NCBI GenBank assembly: GCA_951406725.2 | Contig: OX597819.1 | Span: 64,170,001 to 64,234,000, forward strand | Length of the DNA: 64,000 nt | From: Octopus vulgaris | Lineage: Eukaryota | Reading direction: 5' to 3' | Part shown: piece by piece, positions 1 through 64,000 of the stretch | How positions within the stretch are numbered: the first letter of the stretch is position 1 | Layout of the letters: each line of letters opens with the position of its first letter | The notes under the pieces: model-generated | Seen by the model: the letters and a program-made list of their open reading frames with translations, nothing else | The model's database searches: none | Told to the model about the DNA's origin: nothing | Position numbers and translations under genes: made by a program

Positions 1-1363
1 GGGAATTTTTCTTCTTGAGAAAGTACAATAGTGAAGCAACAGAATATTTGGTGGCAGCTCTTTAGAAGCCCTGTAAGAGTGTATATCTTTTTTAATCAAA
101 TGTGAACAGGAGATTTATTACCGTGATATCGGCGAAGTACCTTGATACATTGATAGATATTTAGATAAATAAACATAAAAATAGACATGAATATACACTC
201 TAAAATTCATAAAGGCGAATTTTTTTAGCACATACTATTTCATTTATACTATTAAGCGTGCAAAATTTACTTATATTGATTGTTAATTTTTAATATATTA
301 TCTAACCACACGTTTATCCAATACGTTTTCAATAACTCATCAAAATCCGAATAATAGTAGCTCAATGTGTATTGGAATAGAGAATACAATAGACTATTTA
401 GCAAATAAGAATACCATTCAGATACCAACAATCGATGAATGCTATGTATTTAACCCCTTTACATCTACGTTGTATTTACGCTAATTCATTAAATGATCGT
501 TACACAATATTCAATAAATACTTCCTTATATCATAATTCCTGTTAATATACTCAGTTAAAATTGTAGTCGATATAGTAGAAAGCGTAGTTTTGTATAATA
601 CTAAGCAAACACCAATCAACAGTATCTCTGCTCATTCAAACCTCATCCCAACATAAATTATAGTAACCTCTTAACGCAAAACAAACAAAAAACGTTCTTT
701 AAGATATGTTTGTGTTCGTAAACTTCTAGTTTACACCAAGCAACGTAAGTATGAACAGCACCTACGTGCCATACATTACCTTCTGTATTTAGTTTTATAT
801 TTTCCCCAATATCTTCCAATATATATATATTCAATTAGCACCACCATTATAGTTAAGAGATACTATGGTATTATAAATAGCAGAGAGTTCAGTGTAATCC
901 ATAGGCAGGAGAGGTGCAGCTGAAGTGTAGAAAGTCCAGTAGAAGTTCGTGTATGATGAGAGGAGACAGGTAGACTCCGTAGAAGTTCGTGGGTGATGAG
1001 AGGAGACGACCAAAGACAAATTTACCCAGCTGAATTTTCAGCCATCTGTATGAAATACCCACGTCAAGACGTTAACCAACTTGGGAAAATTATGAGATAT
1101 AGTAAACATTCTCAATATTAGAATAGAAATAAAAGCTAGATCGTCGTCGCTATAACTTCACTTTACTTAAGCGGGCTAATAAAAAGTAGTATTAGATTCA
1201 GTGTACGACGTCGCTGTGGTAATGTACCTTGGGATTGAAGTGGTTGACTGTATAGCATTGTTTATCGTTGATACAGTTAGTTAGTGCGATCGACTCTCCG
1301 TTTAGGTTTGGGCGAAGACAATGATCGGCAGTCTGAGACAACGTGTACCGCCTTAATACATTA

Positions 1364-1737
1364 TTTCTTTACTTGGTTCAGTCATTTACTGCGGCCATTA
1401 GTCGAGTGAAAACTGTCCCCATGACTTATTCTTTGTAAGCCTAGTACTTATTCTATCGGTCTCTTTTTTGCCGAACCGCTAGGTTACAGAGACGTAAACA
1501 CAGCAGCATCGGTTGTCAAGCGATGTTGTGGGGTCAAACACGTAAACACATACACACACACATAAACACACACAAACAAACAAACACTACGGGCTTCTTA
1601 AAGTTTCCTGCTGCCAAATCCACTCACAAGTCTTTGGTCGGCCCGAGGCTATAGTAGAAGGCACCTGCCCAAGGTGCCACGCAATGGGACTGAACCCGGA
1701 ACCATGTGGTTGGTAGGCAAGCTACTTACCACACAGT
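1364..1737 (-). mobile_element. tRNA-derived SINE family A (octopus OK-like), near full length
   Basis: Reverse complement of 6694-7181. tRNA-like head with A/B-box-like TGTGTGGTAAG...GGTTCAGTCCC and an internal CA microsatellite. Confidence 0.9.
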
Positions 1738-1834
1738 CTGTGTCTATGTGTACGTGTGTGAGTGTGCATCGGCGTGTGAGAGACTGAGAGAAAAGCGAGT
1801 GAGAGAGAAGAAATCATTAGTCGATATATATTTT

Positions 1835-2520
1835 TTTTTCTGGCTTAGATATACACATCTCAAACACCATAATTGCTAATTTACTATAAGTCATATCAGA
1901 TCGAAAAGATGTAACAATAAGTCATTTAAAACGAGAAGAGCAGAGGGCGAATATCGATAATAAATCCGAAAATCTCACCAGGTATAATTAGAAAACTTGA
2001 AGCTGTGTTGAGAAGAGTTTCCTTTTTATTCCCAATAATTAACATATTAACAAAACACGCCGCCATAATCCTGGACGTTCTTCAATGAGATGTAAATCTT
2101 TTTTGAAGAAACTCACCACCGACACCTGTCCGAATGTAATATATTTTAATCGATATTACAATTTAGATAGGACCAGAAATATTGCAAAACACATTTTATG
2201 TCTTGTAAGTCTTCAGTCGTAAGAATAAAATATCAATAATGGCAAAATTACTATAAATTATAATAATATTACGGTAATCCGAAAATTCCAAGTTAATATC
2301 TCTTCTCAGCAATAAATGTCACTCGTGAATCTATACATATTAAGCGCGGCAACTAATTCAACATATTCGAGAGAAATACTCTAATCGGAGTATATACCAT
2401 TTGAGAGGATATTACTTAAGAAAATGACTTACACCCATTCCTATATTACTTAAGTTATCTGCAGGAAATATAAGGCGCTTGTTGCCAAATGCATTTAGGG
2501 ATATTGGCCCGGCTTTATTG
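1835..2520 (+). pseudogene. Highly degraded Penelope-like RT/linker remnant
   Basis: Hand translation gives fragments LGLDIHISNT, KISPGIIRKLEAVLRRVSFL..KHAA and NVIYFNRYYNLDRTRNIAKHIL. These resemble the PLE motifs FLDV.L, HPPSIIK..I.RRIS.L and IWFNPPY..NV.TNIGK.FL. Many stops and frameshifts. Confidence 0.5.
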
Positions 2521-2589
2521 ACAGGGACAGAGAAAACGAAGCCCAATATCAGTTAGAATCTTTAGTTAACAATTGTATGAATGATGAGA

Positions 2590-2636
2590 ACTAATAATGT
2601 ACATAATTCCTCATCTCATAAATATAGAACTGTATT
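2590..2636 (+). repeat. 3' tail fragment of the HHR-bearing family at 29325-29513
   Basis: ATAATGTACATAATTCCTCATCTCATAAATATAGAACTGTA nearly matches 29470-29510. Confidence 0.7.
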
Positions 2637-3331
2637 ATCTAATCGGTACAGAGCCGACATTAGACTTCAATAACTCCATCAAAATCTAGCTCGTCTTTCA
2701 AATCATTTAACTGTCCTATGTAGATGTAGAGACTCAAAGCTAATACCACCTAGCTTGAATATAATGACACCAGTGGATTCATATTAATTTAGAAGAGTAG
2801 CGGAAAGGGCAGGACATGCCCTCGTCCTTGAGAGGATCCATTACAAACGTTACAAGATAAGGACAAATATCTATCAAATATAAATAATGTAAATAGTGAA
2901 CTAATAACGCAGCTTGTCGACAGGACAGCAGTATGTATAGAAATATGTAACCGCAATGTTTGTTTGTCTTAGACACTACAAACACTGGGACAAAAAATAT
3001 CTCAACGAAATATGTGGATGTATACCTTTTGCTGCTAAGATAGAAATTTTGTCATCGAATAGTTGTAAAGGATTCTTCGGAAAATACTAATAAGGAGATT
3101 GAAATCTAATGATTTAAGAGATAGGGTTCCTTGTGGCATATAGCAGTTTGCTTTCTATAACCTACAGGGAGACGTGGTTGCAGCCCCAGTAAGCACTGCG
3201 GTATCATTCATGACGGTACGTGTCTCTTCTTACACACACACACACACACGCACATGCGCACGTGTGTATGTGTTTTTGATGTATGTATGTATGTATGTAT
3301 GTATGTATGTATGTATGTATGTATGTATGTT

Positions 3332-3404
<73 letters not shown>

Positions 3405-3529
3405 GTGTGTGTGTGTGTGTCGGTGTCTGTGGATGTGTAAATAGGTATTAGGCTTTACAAAATGAGGAACCATACCTCTGGGAAGCAAACCTCTTCTCAG
3501 AACCAGGTCTCTCTCTCCCTCTCTCTTTC

Positions 3530-3574
<45 letters not shown>

Positions 3575-3809
3575 GTATGTTTGTGTGTGTGAGTGTGCAT
3601 TTGTGTGCGTGTGTACATTTTCGAGTGCTCTGTAAATATTTATAAAGCAACAGGAGTTATTCGTGATCACAATTGTTCGAATAACGAGGTTCTACTGTAC
3701 ATGAAAATAAATGTATACAGAGACAGAAAAAGAGAGAAAGAGAGACAGTGCTTGTGACAGAGAGACAGAGACAGAGACAGACAGAGAGACAGACAGAAAA
3801 TTTTATCTA

Positions 3810-4090
3810 ATTTGCTTCGCAGGAAGGACTGTTTTAACGAAGTCGCGTCTTGTCCCTTGCTTCGAAACGCGGAGTAGATAAAACAGGGATAAACAGATGA
3901 AGGGAATGTTCTTTATGTTGCCTGTCTCGTTTCTCTATATGTTTTTTTTCGTTGTTCGAAGAAAAAGTTCATCTTCTATGATTTTCTTTTTTTATGTTCT
4001 CGTTTCTCCGTTTGTCTACGTTTTGTTGAAGTCCTGTACCCATATATGCATGTATATATACATATATATGTAGGTAAGCACATATATGCA
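3810..4090 (+). mobile_element. Dispersed non-coding repeat family B (PLE-associated?)
   Basis: Homologous to 34320-34650 and related to 60860-61115(+) and 62780-63180(-). Conserved GAAACGNGGAGTA..CTGA(T/A)GAAGGG block. Confidence 0.7.
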
Positions 4091-4138
4091 TAGATTTATG
4101 TTATGTATATTATATTATATTGTATTATATTATATTGC

Positions 4139-4204
<66 letters not shown>

Positions 4205-4216
<12 letters not shown>

Positions 4217-4584
4217 GGCAGTTTGTCTGTGCGTGTTTCTGTGTGTCTGTTTGCTTGTACCCTCACCCTGACCTCGGCTTTCAACCGATTCTGATGAAAC
4301 TTGACACACACATAGCCCAATGTCATAATTCAAAACTAACGCAGCGAAAATTTTGAAAAGTTCCCCCAGTTCTGAAAAAAATCGATAAATTCGACATGGG
4401 GTCGAGAATCAGGAATACGAACCACAAACAGTCTAGGGGACGCAACTCTACCTTTTTTAAATCTCAAAAAAAAATTTACCATCATTTTTTTCCATTTTTT
4501 TGCTACTTTTTGGCTATAACTCTCTAAAAATGCTTTATAGTTATTTCCCTTACAAACCTGAGCAACGCCGGGCGATACTGCTAG
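4205..4584 (+). mobile_element. Non-autonomous Helitron
   Basis: Starts in a (TA)n run followed by AAACGGCAGTTTGTCTGT. Ends with hairpin CCTGAGCAACGCCGGG, a short spacer, then CTAG|T at 4581-4585, the canonical Helitron 3' end. Confidence 0.8.
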
Positions 4585-4586
4585 TA

Positions 4587-4700
<114 letters not shown>

Positions 4701-5430
4701 TGTGTTTGTGTGACGAGAGCGTGGGTGTATGTGTGCTAGAATGCTTTAAAGAATTTTCAAACTAAATATCTTGCTAAACTTAAACCAGTATGACTATGAT
4801 TATAACATACGCAACTACCGAATTACGTTTAACGCGAAATTACTAATAAATATTCCACTATGCTTCAGAAATCAGAGGATATGCAGATACATAGTTCATT
4901 AAGTATCGATTATCGCTTATAATGACGTCATCAATTAAAGACAATCCCTATCTCATTAGTCAATATTTTCGCTAATGAGGCATTTGCATCATTAGCATTC
5001 CACTGTAATTGCGTTCTTTGATGATGCTAAATAATAGCAATTAGAGAACCGATGTTCTCTACAATATGAGGTAGATTTATCTGATGGAAGAGATAGGTTT
5101 GAACTTGTGGTTAGTTACACCTTAAATCCATTTTCATCTGCGTGGATATTTCCGGATTCCGTCTTTGATATATATCTCGACTTACGCATACATACAGAAC
5201 GCATGCGCGTAAATAAGGATATACATCACCTCTCTCTCTTTCTCTCTCTCTATCTATCTGTTTATTTATGTATTTATCTATTTACCTATTATCTCTCTAT
5301 CTCTCTATGTATGTATGTATGTATGTATGTATGTATGTATGTATGTATGTATATGTGAATGTATGTATGTATGTATATATGTACGTATCTATCTCTATCT
5401 ATATATACTTTATTTAAAGCAGCAGAAAAT

Positions 5431-5500
<70 letters not shown>

Positions 5501-6693
5501 AGTGTGTGTGTGTGTATGTGTGTGTGTGTGTGCATGTATGTATACATCATCCGACGTATGTTCAATAAACATTTAATTACGCAGTAAAACATTATCGGAG
5601 ATGTAATCCAAAGAACTAAAACAAAACTACATTGAAATGTCGGTTGATTGCTCCATCGTTATTCATGTATAAATACTAGACTTCCCAGCCGGATTTTTCC
5701 AGTAAATAATACACTGTATTTTTGCCAGTCTCTTGAACCACAATGATGATACTTATAAATATATACATATACTTATAAATATATACATATTTACATGCAT
5801 AGATACATATATACACATACACACAAGCGCGCACACTCACACCCACCCGCACCCCTACATGTATATGTATGCACGTATATATGGAATCTAAATTTTGAGC
5901 TTGTTATTTGGAGCTATCCATACAATATTAATCTGTTAAATAAACGAATATTACTGTAAATATGGATGCATTTTCATCTAGGGGAATGATAACGCTGTAC
6001 TGAAGAAGCGAAACCACAATAACTCTCGGTTGTTTACGGAAGAAATTTTTTTTATGACAATATATCTCGTAGACCTGCCATACTTTTAGCGTTGATTATT
6101 CCTTATCAATCAGCTTAAAGCCGCATATAGCTGACCGTGCTGAAATACTGGTTTCTGATGTTCAATTAAGATATTCTGCCTGGTTTCACCTAACGATATT
6201 TGTATCATCATAAAAAAAAAAAAATGAATGCAGAGCGAAATTGGTCGGCAAGAGCAACTATAGCTTCATCTTCTGATGTATTGAGCTAAAATCTCGGAAT
6301 GATGACAATTTGATTTTTCATTGCTCTAGCATTAATATTTGTTATGGCCAGATTTTCTTGTACATTCATACGGTTTCTATTGCAAAACCTTGGAGATTCT
6401 TAGTTTCTACTATTTGTTCATCGTCTCAAATACTTTGAAAAGTGCATTCCTACTGTCTTCAGTCTTTCATTTCCTCCTTTTTTTCATGAATTTGTTTCAG
6501 TCATCTAAGCTGATTCCTGTTGTCCCTTGGGCCTGGCTGTTTTCAGACGCCATTTAGCATCATCTGCGGCCCTCACGATCCTTTTCTTTTACCTCGTAGT
6601 ATAATCAATCGGTGTGTATTTGTGTACGTAATATTGTAATAGGAAAGTCAAAATATGTCAAGAAAGTCATAAAGCCGAATGAAAATAATAAAT

Positions 6694-6866
6694 GCGCAGG
6701 AGTGGCTGTGTGGTAAGTAGCTTGGTTACCAACCACATGGTTCCGGGTTCAGTCCCACTGCGTGGCAACTTGGGCAAGTGTCTTCAACTATTGCCTAGGA
6801 CCGACCAAAGCCTTGTTAGTGGATTTGGATGACGGAAACTGAAAGAAGCCCGTCGTATATATGCAT

Positions 6867-6961
<95 letters not shown>

Positions 6962-7181
6962 TGTATATGTTTGTGTGTCTCTATTTGTCCCCCCAACATC
7001 GTTTGATAACCGATGCTGGTGTGTTTACGTCCCCGTTACCTAGTGGTTCGGCAAGAGAAACCGATAGAATAAGGACTAGGCTTACAAAGAATAAGTCCTG
7101 GGGTCGATTTGCTCGACTAAAGGCGGTGCTCCAGCATTGCCGCAGTCAAATGAATGAAACAAAGAAAAGAGTAAAAGAGTA
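6694..7181 (+). mobile_element. tRNA-derived SINE family A, full length
   Basis: Head GCGCAGGAGTGGCTGTGTGGTAAG..GGTTCAGTCCCA, internal (CA)/(TA)/(TATG) tract, AAAGAGT tail. Eight copies or fragments in the window. Confidence 0.92.
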
Positions 7182-7303
7182 AAGAGAGAGTAATGGCAAT
7201 AAGGAAAGCTCGAACTCTAAATAATATAAAAATGAAAGAAATATATTTAATATATGATGGTATACAATCTACACAAAAATGTGTGCGTATATGAGTTTGT
7301 GTG

Positions 7304-7347
<44 letters not shown>

Positions 7348-7837
7348 TGGTGTGCGCATGTACTAGCGAGAATGTATGAGTGTTTGAGGTTGTGTGTGCT
7401 GTATGTGCATGAGGAACAGTATGTCTGTGCGTGAGGGAGAGAGAATGAGAGAAAGATAACGATAGAAAAATAGATAGAGAGAGAGAAAGAGAGAAAGAGA
7501 GAGAGAGAGAGAATATAATTTGCTGTGAGTGTATGAATGTGTATAGGATGTATGTGTGTGAAAGTGTACATGAGTGCTGCATATCTATAAAGCCGATTGG
7601 ACACAGACAGTGTGTCGTTAGTCAGCGGGAGGAGTAGCATCGTCCTCTACGGGTCCGTCACATTTAGTTGGCAATTATATTTTGAGATTCTGTACTGCTA
7701 CTGTTTGCTTCCCGTTATGAGATTTAATATTGCCTTATACATGCATACATACATACATATATACATACATACAAATATAAACATATACACAACAAACACA
7801 CATACATATATATATACATACACACATCCATCCATCC

Positions 7838-7881
<44 letters not shown>

Positions 7882-9526
7882 GGAGTTGAGACGACGTAAG
7901 CAAGCTGTATGTGTGTGAAAATGGATGAGTCCTGCTTGTGTGTGAGAAAAAACTGTGTAAGTGTACTGTGTTTACACGCTGTTTGCATGTTAGAGAAAGA
8001 GAGTCTGAGTGGCAGAGACAGAGTGCTTGAGTGTGAAAGAGGCTCTCAGTGTGTAGAACATTCTATTGAAACAATAGTGACAACCTGATCTCTAAATAGA
8101 AATCGAATCGAGTTGTATTTAAAATTCCTATTTGAATATTTGAAGACTCCTAAACTTGATTAAAAAAAAAGAAGACATCTCAAAACAATGACTTGAACAG
8201 TCATATATTTACGTCTTGAAGGGAAATCAATGAAATCGAAGTGAGAGGAAGTCCTTGTTGTCCCCAATATAAACGGTCCTTTTGAGAGTGCGTGCATGTG
8301 TATGTGCGTCGTTGTGCGCGTTTGCGCGCGCGCGTATGTGTGTTTGAAAGAGGGAAGGAGATTGAGAGGGAGAGCGAGATGTCTTCTTATCAGAGAAAGA
8401 ATGGGAGAGAAAAGGCAAGAGAAAAAGAGGAATTTTCGAGGAAGAGAGACAGAGAGAGGATCTATACGAGAGAAAGGCGAGAGGAAATCTTGCGTGCGTG
8501 TGTGGTAGAGAGTATACGTGTGAGAGAGAAAGAGTGGAGGCACGTGCGTGAGTTCGAGCTGTACATGTGTCACAGACAGTGCGTGCAAGCGAGCGAAAGA
8601 GAGAGAGAGAGAGAGAGAGCGAGAGAGCGACAGACAGACAAACAGACAGATAGACAGAGATTGAGAGTGAGTGATAGTGTGTATGTGTGTGTTAAGCCGC
8701 CATGGTAAATTTTACTAATGAATTTGTACGAATAAAACTATTTTCATCTCTAATGTCTGTCTGTGTATTCTTCTTCTCATTCTTCGTCCTTCGTGGCAAA
8801 TAAAAGAAATTTTCATCATCATCATATTCATCATCATCACCACCATGATCCATCATCAACATCATCATCATTATAATTATCACCGTCGTCGTCGTCGTCA
8901 TCATCATCATCATCACTGTTATGGCGATTGTTTTTTTTTTATTTAAAAAATGTTTTTTATTGTTGTGGCGTCTTTTGTTGATTATTAATATTATAATCAT
9001 CTTCGATGTCACGGTCTTTGTTCTGATCAGTAACACAACTTTCATTACCGCCAAGTAAAGTTGATGCTTTCTTCAAATCTATTCATTTAGTCGCAAATCG
9101 AATTGTAAACTCGGATTGAAGCCAAAAGAAAAACAGAAATATATCAACATAAAACAACGAAGTTCTATAAAACAGCAACTACAACAACATCAACAAAAGT
9201 ACAAGTGTTTCAAATAGTTTCAACGTGAAAGGCTAAAATGTCACAAATTGTAGTATTGTTGGTCAGTAAAAGATGCGTTGGTATTGGTATGGAATATAAT
9301 GGATGGTATTTCAGCAGACGTGATATCTGTTTGTATGCTATAGCCAACACCGTGTCTACTGAAATGGACTGGTACTGACTGGTACAACTACTGACTGTCT
9401 AGACAATCTTTTCAGCATTTAAATAATGAACAAATCAAATAGTATCTGCGTGCGTCGGTATATCTGAACATATGTGGGTGTTTATATGTGGGTGTTTATA
9501 TGTATATATGTATATATGTATATATG

Positions 9527-9580
<54 letters not shown>

Positions 9581-9644
9581 TGTATGTATGTATGTATATA
9601 TATATATATACATGTATGTATGTATATATATATACATACAGACA

Positions 9645-9689
<45 letters not shown>

Positions 9690-9773
9690 TTAATCAAAAT
9701 AAGCAACAAGGATATCCAAAGGTAGTGTAGTACAATCCTTTCATGCTACTTCATTTAATTAAACAATGTAATT

Positions 9774-10950
9774 ATTAGATCAGTTTTAAAATGTAGAGCA
9801 CTCTTCAGCCACATATGGAATTTTTAAAATGAAATTGACAATGTTCATTTTTATATTTATTCCATTTGCCAACATTACAAAGAAGGTACGTAATAAAGAC
9901 AGGGTGGTGTATTCCATCAATAAAAACGTGCTTGTAGAAGATCTTAACTCATGGGCAGATTTTTATCACTGAGTTCACTTTCTTATTTAGATTTACCAAT
10001 GGGGAGGGGGTTTTCTATTAAGTTCAGTGGAGACAATCAAGACCTTTTCTATTTATAGATAGAGGAAGGGGCAGTTTAAATCCAAACTTTTTATGAGGAA
10101 TTTAACTCTGGTACATTTGACTGTATTTCAGCTAAAGTTAGTATGCTGAAGCTAGTTGGGTAGGAAGAATAGAGACTTCTAATGCTCTTACCATTTAACA
10201 TCCAAAATCCTACTTGTGATTTTAAATAAGTATTTCTTTGATAGTTTTTCCCAAATGATTCTAATAAATTTTACTATCTTATATAAGGGAGTATAGAAGT
10301 CATTTCATATTTATAAATATATATATATCATATTATTATTAATATAGATTTATAGTTAGTTAGTAAGTAATAATTTATTTGTATTAATGATTTAAATTCA
10401 AGGAATATGCTAGACATATTATTTATTTCCTGCAAAAAAAAACAACTTATCAATTAGCACATATATCAAGAGCCTAAAATATTTTAAAGTGTAATGGAAG
10501 GGAGGTAATCAAGATGAATTTAATAATTTCAATAGATATATGGAATTTATGCAATAATATGTAGATAAAGTTTAAAAAGATTTTATTTCACTTTATTCAA
10601 TTTATTTATATTATTAAATTTCTTAATAATTTATGCAGGTTAAATAAAAACTAGTATAGTATATTATTTCTTTATTTGGTTACAAAACATTAAGATTTGA
10701 AAATTTAGGAATAGTCAGAATGCTATTATTTAAAATACTTAAAAGTACGGGTGGCACAATGTTTGCAGGATGCTCCTAGATCAAAACGGTTATTCAATAA
10801 GTTTATATTATAACAATAATTACAGCTGCATAAATACATAGAATTTATTTAAATTCAAACAGATGCTCACATTAGTATAATTTTACATTAACAACCAAGA
10901 AAGTAAGGAGATAGACAAAGAACATGCTGTCTTTACTTCAGCTTCGAATC
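9774..10950 (-). pseudogene. Degraded Penelope-like element (RT C-terminus and GIY-YIG remnant) with decayed HHR at its 3' end
   Basis: Minus-strand fragments HLGKTIKEIL and NLNKKVNSVIKICP resemble PLE NIGKTFL.IL and LNKRSELISKCRH. Downstream lies TGG-CTGAAGA-GTGCTCTACAT-TTTAAAACTGATC (9774-9813). The 5' boundary is uncertain. Confidence 0.5.
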
Positions 10951-11290
10951 TAATAAGGTATCAGGAAGAAACACTTGTTAGAGATCTAGTTCGTCACCGT
11001 TTTGGGGTTTAGTTATATGTATTAATTATTATTAAAATATATATACATATATACATAAATATATATCTGCATATACATGTGTGTGTATATATATATATGC
11101 GTATCTATATTTACACATATATACATACATGTATGTATATATATATATATATTTAAATATATATATATATACACACACACACACATATATATAATATATA
11201 TATATATATATATTTGTATGCACGTGTATATACAAATATACATACATATACATATATACATATATATACATGTATACATATATATATATA

Positions 11291-11448
11291 GCACAGGAGT
11301 TGGTGCGTGGTGTGTAGCTTGCTTACTAACCACATGGCTCCGGGTTCGGTCCCACTGCGTGGCACCTTCGGCAAGTATCTTCTACTATACTCTCTGTCCG
11401 ACCAAAGCTTCGTGAGTGCATTTGGTAGATGATAACTGAAGTAAGCCT
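11291..11448 (+). mobile_element. SINE family A, 5' half
   Basis: Matches the head at 6694-6855. Confidence 0.85.
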
Positions 11449-11520
11449 CTTCTCTCTCTCTATATATATATATAATATATATATATATATATGCATGAGA
11501 ATGCGTGTGTAAATATAAGC

Positions 11521-11571
<51 letters not shown>

Positions 11572-12198
11572 TGTGTGTGTGTGTGTGTATGTTTGTGTGT
11601 ATATGTGTGTGTATGTGTGCGTGTGTGTGTGTTTGTATGCGACATTAAGTGAGAAGGCATCCGTGAGACCAGGCGATTAAACCAACCAGCACTCCTGCGA
11701 AGACTTTATACCAGAATGTGAAGGAAGACCAAATTCTCTATTTTAAAATAGTTATGTCACGCAAACCCAAAGAAATGATAGTTATCCCTAGTGATAGGGA
11801 GTAAACACTAAATAAAGTAAAACTGTCCTGGTATTACATTTATTCCGTAGTTTACTATAAATGGCAAAATATATAACACACATGTTCACAATGGTTATGA
11901 CTGCATGGCTCTTGGTTTACCATTATACTATATGTATTACATAATCTATATGAGGGTGTCATCATTGTTTTCCATATGTTCAATGATGTATTATTTGACC
12001 TCTTTGAAAGACCGATAAATATGTGATTTTAATGAATTTTCATTAGATTTTTCTCATGATATCTGAAAAGAAAGAACAATTTTCGGCAAACATATTAAGC
12101 AAAGCTAATAATAAATAAATCAAAGAAGATTAAAATCAACAAGCTTTTGACGGTTTTATAGATATTTCAAAATTATGATGTCCAACCCCTGTATGTAC

Positions 12199-12247
<49 letters not shown>

Positions 12248-12344
12248 CATACATTCATATATATATATATATATATATCTATATATATATATACGTACAT
12301 ACATACATTCATATATATATATATATATATATAATTAATTAATT

Positions 12345-12618
12345 AATAAGGGTGAGAGAATTAGATACTAATTTAATAGCATATCTATTCAACACCAAGT
12401 GGCCTAGTGCTCCGAGAAACCTGGATTATTATAATATTTTATAATATATTATAATATTTTTACAAAATAAATATAAGAGAGTGGTCACTATATGGCTCAC
12501 TCTAGCACTAGTTAATCCAAAAGGTTTCAATGGGAAACATGTATTTTTGTGGTTGAAACCTTTTGGATTAACTAGTGCTAGAGTGAGCCATATAGTGACC
12601 ACTCTCTTATATTTATTT

Positions 12619-12619
<1 letters not shown>
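12345..12619. mobile_element. PLE-type pLTR tail with perfect foldback
   Basis: Begins AAGGGTGAGAGAATTAGATACTAATTTAAT like 21328. Perfect 67 bp inverted repeat at 12464-12530 / 12553-12619 with a 22 nt loop. (TA)n on both sides. Confidence 0.8.
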
Positions 12620-12711
<92 letters not shown>

Positions 12712-12714
12712 AAA

Positions 12715-13030
12715 ATATATATAAAAATACAAAATATTACAATTACGCAAAACATTCAAATAGAAGACACAAAAAACGGACGGGTCATTCTATCAAGAAC
12801 CGGATCATCCTCGCAATTTCGGCTGATTAATCTTGAGATCGCTCCGATACGGCCAGCCCCAAGGAAAAACTAAGTTACGAGCATTAGATTTCTTGGAAAA
12901 AGCATCGAATGTATACGAAACAAGGACAGAAAAACGGACGATGCCACACGAATATAAATACAAAAAACAATAATAATAATAGCAGGACAAAAACATCAAC
13001 AACAAGACCAACATGAGTCATACGACTTGA
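12715..13030 (-). mobile_element. Dispersed repeat fragment (same family as 38771-38900)
   Basis: Shares ACGGACGGG.CATTC..TCAAGAACCGGATCATC.TCGCAATTTCGGCTGAT with 38833-38901. Confidence 0.7.
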
Positions 13031-13089
13031 GACAGTTCAACTTAGCTTAGATGGCGTATTCGGAAAATATTGCCTTACGTCATATTTAA

Positions 13090-13411
13090 AATAAGGGTGA
13101 GAAATTAGATATTAATTTAATTAACATCGATTTCACACCAGTGGTCTAGCATTTAAAAAAAATGAGGTTCAGTACAACTGTATAATACCTATATTAGAGG
13201 GAAACCACTATGTGGACACCCATATGTTAGAAATAGATCCGCTACAGTTTCACGACCAAGAAATGTTCTCAAGAAAAATTTTGCAAAACAACCAAAACGT
13301 AATCGAGCAAGACAAAAGAAAAAGTAATAAAAATAAGGATTATTCGTATACATCCGTAGCAGATCTATTTCTAGCGTATGGATGTCCACATAGTGGTTTC
13401 CCTCTAATATA
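13090..13411. mobile_element. PLE-type pLTR tail with inverted repeat
   Basis: AAGGGTGAGAAATTAGAT head. About 56 bp inverted repeat at 13190-13245 / 13356-13411 with a few transitions. Related to 21328-21820. Confidence 0.75.
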
Positions 13412-14267
13412 TATTCTATATATTTATAAGCATTTAATGCTTAACTTTTGGCATGTTTATCGTGTTAAATTTCCGTTTTTTCACCTCACTTGAAAACGAC
13501 TACGTTAAATTGGGTTCATGTCCTCAACTTCTTCAATGCACTCTAAATACGTATCGATTCCCATCGTCCGTGTATGCATGTCTGGCAGCTTGCTTACATC
13601 CACAATGTTCTACCCACATACCGTCGCACGCTTATGAACAGTCTCACATCAATTACTCTAGTTGATTTGTTCATGTCAAAAATTGCAACATGATTCGATG
13701 TATAAAACATATGCCTACGCTATAATAAATTCGATTATAGTTATCGCATGCAGCGTTATAAAATGTCAAGGCATATGCACGATGTTGTGAGATAACCAAG
13801 AAATATAATTAGAACACACTTGAAAACAGGATGTTACGGGACCTGAAATTATGACACACTTAATTCATTTATGAAGAGACACTCCAGAGAAGAAAAAAAT
13901 ATAATTGAAACAAAAAGGAGAAAAATGAAAGCAAATAATTGTACGAGTTTAATCATCGAGCACATTTGATCGACCTAATAATTTAATGAGTATGCCTCCA
14001 TTTGGACGTCAACTACGTTACTTTAATCAGGTGGTGATGCTTAGCTAGTAAATGCGTAAATAAAAATATAATTAAGCAAATAAAATGAATCTTCCCAAAT
14101 TATAGACACCCGCAATCATAAAAACATGAATGATTATAACTACATCCATATATAAATGAATGTAAACACATATATAAAAATGCATATATATTTATGTAAC
14201 TGTACATATATATATGTATATGCGTGTGTGTGTGACCTTAAATAGTACGTTTTTATCTAAGTATATT

Positions 14268-14326
<59 letters not shown>

Positions 14327-14758
14327 ATAATATATATATATTTATATTTATATATATACTAAAAATGTAAGCAGTTAAATACGCATAACTACATACAACT
14401 TTACACACACACACACGCGTGTGTATACATGGCTATTGATTTCTACACAAGAATATAGAATTTCAGTGTCAGCTGAATTGTTGTCATCTTGTGCTAACAT
14501 TAATCCAAGCCATTTCCAATTAATACTTTCCAAAGACCTCTTTATTCTTATACAATAAGAAAGATATTAACATCTGGCAGAAACAGTGAAAGTTTTATTT
14601 GGCTCCCATTCAAATTTTAACATCCTTAGCAGACATTTCTCTTACATTGTAATATATAAGCTGTGTTGTCAATTATCGGATTTTAGGTCTGGATTTTTGC
14701 TTCACATTTAATCATGTGTTAGTCATAAAGTTGAAACGAACGTGTTCAAAGATCATAC

Positions 14759-14987
14759 CGCAATAACAAAAGAAACGCGTGCAGAGAAAATACGATGTTG
14801 TCGTTGACATTGTTGCTGCTTTCGTTGTTGTCTCTGTTGTTGTTGTTGTTGTTGTTGTTGTAGCTGTGTTGTGCGTAGCGGTTTGCATTGAAGATGGCGC
14901 TGATGAGTTATGCTGGGTGTTGGTGTTTGTGTTGCAGGTGGCGATTATTGATTCGATTAAGCGTGTCTCTTTGTTTGGAGTGGGAAT
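14759..14987 (-). other. Candidate internal exon, Thr-rich open frame
   Basis: Acceptor TTTTATTTTCGCAG and donor CG|GTATGA. One frame is open throughout: [19 protein letters not shown]...TTTTETTTKAATMSTTTSYFLCTRFFCYC. No homology recognised. Confidence 0.3.
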
Positions 14988-15046
14988 CTGCGAAAATAAA
15001 ATGAAATCATTATACCAAACACGCCCGATTTATATACCATATACGC

Positions 15047-15148
<102 letters not shown>

Positions 15149-15154
15149 TGTATG

Positions 15155-15196
<42 letters not shown>

Positions 15197-15212
15197 TTAA
15201 TTTAAAATTTAA

Positions 15213-15263
15213 AATGAGGGTGAGAAATTAGACATTAATTTAATTAACATCGATTTCACACAA

Positions 15264-15264
<1 letters not shown>
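15213..15264 (-). repeat. Isolated pLTR tail fragment
   Basis: GAGGGTGAGAAATTAGACATTAATTTAATTAACATCGATTTCACAC is nearly identical to 13093-13138 and is embedded in (TA)n. Confidence 0.75.
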
Positions 15265-15343
<79 letters not shown>

Positions 15344-16090
15344 TTATATATGTATATATGTATGCATAGATAGATAAAAAGATAGATAGAGAGATAGGTG
15401 TGTGTGTATGTGTACAAACACACGGACACACACAGATGTATATGTCTAAATTTGTATATACATGTATATACATAACTGATTTATATCCACTATTAAAATA
15501 TTGGAAATATTAGCTTAAATAGAAATTAATATTTAAACATCTTCTTCATATGATTTTGTTGTGAAGCGAAAATAAATATAGTCCCCTGCCTGACTGATTC
15601 ACATCTTCCAAACTGCTCCTCACAGAGATATCTTTGCTTCATTCGTGAATGAATAACAGAGAAAGGGAATCTGTTATATAAATCAGTCAAGAATGAGTCT
15701 AACTTTGCGGATGGAATAGCGTATTCCGTACACTTTTGCATTTAATTCTCGCTATTAATCGAAAAATCTTATGCTGTATATGAAAATCAGCCTGAAGGAG
15801 AAAAACTGACATGCGCTTCAATATTGCCAAACTTAGCTCGAAGGAATTTGCAAACGCAACTGAAGAGAAATTATGGCATGGTCTCTCAATGGACTGATTC
15901 ATAATTTATTATCGATAAGGGGTCTTACCTAAATAAATGTTCATCTTCCGTTAATTTCTAATGCAACAACATTAGTTCGAGCAGTGGATGTTTACTCGCT
16001 ACCTCTTTCGTCTCGCATAATCAATCATATTATTTGTCAGACCTTATTTCTCGTATCAGATGCACCTTGCTAAAAATATCCAAATGTTTA

Positions 16091-16167
<77 letters not shown>

Positions 16168-16536
16168 ATGTGTAAGTGTGTGTGTGTGTGTGTAAGTGTG
16201 TGTATATCTACGTGCATATATACGTGTGTATGCACGCACGTGTATCTGCGTTCTTTTATTATTTTATTCTTTTACTCGTTTCAGTCATTTGACTGAATAT
16301 AATATATGACCATATATAATATATATACACATATACACACACATGCACTCGACCACATACACACGTACACACACATACACACATACGCACGCACACACGT
16401 AAAACAGATACATCAAAGATGAAATTCAAGGGCAGAAGAAAAGACTTAGATAAATGTGTTAGAAGTTATATATATATATAAGCAATATTAAATCTTTGAG
16501 CGAGGTATAAACAGAAGCTGCACGACGTCATGAAAG

Positions 16537-16631
16537 ATATTTGCCACTCAAATGTGGCAAAGCCATAAGTGTGGATACAAGCTACAGTAGCATCCACACT
16601 TATGGCTTTGCCACATTTGAGTGGCAAATAT
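16537..16631. repeat. Perfect 40 bp inverted repeat (hairpin)
   Basis: Arms 16537-16576 / 16592-16631. The loop itself contains GCTAC-A-GTAGC. Abuts (TA)n. Confidence 0.9.
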
Positions 16632-16634
16632 AAT

Positions 16635-16699
<65 letters not shown>

Positions 16700-16883
16700 C
16701 ACACACGTATAAATCTGCTAGTTATTCTATTAGTCACTCTTAATCGTAGAGTTAAGTTTTCGGGGCGGTAAAAATCCGACACATGCTATCAAGCACTGGA
16801 TGCTGGGGACAGACAAAAAACAGAAGTAAAGCAAGATCCATACATAAATATATACATTTGAATATATAAACATACATATAAAT

Positions 16884-17010
16884 ATACGATGGGCTTCTTT
16901 ACAGTTTCCTTCCAATTCCACTCACAAGATTGTGATCGTTCCGAGAATCTTGTAGGAGACATTTTGCGCAAGGCAACATGTGGCTGCGAAGCAAGTTTTT
17001 CACTGCACCA
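16884..17010 (-). mobile_element. SINE family A, degenerate 5' half
   Basis: ACGATGGGCTTCTTTACAGTTTCC..CCACTCACAAG matches the reverse complement of the SINE A head. Confidence 0.7.
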
Positions 17011-17300
17011 CAAAGCCTGTGCTAATATCATTACATTCGCTGATATATATTTGTATTATGTTAATCATTAAGTCGTATCCACTTCGGTAACATTTAATCT
17101 ACAGACGCCTGTTTTTGTATTACGCATCAGGTATTGTTTTGCTTATTGCTACTTATGCTGCTATTGTTGTTATTGTTAATGATGATGATGATGATGATGA
17201 TGATTATCACGGGGAGGAGGTAGCTGATTAGGATTATGATATATTATTTGAAGTTAGTTTTTTTCGTTAAAGGGGATAAAAACATCCTTTTTTTAATATA

Positions 17301-17867
17301 TTGGTTTGTCCGGAAAGTTCGTGCCGATTTATAATAGCTTACCAATCAACTAATTTTATAACATGGTTGAGTCCATAAAATAGGATTTGACTACACCCCC
17401 ATTTATAGCACAGTTTAAGCTATCTTTTCGTGGAAGAAGGTTTATGTCCCTATAACCTGTGTTAATTCTTTAACCCTTTAAAACGGAAGATAAGAAAGTT
17501 CGTTTTCGGCACTTGATGCTTTGGGAACCAGACAAAAATTGCTGCGGCTCGGCTGGGATGTGTTACCTCATCCTCCATATTCACCAGATATTGCTCCTTC
17601 GGATTTCCACTTATTCAGGTCTCTGCAGAATAGTCTTAATGGTAAAAATTTCAATTCCTTGGCTGATGTAAAAAAAATGCCTTAGTGAATTTTTTGCCAT
17701 AAAACTACCTCAGTTCTGGGAAGAGGGTAATTTCAAGTTAAAGGAAATATAGAGACGCTTTCTGCAACAAAATTGTTCATATTTGGTTGATTAAGAATGC
17801 AACGGCAAGTATTTAATGACCATTTTCTTTTCTTTAAAAATCGGCACGAACTTTCCGGAGAACCCAA
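17301..17867 (+). mobile_element. Internally deleted Tc1/mariner transposon
   Basis: 30 bp TIRs TTGGTTTGTCCGGAAAGTTCGTGCCGATTT / AAATCGGCACGAACTTTCCGGAGAACCCAA flanked by TA. Internal translation LGWDVLPHPPYSPDIAPSDFHLFRSLQNSL carries the mariner YSPDLAP motif. Confidence 0.93.
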
Positions 17868-18189
17868 TATTCTCTAACATTTCGTATTTCATTTTCGACT
17901 TATTTTACATGCTTGATGCTCAATATTATTTCGGTTGTGTCTTGTTTTATTTTATAGTATTTGATGTAAATTGCGTATTTCTACAGTAATCTTATTTCTA
18001 CAAGACCAACGTTACAGTTGTGCTCATGGGTCTCAATGCCCCTTGAATTAGTTGCTGAATGTAACTCCTGCAGTGAGTCAGAGAGGATACACTTAGAGTG
18101 ATCGGCGTAACATGGGTCCATAGGAAGCATCCAATTGAACTAAATGATATATTTTGCATATTGTGTGTTTACGTTTTCTAATCGAACGT

Positions 18190-18700
18190 TCTTCTAATTG
18201 CTTCTGCAGTTGCTTTTGTTATTGTTGTTGTCATTATTGTTGTTGTTGTTGTTCCCCTTCTTCCTCACTTTTCTTCTTCCTCGTTTTCTACTACTTTTCT
18301 TCTTCTTCCTTCTCCTTCCTCTCCTTCTTTTCCTTCCTCTTCTTCTTTTTCTTCTTCTTCCACTCTTGCTCTTCTTCTTTCTTCTTCTCCCTCTTTTCCC
18401 CTTTTCTTCTTCTTCTTCGTCTTCCTCATGTTCTTTTTCTTCTTCTCTCCCTTCTTCTTCCACTTCTTCTTCTTCTTCTTTTTCTTCTTCTTCTTCTTCT
18501 TCTTCCACTTCTTCTTCTTCCCCTTCTTCTTCTTCACCTTCTTCTTCTTCCACTTTTTCTTCCAGTTCTTCTAATTCTTCTCATCATGATCACGACGACG
18601 ACGACCACCACCATTATCATCATCACCCTCATCATCGTCATCGTCCTTATCGTCGTCGTCGTCATCATCGTCATCATCATCACCATTGTCAATATTATTA
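18190..18700. repeat. Compound trinucleotide microsatellite (TGT)/(TTC)/(CAT,CGT)
   Basis: Directly visible. Explains the poly-L/E/K/S ORFs. Confidence 0.9.
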
Positions 18701-18886
18701 ATGGCCATCTTTTTCTCCTTCTCTCCGTATCGAACTCAAATACGCAGGCGCATACACCAAAACTATAGAATAACATTGACTGTACAACATTGCATCCGTT
18801 TCTGATTTTTTTTTCTTCGTATAACAAGTCTTATTCTTTATCGATGCACTTTCTGAGCACCTTTATACGGATCCAGCTGTTCTCTT

Positions 18887-18944
18887 TATTCAAACATCTC
18901 AGGAGAATGCTTCTTAACTCGGTTTCATCATAAAGTCTCTCCAG

Positions 18945-19022
<78 letters not shown>

Positions 19023-19073
19023 CTGGAGAGACTTTATGATGAAACCGAGTTAAGAAGCATTCTCTTGAGATGT

Positions 19074-19080
<7 letters not shown>
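18887..19080. repeat. 194 bp near-perfect palindrome with (TA)n centre
   Basis: 60 bp arms at 18887-18946 / 19021-19080 with one mismatch, around a self-complementary (TA)n spacer. Confidence 0.9.
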
Positions 19081-19131
<51 letters not shown>

Positions 19132-19136
19132 GTTAT

Positions 19137-19170
<34 letters not shown>

Positions 19171-19183
19171 ATATATGTATATG

Positions 19184-19227
<44 letters not shown>

Positions 19228-19394
19228 AACGCAAACGCGCACACTCGCACACACACATACCTAAATATATATATACACACACACATACAAACATAAACAC
19301 ACACATATACACAAGCGTATACATTTATGTATAGATATATACACACAAATAAAGATACGCACACGCAGACACATAAGCATATACATACAGTTGA

Positions 19395-19560
19395 AATTTA
19401 TAGAAAAACAAAAGAGGAAGGCAGGTGTATGAATAACAAACCTTTTACGTTTCGAGGTTAAGCTCTGCAACAGAAATGAATAAAAGAAAATTGACAGAGA
19501 GTGAATGAAAAAAAAAACTTGTAGATTTCAGTTGTCCAGCATGGCGAATGATTGGAAAAG
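19395..19560 (-). mobile_element. Degenerate copy of the minimal-HHR repeat of 27195-27425
   Basis: Minus strand reads TTT-CTGTTGC-AGAGCTTAACCTC-GAAACGTA-AAAGG (19441-19478). The adjacent segment matches 27371-27413. Confidence 0.6.
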
Positions 19561-19581
19561 ATGAGGTTGAAGGAAAGGGAG

Positions 19582-19662
<81 letters not shown>

Positions 19663-19665
<3 letters not shown>

Positions 19666-20219
19666 GCCCTGATGCAGTACCAGGCAGTGGCTCTCATGGC
19701 TTCTGATCTTAACTGATTGGAAGTGTTATCATGTACATTGTTTTGTCTTGGTATAAAGGATGGGCTACAGCAAATATTCTGCTCAATACCACAGATTTGC
19801 TTGTCAGTTGTTTGACCTTAACCAGTTGAGCATGTCCCTAGGTGGCTGACGATATGTGCATCTCTGATCACGAGCAGAAGTAGTGGGGGAGCATCATAGC
19901 CATGTGTTGAGAGGGATTCTTTGGGGTTTGAATAGTTCACCTCTGGAAACATGGGTGGTTCTTTCAACATCCTTAAACAACCCTTTTTCAGGGACCTTTT
20001 GAGTGGGATGGGCTACTCAACCTGAGGAAAATTCTAACTGGGCCCCACCTGCAAGGTCATGTGCTGTTTATCTTGATATGAGATCACCATGTCGCGCACA
20101 TATGGTTGTGATGCATGTGCCTGGTGTACCCTTATCAGACGGGTAGTCATGATGGGTATATTGGGCTTCGTATATTTTACCCCAGTGTCACTTTGATGGC
20201 ATGCACTGCTCTCTCACTC

Positions 20220-20220
<1 letters not shown>
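19663..20220 (+). mobile_element. Non-coding retroelement segment inserted in (TAA)n, possibly a LINE 3' UTR or non-autonomous derivative
   Basis: About 560 bp GC-richer block precisely bounded by long pure (TAA)n tracts. A minus-strand fragment recurs at 38135-38200. Confidence 0.6.
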
Positions 20221-20302
<82 letters not shown>

Positions 20303-20524
20303 TAATAATATAATAATAATAATAACAGTATTAAAAGTTGAATGAATAGGAGATGATAAAGTGCAAGTGATCCTAAGAGCAGGTGGGCGTGCGTGTGTAT
20401 GTGAGAATCTCTGCGCATGTGAGATATTCATCCTACATACATAAATGCATTCATACACCTTTACATAATTTCACATTTCATTACATATAATGGTTGCCAC
20501 AGTTACTGGTCGTATCTTCTTCTT

Positions 20525-20555
<31 letters not shown>

Positions 20556-20932
20556 TTCTTCTTCTTCTTCTTCTTCTTCTTCTTCTTCTACTTGTTCTTT
20601 TTCTACTTCTCATTATTGTCGTCATCATTATCACCATCATGGTTATCATCATCATCATCATCATCGTCGTCGTCGTTGTTATTATTATTATTATTATTAA
20701 TAATAATAAAGATAATAATAATAATAATCAGAAACACGCACACACACAGGCACAAACATACGCAAATACACACACACACAGGCACAAACAAGCGCAAATA
20801 CACACACGCACACACACATACACATACACATATATGTATATACATACCTCCAAAATGTATTTATACTCACATTCATGTATGTATGAATAAACATATACAT
20901 ATACCTATACATATATATATATATATATATAT

Positions 20933-21818
20933 AGAGTAAACACTATGTGGTCGACTCTAGCACTAAAAATAGATCCTCTAGGTTTCAGCCACAGAGAATT
21001 GTTTCCGATGAAAGTTAGCACGACTACTAGCGCAAATGAACAGGGCAAATAAAAGTAACAAAAATGCAGATTAGTTCAGGACAAATGTTTCGCTATTAAT
21101 AAATTATGTAATTTTACTCACATAACATATCTGTAGCTCTTCAGCCGAACCCGTCCAGAATACAATTTACTCAACCGCACACTAGATTTTACCATAACGA
21201 TAAACACACGTGCGGTTCAGTCGATTGCATTCGCTGTTATAATTCAAGTGTCCCTGCCACAGCCCGCCAAAATTCACGGAAACAGATGCTACATCCAAAA
21301 TTAAATGCAGTATAATTACAATCAACTAAGGGTGAGAAAATTGGATACTAATTTAATAGTACATCCATTTAACACCAAGCGGCTTATTGCATAAAAACCT
21401 GGATTACGATAAATTTTATACATAAATATAAGAGAGTAACCACTATGTGGTCGACTCTAGCACTAAAAATAGATCCGCTAGGTTTCAGCCACAGAGAATT
21501 GTTTCCGATGAAAGTTATGTGAGTAAAATTACATAATTTATTAATAGCGAAACATTTGTCCTGAACTAATCTGCATTTTTGTTATTTTCATTTGCCCTGT
21601 TCGTTTGCGCTAGTAGTCGTGCTAACTTTCATCGGAAACAATTCTCTGTGGCTGAAACCTAGCGGATCTATTTTTAGTGCTAGAGTCGACCACATAGTGG
21701 TTACTCTCTTATATTTATGTATAAAATTTATCGTAATCCAGGTTTTTATGCAGTAAGCTAGTTGATGTTAAATGGATGTACTATTAAATTAGTATCCAAT
21801 TTTCTCACCCTTATTAGT

Positions 21819-21820
<2 letters not shown>
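20933..21820. mobile_element. HHR-containing PLE pLTR or retrozyme-like element: 500 bp partial tandem plus inverted copy
   Basis: Direct repeat with period 500 (CACTATGTGG at 20941 and 21441). Inverted arms at about 21328-21517 / 21623-21812. 21518-21707 is the reverse complement of 20933-21125. (TA)n at both ends. Confidence 0.85.
21074..21150 (-). ncRNA. Type I hammerhead ribozyme
   Basis: GTTCGG-CTGAAGA-GCTA..TAGC-GAAA-CATTTG-TC^CTGAAC. Stem I 6 bp, stem II GCTA/TAGC, minimal stem III, GUC triplet, predicted cut between 21080 and 21079. Confidence 0.82.
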
Positions 21821-21894
<74 letters not shown>

Positions 21895-22002
21895 TAAGGA
21901 TTATATTATATATATTATTTATATATGTTAGGGATTATATTAATAAACTGTTTACAGATTTAACGCAGAAACATTACACACGCGCACACACACATTTATG
22001 TA

Positions 22003-22039
<37 letters not shown>

Positions 22040-23547
22040 AATATAATCCTTAACATAGCAAATAGAGAGACTTTCAGCACATTCTTCCGACCTTCGAGTC
22101 TCTGAAATCTCGTCTTGCCGGGGCTAGTTATATCTCCCAGGTTTGTATTAGACACCAGTGTTTGAGCAATGCTGATCACTTTTCTTAAAGCACATCCACG
22201 TACGTGTACTAGAGATTTGTATTCAAATGAGTCAATCATTCTCTGTTATCTACATCTTAGAGGCAACATATGATCTCTGCTATGGTCATACGACATGCTA
22301 AATTTTGCGTTAAATCTAAATCGCATTAACTTAAAAGAAATTAAGCATATATTTGTACAACAAACAGTTTATGAATCATATAAAAAGAAACGCATTATTA
22401 GGGATTCAATACATTTAATAATACAACTGGTTGATCAGGTTTGTATTCGGCCAAGTCATCACAAGCATAAATACAAGAGGTTTTATGAGTAGCGAGTGAA
22501 GGGTGAATAACAAATGGACTTTAACTGAAAGCGTAAGGTGCTTAAACTATTTTCAGCGGTGCTGTAGATGAAATCAACATATTTATTGCTCGTATAATAC
22601 CGTATTCCATAAAGTGTTAGGAAATTGATTACATTAAATTGCATGTATTCCCGTTGCACACACGTCATTATACTTATTATCAGAGATCGACAACAACATA
22701 ATTATTGGAAATTGGTTTAGAGAAACATTGCATACAATATTTACATTTAAAGACACATTTCGTCATAAATTCCGTTCAAAGATATAAATATGAATTACAT
22801 ATCCAAATCCCAAACAGCTGATTGATTCTCTTTCGCATCAAATTATATCATTTTCTCGTTTATTGAACCTACATAATGTGATATGAAAACGATGGGTCTA
22901 TTGCGAGATCCATCCCTTAGTGGAACACAGCAATTGTTAAACAAATAAATATTTATTGTTAATAAAGTTTTGATAATGTGAAATATAAGACTATGAAACG
23001 CTGATCCATTATGATCCAATCAATTCGGAAAACAGAAAATATTGAATATCCGTGCTGCTACTGTCATGAGATACACAAGACGATTGGCTGAACTTGGTCA
23101 GCCGTTGTCAACGTAGGCGGATTTTTAGTATCGGACTACAGCTTTTCCTTTAATGAAATTTTGCTAATAAGATTTACTAAGACATCAAGAAAATGTTTGC
23201 AATTATCTTAAGTAAAGCTACTAATAAAGTATGAACCATATACATTAAAAATTTATGGCATCGTTTAAATAAGTAAATAAAATATACAATCACTAACAAA
23301 TTCAATAATGTAATTGTTGTAGCCGCTATACATAAATTGAATTAACTAATGTATTTGTAAATGTCAAGTATGAGACAACGTTCAGTATCAATGTAGTGGA
23401 GACAATTGATAGGTCTTATATATTTATGTTTAGTGTGTAATAATATTTTAGTGAAAAGTACGCTCGAACGATTATAATCTACGACACTAATCTACACTTC
23501 ATATTCAAACTTAGACAAGTAGTGTAGCCAAGGTATTACACTCCCAC

Positions 23548-23647
<100 letters not shown>

Positions 23648-25057
23648 ATATATAAATACATATATACATACATATATATGTATATATATAAATATATATA
23701 TATATATATGCACACACAAAAGGCGCAAAGTACTGGAGATTCATATATATATATACACATATATAGATAAATAGAGAAATAGACAGACAGACAGGCAGAC
23801 AGACAGACAGACAGATGACAGATAGATAGATGGATAGATAGATAGATAGATAGAATGTAAAACAATTATTTAATATCGAGCAAGTAACAGCGCGATGCTT
23901 AAGTAAAATGCCTTGTCATAATTTGAAAAATCAAAAAAAATATAGAAAAAGATCGGAAGATTTATATTATGCCGTGTAGTTTTGAAGAAAACAATAGTCC
24001 ATTACGGGTGACGCTTTGATTGATGCATAAGCACATTTGTGTCAGCCGGGCCTCTGCAAGAAATCGTTGCTCCTCCGATGAATAACAGCAAAAATCTTCC
24101 TTGGATAAACCCATACTGTTTAAACAAGAACGTGCTATTTGGATTCTATATAGGTTCATTATGCATGCCAGACACGATGGGCCTGTCATAGCGCTTGCAA
24201 TGTAACTTCTGAGTGCTGACCGGTGGCTAAACTACAACTAAATAACACCTGTATATTTATAACGTGCACATTGAAGTGCACATTTTATTGAATGGAAAAT
24301 TCAAATAAATCTGTTAAAATAATATATCAATGGAAATTATTTTGGAACAGAGATATCCAAAGAAATTCATCTAGTTTAGAATTCCCAGATACACAATACA
24401 GCACCGAAAATTATATTCAGCTGCGAGGTGGGTATTGAAGTTATAATATTGTACTCAGGAATATATTTCAGTGACGGCACACTCGTTAAGCGAGCAGAAT
24501 CGAAGGTGATGCTCTAGCATTATAATGCTAATGGTTAAAACGCACTGAAGAAATAGGACAAGGAAAACAGTTGTAGCTTACTAACATAATTTTTGAACTT
24601 CGACACATTACTCTGAGAGTTGCAGAGGTACATGTAGATACAAATGTAAGGGATAATGAAATTGGGATGAAACTGTGGAGAATACATTAGCAATGTAATT
24701 GTTTTATAAGCGTTTGTGCATGTATGCATGTGTGTATATGTATGTTGGGTCCCAGCATCCAGATAGTCGGGCTGCTGCTAGGAAGATTTTGGTCAATGTG
24801 GAATGAATTTTAGATCCCTTGCACACCTTAGGATCCACATGCGACGTTATCTGCCATGGGTTTACGATGACGTGAATGGGTTTAAGATGATGTTTTCATC
24901 GGTCACAAGTGTATCTCTCTATCTATCTGTCAGCCTGCATGTCCGTCTGGCTGGCTGCCTATCTGTTTGTCTGTTTGCTTCTCTCTCTCTCTCTCTCTCT
25001 CTGCCTGCTGTGTGTTTTTTGTCCTTCTGTCGGCTTGCATGTCTGTCTGTCTGTTTG

Positions 25058-25226
<169 letters not shown>

Positions 25227-25293
25227 CTCTGTCTGTCTGCTTGCCTGGTGTCTGTTTTTGTCCTGTCGGCCTGCATGTCTGTCTGAGTGGCTG

Positions 25294-25332
<39 letters not shown>

Positions 25333-26429
25333 CTATATTTGTGTGTGCGTGTGTGTGAGTGCATAAATCTGTATCTCTGTTGCGGTCTATGTCTCAAAAC
25401 ATATTCACATTCACCACATCTAGATTCGCAAAACTCAAGCTTACTATTTAATTCTTGTCTGCTCTCCTCCCAATACTATTTTCTGCTATAAGAATCATCG
25501 TAATTCAACTTCATTTTTATTGCCATAATCATTACATATATTCATACGTGAATTCTCAAAATATGTTTTTTTGTTATTTATTTTATTACCATTGACAACT
25601 GCCAAGCAGACTGATCGTTTAAAATCTAAGCAAACCGGAAAACATATTCTAGACATAAATAATAATCATGGCCGATGCACAAATTATATAATTATTGCAA
25701 ACATGATGCCAACGTAATAGCTAGAAAATAATTTCTGTCGTAGAATTTTATCGTAATTATTGTAAGTTTTTAGAGTTTCCAATAACGACAATGAAATTTA
25801 GAATAGAAATTTAACTACCTCAAATATGTTCGTTTATAAAAATGTGTGATAAAATTGTTTGAATATTCTCACTTATCATATTCCATATTTGCTTATTATA
25901 TTAAATACAACACGATGACATTTACTTTATGATTTACAAAACACAAAAATATACAGGGCGGAATAAAAACTTATGCATACATTTTACATCATCGTTAATG
26001 GCTTCGCTCTTGCTTCTATGATTATCATTTATTTGTGATTTGCAAGCTCCCACACACACACATACGTCTATATGTAAGTACATACACATGTATAATCTTT
26101 ACAACATATTCACTTGTTTAACATATATATTCATTTATATTCATTATGTTTCACACTCAGTAACAGCGCATCAATGATATTTAGTAAATCAGATATCTTT
26201 AGATATTTAAATGTTAGAAACCTCATAGGAATCTACAAAAACTTCAACCATATAAATTCCACGTATATTTATATATTTATAGGTTATGAAGTACAACATT
26301 ATTTAATGTTTCTGTTATTTTGTATTCGGTTATAAAATTTAAAATAATTATTTCTGAATTTTGTCAGGCATTGTCTTCTTCTGCCAGGTTATTATGCATG
26401 CCTACAGCTGGAATGCGACGTAAAAATAA

Positions 26430-27070
26430 ATATTTGCCTTACTGACATCACATTTGAATATATAACAAAACTTGAAGGCTGGCTATCAAGTCTTTTCTAT
26501 CATTTATTACATGTCAGCATTATATGAACTATAATCGTAAAAAAAACATTACTTAAATATTTATCTTTCAAAATATATAGTAGAGTAAATATAAAGATTT
26601 TAAAACGTGGGAGGTTTATTTGATTATGTAACTAATTTCAGCTCATAGTTTAATATAAACATTTTGGGGGGATTTTTGTAACTAAATTACAGGTGTTTTA
26701 TACATATCAGTTCAGTATCAAAACCCACGAAAAGTAAAATATCAACAACATATATTTGCCTTACTGACATCACATTTGAATATATAACAAAACTTGAAGG
26801 CTGGCTATCAAGTCTTTTCTATCATTTATTACATGTCAGCATTATATGAACTATAATCGTTAAAAAAATCATTACTTAAATATTTATCTTTCAAAATATA
26901 TAGTAGAGTAAATATAAAGATGTTAAAACGTGGGAGGCTTATTTGATTATGTAACTAATTTCAGCTCATAGTTTAATATAAAAATTTTGGGGGGATTTTT
27001 GTAACTAAATTACGGGTATTTTATACATATCCGTTCAGTATCAAAACCCAAGAAAAGTAAAATATCAACA
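26430..27070. repeat. Near-identical tandem duplication, period 322 bp
   Basis: 26430-26748 is repeated at 26752-27070 with scattered substitutions. Confidence 0.9.
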
Positions 27071-27194
27071 ATGATGTATATATGATTATAGAAATGTATG
27101 TATCTGTGCAGCATATTCACACTAACATACACATAAACACAAACATACACACACACACGTGTGCACGCGTGTGCGTGTACCTGTACATATGATT

Positions 27195-27421
27195 GTGGGA
27201 ATGTATATTCTATATATATATTGATTCGTTAGCTACTGCACGCATTTTTTTCTCTCCTTCTTTCTGTGTTTTTCTCTCTCTGTGTATCTTTCTGTTGAAG
27301 AGCGTAGGCTCGAAACGTCAAAGACTTGTTTTATTTATATTTCCTGGGCGCCATACTAATACAATTGTTCGTTTGTTTTCCACCTGCCTTCGTCCTTTGT
27401 TTATTTTCATAAAGCTTCCCG

Positions 27422-27425
<4 letters not shown>
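27195..27425 (+). mobile_element. Short repeat carrying a minimal HHR, ending in (TA)n
   Basis: Related copies at 19395-19560(-) and 63575-63650(-). Confidence 0.7.
27287..27324 (+). ncRNA. Minimal PLE-type hammerhead motif (core variant CUGUUGA)
   Basis: TCTTT-CTGTTGA-A-GAGC(GTAG)GCTC-GAAA-CGTC^AAAGA. Perfect stems I and II, with palindromic ACGT in place of stem III. Confidence 0.65.
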
Positions 27426-27468
<43 letters not shown>

Positions 27469-27471
27469 TAT

Positions 27472-27568
<97 letters not shown>

Positions 27569-27589
27569 GATGGCTAGAGATATTAGTGG

Positions 27590-27900
27590 TGTGATTTTTG
27601 AAGTGGAATGTTTTCCATGCTGGTAGCTCGGTCTGTTGACATGGTGCCCAGGAGCTGTCTCATAATACTTATATGGAAAGCCCGAAGATTTTCTACAAAC
27701 ATCTCACACTTAAACAGGTTTATTGTAATGTTGGTATCAATACATGTGCAGTTGTGGGATAGCCCCACCTCCATTTTATCATTTTATCTCCCGAGGACTT
27801 CTCAGTTCACTATCCCCACACCTTCGTGCTTTTTTGAGAAAGATAATGAAACCGAAGTCATTGCAGGCTCTTGGTGAATTATCACTGAATTTTCTACCCC
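27590..27900 (-). pseudogene. Degraded RTE-clade LINE fragment
   Basis: NLFKCEMFVENLRAFHISIMRQLLGTMSTDRATS resembles the RTE post-RT region LLYGCE..LEAFH.RCLR.ILGI.W.DRVTN. Confidence 0.45.
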
Positions 27901-28148
27901 ACCTAGTGTGACGTCAGTCTCGTATCTTTCGCAATGAGTATTCGACTCATGACACACAGGGCATAATGTACTTTTCTTCTGCTTTCAAGCGATTCAGACT
28001 GAGTAATTTTTCGCCTGATATTCTGTTAAAATATACACACGTATATAATGTTCTGAGGGCAGAAAAAATGTGGAAGATGTAAAGGGTGTTTACACAGTCC
28101 AAACTGATTCTACAGTGTATGTTGAATTATTCTGAACGGTAATAAAAA

Positions 28149-28287
28149 TTTACATTATTTACATTTGACGATTATTTGTCCTCTTCTTGTTTGTTGATAA
28201 CACAAAGTTTCGGTTGATATACCCTCCAGCTGATATACCTTCGGCTGATATATCCTCATCAGGTGTCTTGGGGACATTTCGAACCTG
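28149..28287 (-). mobile_element. HHR-bearing repeat, inverted partner of 29325-29513
   Basis: Minus strand reads GACAC-CTGATGA-..(internal micro-duplication of GGTATATCAGC)..-GAAA-CTTT-GTGTT (28199-28267). Confidence 0.75.
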
Positions 28288-28291
28288 AATG

Positions 28292-28403
<112 letters not shown>

Positions 28404-28432
28404 CGACGACGACGACGACGATGATGATGATG

Positions 28433-28466
<34 letters not shown>

Positions 28467-28467
<1 letters not shown>

Positions 28468-29216
28468 TGATCCTGTTGTCTCCAAGTGTTGTCTCCATTG
28501 ATCATGTTGTCTCCAAGTGCAGTCTTCTAGCGCCTACAGAGTATCTCAACAGGCATGATAGAGCTGCACAATATATTCACTGGTTAATCTGCAAAAACCT
28601 GGATTTGCCCCATGAAAAAAATGGTGGGAACACAAACCACCCCCAGTGCTTGAAAATGACCACATCTCACTCCTCTGGAACTTCCCCATTCAAACTGGCA
28701 GAAAGATAGATGCAAATAGGCCAGACGTCATATTGAAAGACTTCAAACAAAGAACATGCCTCCTCATTGATATGACTGTCCCAATCGATATAAACGTATC
28801 TGTCAAGACCTACCAAAAACTGAGCAAATATAAAGATATTGAAATAGAAATCAGCAAAATGTAGAACCTGAATACTTAAACAATACCTGTTGTCATAGGT
28901 GCCCTGGGAATGATAGCAAAAGTGGCTGATTGCTACCTAACTCAGATACAAGGAAACGCCAAAATGGCAGAAATTCAAAAGATAGTGCTCATGGGAACTG
29001 CTCATATCCTACGCAAAATACTTTCTATGTAATCTCAAGGTTTAAATCAAACATTTTTTTTAGACATCCACTAGTACAACACAAAAAAAAAAACAACCAA
29101 ATATATGGCACGCTAGGCATAACAACAACGTGAACTTCCAGCCTGTTGTCTCTTGAGGTCTCTGGGTGAGACTTGGAGCCAACTTGTCCAAATATAAAGC
29201 AAAAGTCAAACATAGA
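28467..29216 (+). mobile_element. 5'-truncated R4/Dong-like non-LTR retrotransposon (restriction-like endonuclease) in (TAA)n
   Basis: IDHVVSKC..YLNRHD..IHW, LLWNFPIQT..ANRPDVIL..CLLIDMTVP..KLSKYKD, IPVVIGALG and ..GTAHILRK. One frameshift and in-frame stops. TAA repeats on both sides. Confidence 0.9.
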
Positions 29217-29222
29217 ATAATA

Positions 29223-29260
<38 letters not shown>

Positions 29261-29374
29261 CACAACAACAACAACAACAATAATGATGATGATCATGATC
29301 ATGATGATCATGATGATAATAATAACATCGAAAAATACCTTAGTAAATAGAGCCCACGTTCGAAATTTTCCCAA

Positions 29375-29420
29375 GACACCTGATGAAACCTGGAGGGTAT
29401 ATCAGCCGAAACATTGTGTT
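29375..29420 (+). ncRNA. Minimal type I hammerhead motif (mutated) within repeat 29325-29513
   Basis: GACAC-CTGATGA-A-ACCTG..CAGCC-GAAA-CATT^GTGTT. Stem I GACAC/GTGTT is intact and the base of stem II is mismatched. Confidence 0.6.
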
Positions 29421-29772
29421 AATAACAAACAACATGAGGACTAATATCCGTCAAAGGTAAATAATGTAAATAATGTACATAATTGCTCATCTCTTAAATA
29501 TAGAACTGTAGTAATCAAAATGTTATGGTTTTCATGACACCGTGGAATGATTGACCATACTCAGTATGCTCGCTCGCTAATCACACTTGAGAAAGATTTT
29601 GATAAGATCCTGCTCTCCAAATCTCAGTTTTCTATGGAGCCAAGAAAAGCATCGTAGCGTAGTTACAAATGCCAATTGTATAAGGATCTTGGAGCCAATT
29701 AAAAAGGAAATATTACGGGGTACGATAAAAATGCTTGCCATATGTTATGGAGGTAGTGATGTGGCGGTATGA

Positions 29773-30581
29773 AATCAAAGATGGCCATTTTTCTTCTAAC
29801 GCTGACTTAAGCTGCTCAATCTGTATGCAGTAGATCTCCTTTGTTAACGTTTCCTTTGCGTTTACACGTTCAAATTGGGATAAACATTCCCACTAAACAG
29901 GTAACAGCACCTTACGTGGTTGAAGACCTTTTTTTAGCCTGGGGTGCCGGTGTTTCTCCTTTCCCTACCCATTGTCTCCTTCACCTGTCGTCAACCTGTC
30001 GTCACCTATCGTACGATTAGATTCCGAAAGTTTGTAAGGAATATATCGAACCAATTTTCTGACATTTTGATGGCACACAGGTGTCGATGAATGGTTGAAT
30101 AACGAAATCCAAGCTTCTCTTCTAGTTATTCACTTACGATGGGATTTTGTTCCACCAGGGTTTGCGAGACAGCGTCTTCGTGCTCTACAAATATTGCAGG
30201 ACGAGGCTCGTCTTCTAGGTTGTAGTTTCCAGCTCGGAATTTTGGTAATCATCGTTGGCGTTGGTTTACCCTTATTGTCCGTGCCCCATATACTGCATTA
30301 ATATTCCTCGTACTCTCCATTGCATTGTTGCCTTTATTGAACTCATAAAGTAAAATATGGCGAATGTGCTCCAAATATGCCGAATGTGCACTTCCAATAT
30401 AGCTTTGAAAAAATAGCTGTTAAAATTTAACTGCAGTCTTCAAAACTTGCAATAAGAATAAGTCCAAGGTAAAATTACAGCCTGCTTTTATAGCAAGTTG
30501 ATACAGATAGTTTATTCTGTCTCCCACTGACTTTTATTTCATGCAATTTCAAAAAACCGCATTATTTATGGGATGACCCAA
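29773..30581 (-). mobile_element. Degraded mariner transposon (5' TIR plus transposase remnants)
   Basis: TA|TTGGGTCATCCCATAAATAATGCGG terminus. Translations EHIRHILLYEFNKGNNA..INAVYG, LEDEPRP, KRQWVGKGETPAPQAKKGLQPRKVLL and ETLTKEIYCIQIEQLKSALEEK. Confidence 0.85.
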
Positions 30582-30955
30582 TATATTGGTGCTGACATTT
30601 TTGTAACTATTTTTCTAATGATCAACTTTTGATGAGGTGGTTTTAGCCCGATTAAAGCTACTTTGCTATCATAAATATACATTTCAATGAATTTGGGATT
30701 CATCACTTGTATCCAATCTTATTTTATACTCCAGCATACAGGTAATCTATATTGCCTATCTACGAATTCTTTTTGCTTCCAATTGTAATTTCTTATGTGC
30801 ATGCCGGCAAGTTGCTTTCATTGTTCACATATGTGATGGCGATATAAACCTCAAACGTCTCATTAGGATTAAGGAATTAAGGCTGTTTCTCGATTCTGCC
30901 ACAAATTTCTATATGTATTTCTTTTTTACTTTGACTGAGTATGATAAAATTCAGT

Positions 30956-31262
30956 GGCGGCGCTATGGCCCAGTGATTAGGGCAGAGGACTCGCGGACGG
31001 ATGATCACGGTTTCGATTCGCAGACCGGGCCTTGTGTGTGTTTTTGAGCGAAAACACCTAAAGGTCCACAAGGCTCCGACAGGGGTTGTTGGCGACCCTT
31101 GTTGTACTCTTTCGCCCCAACTTTCTCTCACTCTTTATTCCTGTTTCTTGAGTAACGCTGCGATGGACAGGCGTCCTGTCCAGCTGGTGAGAACACACGC
31201 CATAGAAACCGGGAAACCCGGCGCATGAGCCTGGCTAGGCTTGAAAAGGGCGCATAAATAAA
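30956..31262 (+). mobile_element. tRNA(Arg-like)-derived SINE family C
   Basis: tRNA-like head TGGCCCAGTG..GACTCGCG..GGTTTCGATT and body CTGCGATGGAC..GAAACCGG. Homologous to 51720-52018. Confidence 0.85.
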
Positions 31263-32018
31263 TAAAAATGATAAAATTCAAGTGTTTCTAAGTGGTTTCT
31301 CAGCTTGCAAGCCAAGTGTTTGTAGATGCACATGGTAAAAATGTAAAATAACAAAAAAGCAAAAACAAAAAGCAAAAACAAGAAAATAAAACTGAAAGAG
31401 ACGGATATCGAGAAGATTAGACAAGAGGGTCATAACATTTCCGTGACACAAGAATATCTCTGGTATCATATAGAAGGAAGTATCAATCTAAATATTAGTA
31501 TAGTAAAATTTATGAAAATATTTGCAGGATTGTGCAATGGGATCCGCGAGAATGCCAACATAACGTATCACGAAACCCAGTACTCAGACGATATACTAAA
31601 GTAACTGTACACATTCCTATACGTGATACATTTAACATAGCCCTCTGACAAGCAGGTAAAGAAAACGATTTAGTTGGATGATATTACGTTGTCGTCATAA
31701 TAATGAATTCGCCACACACTATATATTTATCTGATAATTTATGCTCCATTTAATACTTGTGCATTTTCACATAGTACTAAGTATTCAGCATTGTAACTGT
31801 GATTCACAATTTCAGATGAAAAGTTTGTTCATTGTTTGTATTGAAATGATAATATCTGAATGTTGAAAATGAATACCTTCAACGGGAAGAAAAGTAAATC
31901 CATTTAATAATAAAGTAAGGAAAAGAAATTATACTGGGAGGTTTCTATTATATCCTTATATTTTTGTATTTCAGAGAAAAATCTGTGGCTTGCACGAAAT
32001 TGACTTATATGCATGTGA

Positions 32019-32230
<212 letters not shown>

Positions 32231-32999
32231 CTATCTATTTATCTGGTTACGTACACACATATATACATACACACATACATACAAGCAAACGCATTTATAT
32301 AATTTCAGGAATTCTATCCTTCTACTTCCATATATGCACGCATGTGTCTTTATATTCATATAATACGTCAAGAGTATATTAGAATTACGTGAATAGAACC
32401 CTAAGGTCAGCAACATTTTAGAGAGGTCACCGACTACCAGAAATTCCTGAATCAACATTACCAATTCGTTTGAAGTCACGGAATATTCTTTTGATGTGTG
32501 ATGGTTATTAAATTAACCCTTTTAAATTCTAACAGCTGGTTTAAGGGGAAATTGTAAGAAACTCTCAGAAGTCTATGTAAGTCTACCGGCTCATACGGAA
32601 AATAACTTTGTAGAGATTATTGGTATACAAAGCAAAACGTATGCCTATGTATACATTTGAATGCAACCCTGGGAATATCTCTTATACTTGTTGTACCAAG
32701 AATTTATACAAGTATGTGGGTACGTGCATGAGTGTGAGAATGCGTATGTATGTGTGTGGGTGTGAGTGTGTACTTCATAGTGATTTCATGAATATGTGTG
32801 TATGTGTGTGTGTGTGTTCGTGTGTGTGCCTGTAAATACGTACATCGTGTGGAAACTCATTTAAAGATTTCTAGTTAACGTAAATAGAAGATAATAAAAT
32901 ACATAAAAGCCGTACGAATATGCATGTTTGTGTGACCGTATATAAATATATGCAGATATAGTTGTGTGTGTGTGTGTGTGTGTGTGTGTGAGCATGTGA

Positions 33000-33044
<45 letters not shown>

Positions 33045-33242
33045 GGTGTATATATATATATGTGTATAGGTAGAAGTTAAAGTTATTTATATATGTATAT
33101 ATAAATATCAATAATCTTAACTTCTACCTATACATATAAATAAATATATATATATAAGTACATACATATATGTAAATATGTATACATTTACATATATAAA
33201 TAAATATATTTATATGTGTATATGTACATACATATATATATG

Positions 33243-33292
<50 letters not shown>

Positions 33293-33330
33293 TTTGTGTG
33301 TATATATATGTATATCTGTGTGCATATAAT

Positions 33331-33361
<31 letters not shown>

Positions 33362-33638
33362 GCATATGCACATATGTATACATAATTATGTATATGTACC
33401 TGTGCAGAGACAAGGAGAGAGAGGATACTGAAGTGTATATACACCCATGTGTGTATATACATATGTACACATAAAAAGGAAGAAAGGTGGATTATTATTA
33501 TTTATTGCATTAGAGACAACATGCTTGCGTGAGATAAATAAATGAAGTTGCAGCATTGGTTTGTATACTGCGGGGTATTTCTTTGATACTAACCTGGATA
33601 TTTCATCTAGAACAGCACAGAAGCATTAACATACATAG

Positions 33639-33697
<59 letters not shown>

Positions 33698-33709
33698 AAT
33701 ATGTATATA

Positions 33710-33753
<44 letters not shown>

Positions 33754-33907
33754 TGCATATATACATATATACATATATATATATATGTATATATATATAT
33801 ACATATGTATATACATATATATATATGTGCGTGTGTATATATATATATATATTCATACGTACGTACATACAGACATACGTAATTACATACAAACACTTTT
33901 ACATATA

Positions 33908-34294
33908 TCGTGGCACTCCGCCGGTTACGCTGACGCGAGTTCCAGTTGATCCGATCTTCGGAACAGACTGCTAGTGTAATTAACGTGCAAATAGCTGAGC
34001 ACCCAACAAACATATATACTCTTAACGCAGTTCTCGGCGAGATTCAGCGTGACACAGAGTGTGACAAGACTGGACCTTTGATATACAGGTACCACAGAAA
34101 CAGGAAGAGAGAGAGAGGGAGAGAAAGTTGTGATGAAAGAATACAGCAGAGATTGCTACCACCCACTTCCGGAGCTTCGTGGAGCTTTATGTGTTTTTTG
34201 CTCAATAAACACTCACAACGCCCGGTCTGGGTATCGAGACCGTGATCCTACGACCGCGAGTCAACTGCCCTAAACACTGGACGATTGTGCCTCC
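33908..34294 (-). mobile_element. SINE with family C tRNA head and a different 3' body
   Basis: 34200-34294 is the reverse complement of the 30956 head. The body recurs at 36511-36709. Confidence 0.8.
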
Positions 34295-34500
34295 ACATAT
34301 ATATATATATATATATTTAATTTGTTTTGCGAGACGGACTGTTTCAACGAGGTTGCGTATTGTCCTTGCCTTTCAAACGCGGATTAGTTGAAACAGGGAC
34401 AACTGAAGAAGGGGAATATTCTTTAAGTTTCTTCGAAAAAATGTTCGTTTCTGTGTTTTTGTTTTTATGTTTTCGTTTCTCATTGTCTTCAACGTTTTTG

Positions 34501-35488
<988 letters not shown>

Positions 35489-35856
35489 TTATTTTATATG
35501 TATAATATATATATGTTTTGTTTTTTTGAAAATTAGTACAGGTGATTTCTAAACATCCTTCAACATAAAGTAAAAATATTTCCATAATTTCTTATAGGAG
35601 GCTGAATGGCACTATTTATGATTTGTGTTCTCATGTATACAGGCGAAGGGTTTATAGGTTGGTTGGAGGTGAGATAGAGCAGGCAAATATAATTATAGAG
35701 ATAGATGAATAAATTAGATAGATTGTTGAGGGAATAGCATTATAAATAAGGTAAGGGTGTAAAGTACATTTATAAGCTGAGAAAATGTGCATATACACAA
35801 GGCACACGCACGTATATACATGCATACATACATTCATCCTTACATACATACATACA

Positions 35857-35894
<38 letters not shown>

Positions 35895-35989
35895 GGGGTG
35901 TGTATATATATATATAATAAACTCTTATTGACTTCCCAATCTCCGTTTTCCTCTTCTCCTATATATATATATATATATATATATAATGT

Positions 35990-36110
35990 GGTTGCTTGTT
36001 CCTTCTCAAGCCATGCCTGGCTCATAAGGCCGGTGTCCTGGTTTCCTTGGCGTATGGGTTACCCACCTGGACGGAACGCCGGTCCGTCACAGGGGAGCCG
36101 CAAGGTGCAG
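35990..36110 (-). mobile_element. SINE family C, 3' fragment
   Basis: Reverse complement of 51897-52016. Confidence 0.75.
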
Positions 36111-36351
36111 CAGTATATATATATATATACACACTTTGTATTTACGTGAATACATTAATAGCTACGACCACTGACATATACATCCATATACCACGTCGTC
36201 ATCATCATCATCATCATCATCATCTTCAACATCATCATCATCATGATTACCCGTAGTAGTAGTAGCAGTAGTAGTTGTAGTAGTATGGTTGGTGATGTTG
36301 TTGTTGCTGTTGGTGGTGGTTATTGTGTTGGTAATGATGGTAGTAGTAGTG

Positions 36352-36398
<47 letters not shown>

Positions 36399-36448
36399 TA
36401 TAGTAGTAACAGTAGTAAGAGTATGGGTGGTTACCCTGGTGTTGTTAC

Positions 36449-36479
<31 letters not shown>

Positions 36480-36510
36480 GGTTGTGATGGTGGTGATGAT
36501 AGTTGTAGTA

Positions 36511-36634
36511 GTGCAAATAGCTGAGCACCCAACAAACATATATACTCTTAACGCAGTTCTCGGCGAGATTCAGCGTGACACAGAGTGTGACAAGACTGGC
36601 CCTTTGATATACAGGTACCACAGAAACAGGAAGA

Positions 36635-36672
<38 letters not shown>

Positions 36673-36709
36673 AAGTTGTGATGAAAGAATGCAGCAGAGA
36701 TTGCTACCA
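36511..36709 (-). mobile_element. Near-identical copy of SINE body 33985-34160
   Basis: Direct match, embedded in a (GTA)/(GGT) tract. Confidence 0.85.
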
Positions 36710-36834
36710 GATTGTTGGTAGTGCTGGCTATGATGGTGGTGATGCTAGTAGTAGGAGCATTGGGGTGGTGGTGTTGTTGCTGGTGGTGTTGGTGATGGTA
36801 GTATCCGTATCATTATTATTATTATTATTATTGT

Positions 36835-36865
<31 letters not shown>

Positions 36866-36866
36866 T

Positions 36867-36903
<37 letters not shown>

Positions 36904-37429
36904 CGTCCTGTGTTTTCCAGATGTTAAGCTAATTTTCTGAGCAATGTCGGAATATGAACGTATTAATTATTACCACATAAACAACGCAAAATTTGACCAA
37001 TTTTAAATATCGATTACACGATAGGAGAGAATACCACTAAGATAGTAGAGAAATAGATGATAATAGTTTTCGCATACAATAAATAATTTTTTTATTACGT
37101 ATTTGAGAATATGTTAGTAGATGGGTTTCGAACATTTGTTTTAAAATATTTCCATATAGATGCTATAAATATTACAATAATAAATATTACAATAATGAAA
37201 TATTACAATAATGATTTTAACATGATTATACGGATTATAGGTAACATATCATAATATAAATACAATTTCAGGTGGGACTAGATATATATATATTACATTC
37301 ATGTGTAATTGACCAAATACAAGCAGTATTTTGCTGTGTTAACTTAACAATTCTACAAATTTGGGTCTCTCATGAGCATCGAATGAAAAGTAATCAGCGT
37401 TACGTACGCATATAATAATAATAATAATT

Positions 37430-37500
<71 letters not shown>

Positions 37501-37502
37501 GT

Positions 37503-37796
37503 GAACAGTGAATGAGTCATATACATGCTTGCGTGTGTATGGAGAGGAGAAAATCAGGTGTAGTGTTGGCGAATCTCAGGAAGCATGGAAGTTTTGAAAA
37601 ATGCAGTGATCTGACAGCTAACAACTAATACTGTCAGTTTGTTCCATACTTCAGCAACTCTTAGCGTGAAAAAATGTTTCCGAAAATCATAGGAGCTGTG
37701 TTGTTTTTTGACTTTGTAAATATGACAGAGGGTGTTAGACAGGTGGAGTTTGAAAAGGTGCTCAGAATTATTGTTATAAGATGGTTAATAATTTGT
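37503..37796 (-). mobile_element. CR1/L2-like LINE 3' end
   Basis: SEHLFKLHLSNT..HIYKVKKQHSSYDFRKHFFTLRVAEVWNKL matches the CR1-type TRGH..R.HFF..RV...WN.L terminus. Followed by a (TTA)n tail. Confidence 0.8.
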
Positions 37797-38437
37797 CTTA
37801 ATAATATGTTTTAGGAAGCTTCAGAAATAATATCAATATTTGCTGAAATTATTAATTTTTCTATCTGTATAATTTGATGGCTATCTATGTGCCTCTTTCA
37901 TACAAATTCTTATACATCTGTTTATCTTTAAATTTATCTATCGCTATAATTTTCTGCCAGGGTACTTTTCAAACAACGTATATGTATTTAATCTTTGTAA
38001 TGCCGTGAGTTAGATTCCCGGCTGTGTATTGTTTTCTTGAGCAAGACACGTTATTTCACGTTCCTGCAGTACACTTAGCTGGTAAATTCAGTCGTTTCAG
38101 TGTTATCCTGTACTGCGTTGCGCTCATAATACAACCATTTGGTTAAGGTCAAACAACTAACAAGCAAATCAGCGGTTTTTGGCAGAATATTTGCTGTAGC
38201 ACTATGTATGTATGTATGTATGTATGTAGATTTATACATATATGTGTGTGTATAGAAGTGTGCCTGAATATATGTTTGTGTGTTTGGATATGTGTATGTA
38301 TGTCTTCTATTCTTAGTTATTATAGAAGGGACATACATACACATTTGTACATATGTGTGTATGTATGTATATGTGTATGTATGTCTGTGTATATGTATGG
38401 CTAATTCTTTATATACGTGTATGCATACTTACGTTCA

Positions 38438-38495
<58 letters not shown>

Positions 38496-38572
38496 TACAT
38501 ACATAAATACATATACACATGCATGTATACATATTTATATATAAGTGCATATATATCTATATATATACAAGA

Positions 38573-39115
<543 letters not shown>

Positions 39116-39199
39116 ATATGCAGATATATATGTATCTTGGTGTTTGTATCCGAGTAAAAAATAAAATAAAAGGTCAATGAATATTTAATAACGACTGCA

Positions 39200-40065
39200 A
39201 ATTTCTGCCACAAGGGAAGCTTGTGGGAGAGGATGAAGGTGACTACATCGACCTCAATGCCTAACTGGTACTTATTTCACCGACCCCGAAGCGATGAAAT
39301 ACGAAGTCGACCTCGGCCGAATTTGAACTCAGAATGCAGCGACGAGCAAATTGCTATTTAGCCTCTTGCCACGCGTGCTAACCATTCTTTTCTACTCTAG
39401 GCACAAAGCCCGAAATTTTTATGGAGAGGGCAGTCGAATAGATCGACTCCAGTACGCAACCGGTTCTTAATTGATCGTTCCCGAAAGGATGTAAGTCAAA
39501 TTCGACCTCGGAGGAATTTGAACTCCGAACGTAAAGACAGACGAAATACCGCTAAGCATTTCGCCCCGCGTACTAATCATTCTGCCAGATCGCCGCTTTA
39601 GATGAATATATAATTATGATTTAAAATTTTTCGACAAGGGCTGCAACTTTGGGGGAAGGGATGAGTCGATTACACCTACCTAGTGATCAACAGGTACTCA
39701 TTTTATTGACACCTAAAGGATGAAGTGTAAGGTCGATCTTGGCAGAATTTGAACTCACAACGTAGTGATGGGTGAAATAGCGCTAAGCATTTCGTCCAGC
39801 ATGCTAACGATTCGACGAGCTCGCCGCTTTCTGATGAACATTTACTATTGCTTTCTACTGGAGGCACAAATCCTCAGATTTGTGGGGAGTGGACTAGTCG
39901 ATTACATCAGCCCAAATGTTGCACTGGTACTTAAGCTATCGAACCCGAAAGCATGAAAGGCAAAGTCGACCACGGCAGAAGTTGAACACAGAACTTAGCG
40001 ACGGATGAAATACCGCTAAGCATTTCATTCAGCGTGCTAACCAATCTAGCAGCTTGTTGCCGTCT
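39200..40065 (-). mobile_element. Four head-to-tail copies of tRNA-derived SINE family D
   Basis: Repeated ACTGGTACTTATTT.ATCGACCCCGAAAGGATGAAAGGCAAAGTCGACCTCGGCGGAATTTGAACTC..GCTAAGCATTTCG units at about 39200, 39390, 39620 and 39850. Confidence 0.88.
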
Positions 40066-40083
40066 GATGAATATTTAATAATA

Positions 40084-40498
40084 CTCTTTTACTCTTTTGC
40101 TTGTTTCAGTCATTTGACTGTGGCCATGCTGGAACACCGCCTTTATTCGTGCAAATCGATCCCAGGACTTATCCTTTGTAAGCTTAGTACTTATTTCATC
40201 GGTCTCTTACGCCGCGCCGCTATGTTACGGGGACGTAAACACACCAGCATCGGTTGCCAGGCGATGTGGGGAGACAAATACAGTGGCGCAAACATATACA
40301 CACTCATACATTATATATACATATATAGATATATACGACGGGCTTCTTTCAGTTTTCGTCTACCAAATCCACTCACAAGGCTTTGGTCGGCCCGAGGCTA
40401 TAGTAGAAGACACTTGCCCAAGATGACACGAAGTGGGACTGAACCCCGAAACATGTGGTTCGTAAGGAAGCTACTTACCCCACAGCCACTCCTACACC
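40084..40498 (-). mobile_element. SINE family A, full length
   Basis: Reverse complement of 6694-7181. Confidence 0.9.
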
Positions 40499-41057
40499 TA
40501 AAATAGTAAGTCTTTAAACCGATTGAATACTTTAATTGATAAACTCAACTCAACTGGTATAATTTTAAATGCTACACCTTAGAAAGCAATCCTGTGTAAG
40601 TAGCATTTCAATACAACCAAAGAACACCCACACAAAATTACTCAAAACGAAATAATAAACACTGTCACTAACATGTGTTATCTTTTAGAAGAATAACAAA
40701 CATTGTTTCTCCGATGCGATATATCTATGAGAACTATCCGCTTTCTCTTATCATCCTAAGTTTCAGTTGACGGTTTCTGGAATAACATGTCGAACATCTG
40801 GTTTTGATATAACAACAGCTTATATTAAAGTAGCACACTGCATCATGGAACATCTGTGAATGGCTTACTTCCTGCCTTGTCTGCAAGTATCAATTAACAA
40901 TTTAACGGTAACGTACTACATAATCCCATCACTATGACGTGCACACATTCTCTCTCACCCCACTATCTCTCTGTCACACACACACAAATACTCACACATT
41001 TATATGTATATATATATATATATGTTGCATGTATGAAAGTATGCATATATATACATG

Positions 41058-41118
<61 letters not shown>

Positions 41119-41224
41119 GCACATACACATACGATGGATTCTCTAGTCGTGAACGACAAAAGAGGGTTCGGTCAATTAAAGAGTTAATCATGTGTGGAGA
41201 CGAATGTGTCACTTGAGGCATATA

Positions 41225-41310
<86 letters not shown>

Positions 41311-41513
41311 AAATAGAAAGATGAATAATCTTGTAGTAGATTAATCAAAAGTTTAACCGATACCTTAGTAGCAAAAATCACAGCAGTAAACAGCACGGTT
41401 GGAGGTACAACCATATGGTGTTGCAACCGTGCGTTGGTGCGGATAATTGAAATTAAAACATTATTGGTGAATTGAAGAAATGGAGCTGAACGCAGATTGA
41501 AGAGAAATCGTTT

Positions 41514-41607
41514 TATTTCATTCTACACGTGTTTCGAAAGGCACAAATTACCAAAATCCGATTGAATAATGGGACCATATTGTGTCTTTCTCTTCAGGAA
41601 GAAAATA
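41514..41607 (-). ncRNA. Type I hammerhead ribozyme (inverted copy)
   Basis: Exact reverse complement of 41965-42058. Confidence 0.85.
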
Positions 41608-41964
41608 GGAAATCCGTTGGAAAAACAAAAACAGAACAGAGGCGGAGCAAAAACAAATCGAACTATGCTCCTAAGAGCCCATGGCGAAACTGTTTATCAG
41701 TGTATGTTGAGAACCGGTGGCTGAAGAATTTAACGAGTCAGGCACCGGTCAATCATGTGGGTGAGGGTGTGTAGGTGTTCTTTGTGACCGAGAATAAAGT
41801 TCTGACTATTTAAGGAATATTGGATGTTTTATAAGGGGCGAGAAAAATCTACTTAGAGACGTGTGTGTGTGTATACTGTTCTATATATGTGTGTGTTGGC
41901 GTAGGGGTAGAAAACATTTTTGTGTACGTGTGTGCGTTTGTTTTTGTTTTTCCAACGGATTTCC

Positions 41965-42058
41965 TATTTTCTTCCTGAAGAGAAAGACACAATATGGTCC
42001 CATTATTCAATCGGATTTTGGTAATTTGTGCCTTTCGAAACACGTGTAGAATGAAATA
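41965..42058 (+). ncRNA. Type I hammerhead ribozyme
   Basis: TATTTTCTTC-CTGAAGA-GAAAGACACAA..TTGTGCCTTTC-GAAA-CACGTG-TA^GAATGAAATA. Stem I 9/10 pairs, stem II 10/11 pairs, palindromic ACACGTGT stem III, GUA triplet, predicted cut after 42048. Confidence 0.87.
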
Positions 42059-42113
42059 AAACGATTTCTGTTCAATCTGCGTTCAGCTCCATTTCTTCAA
42101 TTCACCAATAATG

Positions 42114-42163
<50 letters not shown>

Positions 42164-42569
42164 ATAGGCCACAGTCTGACTAATAACTTAGCCACGATGA
42201 TAGCCTCAATGAATAATAAAAAATACCTATCAAATCCTACGTAACTAGAAAGATAGTGAACAATAAATGTAATAACCAACCAAAAAAGTAATAATAAATC
42301 AAAAAAGTTATAACCAATCTAAAAAAGTAATGTAAGAATTACCACTTTGTTAACATCACCATCACATATATATCAACGATTTTCGATCCTAACCGATACA
42401 TCTCACGGCAAGAGGTGCAAATGAGGGTAGCTATATCAAACTCTATTCTTCAACAAGTGCCACATATTAGAGGAGGCTCTTAGTAATAACAGTGTAGCAC
42501 AAAACGGCGGTGCATCGGCATGGCCGCAGCTCTGAGATAGAACTAAAACAAAATACACACTGAAACATA

Positions 42570-42965
42570 TCTAAGGTCTTAGGAATATTCATGTACAAAC
42601 TCAATAAAGATTGTGTGAATTTCTTCTTAACCTTACATTGTCAAACCATAGAATTCAATCTACTAAAGCCAAAAATAACTAAAAGTACTACCGTATCTTA
42701 TACCAACCTCCCAAAAGAGACTCATTTAAATATTCACTCAAGTATACAAAGATCTATATGCGTTAGTAAATTCTGAACAAGAGCACATCCGAAAATCCAA
42801 TCAATGAATATTTCTTGAAAATACCTGCCCATGATAACCCACACCAAAACCTAACTGCCACTGCACTCCAAACCAAAAGAAGGTTTTAACTAATCAGAGG
42901 CTATATAATGCCAAGATCAACACCCAAGCAATGCTACTTCGAAGTCACTATCAATAAAATTCTTT
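42570..42965 (+). pseudogene. Degraded Penelope linker/GIY-YIG remnant
   Basis: Fragments TVSYTNLPKETHLNIH and [11 protein letters not shown] resemble PLE KVSYSCMPN..IIN.HN and VIYQA. Confidence 0.4.
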
Positions 42966-42996
42966 TTTGCTTATTATATATATGTACATATATATA

Positions 42997-43204
<208 letters not shown>

Positions 43205-43277
43205 TTATAGATAAATAAAGTGAGATTAGAGACAGATAGATACATATACACAAGAATATACTCAGATATATTGTATA

Positions 43278-43335
<58 letters not shown>

Positions 43336-43799
43336 TACATACAGAGTTGCACACACATATGTATGCATATCCAACTGTATATATATCGTTCTACTTTGTT
43401 TATTCGATTATCACTGATTTGATCTCTCTGTCTTTCTATTAATTGGATAATGACTATGTATCAAGTTATGTATCTCACTATTAGAAATCATAATTGCAAT
43501 GACAAATCAGATTATGCTAAAATATTGATTTCTCTTCAATATTACGAGACAGATTTTCTTCGAGTAAGGAGTAATAATAAACGAATGGACGTAATGGTGT
43601 AGCTGATAGTACAACGTCTCACTCGAAACAGTCTGCATTTTAAATTTAGAAGTAATATCGTATTAGTTATTTTTTAAAATTAGAGTTATCTACCAGCTAT
43701 ACTGCATCTCGGCGCAACCATACGGTAATTAAGTTTCAATTTTATATGCAAGTAATATATTTTTAGTCACTAAAATAATTTAAATTTTACTATATTAAT

Positions 43800-44010
43800 G
43801 GTTTCAAATTTTATCACAAGACCTAATTTAGGGGATATAATTTAGCGGTATTTTGTCTGTCCTTACGTTCTAAGCTGGTAGTTTATCGATTCTGAAAGGA
43901 TGAATGACATAGTCTACCTCGGTAGCATTTGAGCTTAGAATGTATAGCAAGAAGGAACGCGGTTAAGAGTTTTGTTCGGCGTAGCAACGATTCTGCCAGA
44001 ACTCAGCCTC
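43800..44010 (-). mobile_element. SINE family D, degenerate
   Basis: GAAAGGATGAATGACATAGTCTACCTCGGTAGCATTTGAGCT..AACGATTCTGCCAG matches the 39200-40065 units. Confidence 0.75.
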
Positions 44011-44152
44011 AGATTGTAACATAATTATGCATGTTTCTTTCAGTCAATAGTATTTTTCTTTTAATCTAAGCAGATTAAAGAAATCTAACTGGTATGCGTG
44101 TTTAAACTGTTGTAAATACTTGCAGGTTAATTTCAATTTAAGCATCACTCTA

Positions 44153-44212
<60 letters not shown>

Positions 44213-44217
44213 CCTAT

Positions 44218-45535
44218 GCGTCCCGATGGTCAGGCGATCCATTTGCTGTCAACACCCGTTAAAAGGAGGGCTGGGCATGCCGTGGTTGATGATGCGCAGA
44301 CACGCGCTGAGACTGCGACATCTCTGGCTCTATGTAGACGACGGTGAACAGGTGTGGTCGCCGTTTGTGAGGCACGCTTTCCCGCAGCTCGTCTCCATGA
44401 CCGAACTGCAGTCGTGGATCAAAAAGAGGCCGAAGTAGGGCGAATGGCACCGCGAGTGTCGCGTTGCTCTCAAGCAACTCTGCCGTCCTGGGTCGACCTT
44501 GAGTGACTTCAACACAACCAAAGCATTCTATAGGGGTTTAGTGGAGGGGAGGTACGACGACGAGCTCGGGGCGAACCTGGACGTCGACGAGGAGTACCTG
44601 ACCCGCCTGTTCAGGACGACTTTCGGGCCAGGGCCCATGGACAACTTCCAGAGATCCCTGGCCTGGCAGTGCTACCGAGAAGCGCTACCCGTTCGGGATA
44701 AGCTCTACAGACACGGCTCGAGAAACACGGGGCCGACCTGCCCGAGATGCGGTCAGAGCGACGAAACCGTTCTGCACGCACTCGTGCAGTGTCCAACAAT
44801 TTCCGACCTGTGGGCTTGTGTTGAACAACTGCTGTCACGTGTGGGACGAGTCGGTTTATCAGCTGAGTCTATCGTTAATATTGTCACGCCTCTCTCCTTC
44901 AAACGGGAAGGAAGAGCTATTTTCATCATCCTTGTGGCTATGGCGAAAGAATGTATCTGGTGGACGCGTCTGAAAGGATTGGAGACAAACACTTTCCTCT
45001 CTGGTCAATCTCTCATCAACTTCTTCAAGTACCACTTGAAAAGGAAAGTGAGAGTAGAGAGGCAAGTTTTGTCTAGCGAATGTTTTAAAAAAGATGGGTG
45101 AATGTAGCAAGAATGGCACGTATGAATGACGAAGCCACCTTGAGCATGATCCTATGAACCCAGAAATTGAAAACAGAGAGTTGCTTATTTGCAAAAAAAA
45201 AAAAAAAAAGAAATATAACATGTGACTCCATTGACCGAGGTTACCGTGGTCTTTTCCGTAGGCTTTTCTTTCCGCGGGTAAACCTCACCTGTCCTCCCCT
45301 TTACACTTCATATTGACATTTCTGTGATAAAGATCCCTATTGATCAAATTTTTTTTCCTCTCCCCCTTTTTTTTAACCCCCTTTTTTTGTCCTCTTTCTC
45401 TCCTTTTACGATCCCTTTTGATCGAAACTCCCCCTTCCTTTTTTCTTTTTTTTTTTTTTAAACCTTCAAAAGAAAAGCTCTACCTTGTAATTTGTTCTAT
45501 CTGTGTGCAGCCCTGTGTGGCTAATAAAGAAACAT
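44218..45535 (+). mobile_element. 5'-truncated Tx1/L1-clade LINE inserted in (TATC)n
   Basis: ORF2 C-terminus QHPLKGGLGMP..WQCYREALPVRDKL..CPRCGQSDETVLHALVQC..W (CCHC knuckle). One in-frame stop at 44436-44438 and a frameshift near 45090. Pyrimidine-rich 3' UTR with AATAAA. TATC repeats on both sides. Confidence 0.9.
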
Positions 45536-45568
45536 ATCTACCTATTTATCTATCTATCTATCTATCTG

Positions 45569-45610
<42 letters not shown>

Positions 45611-45703
45611 AGTCTAACTATCTATCTGTTTGTCTGTCTGTCTGTCCAGCTCTCTTTCTCTCTAACCTCTCATTTTCTCTCTCTTCTTCATATATATACA
45701 AAC

Positions 45704-45775
<72 letters not shown>

Positions 45776-46784
45776 CCCTCTGTGTACTTGTGTGTCTGTA
45801 TGATGAATATATTCATTTTATTTTAATATAAAATTTACAAAGAAAATATAATCACAGAAAATATAATACAACGCAGATGAAATAGTTACAAATATGGATA
45901 CAATTATAGAAAAGCAGCCTTTAATATACGAAGAAATAAATTATAAAAAAACTTTATTACATGCAATGAAGCAATCAATACATTAGCAATACATAATAGA
46001 TTCGTGGTAAAATAAAACTTATTTAAAGCTAGCACACATGGACCAGTTAAACTGAATAGCAATCATTGTCAAAATACAATTCATTTAAAAGAGCTAAACA
46101 ACTTAACAATAACTAACTGAATATTTATTTATATAAGAAATTAGATTTTCCTTTTAAAAATTTTAATGAACGTTGATTCAAAAATAATCTCTAAAAATCA
46201 AAAATGTGCAACTTATATTCAGGTACGTTTATTATTTTTTTTTTGCATTACCTTTATGTCACACTTACTTGCATGCAAATATTTTCTGTTCACAATGAAA
46301 GCATAATGGTGCAGGAATCTGGAAATAATATAATGTATATCGACTGTGTGTAATCAGTACAGCAATGGAGGCGTTACTGGAACTGAATGAAACTTTAAAA
46401 TGGTAAGATTACAATTGTATTCTCTAATAGATAGCTATAGGCATATCATACGCGTTTCAATATATGATTGACAACAAAGAAATATTTCGGACATTGTCAA
46501 CCACCGGGCATTGGCGATATCATTGTAATAGTAAAATAAAGCGGTTGATTTAGAAAACAAGAGTATTTGATGAGAGAACACACACCTACTTCGTTACAGA
46601 AATGTAAGTGAGTATCATAGAAGAAAAAAAGGAGAAATCGAGAGAAATCTAAAAGAAAATTTTTAAAATAAATAAAGTGTATTCAAAGTAGAAAGAAAGA
46701 AAATATTAATTATGATAATAATAATGATGATGATGATGATGATAATAGTAATAATAATAATGATAATAATGAGAAGGAAATAAT

Positions 46785-46828
<44 letters not shown>

Positions 46829-46860
46829 CAACAACAACAACAACAATCATAATAATGATG

Positions 46861-46928
<68 letters not shown>

Positions 46929-47571
46929 AAGAAGAATAGGAGGAGGAGGAAAATTGAACGAATGAGGAAGAAATAGACGATAAACAGTAGTAGTAATTAT
47001 GAAAACTTCTACAGGATGACAAGTGAGCGGTAATTGTGATAGGAAGCAGGAAAAGTATGTTCTCACCTCCCTCCAAAAACCTTAAAGTTATAGACGAACT
47101 TACTAACTGAAAAACATACAAATTACACGCATACAAAACATATACGGCAACACGCACACCTATTGAAACAGAGACACTGAAACTGATTTAAGTGTCAACA
47201 GGAATCCTCACATGCGTACATGCTCCGAGATATAACACTCAATACTTATACATATATATATATATACACACATACACACCCAAACACACCCTTCTGAATG
47301 CATGTATGTGTTGTGTGTATATATCTATTAGTATATGTAGACATATACATGTATTTCTTTATCTATATATTTTTGCATATATAGTTGCATAAATGTATAA
47401 TAAATATATACATGTATATTATATATACATTCACCCATTCATATATATATAAATTGTAAAATATATATATATATAATATTATTTATTATTTAATTGGAAG
47501 CGACGCATCCATTTCCATGAATACAGATATATGTATATACTTGTGTTTGTGTGTATACATACATTGATACA

Positions 47572-47634
<63 letters not shown>

Positions 47635-47825
47635 CAATTGCATCTTGGACGGTGTTTATAAGCCATTGAAAAACACACAAAAACCGCTAGATTCACTTCA
47701 ACATTTAAATTTAAGTTGCCAAAATATTTTTGTCACTTTGAGACCGTGACCTGTTCTAAAGTTGTTTTCATTCCGGCACACGATCACAAATAAGATCACT
47801 TGCTATGGCCTTATATCACCGTAAT
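47635..47825. repeat. Short repeat-like segment next to (TA)n with HHR-like remnant
   Basis: Minus strand reads GTCAC-GGTCTCAAA-GTGAC-AAAA-ATAT-TTT (hairpin plus decayed GAAA box). The CUGANGA box is absent. Confidence 0.3.
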
Positions 47826-47942
47826 ATAATAATAAGTCGTGTTAATCTCATGAAAGAATGGTTTTATCCAAGGAGGTACTGGTTCGGGAAGTACTGGTTC
47901 AATTCGTGGGGAGTTAATTTCTTTTAAATATTAGGTAAGTGA

Positions 47943-47974
<32 letters not shown>

Positions 47975-47989
47975 CTTATATTCATATAA

Positions 47990-48394
47990 AAGAAGAAAAA
48001 GGTAAATGGAAATTGTGAAGTTAATAATTGTTTCTTATGAATAGCAAATTGTTCATCTTCGCTTACAGCTGTCTCAATTATTACTCAGTAAATTGTAATT
48101 AGATATAAAATTCATATGTATATCTTCAGAGGAAGACATATCCCTTCGGATGTTTAATATGAGTTTATGGATTCATTATAGCAAACTCACAAAACTGCTA
48201 TAATGAATCTATAAATTTATAAAACATCCAAGGATATAATTCTTTCCTCAGAAGTTATTAGGCTTAAGTGATATAAATATAAATTTACTATTTAATGTTT
48301 ACTGATTACTAACTTAGACAGCTGAAAGTAAAGATGATTAATTTAGCTTGAATAATAAGCAATTATTAACTTCTCAATCTCCATTTTCTTTTTC

Positions 48395-48400
<6 letters not shown>
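47990..48400. repeat. Old, diverged inverted repeat with about 200 bp arms
   Basis: 47990-48184 versus 48196-48400: AAATGGAAATTGTGAAGTTAATAATTG / CAATTATTAACTTCTCAATCTCCATTT and GATTCATTATAGCA / TGCTATAATGAATC. Lies between (TA)n runs. Confidence 0.8.
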
Positions 48401-48482
<82 letters not shown>

Positions 48483-48621
48483 TATAAATATATATATTAG
48501 GTTTTTCGCTCATAAACACACTCATATATATATATGCATGTATATACACGCACACACACATACATACCTCTACATAATAGCCCACTAACTATTCTACCTG
48601 TCTCTCTCTATGTATATACAT

Positions 48622-48683
<62 letters not shown>

Positions 48684-48688
<5 letters not shown>

Positions 48689-48905
48689 GGGACAGGCAAA
48701 ACAGGTTGCTTGACCGCATACCGAAAAAATAGAAATAGCAGTCAAGAATGCTTATTTCTATCAAAGTTGGACTCGGGCATGACAGACCCTGAATTGCAGG
48801 GTCTGTCATGCCCGGAGTCCAACTTTGATAGAAATAAGCATTCTTGACTGCTATTTCTATTTTTTAGGTATGCGGTCAAGCAACCTGTTTTGCCTGTCCC
48901 TTTTT
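48684..48905. repeat. 108 bp near-perfect hairpin with 5 nt loop
   Basis: Arms 48684-48791 / 48797-48905 with one substitution and one indel. Continues to a TTATTTACTCTTA-(TA)n tail at about 49035. Confidence 0.92.
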
Positions 48906-49036
48906 CTTATATACAATATATATACTGAACTTTACAGAAGTTCCTGCCGGTAATCGGCTATATTTACATACCGAATTCTACCAGTAAATAATTGGGGTTT
49001 TTTTAAAAGCCTTTATAGAAATTATTTACTCTTATC

Positions 49037-49104
<68 letters not shown>

Positions 49105-49200
49105 AACTGTATTGGCAGAAGAAGAAACGAAACGAACGGATCGAATCGAATCGACGCGAGGGCGCTCAGTCATACAATAGTGTAATAAAAAAAAATATAG

Positions 49201-49275
<75 letters not shown>

Positions 49276-50999
49276 TATATATATACATATGTATACAAAT
49301 ACATTTTCCTACAAAGTAGGAGAAATATTTTCCTTCTAATTTGTTACAAATAGATGGACATATAAAGAATATAAATTTCTAAACAAACTCAATAATTCAT
49401 CGTTTCATATATTTGTAAATTCATGAATAGTATTGTCTCTTTGGTACCCAGCACATGTGTCTAAGTAGAATGAACGACCATTCAACATCTGGGAGTGTGG
49501 GGTCCTACATCTCCCAAAGAGGAAGTAATCTCTTATGTAACGTTTATGAATTCGTTTGCATAGATTCATGCAGATTAGTATTTTCAGAGAGAAGACACAC
49601 AATATTTAGAGTGTGGATTAGGCTCTATGCAAAACATTTCCTCATTTTAAATACATCAGACGCAAACCCACTCAATAAATAATTACATGAATGATTGAAG
49701 GTTCACGTTTAGGGGAATATTAAGTGAAGATATTGTTCGAAATATAGTTGCAGTCATTAAGCACACCTGGATGTACTATTTTACCTTTGTCGGCTCAATT
49801 AGGAAACGGAACATGCGCAATGGATATATTTTATTTATCAATTCCCTACTTAACTACGATCAATTACTCCACCGATCTTTAAGTTCAATCGAACGAGGGA
49901 GTGATTTTATCGATGAAAACTTTTGTAGATTTCCAAAATCATATGAAATTGCACAGTTCAGTTTTGGTTGCATCTTTTGTGAAATTGGTGGTATTTTTTT
50001 AATATTATTATATCTAGATAATTGATTATCCCAAATATCACAGGAATTTACAATTTAAAATGGGTTACAGTTACATGAAATAAAATTATTCAATTAATTT
50101 TCTGTAGAAATCTACACAGCGACGGGTATCGCAAGGAGGTCTATATATTATCCGTCAAGATAAAGACGCAGTCTATAGCTCTGCGGAAGCAATTACAACT
50201 TCAGCATATCACTTAGATAAACTTCCAAACCTTTTTTCCAGTTCGTCAGTGTCCATTTGCTTAGACAGCTGGTTATTGTGTAATCAGTGGAATTTCAACA
50301 ATTAACGAATTGAAACCATTTACACTATAGTGGGGCAATTTTCCCCACAACGTACATCAATAGTTCCGACTTGGTACAATGACGTACACATAAATTATTT
50401 AGGGATATTTCTTTATTTATAAAATGCATTGCTATTTCCTTGATTGGAAATCCTGTTTAGATGAAAAGTCTGTTACTTTTTTCTGGGCGCCGGCATACTA
50501 ATTCTTGTTGAACCACACGCATTCCATTGCTAAATATTATATTCAGACTGAAACACATTGACTTCCAGACTACTCGTGATCTCGAACAATGATTAGCGAT
50601 CAGCATGCATGGTAAACAATTGGTACAAAATAACGATTATCGTTGCTCTATGTATCTAATCACCTCCAAATGCAACTCCACCTTACTTTTTAGCGCATAA
50701 TTTTATCGCCTAATTTTTCTCTTTGACCTTCAGTTGTGGGTTTTTCCAATGCCAATTTCGTTATATTTCTTTAATTATTTATTGCATATAAAATGTGCTA
50801 AGCTTATATTCTCATTTCTTACAATAATTATAGGCATCCATATGCATATCTATGTATATATGCATACAAAATAATATATCCTTTAAAACAAAACAGCATA
50901 TCTGTGTATGCATGTAGAGATGTATATGCGAGTAGATATGCATCTCTATGCATACGCATACTTTTGTTTAATATATACATGTACGCATGCAAATACATA

Positions 51000-51040
<41 letters not shown>

Positions 51041-51566
51041 AATGCATGTGAGTGGGTGTGTCCAAATTTATAACAATATGCGCGTGTATATATGTACATA
51101 TGTATATATGTATATATGTATAATTCAGAGGTAGAGACTGAGTGAGAATCAGATATAATCATTAGACAAATATGGCACTAATGGACCACCAATTTTCTTT
51201 TCCTTTCCAGTATATTTCTTATATGTTTAATGGAGAGTTACTTTCAAAGCCAAATTATAACGACCTTCACTTCCCATTATGTGCATTTGTCACGGCACAC
51301 ATTTTCTGCTCTTTTCGTTTGGTTACACAATATATAGTATTCTACACAAGCCACTGCTTCACCAATAAATTATGAGAATGAATTTGTATTGTATACTGAA
51401 GACTATGCATGCATAGATGTGTATGTAACTGTTAAGTGTATAGATTGACGGGTGTATATGTAGATACAAAATTGGCGCTGCCTATACTCATTTGAACATA
51501 CGTGTATGTATATCGAAATGTATATGTACATCTATCTATCTATCTTTCTTATGTAAATGTATGTAT

Positions 51567-51619
<53 letters not shown>

Positions 51620-51719
51620 CATATAATATATGATTGTATGTTTTATAATGTACCCCCTATGTTTCTCTACTTTTACTTGCAGTTTCTATATGCATCTACA
51701 TAATATAATCAATCTACTT

Positions 51720-52018
51720 AGTGGCCTACTGGTTAGAATAGCGGACTCGCGGTCGAAGGATCGCGGGTTCGAATCTAAGACCGGAAGATGTGTGTGTTTA
51801 TGAGCGAAAAATCTAATCTCCACGCGGCTCAGGCAGAAGGATATGGCGAACTTCTGCTGATTCTTGCGCCACAACTTTCTCTCACTCCTTTCTCCTGCAT
51901 CTATCAGCTCACCTGCGATGGACCAGTATCCCGTACAGGTGGGGGACCTAAACGCCAAGGAAACCAGGAAACCGGCCCTTATGAGCTAGGTGTGGCTCGA
52001 GAAGGAACAAACAACAAT
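51720..52018 (+). mobile_element. SINE family C
   Basis: tRNA head TGGCCTACTGGTTAG..GACTCGCG..GGGTTCGAATC, body CCTGCGATGGAC, (AAC)n tail. Confidence 0.87.
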
Positions 52019-52061
52019 CTACTTGCGCCAAAATACATTACCGGGGAACTTGTCAAACATA

Positions 52062-52872
52062 AGAGGTCTGATCAATAAGTATCCGGACTCTTGCCATAGT
52101 AAAGAAGCTAAAGTAGGCAGAGTAAAGCCGCTTGGCAAAGTTTGACTTTGAAATCGGGTGTGCTTGTGCACTAAGTTTTATCAATCCTGGTCACTTTACA
52201 GTTGTGCTTCGTATGCCTAGGGTGTGATCGTCTCATTGATCATGAAAGAGAAAGCTGTACTGCACAAAGTGTATGGAGAAGAGGGTCTGAGCCGCATACA
52301 AATGTACGAGTGGTTCAGACGTTTCCAAAATGGCTGAAGAAAATTCGATATTGACGAAGGTTCAGGGAGAACCGCATCCAGCAGAACTGAGAATAAAACA
52401 TCGCAGATGTGCAGCTGTGAGAGGAAAGCGGCGAATCACGATCTGTGAGTTAACAGAGGATGCGCAGATGAGTTGAGTTCATTATCACTGAAGACATGTG
52501 TATGAGACTCGTGGCTGTCGTCTTTGTGCCAAAAATGCTTTTAGCTGTCCAAAAAGATACTCGGGTTTCGGTTACACAAGATCTCCTTGATTGCGTCGAG
52601 AACGATGAAAACTTTTTTGAAAAAATTGCCTAGGCCTCTGAGCAGCTATCGCCAAGCTTTTGGCAAAATCTGCTCAACTTTCAATGTGATGTTCAATGCG
52701 ACGCTCACACGCCACACATCTTACTGAAAGTAGCAGAAGCAATCTAGAACGTTAAAACTCAGTGCGCATGCACAACAATGCTGAAGGTCAACCTGTGCTA
52801 AATGGCTTTACTCTGCGTGCTTTAACGTCATTACTATGGCAACAGTCCTGATACTTATTGATAAGACCACTG
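52062..52872 (+). mobile_element. Internally deleted mariner with long (about 120 bp) imperfect TIRs
   Basis: AGAGGTCTGATCAATAAGTATCCGGACT..GCCATAGTAA / TTACTATGGCAACAGTCCTGATACTTATTGATAAGACC. Translation KVYGEEGLSRIQMYEWFRRFQNG..VFVPKMLL..DLLDCVENDENFL. Confidence 0.88.
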
Positions 52873-53204
52873 ATACCTTTTAAAACTGGTACAATTACTC
52901 TTTATATTTCTCTCAAATAACATTATGGACAACGCTATAAATTTCAAGAAATCAGCAGTTTTCTGTTTTGTTTTTACTTTGGGTTATACAACCTGTTAAA
53001 ACGAGTAAACGTGTCTCTCTGCAATTCATAAGTCGAATGATCAGAACTCGTTAAACGATAAAAATATTTTCTTTTACGATGATCGATGTAATATTTAGGG
53101 TTCAGACACGCATTGAAAGACGATATCATTTAGATTTAACATGAAAGCATGTTAAATCTACTATTTAAATATATATTCTTAGGTTAATATTTATGTGTGA
53201 AATC

Positions 53205-53530
53205 TTATGAGAGCTCAAAATCTCTCGTAGAAGCGCCATCCAACAAAAATGCAAATATATGGGAAACTACCGCCTGTGTCATCTCTTGTGAAAGGTAGGA
53301 GAGTCCAGTTTGCTGGACATTGTTGTAGAGCTGAAAAAGAGGTAATTTCTACTCTTCTCCTCTGGAAGCCATGTACTCGCAATACCAGAGGGCGCACACT
53401 CTCCTACCCTGATGTAATCTCTAGGGATACAGGCATCCAACAACAGGACCTCCGTAATGCCGTAAAGTCTGGCGTAGCATGGTAAATTCCATTGTCTCGA
53501 CCACGGTCGAACAATGATGATGTTGATGAA
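53205..53530 (+). mobile_element. RTE-like LINE 3' end
   Basis: IYGKLPPVSSLVKGRRVQFAGHCCR..LLLWKP..RGR..YPDVISRDTG followed by a (GAT)n tail. Confidence 0.85.
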
Positions 53531-54344
53531 TATTTCTGTGTAATCGCATTTTTTGCGTCATGCATAATTGTTTTCTGTTAATGCTCTTTCTCTTAAGCTT
53601 TTACAAGTTATTTCATCTTGTATGCAACAGGACACATATAAATCGATACAAACTGAGCTGACCTACATTCAAGAAACAGCAGCTAAATCTCACGGGAAGC
53701 ACACTTCTCCATTTTCATTTGAACATGGTACAATTGTCATTCTAGTACATTCAATGAAACCGGAAAAGAATGTATTTGATGTTAGCTCTGGACGACTCAA
53801 TCAACACGTGATTACTCAGATAAAATGTACGCTTACACCTATGTTTAAGCAGTAATTTGTTGCACGAAACTGAAATGATATTGACTGGCTTTAAACCTCC
53901 TCGACAAAAGTAAATAGAAGCATCTTATATTGCCATAGAGAATATCTTGTCCACATTATAAATTAGGATTCAAATTTTATACCCTTACTTTCATGTAATA
54001 TCCATTAGTATGTCTTTTCCTCTGCAGCAGAGTCAACCTCCTTTAAAATGAATTCATCGTAGTTTAATGACAAGATATTATATTTCTGCTGCCTGTATTA
54101 GCGGTTATATCCGTAGGAAATATATATTTCACAGCAATCCTCATGTATTTGTATTAAAAATCGAGTTGTTGCTTTATATATGTATGGTTTGTGTGAATGC
54201 TTAACAATCGTTCAAGTAAAATGCAACTGTATAAATACACATTTGAAAGACAATAAGTCTGTGTGAAGAAGAGAGCTTTGAGTCACACAATATTTGAAAC
54301 GCTTTCAAAGTAATTTCATGCTATACTATTATTAAAATATAGGC

Positions 54345-54525
54345 AAATGTGGTGAGCGGGATAAAATGCTTTGCGTCATTTTGTCCTCCTTTATGTTTTG
54401 AGTTCAAATTCCACTGAGGTCGAATTTGCTTTGCAACATTTCAGATTCGATAAAATCAGTACGAGTCGATGTAAACGACTTATCCCCTCCGCTGAAATTG
54501 GTGGCTTTGCTCCGAAATTTTGGAA
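54345..54525 (+). mobile_element. SINE family D, degenerate
   Basis: GAGTTCAAATTCCACTGAGGTCGAATTTGCTTT..TCGATAAAAT. Confidence 0.7.
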
Positions 54526-54787
54526 CCAACGTCTACATCATTGCAATATGTTAAACTGTTATAAGTCCAAATTGGGTCAAATGCCTTTTATTCAATGTTT
54601 ATTTTGGCTTGCAATAACCGGTTCTTTTGGTAAAATATCGTTTCTCCAGCGAGCTGCTTGCGATGCCAAGATATCAGATATTCTGAAAGCGTAGTACAAT
54701 GATTTTCCTGTGGAATGGTGAAACTATTTTTTCCTTTTCTGAACAAGCAAAGTTTTGGACTTGCGACAGTTTTGCAATGTAGCAACG

Positions 54788-54884
<97 letters not shown>

Positions 54885-55247
54885 TGTCTGTGTGTATATA
54901 ATAGTAATAATGCTGATGATGATAATTATAATAATAATAATAATAATAATTATTATTATTATTATAATGATAATAATAATACTAAGAAGAAGAACTAACA
55001 ACAGGATATTGGCTGTGCGAGTAGAAGTGTTGAGTGGGAGAGCATAAAACATTCCATGTGCTTGTATTTCTTAGTTCAAAGAATAACACACCCATCATGT
55101 ATGTGTGTAAACATCCTGCGAAGTTCAATAAATCCGTCAGAACGCCTCACACACACACATACATATGCATATACACATATCCATGCCTACATCCGCACAT
55201 ATAAATATATATTTACATATACATGTATGTCTAAAATATATATATAT

Positions 55248-55308
<61 letters not shown>

Positions 55309-55330
55309 GATAGATATATATATATATTTA

Positions 55331-55367
<37 letters not shown>

Positions 55368-55516
55368 TACATATTTATACGTATATATAGAGTTAGATAA
55401 ATAGATAGATAGATAGATATAGGTGTATACATGCCTACATACATACATAAATGCATACATACATACATGCATACATACCTACATATATATATATATGTAC
55501 ACACACACACACACAT

Positions 55517-55568
<52 letters not shown>

Positions 55569-56049
55569 GAGAGAGAGAGAGATAAACCCACTCATGCATA
55601 CAAATGCTCATATCTTTTCTATGTGTGCTTTCTCATCTATAATCTATAAGGGCTTATGTGCATATAGAGTTCGCTCAATATACACATCTGTATTAGGGAT
55701 AAAAGACCGAGCAGGAGTTTTGTAAGTATTATATTTATCGCTCTTTTATATAAGCAATCAATATAAAAATCTGCACATCAATATACCTGTGTAATTGTCT
55801 ACGCAATTAAGTACGTGTCAGTGGGCGCAACAGTTTACTTGTATGTGCTTGTCTGGACCTATAATATTTTTGAATCGTACGATATTAACGCTTTTGATGA
55901 GTATATTTCAATCAGATATTGCGTTGCGAGTATACGAGTGAGTCAATGAACATGTTTCTGTTGCTGTGATGGAAATAAAGTTTCGATTTGCATACTCGTA
56001 GCAAGCAAAATAGTGCGCATCCCTATGGAGCGTGTATAAATGATGGGAT

Positions 56050-56500
56050 TACTGTGGTAGAAGATGAAAGGTTATATTATGGGGTGGTAAGAATTTATAT
56101 GGATGAAACTGTATTATTCATATCATAGGATGAAGAGCATATAAAATGGAAGTCGTAAGTTTGGCTTTTTTGCAGTAGAAGCAGGTGATTTATGGTGTAA
56201 AACTATAGTAAAATTTTGAAACAATGTGGGGTGGTGATTTGAAAGATTTTGGACAAGTATTGCGGTGTTGTTTATATTGATATCCACTAATAGGCCTTCC
56301 AGTGTATGATGCCATATAACTGGCTTTGTGGTAATGAACATTTGCAGTGGTTTAGTGGTGATACCTTCAGGTTGCTTTTTTGTGTGTCCAAGGTGAGTAA
56401 TAGTGTTATAGAGGTATAGAAATGCGTTAGCACACGTTCAAATGTAGGGCTGGAAACATGTAGATTTAACATTATATTTCAAGAGTTTTCCACTGAAACG
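56050..56500 (-). pseudogene. Possible degraded Penelope endonuclease remnant
   Basis: Minus-strand fragments LHVSSPT, NHCKCS and HHKS..STAKK resemble the PLE linker Zn-finger/GIY-YIG region. Heavily disrupted. Confidence 0.35.
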
Positions 56501-56784
56501 TCACAAATTATAAATGTGACTTTGAAAAACAAGGAGTGAAGTGCATGGCGTATGGCAGAGTTAGTATCATCAGAGTTCTTTCAGTAATTTGTCCCGTACT
56601 TGTCTCTCATGTGTTTACGTATCTTTCACTTGTCTTCTTCTTGTCCTCTTCTTATTGTATATTTTCTAGTAATTTGTCCTGTAATTTTCACTCGTTGGTG
56701 ATGTTCTGTGCTTGATGTATCTTATATGTATTAATTTATAATCGAACGCCACGCAGCCTTGTCCAATATAAGTTTTTACGTTAC

Positions 56785-56815
<31 letters not shown>

Positions 56816-56894
56816 CATACATACATACATACACACATACATACATACATACATACATACATACATACATACATACATACATACATACATACAT

Positions 56895-57008
56895 AAAAAA
56901 TACCCTGTTTTTGATGTTGAAATTTCATTGAAGAAGCTTTGTGTCTAAGCTAGAAACCGGCTCTTCTATTTGCAAGAAATCTTGAAAGGAAGCTGGACAT
57001 AAATATCT
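56895..57008 (+). repeat. Short insert in (TACA)n with HHR-like motif
   Basis: TTGAAGA-AGCTT(TGTGTCT)AAGCT-A-GAAA-CCGG-CTC (56928-56963). No convincing stem I. Confidence 0.35.
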
Positions 57009-57075
57009 ACATACATACATACATACATACATACATACATACATACATACATACATACATACATACATACATACA

Positions 57076-57440
57076 CTGTGAACAGTTGTCGAAATCAGCT
57101 ACCTAGCGGATGTTAACATAAAGCTGAAGATCAGTGAAAAAGAGAACACCTATGCTGAGCTATTGAGAATTCTGCAGTTACTCTATCCAGATTACAAGTT
57201 CAGGTCTATACCTGAAATTATTTGGACTCGAGGATATATAACACACTGGCTAAATACCAATCTTGAGAAATTGGCTGCGCAAAACCAGAAAGAAGAAAGA
57301 TGATTCAAAGACGACAGATCCAAGCCATCACTGGAACTGTAAAAATCATAAAACTTTTCAGAAGTTTATTGTTTAAGTATATATGAGAATGTCTAGATAG
57401 GCAAGATCATGTATGAGTAGACGAACATTCAACAAAACTT
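57076..57440 (+). mobile_element. RLE-type (R4-like) LINE 3' fragment after (TACA)n
   Basis: TVVEISYLADVNIKLKISEKENTYAELLRILQLLYPDYKFRSIPEII..QIQAITGTVKI resembles a restriction-like endonuclease C-terminus. Confidence 0.7.
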
Positions 57441-57627
57441 ATAAATCTGCACATATACATACATTCATACATGCATAAATATATGCACACACAAACACAC
57501 ATATATATGTGTATGTGTTTGTATGTGTGTGTGTGTGTGTGTGTCTATATATATATATGTGTGTGTTTGTGCAGGTGTCTATGTGTGCGTGTGTGTGTAT
57601 ATATAAATATACATATATAAGGATATA

Positions 57628-58005
57628 CTTTTTTCTCTTTACTCTTTTACTTCTTTCAGTCATGTGACTGTGCCCATGCTAGAGCACCGCCTTTAGTCGA
57701 GCAAATCGACCCCAAGACTTATTCTTTGTAAGCCTAGTACTTATTCTATCAGTCTCTTTTGATGAACCGCTAAGTTACGGAGACGTAACCACACCACCAT
57801 CTGTTTTCAAGTGATGTTGGGAGGACAAACACATACGCGCAAACATATATATATATATACATACATATATACCACGGGCTTCTTTCAGTTTCCGTTTACT
57901 AAATCCACTCACAAGGCTTTGGTCGGCTCGAGGCTATAGTAGAATATATTTGCCCAAGTTGTCACGCTGTGAGACTGAACCCGGAACAATGTGGTTCATA
58001 AGCAA
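57628..58005 (-). mobile_element. SINE family A
   Basis: Reverse complement of 6720-7181. Confidence 0.9.
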
Positions 58006-58770
58006 AGGATATAGATACATTCACTCTTCATATATCACATTTTAACATTATTTGTCAAGTTTTAGTGAAACAGTGAGTGTCCTTACTTTCGGTTGGGTAG
58101 AATATATTGAAATACAAAACAGAAAAGAAACTGAAAATTAACATCATACACATCTTCTCTATTTACATTTATGTAATCTAAGTAACAAACACATATCGCC
58201 AATATTTCCTGTAGAAAATCCAAATAATTGAAAACACTCACGCGTATATGATTTATTATCTTGCTATGATTTCTTCCACAGATACGTAACTCATTACTTA
58301 TAATAAGAACTAACATCGCAAGTCATAATTCTTTAAATGTCTTTAACGTGATCTGTCATTTTCACTAATATAAATGAATAAACTTGGAGAATATGTTATT
58401 TTTACTATTCAAAACAGATCTATTGTGAGGATATGTATGAACGTACGTACGTACGTATGTATGAACGTAATTGTGTATATGTGTGTATGTTTGTATATTA
58501 GTGTGCATATATATATGTATGCATATGTGTGTGTGTAAGTCAAGTATATGCATATGCTTGTGTGTTTGTGAGTGTGTGTGTATTTCCCATTATATTTTCG
58601 CTGAGACTTTTTAATATCAATACATATTCTGTTGCTTCCATCTGTGAATGATCGATTTAATCAATTTCATTTAATACGAATTATACACAGGTAAATACAT
58701 ACATGCATACATCCATACATATGCATACACGTATGCATTCATATATATTCACATATTGTCTATATATATG

Positions 58771-58834
<64 letters not shown>

Positions 58835-58839
58835 TGTGC

Positions 58840-58888
<49 letters not shown>

Positions 58889-58924
58889 TCCGCATAGTAA
58901 AGTTTTACTTCTCAACTTCAGTAG

Positions 58925-59045
58925 TCGTGGTTCCGCCCCAACGCCCACCACTTGGCACATTGGGCAAATATTTTTTTGCTAAAGCCCCGGCTCGAGTACA
59001 GATTTGAGAGTTGATTTCTGAGGCGGAACTCCAAAGCGCTCCATC

Positions 59046-59047
<2 letters not shown>
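58925..59047 (+). mobile_element. SINE family A, very degenerate 5' half
   Basis: GTGGTTCCG..TGGCACATTGGGCAAAT..CCATCGTATATA follows the family A head layout. Confidence 0.55.
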
Positions 59048-59084
<37 letters not shown>

Positions 59085-59165
59085 GGAGTAAACACAAAAA
59101 ATGTGAATCAAGGTGGGAAAAAGAGTACTCAAATACCAGTGGTAGAGTAATATGCTTTAAATAAA

Positions 59166-59196
<31 letters not shown>

Positions 59197-59200
<4 letters not shown>

Positions 59201-59602
59201 ATGGAACGTTGATAGGTAAAGTTCCTTCTTTTTAGTGTTTCCAAATCCAAATTAAGAAATCTTGAGCTGACGAAAGAAATGCTGATTTTATTTGGCTAAT
59301 CTTGAAACGTTGACGTACTCAAACGATCTATGTACTTGTGATATTTTTCTGTATTTACCCCCAAACCTTCGTGAGCTGTCTGGAGTAAACATTATCTGAG
59401 AGAAATTTTCTTTAAGTAGTAGAAATGCTAAGAAAAAAATTTTTTTGGCTGCTATTTCTACTAAGTTCAGTATGTGGCAAAGTAATTTATTTTACTAAGC
59501 CCTAATTATATAATGTAATATTTTGAATTCGCCTTAAATGGTCCTTTTACATACTGAACACTTGGTGAAATTGATTAATTAATTAATTTTACCCTCAGTT
59601 GT

Positions 59603-59605
<3 letters not shown>
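59197..59605 (+). mobile_element. Solo pLTR or retrozyme-like monomer (about 410 bp) between (TA)n runs
   Basis: Contains an HHR. Ends CTTGGTGAAATTGATTAATTAATTAATTTTACCCTCAGTTGTTG-(AT)n, the same tail type as 21760-21820. Confidence 0.8.
59262..59322 (+). ncRNA. Type I hammerhead ribozyme
   Basis: TTGAG-CTGACGA-AAGA..TCTT-GAAA-CGTTGACG-TA^CTCAA. Perfect 5 bp stem I, all core nucleotides intact, GUA triplet, predicted cut after 59317. Confidence 0.85.
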
Positions 59606-59644
<39 letters not shown>

Positions 59645-59649
<5 letters not shown>

Positions 59650-60338
59650 TTTAACAATTAAGGATAACCTCTTAATAAGGAATCTTAACAAGAAATTATC
59701 GGGTAGTTAGCGTGAAAACCTCATAAAAGAAAAGAATTCGAAAATAATTTTTTTCTTTTGAACAAATTAATTATATCTATATTGTATAGAGGGCATTATT
59801 ACACATAAATGCCTCACACTAAGAGGGACTAAGTCATTACTACCAAAATTATACTAATCATACCCAAATGCAGTTTTTCAAAGCAAGACATTTAAAAAAA
59901 TGAATTTAGTTCTGTATCACCGTGAATTCACATTCAACTTGCGTCTTATGATCCTCAGCAGAACTGATTCTGAACACATCATAAATAAACTACCAACCTT
60001 ACGGAGCGAAGACGACCAGACAACTGATCACTCCGGCCAAGCACATGGAATGTTTATAAATCATATATCCGGTAAATGGCGGGCTTTTTACGAACTGCAT
60101 GTCGGGTAATAAAAAGTATTTCGGAATAAGTTTAACAATTAAGGATAACCTCTTAATAAGGAATCTTAAAAAGAAATTATCGGGTAGTTAGCGTGAAAAC
60201 CTCATAAAAGAAAAGAATTCGAAAATATTTTTTTCTTTTGAACAAATTAATTATATCTATATTGTATAGAGGGCATTATTACACATAAATGCCTCACACT
60301 AAGAGGGACTAAGTCATTACTACCAAAATTATACTAAT
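59645..60338 (-). mobile_element. HHR-containing partial tandem element, period 481 bp
   Basis: Near-identical direct repeats at 59645-59858 / 60126-60338. Abuts (TA)n. Confidence 0.85.
59908..59965 (-). ncRNA. Type I hammerhead motif with core substitution
   Basis: AGTTCTG-CTGAGGA-TCAT..ATGT-GAAT-TCACGGTGA-TA^CAGAACT. Perfect 7 bp stem I. GAAA reads GAAT and the first stem II pair is mismatched. Confidence 0.7.
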
Positions 60339-60339
60339 T

Positions 60340-60626
60340 CGTAATTATTTTATCGACTTTGATGAAACTTGACACGTGAATACAATTCATGTCTGGGAAC
60401 CTCATGGCATACTGAAATTGTTGAAAAGATCGATAATAGGGCCCCTGGAAGGGATCATTATATATATAGAGCGAACGCAAATAACCAATTCATTTTATTA
60501 AATTATTTGATAAAAATGAAATTGAGTATGCTTATTTCTCACTGTCAGATCTTACTGTATGAGTTATTTTCGCAATTTACCCAGTACAACCCTTAATATA
60601 AACAGACAGACAGACACACATTCTCA

Positions 60627-60645
<19 letters not shown>
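60340..60645 (-). mobile_element. Helitron-like non-autonomous fragment
   Basis: Minus strand starts (TA)n-AAACTGAGAATGTGTGTCTGTCTGTCTG. Contains TGATGAAACTTGACAC, shared with 4205-4584. Confidence 0.5.
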
Positions 60646-60661
<16 letters not shown>

Positions 60662-60859
60662 GAAACGCTGCCATCTATTTGTAAATTCCTTTCCGTGATG
60701 TAAATACTTAAATGTAGATGCACATATCGGACATATGTAGATGCCAGCTTATCGGACTTGCCTTTTGTATATGTTTGCCCATGGGACATGTCCTCTGGGC
60801 AGTACATATACGGGACGTGTTTGTTTTCGTTTGGTTTCCCTGTATATGTCACCACTGTC

Positions 60860-61115
60860 ATGCTTTTTCCTAACTTTGACCCTCTATAAATCCTAAATTT
60901 TGTTTTAGAATTTATGGAAGCAACTCTAATTGAGCACCAATATTAAGTCATTGAATCGTCGAAATGAGGATTAAGTAGACAGCCGACGCCTTCTGAAGGG
61001 TCCTTTGACTGTGTTTACTTGTCCTGTTTTCCATTTTCGTTCTCGTTGTTTACGTATTTCGTGTTATTTGCACTGTTGTTGACATCCTTTACCCATAATT
61101 GCATGTATACATACA
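60860..61115 (+). mobile_element. Repeat family B-related copy
   Basis: TCGAAATGAGGATTAAGTAGACAGCCGAC..CTGAAGGG aligns with the reverse complement of 62857-62905. Confidence 0.6.
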
Positions 61116-61277
61116 CATATGTTTATTTATTATGTGTTTAGTTATGTGTTAAAATCACAAGCGAAACCCCATAGCAATAGAAAGTTATACAATAGAATAT
61201 CACAACGTGTTTGTACTTGCGCCACAAAAGAGAGAAAAAAAATCAGGAAAATACAATTATTATTCTTATCATTAAAA

Positions 61278-62345
<1,068 letters not shown>

Positions 62346-62407
62346 GTAAAGATTGAGGAAAGAACCTCTCCCCAAAATATCTTAACTGTATCAAGGAATT
62401 TCCAAAA

Positions 62408-62485
<78 letters not shown>

Positions 62486-62525
62486 ATATATATATATTTA
62501 TGTATAATATATATATATATGTATG

Positions 62526-62558
<33 letters not shown>

Positions 62559-62663
62559 AATATATATGTATATATATATATATATATCATAATAATATAG
62601 AAATATATGTGTGTATATATCATAAAAATAAAAATATAAACATATATATGTATATATGTATAT

Positions 62664-62724
<61 letters not shown>

Positions 62725-62779
62725 AGTGTATATATGCATTCATGGGTACAGGATGTCACCAACTGTGTAAACAATATTT

Positions 62780-63330
62780 AGTATGAAAGCAAATGAGTTA
62801 AATACGCAAACAACGAGAAGAAAAAATGGAAAGCATGAAAAGTAACACAAAGAACAACCCTTTATCAGTTGTCGGCTGCCTATTTACCCCTCGTTTCGAA
62901 CATTCGGCAATAATATGAGAATTTGAGGACAGTTACTCCCATATATTCCAAAATGAAACTTTGTATTTATGGAGGATCAAAACAGGACAGTGATAACATA
63001 CAAGGAAAAACCAACGACAACAGACATGAATAGTCGTTAGACCAGACTAAGAGGAAAATACTGAACACCGGGAAGAATATTTTCTTTGAAACAAGAAAAG
63101 ATAGAAGGCAGAAATAGAACGTTATGCAGGAAAAGAAAGATGCTCGCGTGAGGAAAAGAAAGATGGACAATGTTCACGTGTGAGCAACGAGAGAGAGAAG
63201 AAGAGAAAGAGGAGAGAGAGAAAGGGACAGATAGAAAACAATATAAATTAGAATTGCATCAAAAAGGTCAAGATAAACTTACTTGGGAATGGCTGCGTGG
63301 TGTTCAATTAAGTAATAATAATGATATAAA
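62780..63330 (-). mobile_element. Repeat family B-related copy and tail fragment
   Basis: Minus strand reads TTCGAAACGAGGGGTAAATAGGCAGCCGACAACTGATAAAGGG. 63275-63310 is the reverse complement of 34617-34650. Confidence 0.6.
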
Positions 63331-63344
63331 AATATATGTATATT

Positions 63345-63380
<36 letters not shown>

Positions 63381-63537
63381 TGTAAGTGTTTATATATGTA
63401 TTTATGTATGTAGGTTCCTATGTCTATGTATGTATGTATGTATGTATGTATATATACATACATATATATGTATATATCTATCTATCTCTTTATGTATATA
63501 TGGATGGATGTATCTATCAATATATATATATATATAT

Positions 63538-63581
<44 letters not shown>

Positions 63582-63921
63582 AAAAAAACAAAAGACGAAG
63601 ACAGGTGGTGTAGAAAACAAAGAGAAACACTCCCAGACCCTCGGGAATTGTTGTATATATATTTAGTCCCTCTCCTCTTCTCCTATCTCAATCTCTAGTT
63701 ATATGATTATATTTACAAATGTATATAATATAAGGTATTTTTCATATATCTCTTTACATGGTTTCAAAAATACGTACACATTGGTAGATTCATAAAAGCA
63801 TGCTAACGCACTCATTCACGCAAAAGTGTCGTATACTTATTTATATATATCACTCTGAATGTTTATATACATACATATATATATATATATATGTGTGTCT
63901 GTGTGTGTGTGTATGTGTATG

Positions 63922-63971
<50 letters not shown>

Positions 63972-64000
63972 TAGATACATATACAAAGGCACGCTTTTCT

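Follow-up and report, generated by a model that had tools for sequence, protein, structure and literature searches.

Structure of the locus and its hammerhead motif

The window analysed here is a 64-kb (64,000-nt) stretch of Octopus vulgaris genomic DNA that is AT-rich (GC 0.27–0.42 per 2 kb), has plentiful microsatellites and, except for a LINE fragment, is without long protein-like frames. Between two of its (TA)n runs lies an insertion composed of two arms of one repeat, arm A on the minus strand and arm B on the plus strand. We number positions in the repeat unit as u = 21518 − p, where p is the position in the window, and take the minus strand as sense. The features of the locus are the following:

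20893..20933, no strand assigned: left (TA)n target run
20933..21517, minus strand: arm A, 585 nt, that is, 585/500 = 1.17 units (u1–585), 5'-truncated at u1
20933..21017, minus strand: 3' copy of an 85-nt direct repeat (pLTR-like partial tandem), with private changes at 20977 and 20940
21018..21517, minus strand: one 500-nt non-coding unit
21074..21150, minus strand: type I hammerhead with a 6-bp helix I, CTGAAGA, a long helix II, GAAA and a short helix III; predicted cut 21080/21079
21433..21517, minus strand: 5' copy of the 85-nt direct repeat, all 85 nt of which match arm B
21514..21517, no strand assigned: GTTA, a 4-bp microhomology common to the 5' ends of arms A and B
21514..21822, plus strand: arm B, 309 nt, inverted and 5'-truncated, starting within helix II at u392 and ending at the 'long' end site (u197–200)
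21708..21822, plus strand: one-sided, tail-like 3' extension of ~115 nt at the end of arm B, missing from the end of arm A
21821..21880, no strand assigned: right (TA)30 target run

The two copies of the direct repeat (20933–21017 and 21433–21517) are spaced by exactly 500 nt and are 98% identical, with 2 differences, and none of the six frames of the doubled unit exceeds 67 codons. The 3' end of arm A lies at the 'short' site u85, or at up to u101 if the end has been eroded by (TA)n. Aligned to the unit, arm B crosses the predicted cut site at 21560/21561, wraps and runs on to u197–200, which takes it ~115 nt past the point where arm A stops. The arms are joined head-to-head through the GTTA at 21514–21517, and four or more shared bases are found in 2.2% of 200,000 random inverted joins of the 500-nt unit. 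Because both 3' ends face outward into (TA)n, no target-site duplication is readable. The unit has no LTR, PBS or tRNA head, no tRNA gene was found in the 64-kb window, and no open reading frame with reverse transcriptase (RT) and GIY-YIG domains was identified in the unit or the window, where 5 of the 94 frames were scanned against Pfam. The first-pass annotation had described a minus strand with 1.17 units of a non-coding monomer, fused through the 4-bp GTTA to a plus-strand copy that starts in stem II of the hammerhead; the repeat spacing and the frame lengths bear out the monomer, the window sequence contains the fusion, and arm B does begin inside helix II. The inversion junction is bridged by none of the contigs listed from seven public runs and is known from the window sequence.

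Helix I of the hammerhead is formed on the minus strand by GTTCGG (21150–21145) and CTGAAC (21079–21074), the core boxes are CTGAAGA (21144–21138) and GAAA (21091–21088), and the 46 nt between these boxes hold helix II, which opens with GCTA/TAGC and G10.1-C11.1. The predicted cut falls after C 21080 (u438), and helix III is ACATTTGT in both arms. A hammerhead descriptor matched twice in the window compared with 5 times in 20 block-shuffled windows. Rfam gave no match in the window at gathering score; the match to HH9 is weak (18.2 bits against a threshold of 52, E 0.18), and the remaining 19 of the 20 Rfam rows (E up to 10), which belong to miRNA, sRNA and snoRNA models far below threshold, were discarded. 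Minimum-energy folds of the ribozyme alone miss the active fold, as is expected given the short helix III. The locus has only one complete ribozyme, since arm B holds just the 3' half of the motif in the opposite direction, and therefore could not release a monomer by two cuts. The two consecutive complete ribozymes that Li et al. take as the mark of an active element are absent from this copy, which leaves the family unaffected.

A family of closed units in public contigs

Part of the stretch is present in 20 of the 24 public runs listed (10 studies). Contigs were placed on 21018–21517 in two sets, the first at 82% likeness with 569, 285, 292 and 52 contigs from four runs and the second at 96% likeness, also from four runs; X1 is common to both sets, giving seven runs overall, and in neither set is contig depth a measure of copy number or contig cover a measure of expression. 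Contigs cover all 30 bins of the unit in 4 of 4 runs. Contigs with other letters come from other copies; among them, X1 records 1 and 2 span the cut site, X4 record 22 and X5 record 29 span the long end site at 21326, and contigs of X3, X4 and X5, one form being 2 nt longer, span the wrap from 21517/21493 to 21018. Because variant copies cover the whole unit and bridge its ends, they constitute a family of non-coding monomers and not just a truncated coding element. Continuation into unlike sequence accounts for 1–4% of placed contig sequence in the 82% set and 0–3% in the 96% set. The first-pass annotation had named a case against itself, in which other copies always extend into the open reading frame of a Penelope-like element (PLE); this is not what the contigs contain, and its reading of the stretch as a retrozyme or pLTR-type insertion of a non-coding monomer is upheld by the cover and the bridged ends. 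Its monomer of exactly 500 bp holds for this locus but not beyond it: three extra bases behind 21326 are found in 4 of 4 runs (82% set) and also in arm B, so that the family unit is ~503 nt and the figure of 500 is particular to this copy. None of the contigs listed has the 3-nt-short form seen in arm A.

The contigs also bear on the hammerhead. In X1, X5, X3 and X4 (82% set), respectively, 99.9, 99.95, 96 and 100% of contig depth carries at 21085 the letter with which helix III becomes an 8-nt palindrome, and 69, 94, 18 and 91% carries at 21078 a change that turns a G-U pair of helix I into G-C. Both arms have a non-family letter at 21085/21555 (u433) that makes up 0–4% of contig depth at most, and the energy of helix III self-pairing is −6.4 kcal/mol for the family palindrome compared with −2.9 kcal/mol at this locus. 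The hammerhead described as intact-looking in the first-pass annotation is thus intact in its core but has lost the palindrome held by 96–100% of contig depth in 4 of 4 runs. As sequence comparison goes, family variation at 21078 and 21085 supports the putative hammerhead. In tandem source arrays the ribozyme would act as a dimer; this locus, with one complete motif and a broken palindrome, is predicted to be a dead end. Folded as a circle, the sense unit reaches −140.1 kcal/mol compared with −109.4 (sd 4.7) for 40 shuffles (z −6.5) and −98.0 for the antisense; the z value of the sense unit folded linear is −4.45. The circle fold, the G-C change in helix I and the family palindrome in helix III are counted for a possible RNA-level constraint on the sense unit.

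Contig depth is uneven along the unit: it falls 17- to 41-fold across 21324 in all four runs, and most of it sits in modules round the ribozyme and the two end sites. These features favour an alternative in which the 500-nt unit represents no more than the pLTR and 3' end of an autonomous Penelope-like element, the period arising from two successive 5'-truncated copies, as do loose ends of related subfamilies that continue past 21327 in diverged sequence, and both 5' truncation and a partial tandem are usual in PLEs (PMC8557442). We nevertheless consider this alternative very unlikely, as the low-depth body (21222–21323) is covered by contigs with 2–23 other letters, which in several runs extend across its two edges, only 0–4% of placed sequence runs on into unlike sequence, no frame is longer than 67 codons, and the unit folds well as a closed sense circle. 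The bridging contigs also point to dimers or arrays of the 503-nt unit at other loci.

Related subfamilies diverge from the unit at 21327, 21169, 21480 and 21493, as judged from loose contig ends. Some of them may lead into an open reading frame, and an autonomous relative sharing the repeat is expected; an ATG in a related subfamily past 21327 could be the start of such a frame. A hairpin module upstream of the ribozyme (21171–21221, minus strand) is where contig depth peaks in X1 and X4, and it is common to subfamilies that pass into different sequence at 21169.

Recurring end sites and other elements in the window

The window contains further members of the family, and each end site of the unit is preceded by a hairpin:

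12332..12630, no strand assigned: diverged relative, two arms head-to-head between (TA)n; BLAST E 4e-22 and 1e-9
13085..13427, no strand assigned: more diverged relative, two arms head-to-head, outside (TA)n; BLAST E 9e-12 and 2e-6
15194..15264, minus strand: 70-nt piece of the family, flanked by (TA)n runs, with its end at the long site
21342..21367, minus strand: hairpin just before the long end site
21433..21458, minus strand: hairpin just before the short end site

In both two-armed relatives the minus arm, which at 13085–13427 starts from ~u441, ends at the long site and the plus arm at the short site, and the join at 12332–12630 falls at TTTCA/TGAAA, a hairpin intrinsic to the unit. Each of the 3 two-armed insertions in the window thus has one arm with a long end and one with a short end. 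Long ends lie near u192–208, after CTCACCCTTA, and short ends near u85–109, positions that the AT-rich ends blur by 10–15 nt; the two sites are ~100–115 nt apart, and neither of them is the ribozyme cut (u438). The first-pass annotation had expected other copies to be circular permutations of the 500-mer; instead of being random, the 3' ends recur at these two sites, away from the cut. The long-end motif CTCACCCTTA has 5 matches in the window compared with 0.06 by chance. For a 13-nt short-end motif with 2 mismatches there are also 5 matches, a number reached by 3 of 100 shuffles and therefore not clearly above chance. An exact scan of metagenome and viral contigs with a 26-nt end motif returned no loci. 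Loose contig ends enter (TA)n just past 21327 (X5, X9 and X11) and at 21417, or u101 (X9 and X11), and contigs from X11 contain another head-to-head join with a short arm ending in TATAT.

At the short-site hairpin 3 of 11 pairs change on both sides and 4 of 11 are broken in some arms when 6 arms of 3 insertions are compared, and at the long-site hairpin, compared across 4 arms, both sides change in 2 of 9 pairs and one arm has 2 of 9 broken; these comparisons rest on only 3 independent insertions. If ends were picked independently, one long and one short end in 3 of 3 insertions would be expected 1 time in 8, and we therefore treat a one-long-one-short rule of the family as a lead and not as a result. 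The long-end motif could also be read as a candidate splice acceptor. In arm B, 4 of the 5 private changes fall within 13 nt (21753–21765, plus strand) and create TAGTTGAT, the same 8 bases as at the long end site, by either chance or a short template switch.

Several other elements were identified. At 59197–59605 (plus strand) a 409-nt insert between (TA)n runs holds a second type I hammerhead motif with its core at 59267, a predicted cut after 59317 and a longer helix III, and the 3' end of this insert resembles the long end of the 500-nt family; its alignment score of 132 lies below the maximum of 158.5 in 100 shuffles, and it was not counted as a relative. Beside the same (TA)n run, 59645–60338 is a partial tandem with a 214-nt direct repeat (99% identical, period 481) and on the minus strand at ~59910–59970 a degenerate hammerhead-like core whose helix I has 6 bp; it is possibly another young element of this kind. 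Inverted repeats with arms of up to 180 nt that are 73–99% alike abut (TA)n at 16537–16631, 18887–19080, 41454–42118, 47946–48440 and 48663–48924, and all five are likely further head-to-head insertions of other families. A two-copy tandem of 323 nt (26430–27071, 97% identical) has no hammerhead by the descriptor. The 220-codon frame at 44439–45101 (plus strand), with a zf-RVT domain (PF13966, E 2.3e-8), is the 3' end of a LINE-type retrotransposon and not of a PLE. A SINE-like repeat, whose dispersed copies are 75–90% alike, and a degenerate ~230-nt tandem occupy seven spans (1368–1736, 6694–7186, 38600–39140, 40082–40493 and 57606–58005; 39177–40093 and 61256–62200).

Template, insertion and comparison with known systems

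Arms A and B differ at 8 of 300 shared positions and by the 3-nt indel. Relative to the contig majority, arm A has at least ~9 private substitutions in 585 nt, among which the call at 21037 rests on a loose-end consensus, and arm B at least 5 in 309 nt (from 40 of 80 variant rows). The similar private loads, ~1.5% in both arms, fit mutation after insertion, to which assembly errors may add, and the shared non-family letter at u433 would fit a single template or source array, a fold-back or conversion between the arms. The private letters at 21251 and 21589 are absent from 4 of 4 runs (96% set), so the insertion may be missing from those animals. Both arms cross the predicted cut site without a scar, which implies that the template was uncleaved or re-ligated RNA, and since arm A is in addition longer than one unit, the template would have been a circle or an uncleaved multimer. 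We lean slightly towards an uncleaved tandem transcript and regard a ligated circle as a serious possibility. The first-pass annotation had attributed the locus to reverse transcription of a circular or multimeric RNA and called it a complete snapshot of the process. The former stands as far as a circular or greater-than-unit-length template is concerned, the two forms being indistinguishable here; the latter goes too far for a copy with one complete ribozyme, private changes and a layout that circle and uncleaved tandem explain alike.

The layout is the footprint of a Penelope retrotransposon, and insertion was therefore likely carried out by a Penelope enzyme. In our view the locus is probably a mutated copy of an abundant ~503-nt non-coding hammerhead repeat, a non-autonomous Penelope-like element of the retrozyme type, that was primed from both nicked strands. 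We infer all of the enzymatic steps as follows. A Penelope reverse transcriptase-endonuclease would act in trans on a (TA)n run and nick both strands of the AT-rich target, and each free 3' end would then prime reverse transcription at a fixed internal site of the RNA, u85–101 or u197–200, each lying just after a hairpin. Both cDNAs would run back across the uncut or re-ligated ribozyme site, that of arm A for 1.17 units, stop early and be joined 5'-to-5' via 4 complementary bases. Counting against insertion by Penelope in trans are the lack of an identified PLE frame in the window (5 of 94 frames scanned against Pfam), the relative at 13.1 kb, which lies outside (TA)n, and the tail of ~100–115 nt compared with 30–40 nt in published work; a single template, moreover, must put the 8 differences in 300 and the 3-nt indel between the arms down to later mutation.

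A more specific form of two-strand priming, which we hold to be possible but on balance doubtful, is that one hammerhead-processed RNA circle of 503 nt was copied from both nicked strands by a dimeric Penelope enzyme, past a full turn, with the two hairpin-marked sites ~110 nt apart serving as start sites. If true, it would provide the missing genomic proof of the retrozyme life cycle, explain the inverted pLTR and the one-sided tail of Penelope in a single step, and offer a minimal 500-nt substrate for a test in vitro.

The inverted arm could also have arisen by fold-back, whereby a cDNA primed at the long site would self-prime at GTTA/TAAC and copy itself back, after which the endonuclease would trim the tail from one end. 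Fold-back would explain directly the private letter shared by 21085 and 21555; self-priming has been proposed for head-to-head PLE inversions (PMC3846280), the tail has been ascribed to resolution by the endonuclease (PMC8557442), and the relative at 12.3 kb is joined at the intrinsic unit hairpin. The main argument that makes us consider it improbable is that arm B exceeds by 115 nt the portion of arm A available to template it, so that the extra trimming step is needed. Furthermore, the two ends match the two start sites of an RT that extends both strands in vitro (PMC11167929), and arm B matches the 5' copy of the 85-nt repeat and not the 3' copy, a weak point since the changes may be later. 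It is more improbable still that the inversion was produced by fold-back in the library or an error of assembly, or that DNA in an AT-rich array was rearranged later. The unbridged junction in seven runs and the letters at 21251 and 21589, which are missing in 4 of 4 runs, would suit such an origin; on the other hand, 8 substitutions and an indel between the arms, with changes private to each, are unlike a recent chimera, the family has two further head-to-head insertions in the window, with others present in the contigs, and each arm ends at a family end site.

We therefore return to two-strand priming of a non-autonomous repeat and compare it with published systems. The hammerhead is like the type I hammerheads of metazoan repeats and PLEs (PMC4209133) in its core, in G10.1-C11.1 and in its 6-bp helix I, and the family shares with them a helix III of 1–2 bp with a palindromic loop and predicted action as a dimer, whereas here a long helix II separates the core boxes by 46 nt, there is no extra base between 9 and 10.1, and at this locus the palindrome is broken. 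Non-autonomous PLEs of Chlamys such as MRC1 (PMC8557442) are likewise non-coding PLE derivatives that form pLTRs and head-to-tail insertions, but they are found in green algae and belong to a clade without canonical hammerheads.

Among retrozymes, circular RNAs of 170–400 nt are described in coral, mussel and axolotl, for which PLEs are put forward as the likely helpers (PMC7229834), and retrozymes with consensus lengths of 51–972 bp have been linked to pLTRs (Li, Clavereau and Pollet 2026, 10.64898/2026.07.22.740005); in the latter work 1 of 9 Xenopus dimers was cleaved in vitro and 8 of 9 were not. Metazoan non-LTR retrozymes of both papers resemble the element described here in having a non-coding, low-GC unit with one type I hammerhead, a head-to-tail repeat, strong self-pairing and proposed use of PLE enzymes. 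At 500 nt, the unit falls within the range of Li et al. but exceeds the invertebrate circles (PMC7229834), and this locus, known from DNA alone, is with 1.17 units and one complete ribozyme below the two-unit criterion for activity of the former authors. A term search of the main texts of these two papers found no mention of inverted arms, tails or octopus, and we found no description of this family or of inverted arms in retrozymes in the largely open-access literature searched, although supplements may list cephalopod repeats. Circle-templated tandem cDNA has been proposed for retrozymes (PMC7229834) as well as for PLEs (PMC4209133).

The closest likeness is in the layout of endonuclease-bearing (EN+) PLEs, whose typical insertion comprises a partial tandem, an adjacent inverted 5'-truncated copy and a tail of 30–40 bp at one end (PMC8557442, PMC3846280; the same layout again in PMC8969392), and pLTR sequences alone are reported to be enough for mobilisation in trans (PMC3846280). 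At AT-rich DNA, both strands are cut and extended by a purified PLE, which does not depend on ribozyme cleavage and whose start points are two internal sites of the RNA that delimit the tail (PMC11167929). EN+ PLEs (PMC3846280, PMC8557442, PMC11167929) and the present insertion have in common the partial tandem, the 5'-truncated inverted head-to-head copy, a ribozyme in the repeat, two internal end sites and an AT-rich or microsatellite target; (TA)n flanks this insertion and those at 12.3 kb and 15.2 kb on both sides, but not the one at 13.1 kb. They differ in that the unit here has no RT or GIY-YIG frame. An extension at one end, which may correspond to the PLE tail, is present in 3 of 3 insertions but measures ~100–115 nt compared with 30–40. 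The Penelope footprint itself (partial tandem, inverted 5' copy, one-sided tail, AT-rich target) and the derivation of animal retrozymes from Penelope are already known. What is new here is the observation, to be taken as a lead, that in all three two-armed insertions in the window one arm ends at each of two recurring sites ~100–115 nt apart. Papers on retrozymes propose mobilisation by Penelope with little evidence from the structure of insertions, and papers on Penelope describe inverted pLTRs and tails whose origin is left open; a protein-free unit with what looks like the whole Penelope footprint links the two literatures. This locus is one aged example and its value lies in the family, for which arms with one long and one short end are a clear prediction of two-strand priming.

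Follow-up and report, generated by a model that had tools for sequence, protein, structure and literature searches.

The unit at 41310-42115 is very probably a young, non-coding, 5'-truncated insertion of a Penelope-type element (PLE), in which a 629-nt minus-strand copy and an inverted 177-nt copy lie head to head in (TA)n, and which would not cleave in read-through transcripts. All positions refer to the window, by which we mean the whole 64,000-nt stretch of Octopus vulgaris DNA that was analysed. The pair of hammerheads in the unit is likely a known by-product of PLE insertion, which had gone unnoticed in the first-pass annotation. The unit adds one truncated head-to-head insertion to those of a very common repeat that carries a hammerhead, and as such it matters little. 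Its use is that of a clean example, in which the tail and the stem-loop give two predicted priming sites for a test of the two-start model of PLE reverse transcription. Being a young insertion whose arms probably come from one template, it could also be typed for polymorphism.

Anatomy of the unit

The unit is 806 bp long, has a (TA)n tract on either side, and is composed of the following features.

41220-41309, no strand: left target tract of (TA)n, with (GT)3 at its end (from the sequence)
41310-41938, minus: main copy, 629 nt, continuous, of a high-copy repeat family, with its 5' end at 41938 and its 3' end at 41310 (contig mapping, 30 of 30 bins in four of four runs)
41310-41456, minus: one-sided 147-nt 3' extension (tail), missing from the right copy
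41393-41432, minus: 9-bp stem-loop within the tail
41457-41633, minus: left arm of the inverted repeat, belonging to the main copy
41516-41604, minus: type I hammerhead motif, predicted cut 41524/41523
41634-41938, minus: spacer separating the arms; it consists of family sequence from upstream of the hammerhead and includes an AC-rich, microsatellite-like stretch
41939-42115, plus: right arm, an inverted 5'-truncated second copy without the tail
41968-42056, plus: type I hammerhead motif, the same as that of the left arm, predicted cut 42048/42049
42116-42159, no strand: right (TA)n target tract (from the sequence)

The inverted arms (41457-41633 and 41939-42115) are 177 bp each and complementary at 176 of 177 positions, the sole mismatch being at 41502/42070. 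A second arm comparison gave 180 nt, which includes three flanking letters. The left arm is not terminal, since 147 bp separate it from the left (TA)n boundary. The 3' ends of both copies face outward, the left copy ending 214 nt and the right copy 67 nt past its cut site, and the cut sites of the two motifs are 524 bp apart. No target-site duplication was readable in the flanking (TA)n tracts, and no palindrome was found at the inverted junction 41938/41939. The window is AT-rich, with a GC content of 27-42% per 2 kb, is rich in (TA)n, (CA)n and (AAT)n tracts, and contains no long coding frames except a LINE fragment. The main copy is non-coding and likely a pseudo-LTR region.

The hammerhead motif

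Each arm contains the conserved CUGAAGA (+41975 and -41597). The stem II region of 55 nt (5 bp, a mismatch and 5 bp) is closed by G10.1-C11.1 and followed by GAAA. Stem III has 2 bp (A-U/C-G) and the loop ACGU, with the 8-mer ACACGUGU being self-complementary, and stem I is composed of 3 bp, a bulged U and 4 bp. The cleavage triplet is GUA, with H17 at 42048 on the plus strand and at 41524 on the minus strand. The core CUGANGA, GAAA, UH and stems I-III, which define a type I hammerhead, are all present. The first-pass annotation had described a complete and identical hammerhead in each 177-bp inverted arm, with a palindromic stem III, a long stem II and cuts at 42048/42049 and 41524/41523; all of this held. 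The hammerhead pattern matched twice in the window as compared to no match in 100 of 100 shuffles. A structural descriptor detected four distinct motifs in the window (the two arm motifs, -21144 and +59267), and when it was applied to 30 shuffles, 27 contained no motif and three contained one, none being of the strict class. Searching Rfam at the gathering score gave 0 matches in the whole window, and at E<=10 no hammerhead family was found among the 59 matches in 38500-43000; those listed are microsatellite-borne or weak. The long stem II may be the reason why Rfam called no hammerhead.

The available text of PMC4209133 describes metazoan PLE hammerheads as having G10.1-C11.1, a large helix II and a small palindromic helix III. 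The octopus motif, a predicted ribozyme, resembles them in these features and in being of type I. It differs from those that Cervera and De la Pena (2014) describe there in its longer stem II region (55 nt, with a 33-nt distal part) and in having no extra base between 9 and 10.1. Dual hammerheads on opposite strands, ~100-700 bp apart, were noted in Schistosoma in 2014, according to the same text.

The repeat family and continuity of the main copy

Contigs from public sequencing runs were mapped on 41310-41938 for four runs, with run X20 (share 0.11) left out. The contigs mapped numbered 6936, 1672, 1731 and 90 per run, and all 30 bins were covered in each of the four. Single contigs had a depth of >1000, a value from which the method does not give copy number. 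Among the runs listed, 19 of 24 contain at least half of the sampled words; six organism labels are represented, and the runs are as small as 5-6 million letters. The stretch 41310-41938 belongs to a high-copy dispersed family. Exact-pattern scans of metagenome, prokaryote-genome and viral contigs gave 0 matches each, so no full-length element was found in them.

The left arm boundary 41633/41634 was crossed by eight of 32 pieces among the matches listed (10,493 more exist), each with two to six differences from the window, and the summed depth showed no dip there. None of the listed pieces had 31 letters on both sides of this boundary, the best ones having 58/30 and 53/30. The boundary 41456/41457 was crossed by one piece listed, with 35 and 61 letters per side. 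Because contig pieces cross both boundaries, the tail, the left arm and the spacer form one continuous minus-strand copy. An arrangement in which the spacer and the right arm constitute the main copy, with the inversion point at 41633/41634, had been considered and was overturned by the contig mapping.

No strand-changing joint from 41938 into an arm was found among the joints listed for the four runs. In run X16, a contig of 358 nt matches 41771-41938, then goes on for 188 letters, and none of its listed pieces lies on an arm. These data suggest that upstream of 41938 the family carries other sequence, and that the inverted 5'-truncated copy forming the right arm was acquired at this locus. 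This second copy would meet the main copy head to head at 41938/41939, a position deduced from the contig mapping. The depth drops at 41919-41938, where the drop is confounded with the edge of the mapped stretch and is no proof of the junction. In three of the four runs mapped, a diverged subfamily parts from the family sequence at 41720.

In the family, 35 substitution rows reached at least 5%. None of them fell in the 19 core and stem III positions or in the 22 stem II positions, distal stem II had three, and stem I had one plus one deletion; four indel rows were hidden in this listing. Conservation of the hammerhead is consistent with selection but is not significant, since ~2.3 rows are expected in 41 positions by a hand count. 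RNA editing was considered as a source of the A>G and T>C rows of run X16, a guessed-RNA run, but the same rows also occur in DNA runs and provide no evidence for it.

The insertion had been called young from the low arm divergence, and the comparison with the family agrees: there is one mismatch in 177 bp, and the arms share the same letter at nine of ten family-variable sites compared. At 41502 the left arm has a near-private letter, whereas the right arm agrees with nearly all of the family depth. Copying from one template and an insertion that is young though not brand-new would fit these letters best; conversion between the arms may also have produced their identity. Near-private letters were also found at 41736 and 41745. 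Together with a third one at 41731, they lie in a spacer hairpin (41709-41746, ACCGGTG...CACCGGT).

Predicted folding and the self-cleavage question

The first-pass annotation had proposed that transcripts of either strand of the locus could cleave themselves, in competition with formation of dsRNA. It is borne out that a read-through RNA of either strand carries one sense hammerhead together with its antisense. The proposed competition, on the other hand, was not supported: the antisense arm is made first, and the active fold is predicted to cost 131-135 kcal/mol. The arm duplex was predicted at -306.7 kcal/mol, and when the active fold was forced in four read-through transcripts, the predicted cost was 130.9-134.7 kcal/mol. 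Without the antisense arm the cost was 4.7 kcal/mol for the isolated motif, 7.6 for the right arm, 8.4 for the spacer plus right arm and 11.0 for the main copy. All of these are equilibrium predictions that consider neither tertiary contacts nor proteins. The isolated motif is predicted to bury CUGA in a small hairpin, which is preferred over the core by 4.7 kcal/mol, and the stem III palindrome is predicted to form a dimer duplex of 8 bp at -10.3 kcal/mol.

Given the head-to-head layout, transcription in either direction reaches the antisense arm first and the sense ribozyme later. Variants with a small palindromic helix III show weak activity, and only as dimers, in the available text of PMC4209133, and a double hammerhead requires a palindromic loop and a tandem arrangement, as stated in the accessible part of PMC6466107. 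Each transcript of the inverted pair has one sense motif, so a cis dimer cannot form. The inverted layout lowers, rather than raises, the chance of cleavage, and the unit is predicted to be not self-cleaving when read through. The read-through RNA would instead form a 177-bp hairpin, which may serve as a small-RNA source or an editing substrate, and cleavage would need a transcript start in the spacer as well as a partner in trans or a protein. In Drosophila, siRNAs arise from inverted Penelope copies and match their inverted regions, according to the part of PMC3681739 that is available; the octopus unit is like these copies in being a long inverted repeat able to form dsRNA, an ability predicted here from sequence.

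A functional two-way switch, in which transcripts of either strand are cut at their own hammerhead against the hairpin, would be new if true, but the anatomy and the predicted folding argue against it, and we regard it as highly improbable. Both motifs are complete and identical, contigs of the guessed-RNA run cover the family, and none of the 35 family substitution rows lies in the core, stem III or stem II, although the last point is not significant and speaks for the family rather than for this locus. These points are outweighed by the order of transcription, which places the antisense arm first both ways, by the cost of 131-135 kcal/mol, and by the preference of even the isolated motif for its hairpin. 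In addition, hammerheads with a 2-bp stem III are weak cleavers that as a rule depend on a tandem dimer (PMC4209133, available text). Hammerhead cleavage is not needed for PLE insertion in vitro, where ribozyme-dead lizard PLE mutants insert, and the available sections of PMC11167929 report no RNA ends at the cut site. Finally, the insertion is young and lies in a microsatellite, and locus-specific transcription is not in evidence.

Origin of the insertion

Several features of PLEs were found in the unit: a type I hammerhead near the 3' end, the distance being 67 nt in one copy and 214 nt in the other; an inverted 5'-truncated copy at the 5' end, with the junction position deduced as above; an AT-rich (TA)n target; and a dispersed multicopy family. 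A further PLE trait, direct pLTRs placed around an ORF by a partial-tandem arrangement, could not show in a copy this short. PLE insertions are known to have an inverted 5'-truncated copy at the 5' end, a one-sided tail of 30-40 nt and (TA)n targets (PMC8557442). The head-to-head arrangement is the most frequent one in PLEs, with inverted pLTRs of 181-218 bp, as far as the available text of PMC3846280 covers them. Pfam gave no match for two candidate frames, and none of the 116 filtered ORFs of the window had a PLE domain, the one ORF with a Pfam match being LINE zf-RVT. A 46-codon plus-strand frame (41634-41771) was rejected as an endonuclease end, for it is antisense to the element and has no Pfam match. 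Because no RT or GIY-YIG frame could be linked to the unit, its membership in the PLEs is put as likely and no firmer.

The shape of the unit would be explained as follows. The GIY-YIG endonuclease of the element, acting in trans, would cut both strands of the AT-rich target, and reverse transcription would be primed from both target 3' ends on the element RNA. Synthesis would begin at two internal starts, one matching 41310 (214 nt past the hammerhead cut) and one matching 41457 (67 nt past it), and the 5' ends of the two incomplete cDNAs would then be connected. With both target 3' ends acting as primers, the outcome would be a head-to-head pair with the 3' ends outward, one long and one short, and the hammerhead would owe its duplication only to its position within the copied end. 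The available sections of PMC11167929 describe a PLE protein that cuts AT-rich DNA on both strands, extends both, and has two internal RNA starts in the stem-loop region; we infer that the one-sided tail arises because reverse transcription starts at two such sites. An alternative route, self-priming on an antisense template, was suggested from junction palindromes in rotifer copies (PMC3846280, available text).

Compared to the EN+ PLEs (Penelope/Poseidon, Neptune, Nematis and Hydra; PMC8557442 and the available text of PMC3846280), the unit is alike in its adjacent inverted 5'-truncated copy in head-to-head position, in its arm of pLTR size (177 as against 181-218 bp), in the extension at one end only, in the (TA)n target with an unreadable duplication, and in the hammerhead near the 3' end. 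It is unlike them, as far as those texts go, in its tail of 147 nt instead of 30-40 nt and in the lack of a junction palindrome. The clade of the element cannot be named because this copy has no ORF. PAc, a Poseidon of Anolis (Frangieh et al. 2024; PMC11167929, available sections), likewise ends at either of two 3' positions past the hammerhead, in a region with a stem-loop, and its target is AT-rich; priming on both strands would yield the shape of the octopus unit. The two systems differ in that the ends are 147 nt apart here and that no ORF start was found in stem II here.

Among other origins, a dispersed monomer of a non-autonomous hammerhead element, either an animal non-LTR retrozyme or a PLE-derived SINE-like family, which was inserted by a PLE enzyme, is improbable, though less so than the remaining ones. 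In its favour, no coding frame was found and the copy number is very high, and retrozymes have type I hammerheads and were proposed to be derivatives of PLE pLTRs (bioRxiv 10.64898/2026.07.22.740005, available part). The unit resembles the animal non-LTR retrozymes (available parts of PMC7229834 and of the same preprint) in its type I hammerhead, non-coding nature, low GC and high copy, but it is inverted rather than tandem and longer than their usual unit. Retrozymes are tandem repeats of 150-450 bp in the accessible text of PMC7229834, whereas the octopus unit forms no tandem unit with a hammerhead and has no direct repeat at the locus, although tandem copies may exist elsewhere. Moreover, the continuous copy of 629 nt seems to go on upstream, judging from the X16 contig with its 188 letters past 41938, and the joints listed include none that leads back to the unit's other end.

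A near-perfect long inverted repeat with a non-coding spacer and TA flanks might also be taken for a fold-back DNA transposon or MITE that has terminal inverted repeats of 177 bp and targets TA. We consider this extremely improbable: in a fixed-length unit both termini would bear the repeats, but the left arm is followed outward by the 147-nt extension, and the strand-changing joint from 41938 to an arm is absent among the joints listed in the four runs. The presence of a hammerhead in the arms and the varying arm and spacer lengths of other insertions in the window are also against it. A fold-back chimera from assembly or library preparation, which would have duplicated the 177 bp, has equally little probability. 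The arms are nearly identical, the junction 41938/41939 was deduced rather than read-confirmed, and such structures do trouble assemblies (PMC8557442). However, the arms differ at 41502, where the right one has the family letter and the left one a near-private letter, their ends differ and each adjoins its own (TA)n tract, and the same architecture recurs in the window with more diverged arms. PLE insertion followed by head-to-head joining remains the reading that we prefer.

The tail and its stem-loop

The extra hairpin at 41393-41432, to which the first-pass annotation had drawn attention, is present, with a z of -2.4 and six of 200 shuffles equally stable. Family variation in it amounts to five substitution rows in the loop and one at the stem end, which leaves a G-U pair. 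The stem-loop may possibly be a reverse-transcription start or a protein-binding signal. The long one-sided tail with its stem-loop is the sole detail that goes beyond the published PLE description (147 nt as against 30-40 nt). No tails of >40 bp and no description of this repeat family were found in the literature searched, a weak negative as supplements and repeat libraries may list them.

A 71-codon frame in the tail (41522 to 41310) was considered as the start of a PLE ORF and rejected; 369 of 2000 shuffles had an equally long one, and it has no homologue, two chance matches to repetitive proteins and no Pfam domain. No ORF start was found in stem II either, where the frame stops after 21 codons.

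The tail is 147 nt in this unit as compared to a long/short difference of ~105-116 nt in a second family of the window. Tentatively, and with more doubt than confidence, one may propose that the hammerhead families of this genome use a second start of reverse transcription 105-150 nt beyond the first, which is three to four times the length of published tails (30-40 nt), with the conserved stem-loop 41393-41432 marking the long-tail start, so that every head-to-head insertion would represent one long and one short priming event. Young scars of this kind would then be dsRNA sources whose ribozymes are silenced by the insertion route itself.

Other insertions and repeats in the window

The second family, which carries the hammerhead -21144, has head-to-head insertions at 12336-12616, 13084-13414 and 20934-21822. 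Each has one long and one short end, ~105-116 nt apart, and two of the three lie in (TA)n. The insertion at 20934-21822 is a three-piece tandem and inverted one in (TA)n with an intact hammerhead -21144 (H17 21080); its plus-strand copy begins inside stem II, and one end is ~116 nt longer. Those at 12336-12616 and 13084-13414 are older, with 69-78% identity to the 20934-21822 family. A third hammerhead-bearing piece, 59198-59606, has its core at +59267, H17 at 59317 and a stem III loop of the UGA/UGAC type. It ends in (TA)n, has a short terminal hairpin, and over its last 25 nt is similar to the 21822 family end.

Related CUGAUGA...GAAA motifs were found on opposite strands at 28148-28290 (minus) and 29330-29520 (plus), with their 3' ends outward. 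This pair flanks a decayed fragment of LINE-like coding sequence at ~28530-29030 as well as (AAT)n/(GAT)n tracts, and partial relatives of the motifs are located at 2593-2637 and 2852-2905. An old palindrome of ~70% between (TA)n tracts (47975-48412) has CUGANGA at -48129 and -48251 and is probably a decayed insertion of the same kind. A short near-perfect palindrome at 16537-16631 adjoins a (TA)n tract.

Repeats of other types were also observed. A 220-codon frame at 44439-45098 with zf-RVT (PF13966, E 2.3e-08) is a LINE 3' fragment. A young direct duplication at 26422-27071 consists of a 328-bp head-to-tail pair with 96% identity, and a young 211-bp direct pair with 99% identity (59648-59858 and 60129-60338) is 481 bp apart, the second member starting right after (TA)n. 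Tandem and dispersed SINE-like repeats of ~230 bp, together with two other common short repeats, occupy 39177-40093, 40088-40493 and 61256-62345.

Follow-up and report, generated by a model that had tools for sequence, protein, structure and literature searches.

A truncated copy of a non-coding hammerhead repeat family in Octopus vulgaris and the Penelope-type insertion footprint of the family

The octopus genome contains a non-coding tandem repeat, here called family A, which its sequence places as a new family of the known non-LTR retrozymes, with expression, self-cleavage and circular RNAs as predictions. One copy lies in the window, the 64,000-nucleotide stretch of contig OX597819.1 that we analysed. 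We consider it highly probable that this copy, 5'-truncated and one-armed, belongs to a non-LTR retrozyme family with a non-coding tandem unit of 565 bp, and that it likely entered a (TA)n tract through reverse transcription by a Penelope-like RT/GIY-YIG protein acting in trans. The unit length and copy number of the family, its two fixed 3' ends, its TA flanks and inverted second arms, and read-through of its ribozyme site can be seen directly in the genomic copies, and it is this family-level footprint, not the window copy, that carries the interest.

Results

A type I hammerhead in the window copy

All conserved hammerhead nucleotides are present on the plus strand of the window copy, with the CUGACGA core at 59267-59273, GAAA at 59304-59307 and GUA at 59315-59317. 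Stem I is formed by UUGAG (59262-66) and CUCAA (59318-22), stem II by AAGA/UCUU lengthened by GCUGA/UUGGC, and stem III by ACGU-UG-ACGU, with A17 at 59317 (Table 1). A CUGANGA, GAAA and NUH core with stems I-III in this order is that of a type I hammerhead, the 10.1-11.1 pair being A-U, not G-C. A stem II closing pair other than G-C at this position lowers hammerhead activity; it is A10.1-U11.1 in the window copy and U-U in families B and E, described below. A preliminary description of the locus had reported an intact core and a cut after 59317. Every conserved nucleotide is indeed at its place, and the cut coincides with the position predicted from the layout of the core.

The motif is the sole hammerhead that our own descriptor detects on either strand of the 64-kb window. 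Across 200 block-wise dinucleotide shuffles, the descriptor averaged 0.02 hits per 64 kb with all stringencies admitted, and no shuffle reached the quality of the window hammerhead (at least 5 pairs in stem I and at least 4 in stem II). An Rfam search of the window copy returned no hammerhead match at the gathering score or at E<=10; weak matches to microRNA and sRNA models were set aside as TA-repeat or chance matches. We conclude that the type I hammerhead motif is real, its self-cleavage being a prediction from sequence. Further hammerhead-like motifs belonging to other repeat families were seen in the flanks of six fetched loci (L039, L049, L069, L079, L107 and L002), all with a self-complementary stem III (ACGAUCGU, ACAUGU, ACCGGU, ACGCGU and others).

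Table 1. Features of the family A copy and its immediate flanks (window positions)
Feature	Positions	Strand	Observation
(TA)15 tract, 5' flank	59167-59196		
10-nt 5' junction	59197-59206	+	Does not align to the unit in either orientation
Family A copy, 5'-truncated (positions 169-566 of the 566-bp unit)	59207-59605	+	98-99% identity to dispersed copies; mapped on L002:1333-1898
Type I hammerhead: stem I, CUGACGA core, extended stem II, GAAA, palindromic stem III	59262-59322	+	Predicted cut after A59317; 245 exact genomic copies of 59264-59320
Self-complementary stem III ACGUUGACGU	59307-59316	+	Predicted 10-bp intermolecular helix in a double hammerhead; cofold minimum-energy structure of two copies
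Strong hairpin	59418-59462	+	Self-inverted match and fold; inversion and truncation junctions of other copies often lie in or near it
Site of the family's 'short' 3' end (unit 473-482)	59512-59521	+	3' end of the inverted arm in other copies; shares TATATA microhomology with the target
'Tail' between the two fixed 3' ends	59522-59605	+	Window copy has the long end: TTGA followed by the TA repeat
(TA)21 tract, 3' flank	59606-59647		A second hammerhead repeat on the other strand also ends here

A truncated member of a dispersed family

The genome was searched with 59197-59605, and the best 40 of 2223 first-look candidates were scored. Among these 40, the other top matches cover approximately positions 11-409 of the query at 98-99% identity, and their upstream flanks have a further 168 bp in common. 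At the level of the family, ribozymes in tandem are spaced by 562-565 bp, with two motifs at each of five loci (L004, L012, L013, L016 and L030); the window copy has one. As reference we took a natural 566-bp unit (L002:1333-1898), in which the cut falls after position 278. The locus had been described as a 410-bp monomer; it is instead the last 399 bp of this 562-566-bp tandem unit, and its first ten nucleotides lie outside the unit.

The 57-nt ribozyme core (59264-59320) occurs 245 times exactly in the genome, and a reversed control not once. The unit has a GC content of 0.34, is non-coding, exists as many dispersed copies and, as judged from its end structure, has no LTR. No ORF was found in the unit or adjoining the window copy, which sets it apart from an autonomous Penelope-like element with its RT + GIY-YIG ORF between pLTRs. 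The absence of an ORF and the (TA)n tracts on both sides had been claimed before, and both observations stand: the longest ATG ORF of the window copy encodes 34 aa, and tracts of 15 and 21 TA repeats border the locus. Family A is a young, protein-free repeat present hundreds of times in the genome. No second copy occurs within the 64-kb window.

At 59261 and 59598 the window copy carries bases seen in none of the other 34 full-length matches, and at 59209 it departs from 32 of them; overlapping loci enter these counts repeatedly. The substitution at 59261 abolishes the sixth pair of stem I. The single A>G change at 59598 is not evidence of RNA editing, because family A has no excess of A>G over T>C on the sense strand (19 versus 19 site-alleles in 113 segments, p 0.51). 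The same comparison, with overlapping loci deduplicated only in part in all three families, likewise gave no excess in family B (23 versus 24, 98 segments) or in family E (5 versus 4, 42 segments). The window copy is an atypical, one-armed truncated member of its family and, as a locus, an ordinary truncated insertion. Being sub-monomeric and with one ribozyme, it could not by itself give a cut-to-cut monomer or a circle. At 70% of the unit, it also falls short of a full-length 'solo' under the 80% length rule set out in a 2026 preprint (10.64898/2026.07.22.740005).

Three sister families were recognized. Family B is about 82% identical to family A, has a 563-bp unit, stem III ACGUACGU and U-U at the base of stem II, and forms arrays of up to 13 full units. 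One such 13-unit array (L196, G000:C3:97077300-97086900) contains several variants that recur in non-adjacent units. In family C the unit measures 601 bp, stem III is ACGUACGU and stem I differs completely; family D was encountered mainly as 3' pieces. As judged by eye, without a formal covariation count, the change of stem I from UUUGAG/CUCAAA in family A to CCUACG/CGUAGG in family C is compensatory, while the stem III palindromes measure 10 and 8 nt. The 3' region is common to families A, B, C and D, and its motif has 4497 exact matches in the genome.

Stem III is predicted to form between two molecules

The preliminary description had left it open whether stem III pairs within one molecule or in a dimer. 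The folding predictions argue against the first and for the second. An intramolecular stem III of 4 bp would require a 2-nt loop, and a 3-bp version has a predicted pair probability of 0.02-0.13. When two copies are cofolded, the minimum-energy structure is a double hammerhead with a 10-bp intermolecular stem III (-30.2 kcal/mol for a 71-nt stretch). It is likely, from these models, that the palindromic stem III would form only in the dimer and that the ribozyme would work in pairs. Published metazoan hammerheads with an unstable palindromic helix III act as dimers (PMC4209133), and axolotl data are in line with this (PMC7229834); the dimer form of the window hammerhead, here by prediction alone, agrees with both.

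These predictions bear on how the motif should be assayed. Transcription of 59250-59335 had been put forward as a compact first test, a choice that the models do not favor: this construct folds no better than shuffled sequences (z -0.83), its pair probabilities as a single strand are 0.11-0.13 for stem I and 0.02 for stem III, and the substitution at 59261 shortens stem I. The tighter 71-nt stretch reaches 0.64-0.86 for stem I and 0.12-0.13 for stem III as a single strand. Since the longer construct is predicted to misfold as a monomer and carries the 59261 substitution, absent cleavage of it would not refute the ribozyme; a hammerhead with a palindromic stem III should rather be assayed as a tandem dimer or over a series of RNA concentrations. 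Modeled as circles, cut-to-cut units fold with z scores of -5.0 (family A), -4.8 (family B) and -6.9 (family C) against 25 shuffles each.

Two fixed 3' ends and inverted arms

For the analysis of insertion ends, loci were picked by the 3' 136 bp alone, which avoids selecting long copies; 869 candidates yielded 41 matches, of which 30 loci were fetched and 24 proved distinct. Arms at these 24 loci end at unit position 566 in 24 of 49 cases, at 470-490 in 20 and elsewhere in five, and 40 of the 44 arms with a fixed 3' end continue into (TA)n. The two fixed sites are about 90 nt apart. By hand count, 20 of the 24 loci consist of back-to-back inverted arms, 17 of them pairing one long with one short end and three having one atypical end; the remaining four loci, the window copy included, are one-armed. 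Beyond both 3' sites the unit goes on with TAT or TATATAAT, so that, on sequence grounds, a short pairing of the unit with the target is possible at each. With 5' truncation, an inverted arm, a tail at one end and a microsatellite target, the copies carry the footprint of Penelope-type insertion. Sister family B and the neighboring family E have similar pairs of ends.

It is hard to reconcile this end structure with satellite DNA that spread by DNA-level recombination in TA tracts and carries a hammerhead by chance. Tandem arrays do exist, and their units are more alike within than between arrays, as such an origin would have it; 3' ends that are fixed while 5' ends vary, together with asymmetric inverted arms, are nevertheless marks of retrotransposition, which largely refute it, and the chance rate of the motif was zero in 200 shuffles. 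We regard a satellite origin as very improbable.

Where do the 5' ends lie? Of the 49 arm 5' ends, 31 fall at unit 340-445, around the hairpin, a concentration that partly reflects a bias towards short copies, and a single one lies within 5 nt of the ribozyme cut. Self-cleaved linear RNA was rejected as the main template route, the 5' ends not being at the cut. The cut site itself is crossed by 23 of the 49 arms, with 25 crossings in total.

The scarcity of 5' ends at the cut also suits a ribozyme that is a mere passenger, cutting little or not at all in vivo while the family spread from uncleaved, multimeric read-through RNA. The non-canonical 10.1-11.1 pairs point the same way, as do two published results: the Poseidon element of the anole inserted in vitro without needing ribozyme cleavage (PMC11167929), and only one of nine predicted Xenopus retrozyme dimers cleaved in vitro (10.64898/2026.07.22.740005). 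A ligated circle would, however, be read through likewise; the core and the palindromic stem III have been kept across families whose helices differ, and the cut-to-cut monomer circle folds far better than shuffled sequences. We think a passenger ribozyme unlikely, yet deserving of serious consideration. It is compatible with our preferred explanation as far as mobilization is concerned, the sole difference being the RNA template.

Sister family B offers a further view of the template. Across five of its arrays, with 32 units in all, two units of one locus are 2.7 substitutions apart and units of different loci 11.4, and locus-specific variants occur in both arms. This pattern, which concerns family B and not family A, fits a single circular template, but also a homogeneous source array.

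Penelope-like enzymes in the genome

A genome search for GIY-YIG domains, in which the best 150 of 6136 candidates were scored, found many of these 150 matches in 781-aa frames; intact frames of this length combine an RT with a C-terminal GIY-YIG domain. Copies of the RT + GIY-YIG elements run out into (TA)n at either of two sites, which are separated by about 38 nt, and L066 combines one arm of each kind. The terminal repeat of these elements includes a hammerhead variant, U3-A8, whose stem III is palindromic. An abundant two-frame Penelope-like element with frames of 479 aa and 781 aa (RT-GIY-YIG) was met at loci L061-L071 (e.g., L064:268-4960); it has intact copies, stem III ACAUGU in the U3-A8 variant and a 38-nt tail. 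A tail, an inverted arm and a TA bias have been described for Penelope-like elements (PMC8557442), and for Poseidon of the anole two internal start sites of reverse transcription, extension of both strands in vitro and a predicted protein dimer (PMC11167929).

The unit matched none of the pLTRs of 45 GIY-YIG loci (30 of the 150 listed matches plus 15 fetched stretches, from 6136 candidates), and no autonomous element sharing DNA with the unit was found among these 45 loci or by tblastn around the family loci. At the three GIY-YIG loci that did match the unit, the matches were nested sister-family insertions or only 32 nt long. Having no DNA similarity to the unit, the 781-aa elements attest to suitable machinery in the genome but do not identify the partner.

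One may ask whether the window copy is a truncated pLTR of an autonomous Penelope-like element with an unsampled coding body, rather than part of an independent, non-autonomous unit. Hammerheads with a short palindromic helix III do sit in pLTRs, mostly as single truncated motifs (PMC4209133), and the end structure is that of a Penelope-like element. Against a pLTR, family A arms longer than one unit run head to tail into another unit, sister family B includes arrays with 13 full units, and the matches to Penelope proteins found by tblastn at family loci (best 40 candidates per search) were separate nested insertions wherever they were inspected, which was at five of the six in one search. A pLTR origin appears improbable to us, though rare autonomous copies may lie outside these best 40.

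Neighboring repeats

TA-targeting insertions cluster at the site of the window copy. Another hammerhead repeat, family E, apparently unrelated, occupies 59647-60338 on the minus strand with 1.4 copies of a 481-bp unit and terminates in the same (TA)21 tract, facing the family A copy. The family E hammerhead (59909-59964) carries U in place of A at 15.1 (59926), a change absent from 64 of the 65 motif matches in the fetched loci, and to judge by this sequence the copy is likely inactive. Family E is young and arranged in tandem; its copies have two ends, at 481 and at about 331-356, and 13 of its last 15 bases agree with those of family A. Upstream, an 84-bp piece of another repeat (59083-59166) lies between (TA)18 and (TA)15 and abuts TA tracts at other loci too (84-92% identity).

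Elsewhere in the window, a 220-aa frame (44439-45101) resembles the zinc-binding C-terminal portion of LINE reverse transcriptases, and the segments 26422-27071, 34498-35489, 20916-21723 and 41454-42118 comprise a 323-bp tandem duplication, a duplication with a 526-bp period and two inverted-repeat pairs.

Discussion

We propose the following model for the spread of family A. Tandem copies would be transcribed, and neighboring hammerheads would pair via their palindromic stem III and cut, yielding monomers of 563 nt, which ligation may close into circles. With both strands of a TA tract nicked by a Penelope-type enzyme, cDNA synthesis would be primed internally at two sites about 90 nt apart, probably aided by TATA microhomology, and the two cDNAs would then be joined back to back. 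The window copy would represent the long-end arm only, 399 nt in length, and cleavage of its RNA would likely depend on a second hammerhead in trans.

A more specific reading can be offered tentatively, as somewhat more likely to be wrong than right. A single 563-nt RNA circle may be the template of each insertion, copied by a dimeric Penelope-type enzyme that uses both nicked TA strands as primers, the start of each strand (unit 566 and about 475) being set by TATA microhomology; running round the circle would produce arrays. If this reading holds, the genome keeps a record of the step at which a retrozyme circle serves as template, and the tail region of 90 nt common to the four sister families would be an enzyme recognition element, transferable to other RNAs. 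More generally, the family lends genomic support to the proposed use of Penelope-like enzymes by animal retrozymes, and its two start sites and conserved tail region are testable with purified enzyme.

Both a target-primed circle and a Penelope enzyme were proposed earlier for non-LTR retrozymes (PMC7229834), and the 2026 preprint derives retrozymes from pLTRs (10.64898/2026.07.22.740005). We found no description of family A in the literature on octopus or cephalopod hammerheads, retrozymes, Penelope or short stem III dimers, although supplements and the Repbase/Dfam libraries may hold the family; nor did we find a description of two-end asymmetry in retrozymes in the literature on retrozyme tails, inverted arms, and target-primed or microsatellite insertion. 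The main text of an octopus repeat-annotation paper (PMC13282606) contains 0 occurrences of ribozyme or hammerhead.

How does family A relate to known systems? With the metazoan non-LTR retrozymes, as described by Cervera and de la Pena in 2020 (PMC7229834) and by Li, Clavereau and Pollet in 2026 (10.64898/2026.07.22.740005), it shares a non-coding tandem unit with one type I hammerhead, a GC content of 34% and no LTR, dispersed solo, dimer and multimer copies, and autonomous Penelope-like elements in the same genome. The likeness extends to the predicted self-paired circle and to a ribozyme that, by prediction here, acts as a dimer, as in the axolotl. Its 565-bp unit exceeds the 170-400 nt of the 2020 retrozymes and falls within the 51-972 bp of the preprint. 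Unlike retrozymes as these two sources describe them, family A shows two fixed 3' ends and inverted arms, and no pLTR relative was found among the 45 loci.

With EN+ Penelope-like elements and pLTR hammerheads (PMC8557442, PMC4209133, PMC11167929), family A has in common 5' truncation, partial tandems, an inverted 5' arm, a tail at one end, TA-rich targets, a hammerhead with a palindromic helix III and two internal starts of reverse transcription. It differs from EN+ Penelope-like elements as described (PMC8557442) in having no ORF and a tail of about 85-93 nt instead of 30-40 nt. Unlike Poseidon_Ac, which is reported to start without homology (PMC11167929), both start sites of family A show TA microhomology with the target.
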